Assembly: GCA_002419125.1 (NCBI GenBank)
Contig: DIFL01000038.1
Location: 982-28,097, forward strand
Length of the DNA: 27,116 nucleotides
Source: Candidatus Dojkabacteria bacterium UBA5749
GTDB lineage: Bacteria; Patescibacteriota; Dojkabacteria; SC72
Direction: 5' to 3'
A program made the position numbers and the translations under genes. This document shows positions 1-27,116 of the stretch, piece after piece. How positions within the stretch are numbered: position 1 is the first letter of the stretch; the number at the start of each line of letters is the position of its first letter. The notes below the pieces were generated by a model. That model did not search any database. It was not told the DNA's origin and was given only the letters and a program-made list of their open reading frames with translations.

Positions 1-872
1 GCTCTATATTTCTCAATGGTATGCTTTAACTGTGCATATCCATCAAAAATATTCTCATTATACTGTTTACTCCACCAGTAAGGACTCCATTGAAAAAGGC
101 CTTTGTAATTACTCTTGTTTGATTCTGCATTACAACCAGATTCGCAATACATAATATATTTTAACCAATCCTTTTCTTCTGGGGAGTATGGACCTGAATC
201 AACAACAGAGTACCAGTATGGGCAGTTATACCCATGAGGTTCTATTCCATCTAATGTATACCAAGAGTAACCTATTTCGACAATCTCCTTCTGTGGATGT
301 TTTAATATAATTTCATCTATTAATACACTCCTTACTAATATTCCATCTTCATATGTATTTTCATAAACATCTTTCTTAACACCTAACACCCCTTCCTGAA
401 GAACCTTTTCTTGTCCTCTCAACAAATTGCTATTCTCTACTGTCTCACTTAAAAATGGAATCTCTTCTAAACTCTCAAACAACACACTATTTGTTCTAAC
501 TATTTTAATAATACTTCCATTAATTACATATTGAGTATTTAGGAATACATAATCATTCTTCTCAAGAATAAAACTATTCTCTTTTAAAATATCCTCAACT
601 GTTGTTAAGGTAGTTAATATCTTCACAACCTCATCACCTCTCTTAATAGAGATTAATTTAGGACCATATGAAACTTTTTCTCTAATTCTATCTGGTAGAA
701 ATAGGTACTCCTCAATTTTTGAATCTGAAATTTTAATATTCTCTTGGGCAAAGACCAGGTTCTTAGAGTAATAGAGTAAGAAAAAAGTTAAAAGGAGAAG
801 AGGAAGAAGAAAATAGAGAGAAGTTTTTAAAAAGTAGTTTTTATTGTTTTTGTGATATATTTCAGTGTCCAT
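1..872 (-). CDS. RpfB-like cell-wall protein: N-terminal membrane anchor, DUF348-like segment, G5 domain, lysozyme-like transglycosylase domain; 3' end runs off the window
   Basis: My translation from ATG at 872 (in-frame TAG just upstream) is open to position 1. It reads MDTEIYHKNNKNYFLKTSLYFLLPLLLLTFFLLYY (TM), then EEIPF..E.VENSNLLRGQEKVLQEGVLGVKK..YENTYEDG...EIVEIG (G5), then IMYCESGCNAESNKSNYKGLFQW (Rpf/lysozyme-like CESG...GLFQ). It is missing from the ORF track because no stop lies in the window. Confidence 0.85.
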   Translation of the reverse strand, partial: MDTEIYHKNNKNYFLKTSLYFLLPLLLLTFFLLYYSKNLVFAQENIKISDSKIEEYLFLPDRIREKVSYGPKLISIKRGDEVVKILTTLTTVEDILKENSFILEKNDYVFLNTQYVINGSIIKIVRTNSVLFESLEEIPFLSETVENSNLLRGQEKVLQEGVLGVKKDVYENTYEDGILVRSVLIDEIILKHPQKEIVEIGYSWYTLDGIEPHGYNCPYWYSVVDSGPYSPEEKDWLKYIMYCESGCNAESNKSNYKGLFQWSPYWWSKQYNENIFDGYAQLKHTIEKYR

Positions 873-901
873 AGAAGCCCATATACATTGGGACTACAGA
901 A

Positions 902-910
902 AGTATAGCA
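902..910 (-). promoter_or_regulatory. extended -10 promoter for the G5/Rpf gene
   Basis: Minus strand TG-C-TATACT, 30 nt upstream of the ATG at 872. Confidence 0.6.
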
Positions 911-941
911 TGATTGATAAAAGATGTGTAAAATGTCTAGT

Positions 942-2375
942 ATGAACAAAGGTATAAAAATTCTTTTTATGTTTCTCATTCTAGGATTCTCAGCTTTTTT
1001 TCTCTCTGGGTGTACTAACTCTGATGAGAAGTTAAGTGAATATGATAGGATAATTTCCGATTCTGACATTCTAATAGAGGGGAAACAATATACATTGGCT
1101 GTTGAGAAATTAAGTAATGCCTCTGAATTAATACCATCAAAAAAAGATGCTTTTGAAAGAATGGTAAAGATTTTCATATCTAAAAACAGAATGGAGGATG
1201 CAAGTAAAATTATTGAGGAGTCTGCAGGAAAACTTTCCCAAGATGATAGGGCAGAACTGTATACCTTAATTGGAGAGGCCTATTATAAAGTCAGAGACTT
1301 TGAAAAGGCACTGTATTCATATCAGTTAGCAGATGGCCTTTCGAGTAATTACAAACCAGCATTGTTAGGGATAGCAAAATCTTTTCTTCAAGTAGGAAAA
1401 ATAGAAAAAGCAAGAGCTTTGTTAGAAGAAAAATATGAGGGAGATATGCTAATAGAGGCTAAGTTAGTACTTTCATTTATACAAAGCATGACTGATGTTG
1501 AAAAAGCAAAAAATACTATTAAGGATGTAGATCCAGGAGACACATGGAGAGATAGTTATGTTAAGTGGGAGGAAGTGTTGGAGAGTATAGATGAGGACAA
1601 ACTATACAATCTTGCTAAATTAGGTAAAGAGTATGTTGATCAAGGATATCCATATTTAGCAATTGCATTACTTGAGCCAGAGGTAGGAAAGATGGATGAG
1701 TATATAGATGGAATATATATCTTAGGTAAGGCTTACTATGAGTATGGACAGTACCAAAAGAGTATTGATCTCTTAGAGAGTACTTCTTCTTTGGGAGACC
1801 TTAATCAATATATATATTGGGTATTAGCAAGAGACTATTTTGTTTTAAATGATATTAACAGTTCTTCTAACTACTATGATAATGCCATTGCATTCAGTGC
1901 GACCGAAGCGGATTATTTACTTTACACTGAATATCTAGATATTTTAATTGAAGAAAATCTTACAGAGAAAGCCCTAGAAGTTATGCGAAGTGCTGAAAAG
2001 AACTTTGTTGGTGAGAACTGGGTATCTATGTATTACATGTATATATATTCACTTCGGAGTGATAATGAGAAATTCTCCTACTATATGAACAGAATTGATT
2101 ACGAAGAATTAGATTCTTCAATGAAAACTAACTATCTTTACTCAAAGGGAGATTTCTTAATTAAGAGTGACCAATTAGAACAGGCTCAAGAGGTATTGGA
2201 TGTATTTTGGGAGTTAGATCAATATGAACCTAGGTACAACTTATTGGTTGCAAGATTGAATTTCGAAAATGGAGATCTTGAAAAAGCACGAGAGTATGCG
2301 AAAAAATGTCTAGAGTATGACCTCAATGGAGTAGTATCAAAAGAGTCTCAATCCCTCTTGGCTCAAATAGATTAG
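942..2375 (+). CDS. TPR-repeat lipoprotein
   Basis: Preferred start ATG 942 gives MNKGIK, a hydrophobic stretch and lipobox LSGC (Cys24). Repeated TPR-like helices follow (AELYTLIGEAYYKVRDFEKALYSYQLA, GIYILGKAYYEYGQYQKSIDLLE, YNLLVARLNFENGDLEKAREYAKKCL). Confidence 0.8.
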   Translation: MNKGIKILFMFLILGFSAFFLSGCTNSDEKLSEYDRIISDSDILIEGKQYTLAVEKLSNASELIPSKKDAFERMVKIFISKNRMEDASKIIEESAGKLSQDDRAELYTLIGEAYYKVRDFEKALYSYQLADGLSSNYKPALLGIAKSFLQVGKIEKARALLEEKYEGDMLIEAKLVLSFIQSMTDVEKAKNTIKDVDPGDTWRDSYVKWEEVLESIDEDKLYNLAKLGKEYVDQGYPYLAIALLEPEVGKMDEYIDGIYILGKAYYEYGQYQKSIDLLESTSSLGDLNQYIYWVLARDYFVLNDINSSSNYYDNAIAFSATEADYLLYTEYLDILIEENLTEKALEVMRSAEKNFVGENWVSMYYMYIYSLRSDNEKFSYYMNRIDYEELDSSMKTNYLYSKGDFLIKSDQLEQAQEVLDVFWELDQYEPRYNLLVARLNFENGDLEKAREYAKKCLEYDLNGVVSKESQSLLAQID

Positions 2376-2377
2376 TT

Positions 2378-2386
2378 TGATATAAT
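2378..2386 (+). promoter_or_regulatory. extended -10 promoter for fusA
   Basis: Perfect TG-A-TATAAT, 58 nt upstream of the fusA ATG. Confidence 0.7.
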
Positions 2387-2444
2387 CGATACCGCGTGAA
2401 TTCCTAAGTTTCCAATTAGGCTTTAATTTATATGATTTTTTAAT

Positions 2445-4547
2445 ATGCAAACCTATGATGTAAAGATGTCTCTTGAGCAAATCCGAAATATCGGAATTAT
2501 TGCCCATATAGATGCTGGAAAAACTACAACAACTGAAAGACTTTTGTACTTTACTGGACAGATACACAAGATGGGAGAAGTCCATGATGGAGCAGCTACT
2601 ACCGACTTTATGGAACAGGAAAGAGAAAGAGGTATTACCATTCAATCTGCTGCAGTAACATGTTTCTGGGACTATGATAGTAAGAGATATAGAATAAATA
2701 TCATTGATACTCCGGGTCATGTAGATTTTACTGCGGAGGTGGAAAGGTCTTTAAGAGTATTAGATGGTGCAGTAGTAATTTTTGATGGGAGAAAGGGTGT
2801 AGAGCCTCAATCTGAAACAGTATGGAGGCAAGCAAATAAGTACCATGTTCCTAGAATATGTTTCTTAAACAAGATTAATTTAATAGGTGGAGATTTTGAT
2901 AAAAGTTTCTCTACAATTAAACAGAGATTAAGTAATAAGGCGGTAGCTATTACAATCCCCCTTGGAAGAGAGAGTGAGTTGTATGGATATATTGATTTAC
3001 TTTTGAATAAGGCATTTAAATATAATTCTGCAGAGTCAGAAGAAATGGTAGAAATTCCAATACCAGAAGAATTAAAGAGTAAAGCCAAGGAACAGAGAGT
3101 TACTCTAATAGAAGCATTGGTAGAAATGGATGATAAGTTAATGGAGAAATTCTTTGCTGGAGAAGAGATATCAGTTGAAGAATTAAAGGCTGCATTAAGA
3201 AAAGGTACTTTAGAAAGTAAACTCTTTCCAGTATTAGGAGGAGACTCAAGAACAGTAATGGCTAAAACATTACTAGACTACATTACTTTATGTTTGCCTT
3301 CCCCTTTAGATGTTCCCCCCGTACAAGGAGATCATCCCAAAACAGGAGCAGAAATAGAAAGAAAGCCTAATGAAAATGAACCTTTCTGTGGGTTAGTATT
3401 TAAGATTGTAAATGATTCTCATATTGGAAATCTTTCTTACTTTAGAGTCTACTCTGGTACCGTAAGTTCTGGTTCGTATGTTTACAATTCAACTAAAGAT
3501 GTGAGAGAGAGAATTAGTAGGTTGGTCCTTATGCATGCTGATGATAGAGAGGAAGTAGATACACTAAGAGCTGGAGATATCGGAGCTATTGTTGGACTTA
3601 AGGTTTCTGTAACAGGAGATACTCTTTGTGATGAAAACAATCCAATTATTCTTGAACAGATTACATTTGCCGAACCAGTAGTATCTCAAGCAATAGAACC
3701 TGCAACTAAGTCTGATGAAGAGAAAATGTCTGAAGCTTTAATTAGGTTGGTAAGAGAAGATCCAACATTTAAAGTAGAGAGTAACGTTGAAACAGGTCAG
3801 ACCATAATATCTGGAATGGGAGAGCTTCATCTTGAAATTATGGTAGATAGAATGAAGAGAGAGTTTAATGTAGTTGCTAATGTCGGAAAGCCACAGGTTG
3901 CATATAGAGAAACTGTTAAGGGGGTATGTGAACGAGTAGAGGGAAGATATATTAAACAATCAGGTGGTAAGGGACAGTATGGACATTGTTGGCTTAAGAT
4001 TGAGCCTAACGAAAAGGGCAAAGGTTTTGAATTTATTAACGCTATTAAGGGAGGTGCAATTCCTCGTGAGTTTATTGCTCCAATTGAAAAAGGAATAATA
4101 GAAACTATGAAGGCTGGTGTTGTAGCAGGGTATCCAGTAGTAGATGTTAAAGTTACAGTTTTTGATGGTTCATACCATGAGGTAGACTCATCTGAAGCAG
4201 CTTTTAAAATTGCTGCCTCTATGGCATTTAAAGATGGATGTAGAAAAGCACAACCAATACTTCTGGAACCAATTATGGATGTAGCAGTAGAAGTACCTCA
4301 ACAATACATGGGAGATGTAACAGGTTCTCTAAGTAGTAAAAGAGGTCAGATTCAGGGAACTGAAGATTTGGGAAATGGTATTACCGTTATTAATGCGTTA
4401 GTTCCTTTAGCAGAGCTATTTGGATATACTAGTGAACTTAGATCTTTAACCAGTGGAAGGGGTAGTGCTAGTATGGAACCCTCCCATTATGCTGAAGTCC
4501 CAAAGAATGTTGCACAAGAGGTTGCAGGGGATCAAACTGCGAAGTAG
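2445..4547 (+). CDS. fusA: Elongation factor G
   Basis: IRNIGIIAHIDAGKTTTTER, ERERGITIQSAA, DTPGHVDF, LEPIM; 700 aa. Confidence 0.99.
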   Translation: MQTYDVKMSLEQIRNIGIIAHIDAGKTTTTERLLYFTGQIHKMGEVHDGAATTDFMEQERERGITIQSAAVTCFWDYDSKRYRINIIDTPGHVDFTAEVERSLRVLDGAVVIFDGRKGVEPQSETVWRQANKYHVPRICFLNKINLIGGDFDKSFSTIKQRLSNKAVAITIPLGRESELYGYIDLLLNKAFKYNSAESEEMVEIPIPEELKSKAKEQRVTLIEALVEMDDKLMEKFFAGEEISVEELKAALRKGTLESKLFPVLGGDSRTVMAKTLLDYITLCLPSPLDVPPVQGDHPKTGAEIERKPNENEPFCGLVFKIVNDSHIGNLSYFRVYSGTVSSGSYVYNSTKDVRERISRLVLMHADDREEVDTLRAGDIGAIVGLKVSVTGDTLCDENNPIILEQITFAEPVVSQAIEPATKSDEEKMSEALIRLVREDPTFKVESNVETGQTIISGMGELHLEIMVDRMKREFNVVANVGKPQVAYRETVKGVCERVEGRYIKQSGGKGQYGHCWLKIEPNEKGKGFEFINAIKGGAIPREFIAPIEKGIIETMKAGVVAGYPVVDVKVTVFDGSYHEVDSSEAAFKIAASMAFKDGCRKAQPILLEPIMDVAVEVPQQYMGDVTGSLSSKRGQIQGTEDLGNGITVINALVPLAELFGYTSELRSLTSGRGSASMEPSHYAEVPKNVAQEVAGDQTAK

Positions 4548-4593
4548 TTGATACAAATGGAAGATATAAAATAGAGAGAGTGTAAATAAACAC

Positions 4594-4622
4594 TTGCATT
4601 AATAGTCTCTTTTTGATAATAT
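4594..4622 (+). promoter_or_regulatory. sigma70-type promoter for tuf and the S10 operon
   Basis: TTGCAT(4594-4599), 17-nt spacer, TAATAT(4617-4622), with TG at 4614-4615 (extended -10). Confidence 0.65.
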
Positions 4623-4709
4623 TCCATGCGTACTCTAATGTTTAATAAAATTGGGTATTGTATTGTTAATAACAATATTAAATATATATAAATTAATTAA
4701 AATATATTC

Positions 4710-5876
4710 ATGGCAGATTACGAAAGAACAAAGCCACACATGAATATCGGTACCTTGGGTCATATCGATCACGGTAAGACTACATTGGTAAGAGGTATTC
4801 TAAATGCTTTCTCAGGGGAGAAAGATAAAATGCTTGACAAATTAGATAAAGATCCAGAGTCAAGAGCAAAATCTATTACAGTAGCAGTTGCTCATGTCGA
4901 GTTTGAAACAGATACTAGACACTATGCATTAGTAGATTGTCCAGGACATAAAGACTACATCAAAAATATGATTACTGGTGCAGCTCAGATGGACGGTGCA
5001 ATATTAGTAGTTTCTTCTGATGATGGTGCTATGCCTCAGACTAAAGAGCATATCTTACTTGCAAAGCAGGTAGGTGTACCAAAGATGCTTGTTTACATAA
5101 ACAAATTTGGAGATGCTGATGAGGAGATATTGGAATTAATCAAAGCAGACGTTTCAGATCTTTTAGGAAAATATGGATTTGATGCAAATGCTCCAATTAT
5201 TGTTGGGAATGCTTTGAGTGCACAGAAGGGTGAGGAGGAAGGACTTGCTTCTGCTAGAGAATTAATAAAGGCAGTTGATGAATATCTTGAGATTCCAGAG
5301 AGAGATGTTGAGAAACCATTCCTTATGCCTATTGAAGATGTATTCTCAATTGAAGGAAGAGGAACAGTTGTAACAGGAAGAATTGAAAGAGGTGTTCTAA
5401 AGCTTAACGAAGAGGTGGAGATACTTGGAATGGGAAGAAAGCCACAGAAGACAGCAGCTACTGGTATTGAAATGTTTAATAAATCAATGAAAGATTGTCA
5501 GGCAGGGGATAATGTTGGTATCTTACTTAGAGGTCTAAAAAGAACTGATGTTGAGAGAGGACAAACACTCTCCAAACCAGGTTCAGTAGAAACTCATACA
5601 GAGTTTAAGGCGCAGGTATATATCTTAAGTAAAGAAGAGGGTGGAAGACACACTCCATTTATAACTGGATATAAGCCTCAGTTCTATGTAAGAACAGCAG
5701 ATGTAACTGGAGAAGTCACATTAGCAGAGGGAACAGAGATGGTAGCACCAGGAGATAATACTGAATTTAGTGTTAAATTAGTTGCTCCTGTCGTTCTTGA
5801 AAAAGGTCAAGGATTTGCAATTAGAGAGGGTGGTTCAACAGTAGGTAAGGGAATAGTTACCGAGGTTATCAAGTAA
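4710..5876 (+). CDS. tuf: Elongation factor Tu
   Basis: [56 protein letters not shown]; 388 aa. Confidence 0.99.
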
Positions 5877-5885
5877 GTAAGTTAA

Positions 5886-5909
5886 ACAGGGAGGAGTAAT
5901 CCTCCCTGT
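5886..5909 (+). terminator. Strong hairpin between tuf and rpsJ (terminator-like or stabilizer; lacks a U-tract)
   Basis: ACAGGGAGGA-GTAA-TCCTCCCTGT: perfect 10-bp stem with a GNRA loop. Confidence 0.5.
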
Positions 5910-5941
5910 ACTTAAAGTTTAATTTAGCTCTTTAAGATAGA

Positions 5942-6253
5942 ATGAGTGAAACAGGTTCAAAAATTAGGGTCAAGTTAAAAGGATACGATGCTGTTGTACT
6001 AGATAAGTCTTCAAAAAGTATTATTGAGACTGCAATAAGTACAGGAGCCAAAGTGGCAGGTCCAATACCTCTTCCAACAAGAAGAAGAAAGGTTGCAGTA
6101 AATAGATCTCCATTCATCTATAAGAGTTCAATTGAACATTTTGAGATCGGTACTCACAAAAGAGTAATAGATATTATCGATCCAACACCAAAGACCATCG
6201 ATGCTTTGCAGCATCTTCAAATGCCTGCAGGTGTAGGTATCGAGATTCAATAA
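5942..6253 (+). CDS. rpsJ: 30S ribosomal protein S10
   Basis: [24 protein letters not shown]; first gene of the S10 cluster. Confidence 0.98.
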
Positions 6254-6262
6254 TAGAAATAT

Positions 6263-6850
6263 ATGAAAGCAATATTAGGAATTAAAAAAGGAATGACAAG
6301 AGTTTTTGAAAATGACAGGGCTATACCTGTTACTCTTGTTGATGTCGCTGGATGTAAGATTGCTAATATTCGAAATGGTAAGGTTGAATTAGTATTAGGT
6401 AGTAAAAAGAAAGGTACTAAAGCTCAATTAGGTCAGTACAAGGAGATAGGGTATGTACCAATGCATAGATGGTTAGTCAAGGGGGAAATACCTGAAGGTT
6501 TAAAACTTGGAAGTGATATGGTTGCAGAAACATTTAATAAAGGAGATGTAGTAGCTATATGTGGAATCTCAAAAGGAAAAGGTTTTGCTGGTGTAGTTAA
6601 AAGGCATGGGTTTAAAGGTGGACCTAGAACACACGGTCAATCTGATAGATTGAGAGCACCAGGTTCAATTGGAGCTGGTTCCTCTCCAGGAAGGGTCTTT
6701 AAAGGAACAAGAATGGGTGGAAGAATGGGTTCTGATACTGTAACGATAAAGAACAAGAGAGTTGTTGATATTAAAGAAAACTACATATTGATTAGTGGTC
6801 CAATACCAGGTTCTAATGGAGATTTAGTAAAAATATATATTCAGGAATAG
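6263..6850 (+). CDS. rplC: 50S ribosomal protein L3
   Basis: GIKKGMT, SKGKGFAGVVKRHGF, RAPGSIG, GRVFKG..MGGRMG. Confidence 0.98.
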   Translation: MKAILGIKKGMTRVFENDRAIPVTLVDVAGCKIANIRNGKVELVLGSKKKGTKAQLGQYKEIGYVPMHRWLVKGEIPEGLKLGSDMVAETFNKGDVVAICGISKGKGFAGVVKRHGFKGGPRTHGQSDRLRAPGSIGAGSSPGRVFKGTRMGGRMGSDTVTIKNKRVVDIKENYILISGPIPGSNGDLVKIYIQE

Positions 6851-6852
6851 AT

Positions 6853-7461
6853 ATGGCAGAAAAAGTAAAAAAAGAAAAAACAGTTGAAGAGATAAAGTTA
6901 AATCCAAAGGTATGGGCAGTTCCATATAACTCAGATTTAATCGCACAGGTATTGAGTGTATATTCAAGTAATGAAAGAAAAGGGACTTCATCTGTTAAGG
7001 GTAAGGGTGATGTATCAGGAGGTGGAAAGAAACCATGGAAACAGAAAGGTACTGGAAGAGCTCGTTCTGGTTCTATCAGATCCCCATTATGGGTAGGTGG
7101 TGGTGTGGCATTTGGGCCCAATATTAGAAATTGGAAGAAAAGTATTAACAAGGGGATGGTAAGAAAAGCAATGTGTGTAGTTCTTTCTGAGAGAAATAGG
7201 AATGAGGCTGTTAAGTTTGTAAATACGAACTCTTCAAAAGAGTTAAAGGATATTAGGAAGAATGTAATGGAAGATGTTAACAAGAAAGCCTTGTTAATTA
7301 CAAATGATGAGAAAGTTAAATTAGCACTAAGAAACAGTAAAGGAATAACTGTGATTACTCCTATGGGTGTTAATGTAAAACATCTTGTAAATAGTAGAGA
7401 GATTCTAATTGAGAAAGAGGTAGTTAATATTTTAGAAGAGAGGCTATTAAATGGAAAGTAA
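6853..7461 (+). CDS. rplD: 50S ribosomal protein L4
   Basis: GGGKKPWKQKGTGRARSGSIRSPLWVGGGVAFGP. Confidence 0.98.
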   Translation: MAEKVKKEKTVEEIKLNPKVWAVPYNSDLIAQVLSVYSSNERKGTSSVKGKGDVSGGGKKPWKQKGTGRARSGSIRSPLWVGGGVAFGPNIRNWKKSINKGMVRKAMCVVLSERNRNEAVKFVNTNSSKELKDIRKNVMEDVNKKALLITNDEKVKLALRNSKGITVITPMGVNVKHLVNSREILIEKEVVNILEERLLNGK

Positions 7462-7747
7462 GGAAATTGTATTAAAACCAGTGGTTTCAGAAAAGAGCTA
7501 CTCTTTGGCAAATGAGGGTAACAAGTATGTATTTTTTGTTGACAGTGGTGTTAATAAAATTGAAATTAAGAGTGCTGTGGAGAAGAAATATAAGGTAAAG
7601 GTTTTGGATGTAAATATAACAGTAAGAATAGGTAAAAGTTTTAGAGATTACAAAACTAACAAATCGTTTAGAAAAGAAGATAAAAAGAAAGCAGTAGTAA
7701 CCCTTAAAAAGGGAGATAAAATTGATGAATTTTTAAATATAACATAA
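7451..7747 (+). CDS. rplW: 50S ribosomal protein L23
   Basis: PVVSEKS, NKIEIKSAVEK, KKAVVTL; gene order. Confidence 0.97.
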   Translation: MESKEIVLKPVVSEKSYSLANEGNKYVFFVDSGVNKIEIKSAVEKKYKVKVLDVNITVRIGKSFRDYKTNKSFRKEDKKKAVVTLKKGDKIDEFLNIT

Positions 7748-8595
7748 TGGGAGTAAAAGCATTTAAACCAACAACCTCGTCACTTAGAGGAACAAAGTTA
7801 GAAGACAGATCAATGCTTGAAAAAGATGGTGGTCCAAAGGCACTCTCCATTTCTAAAAAACAGAGATCTGGAAGAAACAATCAAGGAAAGATTACAATTC
7901 GACACAGAGGTGGTGGTTTTAAGAGAAGAGTTAGGGTAATAGATTTTAAAAGAGACAAATTTGGAGTACAGGCAGAAGTTCTGGGTTTGTATTTTGATCC
8001 AAATAGGAGTGCACACTTAGCACTTTTACAGTATGCAGACGGGGAAAAAAGATATATAATTGCACCTCGTGGGATAAAAGCAGGAAATAAAGTCATTTCT
8101 GGTGAGAAGGTAGATGTTTTACCAGGTAATGCAATGATGATTAAAAATATTCCATCGGGTACGATAGTTCACTGTGTAGAAAATATGGCTGGAAAGGGTG
8201 CTACATTCGGGAGATCTGCGGGTCAGGCAATAATTGTTCAAGGTATTGATTCAACTGGTAAGTATGTACAGATTAAAATGCCTTCTGGAGAAATTAGATT
8301 AGTTCCTGCAGATGGAATGGCAACAATTGGACAGGTAGGTAATGAAGAGAGAGTAAATGTAAAGTTGGGTAAGGCTGGGAGAAAAAGGAACTTAGGTAAG
8401 AGACCAGAAGTAAGAGGAATGGCTATGCATGCAGTTGAACATCCACACGGAGGTGGTGAAGGTAAAGGTGTAATTGGTAGAGCTAAAGATATTTGGGGTA
8501 ATAGGATTGGAACAAGGACCAGAAATAACAAGAGAACCGAAAGATTAATAATTAAGAGAAGAAGGAGTCCACAAAGACCCTTTGCTAAGAAATAA
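7747..8595 (+). CDS. rplB: 50S ribosomal protein L2
   Basis: GRNNQGKITIRHRGGG, DPNRSA, VRGMAM..VEHPHGGGEG. Confidence 0.99.
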   Translation: MGVKAFKPTTSSLRGTKLEDRSMLEKDGGPKALSISKKQRSGRNNQGKITIRHRGGGFKRRVRVIDFKRDKFGVQAEVLGLYFDPNRSAHLALLQYADGEKRYIIAPRGIKAGNKVISGEKVDVLPGNAMMIKNIPSGTIVHCVENMAGKGATFGRSAGQAIIVQGIDSTGKYVQIKMPSGEIRLVPADGMATIGQVGNEERVNVKLGKAGRKRNLGKRPEVRGMAMHAVEHPHGGGEGKGVIGRAKDIWGNRIGTRTRNNKRTERLIIKRRRSPQRPFAKK

Positions 8596-8612
8596 TTTAG
8601 TAATTAGTATAT

Positions 8613-8918
8613 ATGTCTAGGTCACTAAAAAAGGGAGCATATGTTGATGAGAAATTACAAAAGAAAGTAGATCAGGCACTTGCAACTGGTGTTAGAAAGC
8701 CTATTAAAACATGGGCAAGAGCATCTACTATAACTCCTCAAATGGTTGGATTAACATTTGGAATACATAATGGTAAGAAACATGAAGAGGTGTTAATAGA
8801 AGAATCAATGATAGGTCACAGATTAGGTGAGTTTTCCTTGACTAGAAAATTTAAAGGTCATGCTAAGAAAGGGAAATTAGCTAAAGTATATGGAAGTAGT
8901 GGTAGATTTGAAGAATAA
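8613..8918 (+). CDS. rpsS: 30S ribosomal protein S19
   Basis: [33 protein letters not shown]. Confidence 0.98.
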
Positions 8919-8923
8919 AAAAT

Positions 8924-9265
8924 ATGGAAGATAAAAAGATAAAAACAAAAGTTAAAAATATAGCACAATCTCCTCAGAAATTGAGGTTGGTTGTAGATTT
9001 AGTCAGAGGTAAGGATGTAAACGAGGCTTTAGATATTTTGCAGTTTACCAATAAAAAGGGAACGATATATGTTATTAAGGCAATAAAATCTGGTATAGCA
9101 GCAGCAGGAGAAATATCGGGAGCTAAAAGTGAGGACTTAAAAATAAAAGAGATTTCTGTTGATGGAGCGCAAACAGTTAAAAGAGGAAGATTTGCTTCAA
9201 GGGGAAGGTCTTCAAGAATATTAAAAAGAAGATCGCATCTTAATTTAGAACTAGAAGTTAAATAA
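8924..9265 (+). CDS. rplV: 50S ribosomal protein L22
   Basis: SPQKLRLVVDLVRGK, RGR..RILKR.SH. Confidence 0.97.
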   Translation: MEDKKIKTKVKNIAQSPQKLRLVVDLVRGKDVNEALDILQFTNKKGTIYVIKAIKSGIAAAGEISGAKSEDLKIKEISVDGAQTVKRGRFASRGRSSRILKRRSHLNLELEVK

Positions 9266-9912
9266 TGGGAAGAAAGGTAAATGCAAATGCAATTAGAATG
9301 GGTATAAACAAGACATGGAACTCTGTCTGGTATTCTTCTAAGGCAGACTATCCTGCTATTTTAGCTCAGGATTTAAAAATTAAGAAGGTTGTTTCTGAAA
9401 GAATGAAGGATGCAGGTATTGATTCTATAACGATAAACAGAACTGCAAGTAAGATTGAAATTGAGGTGTTTGTTGCAAGGCCAGGTGTCGCTATTGGAAG
9501 GGGTGGAGAGGGTATTGATGTATTACAGAAAGATCTGAAGAGGTCTACTAGAACTGATGTTGAGATTAAGATAAGAGAGGTTAAAAAGGCAGATATTTCT
9601 GCAAGGATAATTGCAAGAAATATTGCAGATGGTATTGCTAGAAGACAACCTAGTAAATTACTAGTTGCAAGTGCAAAAGAGAAAGCAATGATGGCTGGAG
9701 CAAAGGGTATTAGAATTTGGGTCTCTGGAAGAATTAATAATGCAAGTCAAGCAAGAACAATAAAAGCTAATGCCGGATCAGTTCCCGCGCAGACTCTTAG
9801 GGCAGATATTGACTATGCACAGGAAGTTGCACAAACTATGGATGCTGGATTAATGGGAGTGAAGGTATGGGTATACAAAGGAGAAAAAAATAATATAGAT
9901 GAGCAAGAATAG
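9265..9912 (+). CDS. rpsC: 30S ribosomal protein S3
   Basis: MGRKVN..AIRMG, ARPGVAIGRGGEGI, TLRADIDY, GVKVWVYKGE. Confidence 0.97.
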   Translation: MGRKVNANAIRMGINKTWNSVWYSSKADYPAILAQDLKIKKVVSERMKDAGIDSITINRTASKIEIEVFVARPGVAIGRGGEGIDVLQKDLKRSTRTDVEIKIREVKKADISARIIARNIADGIARRQPSKLLVASAKEKAMMAGAKGIRIWVSGRINNASQARTIKANAGSVPAQTLRADIDYAQEVAQTMDAGLMGVKVWVYKGEKNNIDEQE

Positions 9913-9914
9913 AT

Positions 9915-10328
9915 ATGTTACAACCTAAGATTAGAAAACATAGAAAAGAGTTTAGAGGAAAGATGGGAGGTATTGCTTCTACAAACAACACCATTGCTTT
10001 TGGTGAATATGGTCTTAAGTCAATGGAAAATGGTTGGATTAAAGCAAGAGAGATTGAAGCTGGTAGAAGGGCAATTACAAACAGTATGAAAAGAAAGGGT
10101 AAGGTTTGGGTTAAGATATTTCCACATAAGCCATATACACATAAGGGAACCAATAGTAAGATGATTGCTGGGAAAGGTGATGTAGAGGGATATGTTGCAG
10201 TTGTAAGACCAGGAAATATGCTTTTTGAACTTAGTGGTGTAACAGAGGATATCGCAAGGGAAGCTATGAGATTAGGTGCTCAAAAGTTATCAGTGCAAAC
10301 TAAATTTGTATCGAAAAAGATTGTATAG
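9915..10328 (+). CDS. rplP: 50S ribosomal protein L16
   Basis: MLQPK..KHRK.FRG, FGEYGL, IEAGRRAI, WVKIFPHKP, AREAMRLGAQKL. Confidence 0.98.
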   Translation: MLQPKIRKHRKEFRGKMGGIASTNNTIAFGEYGLKSMENGWIKAREIEAGRRAITNSMKRKGKVWVKIFPHKPYTHKGTNSKMIAGKGDVEGYVAVVRPGNMLFELSGVTEDIAREAMRLGAQKLSVQTKFVSKKIV

Positions 10329-10381
10329 GCTTGAGAGATTTACATAATATTGGTAGAATACAAGCCGTTTTAGATAATTAA
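10304..10381 (+). pseudogene. Possible degenerate L29 (rpmC) remnant
   Basis: At the syntenic rpmC position a 25-codon open frame with no ATG ends in LRDLHNIGRIQAVLDN, resembling the L29 C-terminal helix (...RRDIARIKTVL). The similarity is weak. Confidence 0.25.
10331..10359 (+). promoter_or_regulatory. Internal sigma70 promoter upstream of rpsQ and the spc genes
   Basis: TTGAGA(10331-10336), 17-nt spacer, TAGAAT(10354-10359), with TG at 10351-10352. Confidence 0.65.
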
Positions 10382-10392
10382 TAAAGATAAAA

Positions 10393-10635
10393 ATGGAGAA
10401 TACCGGAAAGAAAAGAGAATTAGAGGGAGTTGTAGTAAGTAACAGTATGCAAGATACCGTTAGAGTTAGGGTAGATACTGTTCGTGCTCATCCTAGATAT
10501 AGGAAAGTAGTTAACAAAAAGAAGATATTTTTTGCACATACCAAAGATGAATATAATGTTGGAGATAAGGTTGTAATTAGAGAATCTAAGCCTTACTCTA
10601 AAAATGTTAGATGGATAGTAATTAATAAGAAATAA
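10393..10635 (+). CDS. rpsQ: 30S ribosomal protein S17
   Basis: LEGVVVSNSMQDTV, HPRYRK, GDKVVIRESKPYSK..RW. Confidence 0.97.
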   Translation: MENTGKKRELEGVVVSNSMQDTVRVRVDTVRAHPRYRKVVNKKKIFFAHTKDEYNVGDKVVIRESKPYSKNVRWIVINKK

Positions 10636-10640
10636 AGAAT

Positions 10641-11009
10641 ATGCTACAGACAGGATCAAACTTAATAATTGCAGATAATAGTGGAGCAAAGGAAGCAAAG
10701 ATAATTGGTATTCCTGGCTATTCTAAGATTAAATTTGCAGGTTTAGGAAATGTAGTTAAGGTAGCTGTACAAAAAGCTTTAGCCAATAGTGGAGTTAAAA
10801 GGCATGAGGTTCTAACTGCAGTTATTGTTAGAGTTCATAAAGAACAGAGAAGAAAAGATGGATCGTACGTAAGGTTTGATGATAATGCAGCAGTAATAAT
10901 TGATAGTAAGAAAAATCCAATAGGAACTAGAATCTTTGGACCAGTAGCAAGGGAGTTAAAGGAGCAAGGGTTTGATAAGATAGTTTCTCTTGCACCAGAG
11001 GTATTGTAA
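10641..11009 (+). CDS. rplN: 50S ribosomal protein L14
   Basis: ADNSGAK, RKDGSYVRFDDNAAVII, GTRIFGPVAREL, IVSLAPEVL. Confidence 0.99.
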   Translation: MLQTGSNLIIADNSGAKEAKIIGIPGYSKIKFAGLGNVVKVAVQKALANSGVKRHEVLTAVIVRVHKEQRRKDGSYVRFDDNAAVIIDSKKNPIGTRIFGPVARELKEQGFDKIVSLAPEVL

Positions 11010-11025
11010 TTTTTTGAATATAACT

Positions 11026-11433
11026 ATGAAGATTAAAAAAGGAGACACAGTAAAAATACTATACGGAAAAGACAATGGAAAGCAGGGAGTAGTCTTAGCT
11101 ATATCTAATGGTATGGCAATTGTTGAGGGCTTAAATATGTTTACTAAACATGTTAAGGGGGACGGTAAAGAAAAGAAGTCTGAGATTTTAAAAATTGCTA
11201 AACCAATGAATATATCTAAGTTAATGTTAATTTGTAATAGTTGTGGGAAACCAACAAGAGTGGGCTTAAAGAGAGAAGCAGGTAAGGTAGAGAGAATATG
11301 TAAGAAGTGTGGTAAAACTATTGAGGTAATTGTTAAGGAGGAGGTTAAAAAAGAAGAGAAGAAAGTAGAAAAAAAGGAAGTTAAGAAGAGTACAGTAAAG
11401 AAAGAAACTAAATCTAAAACTAAGAAAGAATAA
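11026..11433 (+). CDS. rplX: 50S ribosomal protein L24 with a Lys/Glu-rich C-terminal tail
   Basis: ATG 11026 gives MKIKKGDTVKILYGKDNGKQG (KOW motif); CNSCGKPTRVG...CKKCG. Confidence 0.97.
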   Translation: MKIKKGDTVKILYGKDNGKQGVVLAISNGMAIVEGLNMFTKHVKGDGKEKKSEILKIAKPMNISKLMLICNSCGKPTRVGLKREAGKVERICKKCGKTIEVIVKEEVKKEEKKVEKKEVKKSTVKKETKSKTKKE

Positions 11434-11987
11434 TGGCAAGACTAAGAGAGGAATATGACAAAACATTAAAGAAAGAGATAGCAAAAGAGTTGGGATATTC
11501 CAATATTATGGAAGTACCTACTCTAAAAAAGATAGTTATTAATGTTGGAGCAGGTGCCTCTATCAGTGAGCCAGAGGCTTTGGAAGAAATTGTTGGCTTA
11601 GTTACTTTGATATCTGGTCAGAAACCAGTTATTAACAAAGCAAGAAAAGCAGTATCTGCTTTTAAAGTAAGAGAGGGGATGGAGATTGGTGTTTCTGTAA
11701 TATTAAGGGGTAATAGGATGTGGGAGTTCTTTGATAAATTGGTAAATGTTGTATTCCCAAGAATTAAAGATTTCAGAGGTTTAGAGGTTTCTGCATTTGA
11801 TGGTTCTGGTAACTATTCAGTAGGGATTGAAGATCATACAGTATTTCCTGAAATAGATGCTAATAATATTAGAAAGATTAGAAGTTTAGAGGTTACAATT
11901 GTTACTACAGCAAAAGATGATAAAAGTGCGAAGGTTTTTTTAGATAAATTTGGTTTTCCTTTTAAGAAAGATGTCAACAGAGGCTAA
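11433..11987 (+). CDS. rplE: 50S ribosomal protein L5
   Basis: [15 protein letters not shown]...[32 protein letters not shown]. Confidence 0.99.
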
Positions 11988-12165
11988 GGAGTACAAAGCA
12001 AGAGAGTTAAAGAAAAAGAGTAAGTATAAATCTAGGGTATACAATAGATGTAGTCTTTGTGGCAGATCTAGAGGTTACCTTAGACACTACGGAATTTGTA
12101 GAATATGTTTTAGAAAGTTAGCTAGTCAGGGAGAGATTCCTGGAGTAAAGAAATCTATTTGGTAA
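11971..12165 (+). CDS. rpsN: 30S ribosomal protein S14, short Zn-binding type
   Basis: ATG 11971, overlapping rplE by 17 nt; [11 protein letters not shown]...[18 protein letters not shown]. Confidence 0.97.
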
Positions 12166-12181
12166 TTTAATAATTAATAAG

Positions 12182-12559
12182 ATGAATGATTTAACAGCAG
12201 ATCTTTTGGCAAGATTACAAAATGGAATAGAGAGAAAGAAAGAAACTGTATTAGTTCCTAATACTAAGATGAATACTGAGGTATTAAAAGTTTTAGAAAT
12301 GGAAAAAATGATAGTTGGATTTAAGGTTGTAGATAAGGGGATAGATGTTGAATTAATGTATGATGGTAAAGAACCAGTAATAACAGTTTTAAGAATGATA
12401 AGTAAGCCAGGGCAGAGAATATATATTGCTAGTAAGGATCTTACTCCTGTTATGAATGGAAGAGGTATAGCAATAGTTTCTACTTCAAAGGGTTTGATGT
12501 CTGGAGCTATGGCAAAGAGTAAGAAGTTGGGTGGTGAATTAATATGTAAAGTTTGGTAA
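12182..12559 (+). CDS. rpsH: 30S ribosomal protein S8
   Basis: DLTADLLARLQNG, ISKPGQRIY, GIAIVSTSKGLM, GGELICKVW. Confidence 0.98.
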   Translation: MNDLTADLLARLQNGIERKKETVLVPNTKMNTEVLKVLEMEKMIVGFKVVDKGIDVELMYDGKEPVITVLRMISKPGQRIYIASKDLTPVMNGRGIAIVSTSKGLMSGAMAKSKKLGGELICKVW

Positions 12560-12563
12560 TCAA

Positions 12564-13106
12564 ATGTCTAGAATAGGATTAGAACCAATTACAATAGAAG
12601 AAGGAATAGAGGTTAAAGTAGACAAGGGTCTTGTTACTGTTTCTGGTAATGGAAAAGAAATAGTTGTTCCTTTTCCTGAGGTATTAGAAGTGAAGATAGA
12701 GGACAGTGTCATAAATATAACTCGAAAGAATGAAGAGAAACAGAGTAAGTCTATACATGGAACCATTAGAATGTTAATAAATAACGCAATATATGGTATA
12801 AAGCATGGATTTGAAAAGAAATTAGAATTGGTAGGCGTTGGATATAGAGCAAGAATGGAAGGTACTACATTAGTAATGAGTTTAGGATGGAATCATCCAA
12901 TAAAGGTTGAGACTCCTCAGGGTATTACTATTGAAGTACCAGAAGAAACAAAGGTTGTAGTTAAGGGGTATGATAAACAGAAGGTTGGTGAAATTACAGC
13001 TAAGATTAGATCTATTAGACCTCCCGAGCCATATAAGGGTAAAGGAATTAGATATGAGGGAGAGTATGTAAGAAGAAAGAGTTCTAAATCAGGTGTAACT
13101 GCGTAA
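12564..13106 (+). CDS. rplF: 50S ribosomal protein L6
   Basis: MSRIG..PI, LELVGVGYRA, RPPEPYKGKGIRY. Confidence 0.99.
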   Translation: MSRIGLEPITIEEGIEVKVDKGLVTVSGNGKEIVVPFPEVLEVKIEDSVINITRKNEEKQSKSIHGTIRMLINNAIYGIKHGFEKKLELVGVGYRARMEGTTLVMSLGWNHPIKVETPQGITIEVPEETKVVVKGYDKQKVGEITAKIRSIRPPEPYKGKGIRYEGEYVRRKSSKSGVTA

Positions 13107-13110
13107 AAAT

Positions 13111-13434
13111 ATGAATAAAAAAGATAACAGACAAAAAAGAAAATTACATATCAGAAAAACATTAAGTGGTACTTCTGTTAAACCAAGGATATTTGTGTTT
13201 AAGAGTAATAGATATTTCTACGCAGGTTTGGCTGATGATGATAAGCAGATAGTAATTATGAGTAAGATGTGTAAGAAGAAATCAGAAGAGATTAAGAAGA
13301 TGGGTAAAACATTTGCAGGGGATTTTAAAAAGAAGAAATTAGAGGTTGCTGTATTTGATAGAAGTGGATATAGATATCACGGATTAATTGCAACATTTGC
13401 AGATGAATTAAGAAATAATGGAGTTAAGATTTAA
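13111..13434 (+). CDS. rplR: 50S ribosomal protein L18 (short, divergent)
   Basis: KPRIFVFKSNR, VFDRSGYRYHG..FAD.LR..G; located between rplF and rpsE. Confidence 0.95.
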   Translation: MNKKDNRQKRKLHIRKTLSGTSVKPRIFVFKSNRYFYAGLADDDKQIVIMSKMCKKKSEEIKKMGKTFAGDFKKKKLEVAVFDRSGYRYHGLIATFADELRNNGVKI

Positions 13435-13444
13435 TAATTAATAA

Positions 13445-14092
13445 ATGTCAGAATATTTTAGAGAAAAAAAAGAAAGAACATACGATAAGAGGACAGTCTC
13501 TATTAGAAGAGTTGCTAAAGTAACCAAGGGGGGTAAGAGGTTAAGATTTAGTGCTATGGTTGTTGTTGGTGATCATAACGGTTCTGTAGGTGTAGGATTA
13601 GGAAGGGGAGTTGATACAAAGAGTGCAGTTGAGAAGGGAGAAAGGATTGCTACTAAAAAATTAACTAGAATTCAATTAGCGGGAGACACTATTCCTCATG
13701 AGGTCGTATTTAAAGAGGGTGCCGCTAGAGTAATACTTAGACCTGCTAGACCAGGTACTGGTGTAATTGCTGGTTCTTCTGTGAGAACTGTATTAGAGAT
13801 GGCAGGAATAGATAATGTATATGGGAAATTAATGGGTACAAGCAACTCTATTGCTACTGCATATGCTACTTTTGAGGCTTTAAAGAGTTTAAGAAATACA
13901 AGAGTATTGACAAAAATGCAAAATATGAGAGATAGGGTAGAATTAAAGAAAGAAACAGATAAAGAGCAAAAGATTAAAGATGAGAAGAGAAGAGCAAAAA
14001 AGAGAGCAGAGGAAAGAGAAGAGAAGAAAGATTTTAGAGGTAAGAGGAATTTTAGGAGTAAAGATAATAGAAGTAAAGTAAATAAGAAATAA
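13445..14092 (+). CDS. rpsE: 30S ribosomal protein S5 with a charged C-terminal extension
   Basis: RVAKVTKGGKRLRFSAMVVVGD, PARPGTGVIAG, VLEMAGI. Confidence 0.98.
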   Translation: MSEYFREKKERTYDKRTVSIRRVAKVTKGGKRLRFSAMVVVGDHNGSVGVGLGRGVDTKSAVEKGERIATKKLTRIQLAGDTIPHEVVFKEGAARVILRPARPGTGVIAGSSVRTVLEMAGIDNVYGKLMGTSNSIATAYATFEALKSLRNTRVLTKMQNMRDRVELKKETDKEQKIKDEKRRAKKRAEEREEKKDFRGKRNFRSKDNRSKVNKK

Positions 14093-14093
14093 T

Positions 14094-14537
14094 ATGTATC
14101 TAGAAAATATACCAAAAAGAACAAATAGGACTATGGGTGGTAAGAGAATTGGAAGAGGATATGGCTCTGGTGTTGGTGGTCATACATCAACAAGAGGAAG
14201 TAAGGGTCAGAAGTCAAGAGCAGGTCATAAATCCTTGGTATCTTTTGAGGGTGGTAATGTACCATTTTTCAGAAGGATGCCAAAGTTTAATGGGTTTAAT
14301 AGACCAAAGAAAATTAATGCAACTGCAATTAACCTAGATATATTGGAGTTAAACTTTAAAGATGGGGATACTGTATCTATGGATTCTTTAAAGAAAAAGG
14401 CATTAATTGCTCAAAGGGCTACCTCTGTTAAGATACTTAGTGATGGTCAATTAACTAAAAAGATAGAAATTGAAAATCTTCCTGTATCTAAAAGAGCTAT
14501 GGAGAAAATTCTAAGTGCTGGTGGTTCAATAAAGTAA
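14094..14537 (+). CDS. rplO: 50S ribosomal protein L15
   Basis: RIGRGYGSG.G..S.RG.KGQKSR, FEGGNVPFFRRMPK.GF, KI...GG. Confidence 0.98.
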   Translation: MYLENIPKRTNRTMGGKRIGRGYGSGVGGHTSTRGSKGQKSRAGHKSLVSFEGGNVPFFRRMPKFNGFNRPKKINATAINLDILELNFKDGDTVSMDSLKKKALIAQRATSVKILSDGQLTKKIEIENLPVSKRAMEKILSAGGSIK

Positions 14538-14548
14538 CCTCTACAAAA

Positions 14549-15814
14549 ATGAACAAATATTTTGAGACTTTTAAAAGGATTTTTGCTACTAAGGAAATTA
14601 GAAAGAAAATTATTTTCTCGTTTTTTATCTTAGCTAGTTACAGATTCCTCTCTGCTACACCAGTAACTGGTATAACTGCGCAAGCTATAACTAAACTTTT
14701 TGAAGGTAGTAATTTTGGTTCTTTACTCTCAACTGTTTCTGGTGGTGTTTTGGAGACAGCATCTATTGCTGCTATTGGACTTAGTCCATATATTAATGCT
14801 TCAATCATATTACAACTTTTAGGTACTGTTATTCCTAAATTAGAGGAGTTAAGAAAAGAGGGAGAAGAGGGTAGAAAGAAGATTAGTATGTATACTAGAC
14901 TACTAACTGTTCCTTTGGCAATAATGCAATCTTTTGTAATATATTCAACTCTAAGGGGTTTTGGGCTAATTGACCAGTTAGATACTCTTCATCTTATTAC
15001 AATGATTGCGTCTTTAACTGCTGGTTCAATAATTGTTATGTGGTTTGCAGAGTTAGTATCTGAGAATGGTATAGGGGGAGGGTCTTCCTTCCTAATCTTT
15101 TTAGGTATTATTTCAGGTATTCCTGGGACACTAAGTAATAACTTTAGGTTAATGGATCCCTTCCAAAAGGGAGTTTTGATATTGATTACAGTAGGTTTAA
15201 TTATGTCTGTTATATATGTTACTGAGGCAGAAAGAAGGGTAAAGGTTCAATACTCAAGAAGAGTAAGGATGGGTGGTGCAATGGATTCCTTTATTCCAAT
15301 CAAATTAACTCAATTTGGTGTTATGCCTGTAATTTTTGCTGTGTCTTTGCTTTCCTTCCCTCAACTTATTGGTAAGTTTATTCTTAGTAGAGATGTAGGG
15401 GATAAGGTAGTAGATATTACTACTAAGGTAATGACCTTTTTAGATAATCCTCTATACAGTAATTTGCTTTCATTTGTATTAATAATTGCATTTGCTCTTT
15501 TCTATCTTACCGTAGTATTTAAGACAGATGAATTAGCAGAAAATCTTCAGAAACAGGGTGGCTTTATTCCTGGTATTAGACCTGGTAAGAACACCTCTGC
15601 ATACTTAAAGGGAATTGCATTTAAGTTAGCAATCATTGGAGCTTTCTTCCTTGCCTTTATCTCTATACTTCCAGACATACTGATTCAACTTGATTTAATG
15701 ACTGCTACTATTGTAACGGGTACTGGTCTTTTGATTACTGTTAGTGTAGTGCTGGATATTAAAAGAGAGGTCTCTTCTATGATTGTAGTTAGAGATTACA
15801 CTAAGTATCTATAG
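14549..15814 (+). CDS. secY: Preprotein translocase subunit SecY
   Basis: IGLSPYINASII.QLL, IGGGSSFLIF.GI, GVMPVIFA, GGFIPGIRPG..T, GTGLLI.V.V; about 10 TM segments. Confidence 0.99.
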   Translation: MNKYFETFKRIFATKEIRKKIIFSFFILASYRFLSATPVTGITAQAITKLFEGSNFGSLLSTVSGGVLETASIAAIGLSPYINASIILQLLGTVIPKLEELRKEGEEGRKKISMYTRLLTVPLAIMQSFVIYSTLRGFGLIDQLDTLHLITMIASLTAGSIIVMWFAELVSENGIGGGSSFLIFLGIISGIPGTLSNNFRLMDPFQKGVLILITVGLIMSVIYVTEAERRVKVQYSRRVRMGGAMDSFIPIKLTQFGVMPVIFAVSLLSFPQLIGKFILSRDVGDKVVDITTKVMTFLDNPLYSNLLSFVLIIAFALFYLTVVFKTDELAENLQKQGGFIPGIRPGKNTSAYLKGIAFKLAIIGAFFLAFISILPDILIQLDLMTATIVTGTGLLITVSVVLDIKREVSSMIVVRDYTKYL

Positions 15815-15824
15815 CCTCCTTTTG

Positions 15825-15833
15825 TGATATTAT
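15825..15833 (+). promoter_or_regulatory. extended -10 promoter upstream of adk
   Basis: TG-A-TATTAT, 31 nt before ATG 15865. Confidence 0.5.
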
Positions 15834-15864
15834 CTTAATATCTAATATCAAAATATTGGTATAT

Positions 15865-16512
15865 ATGAGAACTATACTTTTTCATGGTCCTTCAGGTAGT
15901 GGTAAAGATACCCAAGTCGAATTACTGGTAGAGAAATATGGTTTTGAGAATATTGGTACAGGCGAGATGTTTAGAGTAATGTACAAAGAGGCTGATATAG
16001 AATCAATTAAGGCATATCAGTATTGGTCTAAGGGTCACTTTGTTCCTAATGAACTTACTTACAGTATGTTTGAAAGATGGATAAGGAAATTTGATATCTC
16101 AAAACCTTGGGCTTTCGTTTCTGTTGTAAGAGATGCTGGTCAGATTCCTCTTTTTGATGAGTTACTAAAAAAGAGTGAGAGGCAGTTAGATGCTTTTGTT
16201 CATTTTACTCTATCAGAGGAAATGGCCATTGAAAGAATGTCACTTAGAAAGATATGTCCTTACTGTGATGCTACATATCATCAGAAGTACAGACCTGAGA
16301 GTGTAAGTGGATATTGCGACAAATGTGGTACTAAGTTAGTTCAAAGGGAGGATGATCAGCCAGAAAAGATCAAATTAAGGCTTAGAGAGTATGAGAATAC
16401 AATTGTTCCAATAGTGGAGGAATACAAGCGAAGAGGGGTGTTAATTGAGATAGATGCTTCTCCTAGTATCGAAGAAATACATAAGCAATTAATTACTAAA
16501 TTAGGGTTGTAA
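15865..16512 (+). CDS. adk: Adenylate kinase family protein with a Zn-LID (divergent)
   Basis: ATG 15865; P-loop GPSGSGKDTQ, LID CPYC-x16-CDKC, QREDD..E....RL..Y; follows secY. Confidence 0.9.
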   Translation: MRTILFHGPSGSGKDTQVELLVEKYGFENIGTGEMFRVMYKEADIESIKAYQYWSKGHFVPNELTYSMFERWIRKFDISKPWAFVSVVRDAGQIPLFDELLKKSERQLDAFVHFTLSEEMAIERMSLRKICPYCDATYHQKYRPESVSGYCDKCGTKLVQREDDQPEKIKLRLREYENTIVPIVEEYKRRGVLIEIDASPSIEEIHKQLITKLGL

Positions 16513-16526
16513 TATCTCCATCTTTT

Positions 16527-16535
16527 TGATATGCT
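16527..16535 (+). promoter_or_regulatory. extended -10 promoter P1 upstream of infA
   Basis: TG-A-TATGCT. Confidence 0.45.
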
Positions 16536-16588
16536 TAATCCGTCTTTATAGAGTTGAAGTGTATTTCAAAGAAAAGTGTTGTAATCCT

Positions 16589-16616
16589 TTGAAAAAAGTC
16601 AAAACTTTGATATAAT
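16589..16616 (+). promoter_or_regulatory. promoter P2 for infA-rpmJ-rpsMKD-rpoA-rplQ
   Basis: TTGAAA(16589-16594), 16-nt spacer, TATAAT(16611-16616), with TG at 16608-16609. Confidence 0.7.
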
Positions 16617-16651
16617 CACATCGACTCTATTTATTTACTAAACCTTTGTTT

Positions 16652-16885
16652 ATGACCTTAGAGACTAAGAAAGTTTTTGAATTTGAAGGGGTAGTCAAAG
16701 AATGCCTACCCAATACTAAGTTTGTTGTAGAGATAGATGTTAATGGAAGTAAGAAAGAGGTTTTGGGATATCTTTCTGGAAAGATGAGAATGCACTACAT
16801 TCGAATTTTAGAGGGAGATAAGGTAAAGATAGAAATGACTCCCTATGATAAAACACAGGGAAGAATAACATATAGGACGAAATAA
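16652..16885 (+). CDS. infA: Translation initiation factor IF-1
   Basis: [43 protein letters not shown]; ATG 16652 preferred over TTG 16646. Confidence 0.98.
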
Positions 16886-16886
16886 A

Positions 16887-17003
16887 ATGAAAGTACAGGC
16901 TTCAGTAAAAAAGAGATGTGCCGATTGCTATACCGTAACTCGAAAGGGAAGGGTATATGTGTACTGTAAAAAGAATCCTAAACATAAACAGAGACAAGGT
17001 TAA
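16887..17003 (+). CDS. rpmJ: 50S ribosomal protein L36 (Zn-ribbon type)
   Basis: My translation (below the ORF-track size cutoff): [38 protein letters not shown]. Confidence 0.98.
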
Positions 17004-17022
17004 TTAAATATATTTTATTAAT

Positions 17023-17406
17023 ATGGCAAGAGTAGCAGGATTAGAAATACCAAATGATAAGAGATTATGGGTCTCTTTAATGAGTATATATGGTATTGGG
17101 GAAAAATCTGCAAAACAGATATGTACTGAGACTAAAATTGATATTAATACTTTAGTTAAAGATCTCTCTGAGTCCGAGTTAGATAGTATTAGAGGGTATT
17201 TAGATAAGAACTTTAAGGTTGAGGGTGAGTTAAGACAGAGTATTTTCAGAGATATTAAGAGATTAAAAGATATTAAGAGCTATAGAGGTGTACGACATAA
17301 GATAGGATTACCTGTTAGAGGACAAAGAACTAGACATAATGCTCATACTAGAAAGGGTAGAAGTAGAGCAGTTGGTGGATTAAAACGTAAATTAGAAAAA
17401 ACCTAG
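17023..17406 (+). CDS. rpsM: 30S ribosomal protein S13
   Basis: MARVAG, IYGIG, VEGELR, SYRGVRH..GLPVRGQRT..NA.TRKG. Confidence 0.99.
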   Translation: MARVAGLEIPNDKRLWVSLMSIYGIGEKSAKQICTETKIDINTLVKDLSESELDSIRGYLDKNFKVEGELRQSIFRDIKRLKDIKSYRGVRHKIGLPVRGQRTRHNAHTRKGRSRAVGGLKRKLEKT

Positions 17407-17410
17407 CATA

Positions 17411-17788
17411 ATGGCAACTACTAAGAAAGCTAAAAGGAGTGTTACAAGTGGGATTGTTACAGTACAATCTACTTTTAACAACACGATTATCTCAATTACT
17501 GATGAGAGTGGGGAACTTTTAGTACAGGGTAGTCCTGCCGTTGTTGGATTTAAGGGTGCAAAAAGAAGTACTGCATTTGCTGCTACCAAGGCTGCAAGTG
17601 ATGCTGCAGAAAAGGCAATAAAGAAATATGGTATTAGGGAGGTAAGAGTAATTGTAAGTGGTCCTGGTGCTGGAAGAAATGCTGCTGTTAAGGGTTTAGA
17701 TTCTGCAGGTTTAAAGATTACTACATTAATAGATAGAACCCCTATTCCACATAATGGATGTAGGCCAAGAAAGAGTCCTAGAAAATAA
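17411..17788 (+). CDS. rpsK: 30S ribosomal protein S11
   Basis: STFNNTII.ITD, GFKGAKRST.FAA, GPGAGR, DRTPIPHNGCRP. Confidence 0.99.
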   Translation: MATTKKAKRSVTSGIVTVQSTFNNTIISITDESGELLVQGSPAVVGFKGAKRSTAFAATKAASDAAEKAIKKYGIREVRVIVSGPGAGRNAAVKGLDSAGLKITTLIDRTPIPHNGCRPRKSPRK

Positions 17789-17808
17789 CATAATATTAAT
17801 ATATTTAA

Positions 17809-18420
17809 ATGGGTAGATATACAGGTCCAAAAGAGAGATTGAGTAGAAGAGAGGGTGTAAACCTTAATTTAAAGGGTGCTAGATCTTTTTCAGATAAGGC
17901 TGGGATTAAAAGAAAACCTTTTCCTCCTGGTCAGCATGGTAATGCGAGAAGAGCTAGACTTTCAAACTACGGTTTACAGTTAAGAGAGAAGCAGAAAGTA
18001 AAGAGGACATATGGATTGAGAGAGAAACAGTTTAAGAATATATATATTGAGGCAAATAGAAGAGCAAAGATTAGTAATTTGGATAAGGGTTTGGAATTTT
18101 TAAGAATCTTGGAGTTGAGATTAGATAATGTATTGTATTTGGGTGGTTTGGCTCCTTCTAGAGCTGCATCTAGACAGTATATTGTTCATGGTCATGTCCT
18201 TCTTAATGGTAAGAAGTTCTCTGTTCCTTCTTTTGAGGTTAAAGAAGGGGATACAGTTGAATTGAAGATTGCTAAACTAGCACCTTCTGAGAAATTCTTT
18301 CCAGTTCCAGAGTGGTTAGAATCAAAAGATACAAAGGTTATGGTATCTAGATTACCAATTAGAGATGAAATTGATGAAGGTATTCGTGAGAATCTAATAA
18401 TCGAATACTACTCAAGATAA
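17809..18420 (+). CDS. rpsD: 30S ribosomal protein S4 (non-Zn N-terminus)
   Basis: MGRYTGP...LSRREG, PPGQHG, YGLQLREKQK, LELRLDNV, RQYIVHGH, IIEYYSR. Confidence 0.99.
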   Translation: MGRYTGPKERLSRREGVNLNLKGARSFSDKAGIKRKPFPPGQHGNARRARLSNYGLQLREKQKVKRTYGLREKQFKNIYIEANRRAKISNLDKGLEFLRILELRLDNVLYLGGLAPSRAASRQYIVHGHVLLNGKKFSVPSFEVKEGDTVELKIAKLAPSEKFFPVPEWLESKDTKVMVSRLPIRDEIDEGIRENLIIEYYSR

Positions 18421-18441
18421 TAATTTGTTTTAAAAAAAATA

Positions 18442-19404
18442 ATGGAAGCATTTAAAGATATAAAAGTAACAATTAGAGAGGAAGAGGGCAATTGGGGTAT
18501 GTATGAGATTGCACCTTTACCAAGAGGGTATGGTCAGACTTTAGGTAATGCCTTAAGAAGAATCCTTTACTCTAGTTTAAGGGGTGCTGGTATTACTAGT
18601 ATCAAGGTTAAGGGAGCTAAGCATGAATATTCAACAATAGATGGTGTGAAAGAAGACCTAGTTTCCATCATCTTAAACCTTAAGCAGGTTAAGTTCAATT
18701 TGGATTCTGAGGAGATTAAGAAATGTAAGATTGATATGAAGGGTAAAACTGTTGTAAAGGCATCTGACATTATCGTTGATGCTGGTGTAACAGTTACAAC
18801 TCCAGATATCGTTATTGCAAACTTAACAGATGCTTCTGCATCTTTAAATATTGAGATGACTGTTCAATCTGGTGTTGGGTATTTAGATGCAAGTTTTGCT
18901 GATAGATCTGCAGAGGGTGTAATTCCTCTTGATTGTGATTTTGCCCCTATAGAAAAGGTAAGTATGAGTGTAGAGCAGGCTCGTAAGGGACAGGAAACTG
19001 ATTTAGACTCTGTAGTTATTGGTGTTTTAACTGATGGTAGTATTGCTCCTAAAGAGGCTTTGCTACAATCATCTTCCATACTTCAGGAATTTGCAGGTAA
19101 GGTAATGGTTGCTATGGGTGTATCTAAAAAAGAGGTTGAGGAGAAAGTTGAGGAGATTAATAAGATTGAGGTTGTAGAAGAGGAGGAGGTTGCAACTGAT
19201 GAGGTTGAGGATTTAAGAGTTGAGGATCTCCCTATTTCTAAGAGATCAAAGACTGGTCTACTTTCTGGTGGATACAAGACATTGGCTGATTTAAGGAATG
19301 CTTCTGTTGAAGATTTGTTAAATCTTTCTGGTTTTGGTAATAAGTCATTAAACGAGGTTGTTGAGTTACTTAATCAATATGGAGTTAATATTAAAGGTGA
19401 ATAA
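18442..19404 (+). CDS. rpoA: RNA polymerase alpha subunit
   Basis: PLPRGYGQTLGNALRRILYSSL.G, HEYSTIDGVKED, GFGNKSL.EV. Confidence 0.99.
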   Translation: MEAFKDIKVTIREEEGNWGMYEIAPLPRGYGQTLGNALRRILYSSLRGAGITSIKVKGAKHEYSTIDGVKEDLVSIILNLKQVKFNLDSEEIKKCKIDMKGKTVVKASDIIVDAGVTVTTPDIVIANLTDASASLNIEMTVQSGVGYLDASFADRSAEGVIPLDCDFAPIEKVSMSVEQARKGQETDLDSVVIGVLTDGSIAPKEALLQSSSILQEFAGKVMVAMGVSKKEVEEKVEEINKIEVVEEEEVATDEVEDLRVEDLPISKRSKTGLLSGGYKTLADLRNASVEDLLNLSGFGNKSLNEVVELLNQYGVNIKGE

Positions 19405-19409
19405 CTAAG

Positions 19410-19949
19410 ATGTACAAGAGAATTAATCTTAAAAAATTAGGTAGGACTCACTCTCATAGGAAGGCTTTAAAGCAGAATCAATTGAGGTCCATATTACAAT
19501 CAGGAAAGGTTAAGACTTCTTCAGTAAAGGCAAAGGTATTAAGGGGAGAGCTGCAATCTTTACTTAATTTAGTAAGGGTTTCAAAAGAGAATGATTTGTC
19601 ATTGATTAGGATGCTCCATGAGGTGTTAGGTAAAGATGAGTTAGTCAAAAGGGTCCTCGAATTGGGTAAAAAGGAATCTACAAAGGTAACAATTAAGAAG
19701 GTTGGGTATAGGGCTGGGGATAATTCTCAGATGTCTATAGTTGAGATTACGGGTTTTAAGAGTAACAAGGATGCAAGCAAAAAGAAGGGTGTTAAAAAGG
19801 TTGAAAAAGAAGAAAAGAAGGAAGTGATTGTTGAGAAGAAGGAGTTTAAGGAAGAGAAAAAGGGTGTTTTGAATTTAGGTAAGAAAACTGTATCTAAGAA
19901 AATAGAACCTCTTAAGAAAGAGAGGGCTAAGAGTAGATCAGGTCTTTAA
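19410..19949 (+). CDS. rplQ: 50S ribosomal protein L17 with a Lys/Glu-rich C-terminal extension
   Basis: KKLGRTHSHRKAL, KVKTSSVKAK, GYRAGDNS.M; follows rpoA. Confidence 0.96.
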   Translation: MYKRINLKKLGRTHSHRKALKQNQLRSILQSGKVKTSSVKAKVLRGELQSLLNLVRVSKENDLSLIRMLHEVLGKDELVKRVLELGKKESTKVTIKKVGYRAGDNSQMSIVEITGFKSNKDASKKKGVKKVEKEEKKEVIVEKKEFKEEKKGVLNLGKKTVSKKIEPLKKERAKSRSGL

Positions 19950-19966
19950 TATGTTTTTAAGTAATT

Positions 19967-20401
19967 ATGAAATATAAAACAGATTGGAATAAAAAAGAGG
20001 ATGTTGAAAGGAATTGGTACATCATTGATGTAAAGGACCAGATATTGGGTAGAGTAGCAACAAAGATTGCTTCTCTTCTAATAGGGAAAGAGAAGGTGGA
20101 TATAGTTCCTAATGTTGATTGTGGAGATTATGTAATAGTTATAAATACTGATGAGGTTAAATTAACTAGGGGTAAGGATCAGAAAAAGACATATTATAGA
20201 CATTCTGGTTTTCCTGGTGGTCTTAAGGAGATTGTATTTGCAGATCAGATAAAAAAGAATTCTACAAAGGTTATTGAGATTGCTGTTAAGAATATGTTAC
20301 CTAAGAATAAATTAAGAGATGGTAGAATGGCAAGATTATTTACATACAAGGGTGGTGAGCATAAGCAAGAGGGTCAGAAACCTGTTGAATATAAAATATA
20401 A
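19967..20401 (+). CDS. rplM: 50S ribosomal protein L13
   Basis: WYIIDVKDQILGRVA, DCGDYVIVIN, YYRHSGFPGGLK, MLPKNKL. Confidence 0.99.
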   Translation: MKYKTDWNKKEDVERNWYIIDVKDQILGRVATKIASLLIGKEKVDIVPNVDCGDYVIVINTDEVKLTRGKDQKKTYYRHSGFPGGLKEIVFADQIKKNSTKVIEIAVKNMLPKNKLRDGRMARLFTYKGGEHKQEGQKPVEYKI

Positions 20402-20415
20402 TATTGTATTTAAAA

Positions 20416-20808
20416 ATGACTAAATATTTTGAAGGTATTGGAAGAAGGAAAACATCTACATCTAGAGTAAGGATTTACTCTGGTCAGAAGGCTTCTACTG
20501 TTAATGGTAAGTCTATTGATTCTTACTTTGCAAGTAATAGTGATGCGGATAAGTTAGTGAATCAGGGTCTTGCTATTACCCAACTTCAAGATAAATTCTA
20601 TTTTACTGCTAAGGTAAATGGTGGTGGTGTTAATGCTCAGATAGATGCTATTAGATTGGGCTTAGGTAGAGCTCTTTGTGTAATGGATGAGACTTTAAAG
20701 CCTGTTTTAAGAAAGGCTGGTTTGTTAACTAGAGATCCAAGAGAGGTAGAGAGGAAGAAGTATCATCATATTAAGGCTAGAAAGAAGCCTCAGTTCTCAA
20801 AGCGTTAA
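20416..20808 (+). CDS. rpsI: 30S ribosomal protein S9
   Basis: ATG 20416; GIGRRKTSTSRV, GGG..AQ..AIRLG, LLTRDPREVERKK, PQFSKR. Confidence 0.99.
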   Translation: MTKYFEGIGRRKTSTSRVRIYSGQKASTVNGKSIDSYFASNSDADKLVNQGLAITQLQDKFYFTAKVNGGGVNAQIDAIRLGLGRALCVMDETLKPVLRKAGLLTRDPREVERKKYHHIKARKKPQFSKR

Positions 20809-20883
20809 AAGTTTCTTTTTCAATTATTGATTTGTACCAGGTTTGTATATACTATATATGTATATATTTTATCCTTTATCAAT

Positions 20884-21768
20884 ATGAATAAGAGAGCATT
20901 ATTTATTATCCTAGGTAGTCTAGGGATTTTTGTTCTTCTAGGTCTATTAGGTGTGTATTTCTTTGGGAGTAGCCCAAGATATTACAGTACTGGTGGTGAA
21001 TATGATATGGCAGGTTCTGGTAAAGTGACTGATTCTTACCTTCCTGTTCCTTCTTTCGAAGAGACTGCTTCTTTGGCTCCAGATCAGATGGTAAATGATA
21101 TAGAGGGCTCTAAGGTTCAGAAGAATGGTAGTATTAATCTTTTGGTTGAGGGAATTGATGCTGCTGTTAATGATTTAAAGGCTGTAAATGGTATGTTTGG
21201 TGGTGTTATAACAAATATTTATGATAATGGTAGAGGTAATGATAGGAATGTATCAATTACTGTTAAGGTTCCTGTAGGAAAGTTTGAACTTTTCTATGAG
21301 GAATTAAGAAAGATAGATGGTGAGGTTACGTATGCCAATGTATCTACTACAGATGTAACAGAGGAGTATATTGATATTACTTCAAGGTTAGCTAATTTAA
21401 AGAGTACGGAGGCTCAGTTAGTAAAAGTATTGGAGAGGGCTGAAACTGTTACTGATATTCTTGCAGTTCAAAGAGAGTTAAATACAGTTAGAGGGGATAT
21501 TGAGAGTTATGAACAGAGAAAGAGGTATTTTGATTCTCAAACAGATTACTCTTTCATCTCAGTTTCCTTTAGTGTTGATAAAACAGGGTTGAATGTTACA
21601 GAGGATGAGTGGAAGCCATGGGGAGAGGTTAAAGCAGCTGTTAAATCGTTAATTGAAGTACTTAAGGGTTTTGTAAACATGGTTATCTGGATTGTTATAT
21701 TCTCACCAATTGTACTCATTCCTTTCTTTGTGGTTAAGTATCTTGTTAAGAGGAAGAAGGCTAATTAA
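20884..21768 (+). CDS. DUF4349-like membrane protein (N- and C-terminal TM, coiled coil)
   Basis: ATG 20884; ITVKVP..KF, DVTEEYIDI.SRL.NL...E..L..VL.RAE.V.DIL.VQREL..VRGDIES.E.R..Y...QTDYS.I. Confidence 0.85.
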   Translation: MNKRALFIILGSLGIFVLLGLLGVYFFGSSPRYYSTGGEYDMAGSGKVTDSYLPVPSFEETASLAPDQMVNDIEGSKVQKNGSINLLVEGIDAAVNDLKAVNGMFGGVITNIYDNGRGNDRNVSITVKVPVGKFELFYEELRKIDGEVTYANVSTTDVTEEYIDITSRLANLKSTEAQLVKVLERAETVTDILAVQRELNTVRGDIESYEQRKRYFDSQTDYSFISVSFSVDKTGLNVTEDEWKPWGEVKAAVKSLIEVLKGFVNMVIWIVIFSPIVLIPFFVVKYLVKRKKAN

Positions 21769-21778
21769 CTAACAAAAA

Positions 21779-21787
21779 TGGTATAAT
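21779..21787 (+). promoter_or_regulatory. extended -10 promoter of rnpB
   Basis: TG-G-TATAAT ends 5 nt before the 5' strand of RNase P helix P1. Confidence 0.8.
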
Positions 21788-21792
21788 ATATT

Positions 21793-22093
21793 GTGTAAGT
21801 ATCATAGATGATTGCGCTAATTTAACAATTAGTGAGGAAAGTCCGGACTCCATGTCAGCTGTGAACATATTACAGTAGGTGCCAATGAAAATTGGAAGGG
21901 AGTGATCTTTTGGAGAAAAGGGCAACAGAAAGTTATACCGCCTAAGCAATTAGGTAAGGGTGAAATGGTAGTGTAAGAGACTACCGGGTATTGTAGTAAT
22001 ACAGTACTGCGAGGCAACCCCCCTTGGAGCAAGGTTAAACCGCATAGATAGATGATCATCTAAAACAGAATCCGGCTTATTTGATACTTACAC
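21793..22093 (+). ncRNA. rnpB: RNase P RNA (type-A-like S domain, reduced catalytic domain)
   Basis: GAGGAAAGTCC (21834-21844) and ACAGAATCCGGCTTA (22065-22079) P4 signatures; P1 GTGTAAGTATCA pairs with TGATACTTACAC; internal GCAACAGAAAG, TAAGGGTGAAA, GTAAGAG, GGAGCAAG. Confidence 0.97.
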
Positions 22094-22107
22094 ATTTCCA
22101 CTTTTTG

Positions 22108-22116
22108 TGATATTAT
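22108..22116 (+). promoter_or_regulatory. extended -10 promoter for the downstream orphan ORF
   Basis: TG-A-TATTAT, 27 nt before GTG 22144. Confidence 0.5.
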
Positions 22117-22143
22117 AGGTCATTAAATTAGAGATTCTTTCTA

Positions 22144-22665
22144 GTGATTGAGATTTGGAAACAAACAGATTCAGACAATACTGAGGTTAAGACTGAAGAG
22201 ATTCTTACAAAAGTCAAAAGTATGTATGCTCTAGGTTACATTACTGATGATAATCCATCCCAGATAAATGGTTGTACTGGCTTAAGTCAGGTTCTTCTTT
22301 ATAGTCTTCCAATTGATAACGAATTAGATTTATTAGAATATGAGGAAGGTATTCATGATTTTGCTGAAGAGATGGAAGATGTCCATTTTGGTACTGTTGA
22401 TATCCCTAGAGGCTCTTTTCTTGAGAGGATAAGTGTGATTAAACTTGCTCAAGCAGTAATTGGAAGCATTCTAACAGATGATAATCATTCGGGATGGAAC
22501 AAATTCTCAGGTTTAGAGCAGGCTATCTGTTACGAATTTGGACCTATTCCATTGAATAGAATTAGTGAAATTAAAGAAAAGATTAAATCTATGATGCCTG
22601 AAATACTTGGGGGAGTTCGAGGAAGGGAGAGATATCGTCCTAAGGATTCTAAGGCTGTGTATTAA
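22144..22665 (+). CDS. Hypothetical acidic protein, 173 aa
   Basis: Open frame filling the gap between rnpB and fmt, host-like codon usage, own promoter-like motif; no family recognised. Confidence 0.75.
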   Translation: MIEIWKQTDSDNTEVKTEEILTKVKSMYALGYITDDNPSQINGCTGLSQVLLYSLPIDNELDLLEYEEGIHDFAEEMEDVHFGTVDIPRGSFLERISVIKLAQAVIGSILTDDNHSGWNKFSGLEQAICYEFGPIPLNRISEIKEKIKSMMPEILGGVRGRERYRPKDSKAVY

Positions 22666-22667
22666 AT

Positions 22668-23618
22668 CTATATTAGATTCTTTGTTCCATTGATAAATTC
22701 TGTATTGGTCATGTGTTGTTTCCCTTCTATTTGGAGTTCTAATACCTCTATACACTGATCTCTGTTTTTTGTAGAGAAGAATATCTTACCGTTTTCAATA
22801 AAAAGGGAACCTGGTTTTTCATTAGAATATTTCTTGGTAAGTTGGGCTTTATAGATTTTCATTCTTTTACTGTCTAACATACACCACGCAACTGGCCAAG
22901 GTATCATTGCTCTAATCATTCTTTCAATATACTCTGGTTCCATTTTTTCAAATTGTATTTCAGCATTTTCTTTTGATATATCTTTTTGCCAACAGTATGT
23001 AGCTTTAGAGTCATCTTGCTTTTTAGGTTGTATGTTTCCATTAACCCATTGTTCTAATATATCTCCTATGGTTTTAGAAGATATATTTACCAATCTTTCT
23101 CTTAGTGAGAGGTTTGTATCTGTAGGGGATATTGGTTCTGGTATTGTTTTTAAGATATCTCCCTGGTCTAGGCCAGGAGACATTAACATTACCGTTATTC
23201 CTGTCTCTTTTTCTCCATCAAGTATTGCTTTTTGTATTGGTACTGCTCCTCTGTATTTTGGAAGTAGGGAGAAGTGTATATTTATGGATTTGTATATTGG
23301 GTAATTGATAAAGAAGTCTGGGAGTATTTCTCCAAAGGCTTTACATACTATTAATTCTGGGTTAAATTTGTCTAAGGCTTGTTGATATTTTTCTTTCTGT
23401 TTTTCTGTATGGAAGACCTCTATCCCATTTTCTTTTGCATACTCTTTTACCTTTGAAGGTGTTAATACCTGTTTTCTTCCTACAGGTTTATCCACTGTTG
23501 TAATTACTCCAACAATATCAAATCTTTTGTCTTCAAGAAGTGTGTTAAGAGTTTTTACAGATTCCCAATCTGTTCCAAGAAACAACGTTTTTACAGGTTT
23601 TGTATTTAAATCTCTCAT
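22668..23618 (-). CDS. fmt: Methionyl-tRNA formyltransferase
   Basis: FLGT, VITTVDKPVGRKQ.LTPS.VK, NIHFSLLPKYRGAVPIQ.AI..G...TG.T.M, LDQGDI, IRAM.PWP.AW. Confidence 0.97.
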   Translation of the reverse strand: MRDLNTKPVKTLFLGTDWESVKTLNTLLEDKRFDIVGVITTVDKPVGRKQVLTPSKVKEYAKENGIEVFHTEKQKEKYQQALDKFNPELIVCKAFGEILPDFFINYPIYKSINIHFSLLPKYRGAVPIQKAILDGEKETGITVMLMSPGLDQGDILKTIPEPISPTDTNLSLRERLVNISSKTIGDILEQWVNGNIQPKKQDDSKATYCWQKDISKENAEIQFEKMEPEYIERMIRAMIPWPVAWCMLDSKRMKIYKAQLTKKYSNEKPGSLFIENGKIFFSTKNRDQCIEVLELQIEGKQHMTNTEFINGTKNLI

Positions 23619-23700
23619 ACGGATAATTTTACTGTAATATCAACAAAATTGCTACAAAGCATAACAAAGATTAAGCTTTTGTAATATAATACCCATCTAT

Positions 23701-24711
23701 ATGAAAATGTCAGATTTTAAATACAATTTGCCCCAAGAGTTAATTGCACAGTATCCTCCCAAAAAGAGAGGTAGTTCAAATTTGTTGATATTGGATAGAA
23801 ATACAGGAGAGATTGAGCACAGAAAATATTTTAATGTTGTGGAATATATTAAAAAGGGTGATGTTGTAGTGTTAAATGAAACTAGGGTTTTGAATTGTAG
23901 AACTTTCTTTCTTACTCCAAATGAAAAGATGGTAGAGGTTCTTTTTTTAGAAAAGAGAGAGGGAGATTCGTGGTACTGTTTAATTGGAAGAGCAAAGAAT
24001 GTTAAGATTGGAGACATCTTACAGTGTAATGAAATATCAATACTAGTAAAAGAGAGAAAGGAAAATGGTTTTGTAGTAGATTTCACAAAAGGTAGTTCTG
24101 ACGAATTGTTTGCAAAGTATGGTCATACTCCTTTGCCTCCATACATGAAGAGAGGGGATGAGGATAGTGATAGAGATAGGTATAATACTGTATTTTCCTC
24201 TATTCCTGGGGCCGTGGCAGCTCCTACAGCGAGTTTAAATCTAACTAATGAGATATTAGCGGAGATTGAGAAAAAGGGTGCGAAAGTAGTCAAGATTGAG
24301 CTTCGAGTTGGATGGGGAACTTTCGCTCCCATTAGGGAAGAAAATATTGAGGAACATGTTATTCACAAAGAGTATATTAATGTTAGTAAGGAGGTTTCTG
24401 ATTGTATCAACGATTGTAATGGAAGTGTATGGGCATTCGGTACTACTGTTGCAAGAGCACTGGAATCTGCTTACAGTCAGAAAGAGAAGAAGGTATTATC
24501 ATACTCTGGAGATACCGACCTTTACATATATCCAGGGTATCAATGGGAGGTTGTTGATGTTCTTGTCACAAACTTCCATATGCCAGACTCATCATTAATT
24601 CTTTTGGTTTCTTCTTTTGCTGGAAAGGAGTTAATTAAAAAGGCATATGCTGAAGCTTTAGAAAGAGGGTACAAATTCCTAAGCTATGGTGATAGTATGT
24701 TAATTAAGTAA
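23701..24711 (+). CDS. queA: S-adenosylmethionine:tRNA ribosyltransferase-isomerase
   Basis: SDFKYNLPQELIAQYP, G.TPLPPYM, YNTVF, AVAAPTA, GTF.P, TNFH.P.SSL, Y.FLSYGD.MLI. Confidence 0.96.
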   Translation: MKMSDFKYNLPQELIAQYPPKKRGSSNLLILDRNTGEIEHRKYFNVVEYIKKGDVVVLNETRVLNCRTFFLTPNEKMVEVLFLEKREGDSWYCLIGRAKNVKIGDILQCNEISILVKERKENGFVVDFTKGSSDELFAKYGHTPLPPYMKRGDEDSDRDRYNTVFSSIPGAVAAPTASLNLTNEILAEIEKKGAKVVKIELRVGWGTFAPIREENIEEHVIHKEYINVSKEVSDCINDCNGSVWAFGTTVARALESAYSQKEKKVLSYSGDTDLYIYPGYQWEVVDVLVTNFHMPDSSLILLVSSFAGKELIKKAYAEALERGYKFLSYGDSMLIK

Positions 24712-24717
24712 GTAAAA

Positions 24718-25743
24718 ATGATGAACTTGGACATTCTGAAAGAAAAATATTTTTTTATGCCAGATGCTACTAGAGGAGCAGTTAGATACCTTACCACTAA
24801 GCAATTAGAGGAAACTGGAACAAAAGCCATAGTGACAAACACACTCCATTTATTAATTCACCCAGGTCCAGATGTAATTCAACAGTTAGGGGGAATTAAA
24901 AAGATGATGAATTGGAATGGTATTGTATTTACAGATTCAGGTGGTTTCCAACTTTTTTCTTTGCTTCATTCTAAAAAATGGAAAGGGATAGTTCATGAGA
25001 ATGGGGCTACCTTTAAATCTCCCAAAGAGGGCAATACATATGAATTAACTCCTGAGTCGTCTATTGATATTCAGATGAACATTGGTTCTGATGTTTTAGT
25101 TTGTTTAGATGATTGTAGAGATACTGGTCTTTCAAGGAGTGATGCGCAAAAGTCAGTTGAGAGGACATTAAAATGGGCGGTTAGGTGTAAGGAGCATTTC
25201 AATAGTGAGTACGGTGGTACTGAGAAAACTGGGAGATTGTTGACTTGTGTTGTGCAGGGTTCTAACTTTTTGGATTTAAGGGCGTCCTGTGCTACGGAGT
25301 TATCTCATATTGGGTTTGATGGGTACAATTTCGGAGGGTATGTTGTTGACAAGGAGGGTGCATTGGTTGTTGATGAGATGAGTGCCGTGATTGAAAATAT
25401 TCCAAAAGATACAATTCGGTATGCGATGGGGGTCGGAAAGCCGGAGGATATTTTGAGGGCTGCAAAGATTGGTTACAATGTTTTTGATACAGTATTGGTT
25501 ACACGGAATGCAAGGCATGGAACGGTATACACATCAAAGGGGGCTGTTAGGATAAAGAACAGTGATATGGCTTTGGATCAGACTCCTGTCGATAGCAAGT
25601 GCAACTGCGAGTGTTGCAAAAACTACACAAGAGCGTACCTTCACCACATGCTCAAAAACGAAGAAGCAACCGCGCTTACCCTATTAACCATTCACAACCT
25701 AACCTTCTACCAATCCCTCATAGGGGGCCTGACCCTGCCCTGA
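24718..25743 (+). CDS. tgt: tRNA-guanine transglycosylase (bacterial type)
   Basis: FMPDATRG.V, NTLHL, TDSGGFQ, LDDC, VQG, RYAMGVGKPEDI, FDTV..TRNARHG, Zn site C.CECC...H, HNL.FY. Confidence 0.97.
   Translation: MMNLDILKEKYFFMPDATRGAVRYLTTKQLEETGTKAIVTNTLHLLIHPGPDVIQQLGGIKKMMNWNGIVFTDSGGFQLFSLLHSKKWKGIVHENGATFKSPKEGNTYELTPESSIDIQMNIGSDVLVCLDDCRDTGLSRSDAQKSVERTLKWAVRCKEHFNSEYGGTEKTGRLLTCVVQGSNFLDLRASCATELSHIGFDGYNFGGYVVDKEGALVVDEMSAVIENIPKDTIRYAMGVGKPEDILRAAKIGYNVFDTVLVTRNARHGTVYTSKGAVRIKNSDMALDQTPVDSKCNCECCKNYTRAYLHHMLKNEEATALTLLTIHNLTFYQSLIGGLTLP
25705..25740 (+). repeat. Left REP-like unit (degenerate), inside the tgt 3' end
   Basis: TTCTACCAATCCCTCATAGGGGGCCTGACCCTGCCC aligns with the reverse complement of 26227-26267; its core GGGCCTGACCC has one mismatch to GGGTCTGACCC. 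Confidence 0.6.
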
Positions 25744-25745
25744 CC

Positions 25746-26180
25746 CTATTTTTTGCTTAGCCATTTGTAATCCCCGGCCTTTCTTACCAACCCATCGCGT
25801 ACGGGGTTTTGCCTCAAATATGCACGTGTTCGTATGAGATCCTTTTTGTATGGTAGGTAGTTGGCGTTGTATCTTCCTTGGAAAGCATGTCCTACTCTCT
25901 GGTATTTTCTGTTTATCTCCATGGCAAAAGTACCTATTACCTTTTGCATATATTTAGGTAAGGCTTTTGTGTTTAAAGGAGTTTTAATTATCAAATGGAA
26001 GTGATTGTCCATTATGCAATATGTATCGACACTGATATTACATTCATTTTTATATTTGAAGAGAAGGCTTAGGAAAAGTTGCTTGTCAGCAGGGGCCTTG
26101 AGTATGGCCTCTTTGTTGTTGCCACGGTTGAATACATGGTAGAAGCTGTTGGGCTTAATATCGCGCAAGGGTCTGGACAT
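25746..26180 (-). mobile_element. REP-associated tyrosine transposase (RAYT, Y1_Tnp/IS200-like HUH nuclease), 144 aa
   Basis: Preferred ATG 26180: MSRPLR...FYHVFNRGNNK..I....D...F, YCIMDNHFHLII (HUH), GHAFQGRY, AYLRQNPVR.GLV (catalytic Tyr, YxxxNP). Confidence 0.93.
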
Positions 26181-26226
26181 AGGGAAATGATAGCAGGTCG
26201 AGATTAAATCGGGGTTAACTGGGGTT

Positions 26227-26267
26227 GGGAAAGGGTCTGACCCTTGAGGGTGGCGGGATTGGGAGAA
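26227..26267 (-). repeat. Right REP-like unit with perfect palindrome AAGGGTCTGACCCTT (26231-26245)
   Basis: 15-nt palindrome 50 nt upstream of the RAYT start, inverted relative to 25705-25740. Confidence 0.7.
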
Positions 26268-26478
26268 AAATGGTATCATTGTGAAGTCCTGTATTGTCAT
26301 AGTTATTGATTAGGACGGGGATAAGAAATGTTGAATTGTTTCGAATTAATGAAAAATTTTATGAGTTTAATTGAATTAAATATATTAATGGATAGAGTGG
26401 TTCCGGGTGGTCGGAATCTGTTGTAATTATTCAATTTTCTTTACCCCAAAAAAGTTTTAAATTTTTAACAATACTCAT

Positions 26479-27116
26479 ATGGAGTTAATTATTGGTATTG
26501 TCGCAGCTTTGGTAGGGGGTGCTTCTATGTTCTCTTACTTAAAATTCGCAAAAAAATGGGTCAATGTTAAGGACATCCCAGAAGAGGAAATTGCTAGAGT
26601 TGCTGACAAGCTCATCTCAACAAAGATTGAGGAAGCAGAAAAAGAAATTGAAGAGAACAAAAAGAAGTCAGAAGAACGTTTAAGAGAGCTTAGAAAGGAG
26701 ACCGATGAGCACGAGGAACTTCTTTTAGAGAGAGAGAAGAAGTTAAACGAAAGAACTAAAATGATGGACAAAAAGAGTGAGGAGCTTGAGGTTGCAACTG
26801 AGTCAGTTAAGAAGATGCAAAGGGGTTTAGATAAGACTAGGATTCAACTCAAGGAGGAATTAGAAAGGATTTCTGGTTTAACTCAAGAGGAGGCGAAACA
26901 GAAGTTGATGAGTCAGGTTGATGAAGACATGAAAGATTACGAAGCCAAGAAGATAAGACTGGCAGAGAAACATGTGGAAGAGATTGCAGACGAAAGAGGT
27001 AAGGAGATTTTGGTTGAGTCTATGCAAAGGATTGTAACAGACTATGTAGGAGAAACTACTACTTCAACGATAAAGATAGAAGACGACAAAGTTAAAGGTA
27101 GAGTAATAGGAAAAGA
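26479..27116 (+). CDS. rny: Ribonuclease Y, 5' part (truncated by the window end)
   Basis: My translation: MELIIGIVAALVGGASMF (TM), long coiled coil, LERISGLTQEEAKQKL, KEILVESMQRI, ETTTSTIKIEDDKVKGRVIGK (start of KH domain); not in the ORF track. Confidence 0.95.
   Translation, partial: MELIIGIVAALVGGASMFSYLKFAKKWVNVKDIPEEEIARVADKLISTKIEEAEKEIEENKKKSEERLRELRKETDEHEELLLEREKKLNERTKMMDKKSEELEVATESVKKMQRGLDKTRIQLKEELERISGLTQEEAKQKLMSQVDEDMKDYEAKKIRLAEKHVEEIADERGKEILVESMQRIVTDYVGETTTSTIKIEDDKVKGRVIGK

Follow-up and report, generated by a model that had tools for sequence, protein, structure and literature searches.

A reduced RNase P RNA with a stub P15 in Candidatus Dojkabacteria

RNase P is the enzyme that trims tRNA precursors, and rnpB is the gene for its RNA subunit. 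In this RNA the GGU of the L15 loop normally pairs with the 3'-RCCA of the tRNA, which raises the affinity for substrate and for Mg2+, mainly in the RNA-alone reaction. P18 braces both domains of the RNA by docking on P8.

The closest described RNAs are those reported by Lui, Nielsen and Arkin (2021, PLoS Comput Biol; PMC8172020), who examined the RNase P RNAs of 35 circular CPR genomes. According to the text of that study, many CPR RNase P RNAs are without P13, P14, P16, P17 or P18, and the CCA-binding GGU motif is lost in 23 of the 35 RNAs. The same text describes one circularised Dojkabacteria genome, SRX1775579_bin_0, whose RNase P RNA is without most of P15 (PMC8172020, S7 Fig). Our search of the literature found no other paper on the structure of CPR RNase P. 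Archaeal type M RNAs and eukaryotic RNAs are without the L15 GGU, and the corresponding tRNA genes do not encode CCA (PMC4919922). In solved bacterial enzymes J5/15 stacks on the acceptor stem and contacts leader base N-1 (PMC4919922), and in solved type A RNAs L8, L9 and L14 dock on P4, P1 and P8 (PMC8457005). In Bacilli P5.1 and P15.1 are thought to replace the P6 bridge (PMC12974513).

The rnpB gene and its helix map

We identified an rnpB gene of 301 nt at positions 21795-22095 on the forward strand of the window, by which we mean the whole 27,116-nt stretch of DNA that was analysed. In an Rfam cmscan of the window the gene matches RF00010 (RNaseP_bact_a) end to end, with model positions 1-367 aligned and a score of 157.8 bits (E 2.4e-49; gathering score 100 bits). 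RF00010 is the sole Rfam family found by the covariance-model scan of the window and the only member of clan CL00002 that cmscan keeps at this locus, and the RNA belongs to the family on that basis. A chance match is excluded by the bit score together with the covariation observed in 39 homologues. The earlier note, which was made from the letters of the sequence, had placed an RNase P RNA at 21793-22093, and this call is confirmed to within 2 nt. The gene is single-copy in an RF00010 scan of the 79% complete genome assembly (635,623 bases, 58 contigs, 32.6% GC).

The gene is intergenic, with a DUF4349 gene (20827-21768) before it and a 173-aa ORF to which no family is assigned (22144-22665) after it. 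A putative extended -10 promoter-like element ends 7 nt before P1 begins (Table 1), and a consensus promoter scan lists a weaker overlapping site, TTAACT-16-TATATT, at 21765-21792. Two antisense ORFs of 62 and 76 aa lie over rnpB on the minus strand (21761-21949 and 21829-22059). These are almost certainly spurious and not genes, and gene callers could pick them up. For annotation purposes, an rnpB of about 300 nt is normal for Dojkabacteria.

Table 1. Promoter-like element and structural features of the rnpB RNA, in window coordinates
Feature	Position	Strand	Basis
Extended -10 promoter-like element TGgTATAAT (putative)	21779-21787	+	read directly from sequence
P1 5' strand	21795-21804, partner 22082-22091	+	10 standard pairs; 99.5% paired in 39 sequences, 9 compensatory
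P2 5' strand	21806-21813, partner 22054-22061	+	8 standard pairs; 96% paired, 6 compensatory
P3 hairpin	21815-21834	+	8 bp and UAAC loop; 7 compensatory pairs
P4 5' strand AAGUCCGG	21839-21846, partner 22072-22078	+	bulged U 21842; 100% paired in 39 sequences
P5 5' strand CUCC	21848-21851, partner GGAG 22026-22029	+	drawn pairs and pair counts
J5/7 hairpin CUGUGA-ACAUA-UUACAG (6 bp, loop ACAUA)	21859-21875	+	RNAalifold and pair counts
P7 5' strand GGUG, bulged U	21878-21881, partner 22022-22024	+	drawn pairs and pair counts
P8 (GAAA loop) and P9 (GUGA loop) hairpins	21882-21911	+	cmscan, RNAalifold, pair counts
P10/P11 5' strands, ACAGAAA junction, short P12 (GCAA loop)	21912-21959	+	cmscan, drawn pairs, invariant blocks
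AAGGGUGAAA junction, P13, P14, P11/P10 3' strands	21960-22021	+	cmscan, RNAalifold, drawn pairs, pair counts
J5/15, CAA of conserved GAGCAAG	22030-22032	+	kept in 19/19 aligned sequences
P15 stub, 3-bp hairpin GGU-UAA-ACC	22033-22041	+	99.1% paired in 39 sequences
GC and AUAGAUAGAU, J18/2-type junction	22042-22053	+	cmscan and conservation; directly after stub

The helices were written out on the 301-nt RNA. P1-P5, P7-P14 and a P15 of 3 bp can be drawn with standard pairs throughout, and the MFE fold gives the same hairpins (z = -3.4 compared with shuffles). The helices that the earlier note had recognised by manual folding (P1, P2, P3, P4, P8, P9, P12, P13 and P14) are all drawable, and the details it gave are right to within 1-2 nt. 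The strands of P2 are AGAUGAUU and GAUCAUCU, and the 5' strand of P4 lies within a block of invariant alignment columns, GAGGAAAGUCCGG. P7 has 5 bp in other genera, and one partner base is lost in genus g1. P8 is CCAAU-GAAA-AUUGG (21882-21895), and P12 consists of 6 bp and a GCAA loop, including CCUAA-GCAA-UUAGG. The pairing of P13 (21967-21985) and P14 (21987-22010, with a GUAA loop) is 97-99%, and compensatory changes are seen at 3 pairs of P13 and at 8 of P14.

The hallmarks of a bacterial RNase P RNA are present: the P4 pseudoknot, CR-I (GAGGAAAGUCC), CR-V (ACAGAAnnCGGCUUA), the bulged U in P4 and the GCAA of J5/15. The catalytic core is thus retained, comprising P1-P5, CR-I, CR-V, the P4 bulged U, J5/15 and the A-rich junction preceding P2, and the specificity domain (S-domain) is complete from P7 through P14. 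The length of P12 varies within the window's genus. It is about 31 nt longer in two species of that genus (L019:1321-1652 and L022:1501-1832), in which the RNA reaches 332 nt.

The P15 stub across the lineage

Between the AGCAAG of J5/15 and the J18/2 motif AGAUAGAU there are only 12 nt (GUUAAACCGCAU), and these contain the P15 stub. In the cmscan alignment nothing is left of the 43-nt insert that the model has inside P15 (L15, P16 and P17), nor of its 24-nt P18 insert. P18 is absent because GC-AUAGAUAGAU follows the stub directly, and P6 is impossible because P17 is absent. The earlier note had read P15 as a hairpin of at most 3 bp and P16, P17 and P18 as missing, and it had proposed an Infernal alignment to Rfam as a check. 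The alignment agrees with that reading, and both the coordinates and the sequence of the stub are as it gave them. We also sought an alternative fold that would restore L15, P16-17 and P18, which the earlier note had named as the outcome that would count against it. None is possible, since a spacer of 12 nt cannot hold any of these elements.

Pair counts and controls in which the partner column was slid were computed in Python on 39 distinct aligned sequences of the lineage. The high pairing of the stub (Table 1) compares with 26-68% when the partner column is slid, and all three of its pairs show compensatory changes (GC/AU/CG, GC/AU/CG and UA/CG/AU/GC). The stem is 3-6 bp long across genera, and the 3-bp triloop form found in the window's genus would by itself be only marginally stable. 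As the covarying 5' strand of a closed hairpin, GGU is paired in the stub, and no conserved single-stranded GGU is left.

The RNA is widespread among the relatives of the window's genome, with RF00010 scoring above the cut-off in 38 of 41. In the window's own family (f1) the RNAs are 291-332 nt long. We read the 3' halves in 30 relatives from the window's order and in one genome of a sister family (f6, L186). In all 30 RNAs read from the order only a short hairpin follows AGCAAG. The stub is also present, and P18 absent, in L186, which is the only sampled sister-family genome of the class. GC-AUAGAUAGAU comes directly after the stub in families f1, f3 and f4, with no P18. L15, P16-17 and P18 are absent in all RNAs read from f1, f3, f4 and f6, and the S-domain is untouched. 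In families f2 and f5 (L002, L003, L004, L008, L014, L018, L021 and L028) the stub is kept and the site of P18 is occupied by 60-130 nt of other hairpins, which may be an elaborated P18 or new elements.

RNAalifold applied to 19 sequences recovers P1, P2, P3, P5, the J5/7 hairpin, P8, P9, P12, P13, P14 and the stub, and all helices are 93-100% paired in the 39 distinct sequences. In the 19-sequence alignment no variation is seen in P4, in J5/15, in the A-rich junction that precedes P2 or in those junctions of the S-domain by which the tRNA elbow is read. The compensatory changes and the invariant blocks are those of a working RNA under purifying selection and not of one in decay. Among the matches listed, the RNA identity to rnpB is 94.6% for L040, 87.7% for L096 and about 79-80% for L075 and L083, all of which are labelled Candidatus Dojkabacteria. 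Near-identical RNAs carry the label "uncultured Candidatus Saccharibacteria" in one third-party assembly project. The window's class contributes 6 of the 150 genomes in an even sample of the phylum, as would suit a class as small as Dojkabacteria.

Contigs were also scanned for the patterns AGCAAR and AGAYRRAT at most 24 nt apart, which gave at least 120 matches, and only those preceded by ACCCC...GRAG were kept. Most of these matches were false, since in Bacteroidota, Clostridia and Campylobacter the base or the loop of P18 also contains AGCAAG. A separate observation concerns a contig labelled as an uncultured Coriobacteriaceae bacterium (CASEER010000020.1), which carries a 314-nt RF00010 RNA with 62% GC and a score of 229.9 bits (L068:3462-3775, forward strand). 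In this RNA cmscan leaves 3 of the 38 nt of the P15-17 insert and 2 of the 22 nt of P18, and a comparably stripped catalytic domain thus seems to exist outside Patescibacteria.

Substrate binding and the J5/7 hairpin

The earlier note had suggested inspecting rnpA and the 3' ends of the tRNA genes, and both were examined. The rnpA gene (G000 C21:14145-14480) is present in an rpmH-rnpA-yidD cluster and encodes a protein of 111 aa; it is found in 30 of 31 relatives, where its product has an ordinary size of 88-142 aa. CCA after the discriminator base is encoded by 11 of the 41 tRNA genes and is missing from the other 30. The tmRNA gene encodes CCA, and the genome also encodes a CCA-adding enzyme. 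A search of the 79% complete genome for a protein-only RNase P of the HARP type (PIN_5) found none. The ribosomal protein L34 encoded upstream of rnpA (G000 C21:13949-14131; L031:1281-1463) is 60 aa long, with a lysine-rich C-terminal tail of about 16 aa past the 44-aa Pfam domain.

Given these observations, we consider it highly probable that rnpB is a genuine, functional RNase P RNA gene, a reduced derivative of bacterial type A that would recognise its substrate independently of CCA and most likely works with RnpA. In the mechanism we propose, the S-domain would read the elbow formed by the T-arm and D-loop of the pre-tRNA, J5/15 and P4 would sit at the cleavage site, and RnpA would hold the 5' leader, with no Watson-Crick pairing between the rnpB RNA and the 3' CCA of the tRNA. 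The remaining GNRA loops (L8 GAAA, L9 GUGA and L14 GUAA) probably keep the fold together. We infer that substrate is bound through the S-domain, the core and RnpA, and the enzyme would probably rely more on its protein. CCA-independent recognition is consistent with the lack of a conserved single-stranded GGU, the covariation of the stub, the 30 tRNA genes without CCA, the CCA-adding enzyme and the presence of rnpA. As 11 tRNA genes and the tmRNA gene still encode CCA, the enzyme may contact CCA in some other way.

Two other readings bear on this proposal. In the first, the stub might open and its GGU (22033-22035) pair with the 3'-RCC of the tRNA, so that CCA recognition would be kept in miniature. 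GGU does follow AGCAAG in 33 of the 39 lineage sequences, the stub in the window's genus has only 3 bp and a 3-nt loop, and CCA is still encoded by about one in four tRNA genes. However, other genera exchange GGU/ACC for GGA/UCC, AGUU/AACU, GAUAC/GUAUC or CCGC/GCGG and have stems of 4-6 bp. Such replacements are what an intramolecular helix would show, whereas a binding triplet would be conserved, and we regard opening of the stub as quite improbable. Alternatively, rnpB could be a decaying remnant, with another enzyme carrying out 5' processing of tRNA. Much of the canonical catalytic domain is indeed gone and the genome is incomplete, but the blocks of the catalytic core do not vary, and each variable helix shows compensatory changes among the 39 sequences. 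The retention of rnpA across the relatives and the lack of a PIN_5/HARP match in the 79% complete genome also speak against a remnant, which leaves this reading barely credible. We also considered and rejected that the locus is a pseudogene or an assembly artefact, and, by the PIN_5 search of the 79% complete genome, that a protein-only enzyme has replaced it. A reduced but working type A derivative, most likely acting with RnpA, is the reading we retain.

The hairpin that the earlier note had seen after P5 is present between P5 and P7, 1 nt from its estimated position. It is 93.7% paired in the 39 sequences compared with 28-44% when the partner is slid, and all 6 of its pairs show compensatory changes. 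The loop varies in sequence and in length (3-10 nt). The site of this hairpin is that of P5.1 in type B RNAs and of the 5' strand of P6 in type A RNAs. Simple P15 hairpins accompanied by a J5/7 hairpin are also found in RNAs of other Patescibacteria families (L164, L171, L157, L189 and L178), some of which have GGU in the P15 loop and keep P18. This suggests that P6 has been lost repeatedly, together with the appearance of a hairpin at the P5.1 position, in unrelated CPR families.

The earlier note had proposed that the extra helix may compensate for the missing parts, and in its strongest form this would make the hairpin a strut that is needed in place of the lost P6/P16/P17 bridge, comparable with P5.1 of type B. 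Its position, the covariation of all six pairs, its co-occurrence with simple P15 hairpins in the other CPR families, and the precedent in Bacilli, where accretion of P5.1 coincided with loss of P6 (PMC12974513), favour such a role. However, the hairpin is missing in genera g9 and g10 (L009 and L007, respectively; also L063 and L070), in which the stub P15 and the loss of P18 are identical. As two genera without it share the same stub-P15, P18-less domain, the hairpin is dispensable, and the idea of compensation is weakened accordingly. In addition, the hairpin has no P15.1 partner and its loop is variable. By analogy with L5.1-L15.1, we checked by eye whether the loop of the J5/7 hairpin is complementary to that of the stub. 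Both loops vary freely in length and sequence, and the idea was dropped for want of support. A required strut is therefore rather unlikely. The hairpin may help folding, but it is not an obligatory compensation. The RNAs of g10 (L007:1501-1794) and g9 (L009:1501-1791), at 291-294 nt, are the most reduced forms in the family.

A more far-reaching proposal can be entertained only tentatively. The enzyme might be a natural bacterial RNase P in which a single RNA, its catalytic domain stripped to the extent seen in archaeal type M or eukaryotic RNAs, is joined by a single protein of 111 aa; the RNA alone would be inactive, there would be no CCA pairing, and the J5/7 hairpin, where present, would be an undescribed tertiary strut. 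We hold this combination to be possible and somewhat doubtful.

Relation to described RNase P RNAs

With the Dojkabacteria RNAs, nature provides a minimal case in which to ask which parts of the bacterial catalytic domain can be spared if RnpA is the only protein, and these RNAs would be handy for the biochemistry of CCA-independent substrate binding.

Compared with strict type A, the RNA has P13 and P14 in the S-domain. However, the entire insert that would hold P16 and P17 is deleted in cmscan and P6 is gone (defining features according to PMC7191817), P15 is a closed 3-bp hairpin in place of an L15 internal loop with GGU for the 3'-RCCA, and P18, a variable feature with a GNRA loop that docks on P8, is absent. 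As it is a member of RF00010 that is without P6, P16 and P17, we file the RNA as a reduced derivative of type A and not as a canonical example. The type A RNAs of Aquificales and Chlorobium resemble it in that they have naturally lost P18 and, with it, the L18-P8 strut (PMC8457005). They differ in that P15, L15, P16, P17 and P6 are retained.

The type B RNAs of Bacillus and Mollicutes share with the RNA described here the absence of P6, P16 and P17 and a hairpin, P5.1, between P5 and P7 (PMC7191817, PMC12974513). However, type B has P10.1, P15.1, P15.2 and a CCA-binding L15 and is without P13 and P14, none of which is true of this rnpB. The hairpin at the P5.1 position is the only type B feature found, P13 and P14 are present, and there is no sequence left to form either P15.1 or P15.2.

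The archaeal type M RNAs of Methanococci and Archaeoglobus are alike in being without P16, the P6 pseudoknot and the substrate-recognition loop of P15 (PMC4919922). They differ in that they are also without P8, P13/P14 and P18 and need at least five proteins, whereas this RNA keeps P8, P13 and P14 and is accompanied by a single bacterial RnpA of 111 aa and not by archaeal proteins.

The closest match is the reduced RNase P RNA of SRX1775579_bin_0. Judged against the text description in PMC8172020, that RNA and this rnpB come from the same class of organism, with P15 mostly missing in both. The earlier note had thus overrated the novelty of the architecture, which is standard for the class and of which the loss of most of P15 is published, in the text of PMC8172020, for a Dojkabacteria genome; that the architecture might prove standard was an outcome which the note itself had named as lowering the novelty. 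As the core observation is already in the literature, the gain made here is incremental. The account in PMC8172020 consists, in its text, of one paragraph on one genome, with no covariation or survey. To this we add that the stub covaries and that all the RNAs read have it, in five families of the order as well as in one sister family of the class. We also add the J5/7 hairpin together with its dispensability, and the count of tRNA genes that encode CCA.

What the first reader, a model, noticed from the sequence alone, without database searches (positions are those of the whole stretch)
25636..26320. Strand-specific C-rich halos centred on the two REP units flanking RAYT
Seen: genes in this window favour A/T (and G) at third codon positions. 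In contrast, 18 of the last 35 tgt sense codons (25636-25740) end in C, and the plus strand stays C-rich to about 25800. At the other end the mirror image occurs: 17 of the first 33 RAYT codons end in C, and the minus strand is C-rich from about 26320 to 26080. The middle of RAYT returns to A/T endings. In each halo the C-rich strand is the one that reads the unit as ..CCAATCCC..GACCCT. The protein motifs are preserved. Inference: a localized, strand-asymmetric mutational or gene-conversion process acts around REP sites, perhaps RAYT nicking followed by biased repair, and rewrites neighbouring host genes. A simple foreign insertion would not easily explain recoding of the conserved tgt tail.
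Basis: partly seen in the sequence, partly recalled or inferred. Interest (0 to 1): 0.7.

Follow-up and report, generated by a model that had tools for sequence, protein, structure and literature searches.

The report
C-rich halos flanking a RAYT gene
In a tiny uncultured bacterium, the end of the tRNA-modification gene tgt and the start of a neighbouring domesticated transposase gene (RAYT) are written in C-ending codons that are otherwise rare there; relatives show this tracks the RAYT and its flanking repeats, but the cause, selection on the RNAs or a local mutation or repair bias, is still open.

Summary
Genome-wide C3 is 9.8%. The tgt tail (18/35) and the RAYT N-terminus (17/33) are the two most C3-rich stretches in the 636-kb assembly. 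At 4-fold sites the C:G ratio flips from 10:23 in the tgt body to 7:1 in the tail, so this is a strand asymmetry and not just higher GC.

A single-copy Y1/HUH RAYT (25746-26180, minus) is bracketed by ~50-nt inverted REP units. It lies convergent to tgt at the same place in at least 7 genera. The tgt stop codon lies inside the left REP.

RAYT-free relatives use T-ending codons in the same conserved tail. Synonymous sites turn over as fast in the tail as in the body. The C-richness is therefore actively maintained and is not a foreign relic. Contigs from independent studies bridge the junction, so it is not a chimera.

The halo is not general. Forty-one paralogous RAYT loci and four other REP doublets lack it. 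Close strains show fewer differences in the halo, not more.

My best reading (about 0.38) is selected C-rich, G-poor rut-like tracts around REP hairpins on the tgt mRNA 3' end and the RAYT mRNA 5' end.

The parts
24718..25743 (+). tgt (queuine tRNA-ribosyltransferase), 341 aa. Its stop codon TGA (25741-25743) lies inside the left REP unit, and its last 5-6 residues (GLTLP) are encoded by REP sequence.
   Evidence: Pfam PF01702 E=1.7e-106, matching profile positions 19-332 and protein residues up to 335. Orthologues of 339-345 aa occur throughout the genus. The REP motif overlaps the stop at a fixed register in most lineages.
25600..25743 (+). Left outer halo: the C-rich, G-poor tgt tail on the sense strand.
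   Evidence: 18/35 C3. 4-fold C7/G1 against C10/G23 in the body. GC skew is -0.35 to -0.45. In the meta-profile C/(C+T) is 0.4-0.87 over the last ~48 codons in RAYT+ genomes, against a 0.15 baseline.
25705..25751 (.). Left REP unit. On the + strand it carries CCAATCCC (25710-25717), the small palindrome AGGGGGCCTGACCCT (25722-25736) and the 11-nt-spaced direct repeat GACCC-N6-GACCC (25731-25746).
   Evidence: Inverted repeats I1 and I9 with the right unit. Core-to-core pairing has z=-4.5 against shuffles. The motif GWCCC-N6-GWCCC is found only in RAYT+ genomes of the genus.
25744..25830 (+). Left inner halo: a + strand C-rich stretch that is the 3' flank of tgt and is antisense to the RAYT C-terminus.
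   Evidence: C 0.33-0.36 and G 0.15-0.18 in the genus profile. RAYT last 25 codons pooled 4-fold G26/C11 on the RAYT sense strand. This is weak at synonymous sites in the window itself.
25746..26180 (-). RAYT (REP-associated tyrosine transposase-like Y1/HUH enzyme), 144 aa, single copy in the assembly.
   Evidence: Pfam PF01797 at 41 bits (cut-off 23). NCBIfam NF047646 at 70.6 bits, below its cut-off of 80 but full length. The HUH motif (NHFHL) and the Tyr in AYLRQNP are conserved in 16 aligned homologues. There is one match in G000.
26080..26216 (-). Right inner halo: the RAYT leader plus its first ~33 codons, C-rich and G-poor on the RAYT sense strand.
   Evidence: 17/33 C3 and 4-fold C8/G0. 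Pooled genus 4-fold C25/G4.
26217..26267 (.). Right REP unit, inverted relative to the left one (GGGTCTGACCC at 26233-26243, GGGATTGG at 26255-26262).
   Evidence: RAYT-free relatives join the tgt stop to the sequence that follows 26267 (AAAAATGGTATCATT...), which marks the cassette boundary.
26268..26320 (-). Right outer flank: still G>C on the + strand but AT-rich. It carries the RNase Y extended -10 (TGGTATCAT, 26271-26279) and probably the RAYT promoter on the other strand.
   Evidence: Skew +0.54 to +0.83 with GC 0.24-0.48. The sequence is shared with RAYT-free relatives.

Best explanation
The halos belong to an old tgt-RAYT-REP cassette that mostly stays at the same locus. They are kept by continuing selection on base composition, not on exact sequence.

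Each REP hairpin sits in the middle of a ~200-nt C-rich, G-poor, pyrimidine-rich tract on the RNA that runs into the cassette. On the left this is the tgt mRNA: its last ~50 codons, the stop codon inside the hairpin, then ~85 nt. On the right it is the RAYT mRNA: its leader, the hairpin, then the first ~33 codons.

I read these as REP-hairpin-plus-rut modules, that is Rho-dependent terminator or attenuator units. The left one would stop tgt transcription before it runs antisense through RAYT and leave a hairpin-protected 3' end. The right one would keep RAYT expression low.

Shown here: the composition, its polarity, its link to RAYT/REP presence, its persistence despite saturated synonymous turnover, and the presence of rho.

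Inferred only: that Rho, or any RNA-level reader, is the selective agent. A DNA-level reader of the C-rich strand would fit the same data.
For: 1. Composition is conserved and sequence is not. Third-position differences at same-amino-acid codons are 0.31-0.64 in the tail and 0.37-0.48 in the body for RAYT+ pairs.
2. C is gained from T, A and G, and G is the most depleted. At 4-fold sites, body A33/C6/G19/T42% becomes tail A26/C40/G9/T26%. R-ending G falls from 48% to 11%. The C-rich strand is ~66-71% pyrimidine in all three segments. This is the rut signature described in PMC6061677.
3. All three C-rich segments lie on real sense transcripts heading into a REP hairpin.
4. There is precedent. 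In E. coli many Rho-dependent ends lie near REPs, with raised C/G ratios just downstream of the hairpin (PMC6061677). A 2026 preprint reports a REP acting as a partly Rho-dependent terminator and mRNA stabiliser.
5. rho is present in G000: PF07497 at 85.8 bits in a 427-aa open frame.
6. Close relatives differ less in the halo than next to it. L022/L023 show 4 differences per 100 nt in the tail against 8-19 in the body. Independent-study contigs show 2 differences in 371 nt of halo and RAYT against 8 in ~130 nt upstream.
7. The feature depends on context. It is absent at 41 paralogous RAYT loci and at 4 REP doublets. That fits a regulatory feature better than an automatic by-product of REP/RAYT chemistry.
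Against: No transcript ends or Rho dependence were measured.

Much of the left tract is translated, which should hinder Rho loading.

In G000, 94 other gene ends in tight convergent pairs show no C-rich tails (mean 3.35 of 35). Tight convergence alone therefore does not select for this.

The G-rich RNA downstream of the RAYT stop is not rut-like, so RAYT's own termination is unexplained.

The ~2-fold GC3 rise in the first 45 codons of the FAD-oxidoreductase gene beside the RAYT-less REP doublet lies antisense to that gene and is not predicted.

The kb-scale + strand G3 bump around the cassette in RAYT+ genomes is not explained either.

Low divergence in the halo could also come from recent recombinational exchange of the cassette.
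Confidence: 0.38

Rival explanations
1. One reading: RAYT, acting preferentially in cis, nicks one strand of its own flanking REP units. The nick is widened to a gap, and biased gap filling, or damage to the exposed strand, drives the complementary strand towards C. Because the units are inverted, the two halos are mirror images, and neighbouring host codons are rewritten at synonymous sites.
For: One rule covers all three segments: the strand reading GWCCC-N6-GWCCC is C-rich on both sides of each unit.

C/(C+T) decays with distance from the REP, from 0.87 to 0.15 over ~60 codons.

The effect is strongest at the RAYT-flanking units and weak or absent at remote doublets, which is what a cis-acting enzyme would give.

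REP motifs occur only in RAYT+ genomes.

Tail C3 correlates across lineages with RAYT N-terminal C3 and with G3 of the tgt body, as a lineage-specific activity level would predict.

GC3 also rises in the antisense-oriented FAD gene beside the RAYT-less doublet.

The RAYT catalytic motifs are intact.
Against: No halo appears at 41 paralogous RAYT loci, some in genomes that also carry the tgt-linked copy.

The model needs a local rate towards C well above the AT-biased background. Yet halo divergence and strain differences are equal to or lower than in the neighbouring sequence.

It needs transversions to C as well as transitions.

There is no asymmetry at the second REP site in this genome.

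RAYT nicking in vivo is not shown for any member here.
Confidence: 0.27
2. Hitch-hiking with a recombining cassette: the RAYT cassette is exchanged between related lineages by homologous recombination, and the C-rich tgt tail travels with it as linked flanking DNA of a RAYT+ haplotype. The T-ending tail belongs to the RAYT-free haplotype.
For: There is mosaicism. L027/L028 are identical from -200 to +800 around the cassette but 7-10% diverged further upstream. L037/L038 have a cassette at 1-5% divergence beside a tgt at 10-16%.

The RAYT-free genome L004 is nested inside a RAYT+ clade, yet its tgt C-terminus is like those of other RAYT-free genomes.

A short patch of 6 synonymous differences spaced by 3 nt lies at 25527-25544 in contigs from three studies.
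Against: This explains linkage, not why the haplotype is C-rich on one strand or stays so. All hosts are AT-rich, and synonymous sites in the tail are near saturation between RAYT+ lineages. In L037/L038 the exchanged segment stops at the tgt stop.
Confidence: 0.12
3. Relic of foreign, higher-GC DNA, an assembly chimera, or codon-level translational selection (optimal NNC codons, or a queuosine-related preference for NAC in the tgt gene itself).
For: The cassette is GC-richer (0.45-0.54) than the genome (0.326). Seven NAY codons in the tail are all NAC. K, E and Q codons keep A endings, as in many moderate-GC genomes.
Against: The same arrangement and halo appear in about ten independent assemblies and in contigs from independent studies.

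Tail synonymous sites are saturated.

The tail is true tgt by profile.

Ribosomal-protein genes in the window have the lowest C3, 0.04-0.08.

The bias follows RAYT presence, not tgt.

In relatives the RAYT C-terminus carries the excess as G3 on its own sense strand, so the pattern is DNA- or transcript-polar and not codon-optimal.
Confidence: 0.05

Closest known systems
REPIN-RAYT systems (Nunvar 2010 PMC2817692; Bertels & Rainey 2011 PMC3116915; Bertels 2017 PMC5581495; bioRxiv 10.1101/2021.07.10.451892)
   Same: A single-copy Y1/HUH transposase homologue flanked by inverted REP units. It occupies the same extragenic slot across related genomes. REP copies are present only where the RAYT is. 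RAYT-less REP doublets of ~150-200 nt occur elsewhere in the genome.
   Different: REP copy number is tiny (1-4 sites per genome instead of tens to hundreds). There is no GTAG or CGTC tag next to the palindrome. The left REP overlaps a host coding sequence and supplies its stop codon. The papers read here do not mention compositional halos in neighbouring genes.
REP-associated Rho-dependent terminators of E. coli (Dar & Sorek 2018 PMC6061677, citing Peters 2012 and Espeli 2001; bioRxiv 10.64898/2026.03.23.713779)
   Same: A stable hairpin without an obligatory U-tract sits next to a C-rich, G-poor tract on the transcript. The REP acts as terminator and 3'-end protector between genes, including convergent pairs.
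   Different: Here the C-rich tract extends ~150 nt back into a conserved coding region by synonymous recoding. A mirror-image copy sits in the leader and N-terminus of the RAYT gene. No transcript data exist for this organism.
Replication- or transcription-associated strand asymmetry (bacterial GC skew; vertebrate mitochondrial H-strand deamination gradients). Recalled from general knowledge, not tested here.
   Same: Orientation-independent skew at synonymous sites. An A+C-rich strand opposes a G+T-rich strand, and the effect declines with distance.
   Different: The scale is ~200 nt, not a replichore. The polarity is set by the orientation of a 50-nt repeat. GC content rises, whereas deamination lowers it.
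GC-biased gene conversion at recombination hot spots
   Same: A local rise in GC3 that behaves like selection and needs no high mutation rate.
   Different: gBGC is strand-symmetric. Here G is depleted where C is enriched.

Membership tests
RAYT (REP-associated tyrosine transposase, Y1/HUH) | Y1_Tnp fold with the HUH motif and a catalytic tyrosine | tested here: met
   PF01797 at 41 bits against a cut-off of 23. NHFHL and the Y of AYLRQNP are conserved in 16 homologues.
RAYT (REP-associated tyrosine transposase, Y1/HUH) | Score above the curated NCBIfam equivalog cut-off (NF047646) | tested here: not met
   70.6 bits against a cut-off of 80, although the match covers profile positions 6-145 of 146. 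It is a divergent relative.
REPIN-RAYT system | RAYT is single copy and flanked by REP sequences in inverted orientation | tested here: met
   One match in G000. Inverted ~50-nt units lie at 25705-25751 and 26217-26267, pairing with z=-4.5.
REPIN-RAYT system | A population of REP/REPIN copies elsewhere in the genome that co-occurs with the RAYT | tested here: met
   GWCCC-N6-GWCCC occurs in 10 of 15 genomes of the genus. Nine of these matched the RAYT query, and the tenth (G011, 81% complete) did not. The motif has no hits in the five other genomes without a RAYT match. Copy number is only 1-4 sites, far below typical REPIN populations.
REPIN-RAYT system | Vertical inheritance in a conserved extragenic slot | tested here: inconclusive
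   The RAYT lies convergent to tgt in 26 of the 30 best loci across at least 7 genera, and its identity falls in step with Tgt identity. However, cassette-sized mosaic segments show exchange between lineages.
GTAG/CGTC-tagged REP super-families (PMC3733652) | A GTAG or CGTC tetranucleotide at one end of the palindrome | tested here: not met
   Direct reading of 25705-25751 and 26217-26267 on both strands finds neither tag beside the palindrome.
Rho-dependent terminator with a protective hairpin | rho gene present, with a tract of at least ~80 nt that is C-rich and G-poor on the transcript next to a stable hairpin | tested here: met
   rho found in G000. C is 0.33-0.38 and G 0.10-0.18 over 25600-25830 (+) and 26080-26320 (-). 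The REP hairpin appears in the folds.
Rho-dependent terminator with a protective hairpin | Transcript 3' ends at the site that depend on Rho | not testable with these tools
Autonomous IS200/IS605 insertion sequence | Multiple identical copies, distinct LE and RE hairpins on one strand, often tnpB | tested here: not met
   There is a single copy. The ends are inverted copies of one unit. No second ORF lies inside the cassette.

The most novel reading that the evidence does not exclude
A domesticated RAYT nicks its own flanking REP units often enough that strand-polarised gap repair, or exposure of one strand, acts as a natural, site-anchored local mutator or conversion engine. This would rewrite synonymous sites, and some amino acids, of an essential host gene over ~150-250 nt. 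It might also underlie the kb-scale G3 bump around the cassette.
Probability: 0.25. Interest if true: 0.8.

Novelty: new variant of a known kind. Interest (0 to 1): 0.55.

Why it matters
What RAYTs and REPs do for their hosts is a long-standing open question. This case offers a clean natural experiment. One single-copy RAYT sits in a fixed slot across a family of 0.6-0.9-Mb genomes, with repeated losses, and it leaves a measurable, orientation-dependent compositional footprint on a conserved neighbouring gene.

If the footprint is selected, it shows REP hairpins being built into Rho-type terminator or attenuator modules. These would reach into coding sequence in a candidate-phyla-radiation lineage where transcription signals are barely known.

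If the footprint is mutational, it would be the first in-genome trace of RAYT activity on DNA.

In both cases it is a caution for codon-usage-based detection of horizontal transfer. Here a locally aberrant codon usage is neither foreign nor recent.

Tried and rejected
1. Long-range pairing of the two halos. Only the REP cores pair specifically (z=-4.5). The flanks pair worse than shuffles (z +1.0 to +1.6).
2. Unusual single-strand structure or lack of it. DNA folds of the C-rich and G-rich strands give z between -0.3 and +1.2.
3. Other C-rich islands in the genome. They are glycine-rich coding on the opposite strand and are unrelated.
4. An antisense ORF in the tgt tail. The codon-aligned antisense frame has a stop after 14 codons (read).
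5. A G-quadruplex as the selected feature. The motif at 26211-26235 is one of only two in the assembly but is not conserved in any relative.
6. C-rich tails as a general solution for tight convergent genes. This is not seen at 94 such gene ends.
7. Bipolar skew inside the spacer of the RAYT-less doublet on contig C9. I suspected it by eye, but counting did not confirm it.
8. REP-centred versus stop-centred alignment of the halo. The REP overlaps the tgt stop at nearly the same register in most lineages, so the two cannot be separated.
9. L047/L049/L050 as a close trio for a substitution spectrum. L049 is too diverged at the DNA level.
10. SNP enrichment near the REPs. The contigs laid show fewer differences there, but contigs drop rare variants, so this is weak.
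11. Intrinsic terminators. The scan finds none at the tgt/RAYT junction. The T-run after the left REP in the window is not conserved.
12. RNA-labelled runs.
Full report
**What is there.** The window is G000:C41:982-28097, from a 636-kb, 58-contig assembly with 32.6% GC. An earlier scan note calls the lineage Dojkabacteria; I did not check that name. A long + strand block of ribosomal-protein and other genes ends with queA (23701-24711) and tgt (24718-25743). It is followed by a minus-strand Y1/HUH gene and then RNase Y (26479 onward). The minus-strand gene is RAYT-like: PF01797 scores 41 bits, and NF047646 scores 70.6 bits over its full length, below the cut-off of 80. Its HUH motif and catalytic Tyr are conserved. 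Its real start is the ATG at 26180. The tgt and RAYT stop codons are 2 nt apart. The gene is bracketed by ~50-nt inverted units at 25705-25751 and 26217-26267, and these pair with each other far better than shuffles do (z=-4.5). The tgt stop codon is the TGA inside the left unit.

Genome-wide C3 is 0.098, and 35-codon windows average 3.4 C-ending codons (sd 2.1). RAYT (19) and the tgt tail (18) are the two top ORFs in the whole assembly, and the next reaches 14. The binomial P is about 1e-9. The + strand GC skew is negative only at 25600-25850. This is not simply higher GC:

| Segment | 4-fold C/G | R-ending G/A | Y-ending C/T |
|---|---|---|---|
| tgt tail, REP-encoded last six codons excluded | 7/1 | 0/6 | 8/1 |
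| tgt body | 10/23 | 41/37 | 16/67 |

The RAYT N-terminus has 4-fold C8/G0. Positions 26181-26320 are leader, not codons. The middle of RAYT still has C3 of 0.28. In the window itself, the + strand C-richness of 25746-25800 sits mainly in codon positions 1-2.

**Comparative evidence.**
- Forty of 41 related genomes have tgt, and in this genus it is natively 339-345 aa.
- The RAYT lies convergent to tgt, at the same place, in 26 of the 30 best RAYT loci from at least 7 genera.
- Seven relatives lack the RAYT. There the tgt stop is followed directly by the sequence that lies right of 26267 in the window.
- The same conserved tail peptide (YLHHMLKN.EATALTLLTIHNLT.YQ) is written with 11-19 C-ending codons of 35 in most RAYT+ genomes of the genus and in G015. 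RAYT-free genomes use 0-9, with up to 21 T-ending.
- The meta-profile gives C/(C+T) of 0.87, 0.83, 0.62, 0.50, 0.55, 0.40, 0.79 and 0.39 in 6-codon bins back from the stop. It then falls to a baseline near 0.15. G/(G+A) does not rise.
- Pooled over six genus members, 4-fold C:G is 40:122 in the tgt body and 28:6 in codons -30..-6 (Fisher P=4e-10). It is 11:26 in the last 25 RAYT codons (RAYT sense strand) and 25:4 in the first 25.

The strand that reads each REP unit as GWCCC-N6-GWCCC is therefore C-rich, G-poor and about 66-71% pyrimidine on both sides of each unit.

The link with RAYT presence survives crude phylogenetic control. The tgt-body tree places the RAYT-free genomes in at least five separate positions. 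Six sister contrasts give a one-sided Wilcoxon P of 0.047. Lineages in the genus polytomy give a Mann-Whitney P of 0.007. One contrast, L043 against L018, goes the other way.

**What it is not.**
- It is not a chimera. Contigs from three other studies bridge the tgt tail, left REP and RAYT (25479-25979, 25663-26046 and 25400-25815).
- It is not a relic of foreign DNA. Third-position differences at same-amino-acid codons are near saturation and are alike in tail (0.31-0.64) and body (0.37-0.48). The tail is C-rich in lineages as far apart as 71% Tgt identity.
- It is not sequence-specific conservation, for the same reason.
- It is not extended base pairing.
- It is not translational optimisation. 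Ribosomal-protein genes have the lowest C3. In relatives the RAYT C-terminus carries the excess as G3 on its own sense strand.

**Limits on generality.**
- Forty-one paralogous RAYT loci of the same family show ordinary composition apart from a GC-rich REP blip upstream of the start.
- The REP motif occurs only in RAYT+ genomes of the genus, at 1-4 sites each.
- Of the RAYT-less REP doublets I fetched, four have no flanking enrichment.
- The one other REP site in G000 is at C9:250-420, between a FAD-dependent oxidoreductase gene and ndk. Compared with relatives that lack the element, it shows a roughly 2-fold GC3 rise in the first 45 oxidoreductase codons. There is no change in the G:C ratio there, and nothing on the ndk side.
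- Among tgt-linked loci the strength varies from 4 to 19 of 35. It co-varies with RAYT N-terminal C3 and with G3 of the tgt body.

**Mechanism.** Two readings fit the polarity.

*Reading A: selection on composition.* The three C-rich segments lie on the two transcripts that run into a REP hairpin, namely the tgt mRNA 3' end and the RAYT mRNA 5' end. C-rich, G-poor, unstructured RNA beside a hairpin without a U-tract is the described architecture of Rho-dependent ends. In E. coli these are often REP-associated, with raised C/G just past the REP (PMC6061677). rho is present in G000. Reading A also fits three other points:
- C is gained by transversion as well as transition, and G is the most depleted base.
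- The feature depends on context.
- Close relatives differ less in the halo than beside it. L022/L023 show 4 per 100 nt against 8-19. The strain contigs show 2 differences in 371 nt against 8 in ~130 nt.

A mutation-driven equilibrium of 40% C at 4-fold sites, in a genome whose baseline is 6%, would need a local rate above background. That should show up as more differences in the halo, not fewer.

*Points against each.* Against A: 94 other tight convergent gene ends in G000 have ordinary tails, much of the left tract is translated, and no transcript data exist. Against B: the paralogues, the divergence data and the transversions.

Recombinational exchange of the cassette is real. L027/L028 are identical from -200 to +800, and L037/L038 have a cassette far more similar than their tgt genes. 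It explains linkage but not the composition.

I put A at about 0.38, B at about 0.27, hitch-hiking at about 0.12 and the mundane readings at about 0.05. The rest is for something not considered, such as a DNA-level reader of the C-rich strand or R-loop feedback.

**Relation to the known.** The cassette works like, and mostly qualifies as, a REPIN-RAYT system: single copy, inverted REPs, REPs only where the RAYT is, and a conserved slot. It differs in several ways. It falls below the NCBIfam cut-off. It has no GTAG or CGTC tag. REP copy number is tiny. One REP is fused to a host stop codon. The compositional halo on a neighbouring conserved gene is not mentioned in the RAYT/REPIN papers I searched and read. 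I therefore rate it a new variant of a known kind, of moderate interest.

Noticed in passing
window 25716-25742: A contig from another sample of the hydrocarbon study carries a 26-nt tandem duplication of the left REP core, inserted after 25716. This would change the Tgt C-terminus to ...LTLPCS. REP units can therefore expand inside the coding tail.
   Followed up: partly
window 25731-25746; loci L021-L050: In most tgt-linked loci of several genera the tgt stop codon is part of the REP motif (TGA of CTGACCC or TAG of CCTAGG) at a fixed register. The last 5-6 Tgt residues (GLTLP, GLS, ...) are REP-encoded. RAYT-free relatives end in K(K)LN-type tails instead.
   Followed up: yes
G000 contig C9:250-420 (L092): A RAYT-less REP doublet with a ~130-nt spacer of 57-60% GC lies between a FAD-dependent oxidoreductase gene and ndk, close to the contig end. 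It is present in 5-6 genus members and absent in four, and apart from G007 (RAYT+ but lacking the doublet) and the unresolved G011 this matches RAYT presence in the genome.
   Followed up: yes
G015:C1:187001-227000 (L117, L118); G000 C41; G005; G010: There is a kb-scale rise of + strand third-position G over queA, tgt, RAYT and RNase Y in RAYT+ genomes. In G015, tgt is 0.43 and RNase Y 0.45, then 0.16. In G000 the values are 0.25 and 0.21, then 0.11. The RAYT-free genome G010 has 0.17 and 0.16. In G015, G/(G+A) reaches 0.90 in the first 260 tgt codons, with C/(C+T) at 0.05.
   Followed up: partly
window 22668-23618 (-): This minus-strand gene has A3 0.51, T3 0.24 and C/(C+T) 0.36. Its G015 orthologue has C/(C+T) 0.62. 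The + strand is therefore G+T-rich at synonymous sites whatever the gene orientation in this block, a regional strand asymmetry that ends about 2 kb past RNase Y in G015.
   Followed up: partly
L027/L028 and L037/L038/L034: Mosaic divergence. The cassette and its downstream flank are identical or nearly identical between genomes whose tgt bodies differ by 7-16%, with breakpoints at or near the tgt tail. The RAYT cassette is therefore sometimes exchanged between lineages.
   Followed up: partly
window 25527-25544: Six differences spaced exactly 3 nt apart (synonymous positions), plus 25590 and 25608, are shared by contigs from three studies. This looks like a short gene-conversion patch in tgt just left of the halo.
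   Followed up: no
window 26211-26235 (+): One of only two canonical G-quadruplex motifs (four G3+ runs, loops of 7 nt or less) in the whole 636-kb assembly overlaps the right REP. It is not conserved in any relative.
   Followed up: yes
window 26271-26316: An extended -10 (TGGTATCAT) and a GTCCT...AGGAC hairpin upstream of RNase Y are conserved in RAYT-free relatives too. They belong to the host intergenic region, not to the cassette.
   Followed up: no
loci L025-L040, between the right REP and the RAYT start: Relatives carry two direct copies of a GATGAA(A/C)T-like motif between the right REP and the RAYT start codon. The window has a degenerate version (GATTAAAT ... GTTAACT). It may be a leader or recognition element.
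   Followed up: no
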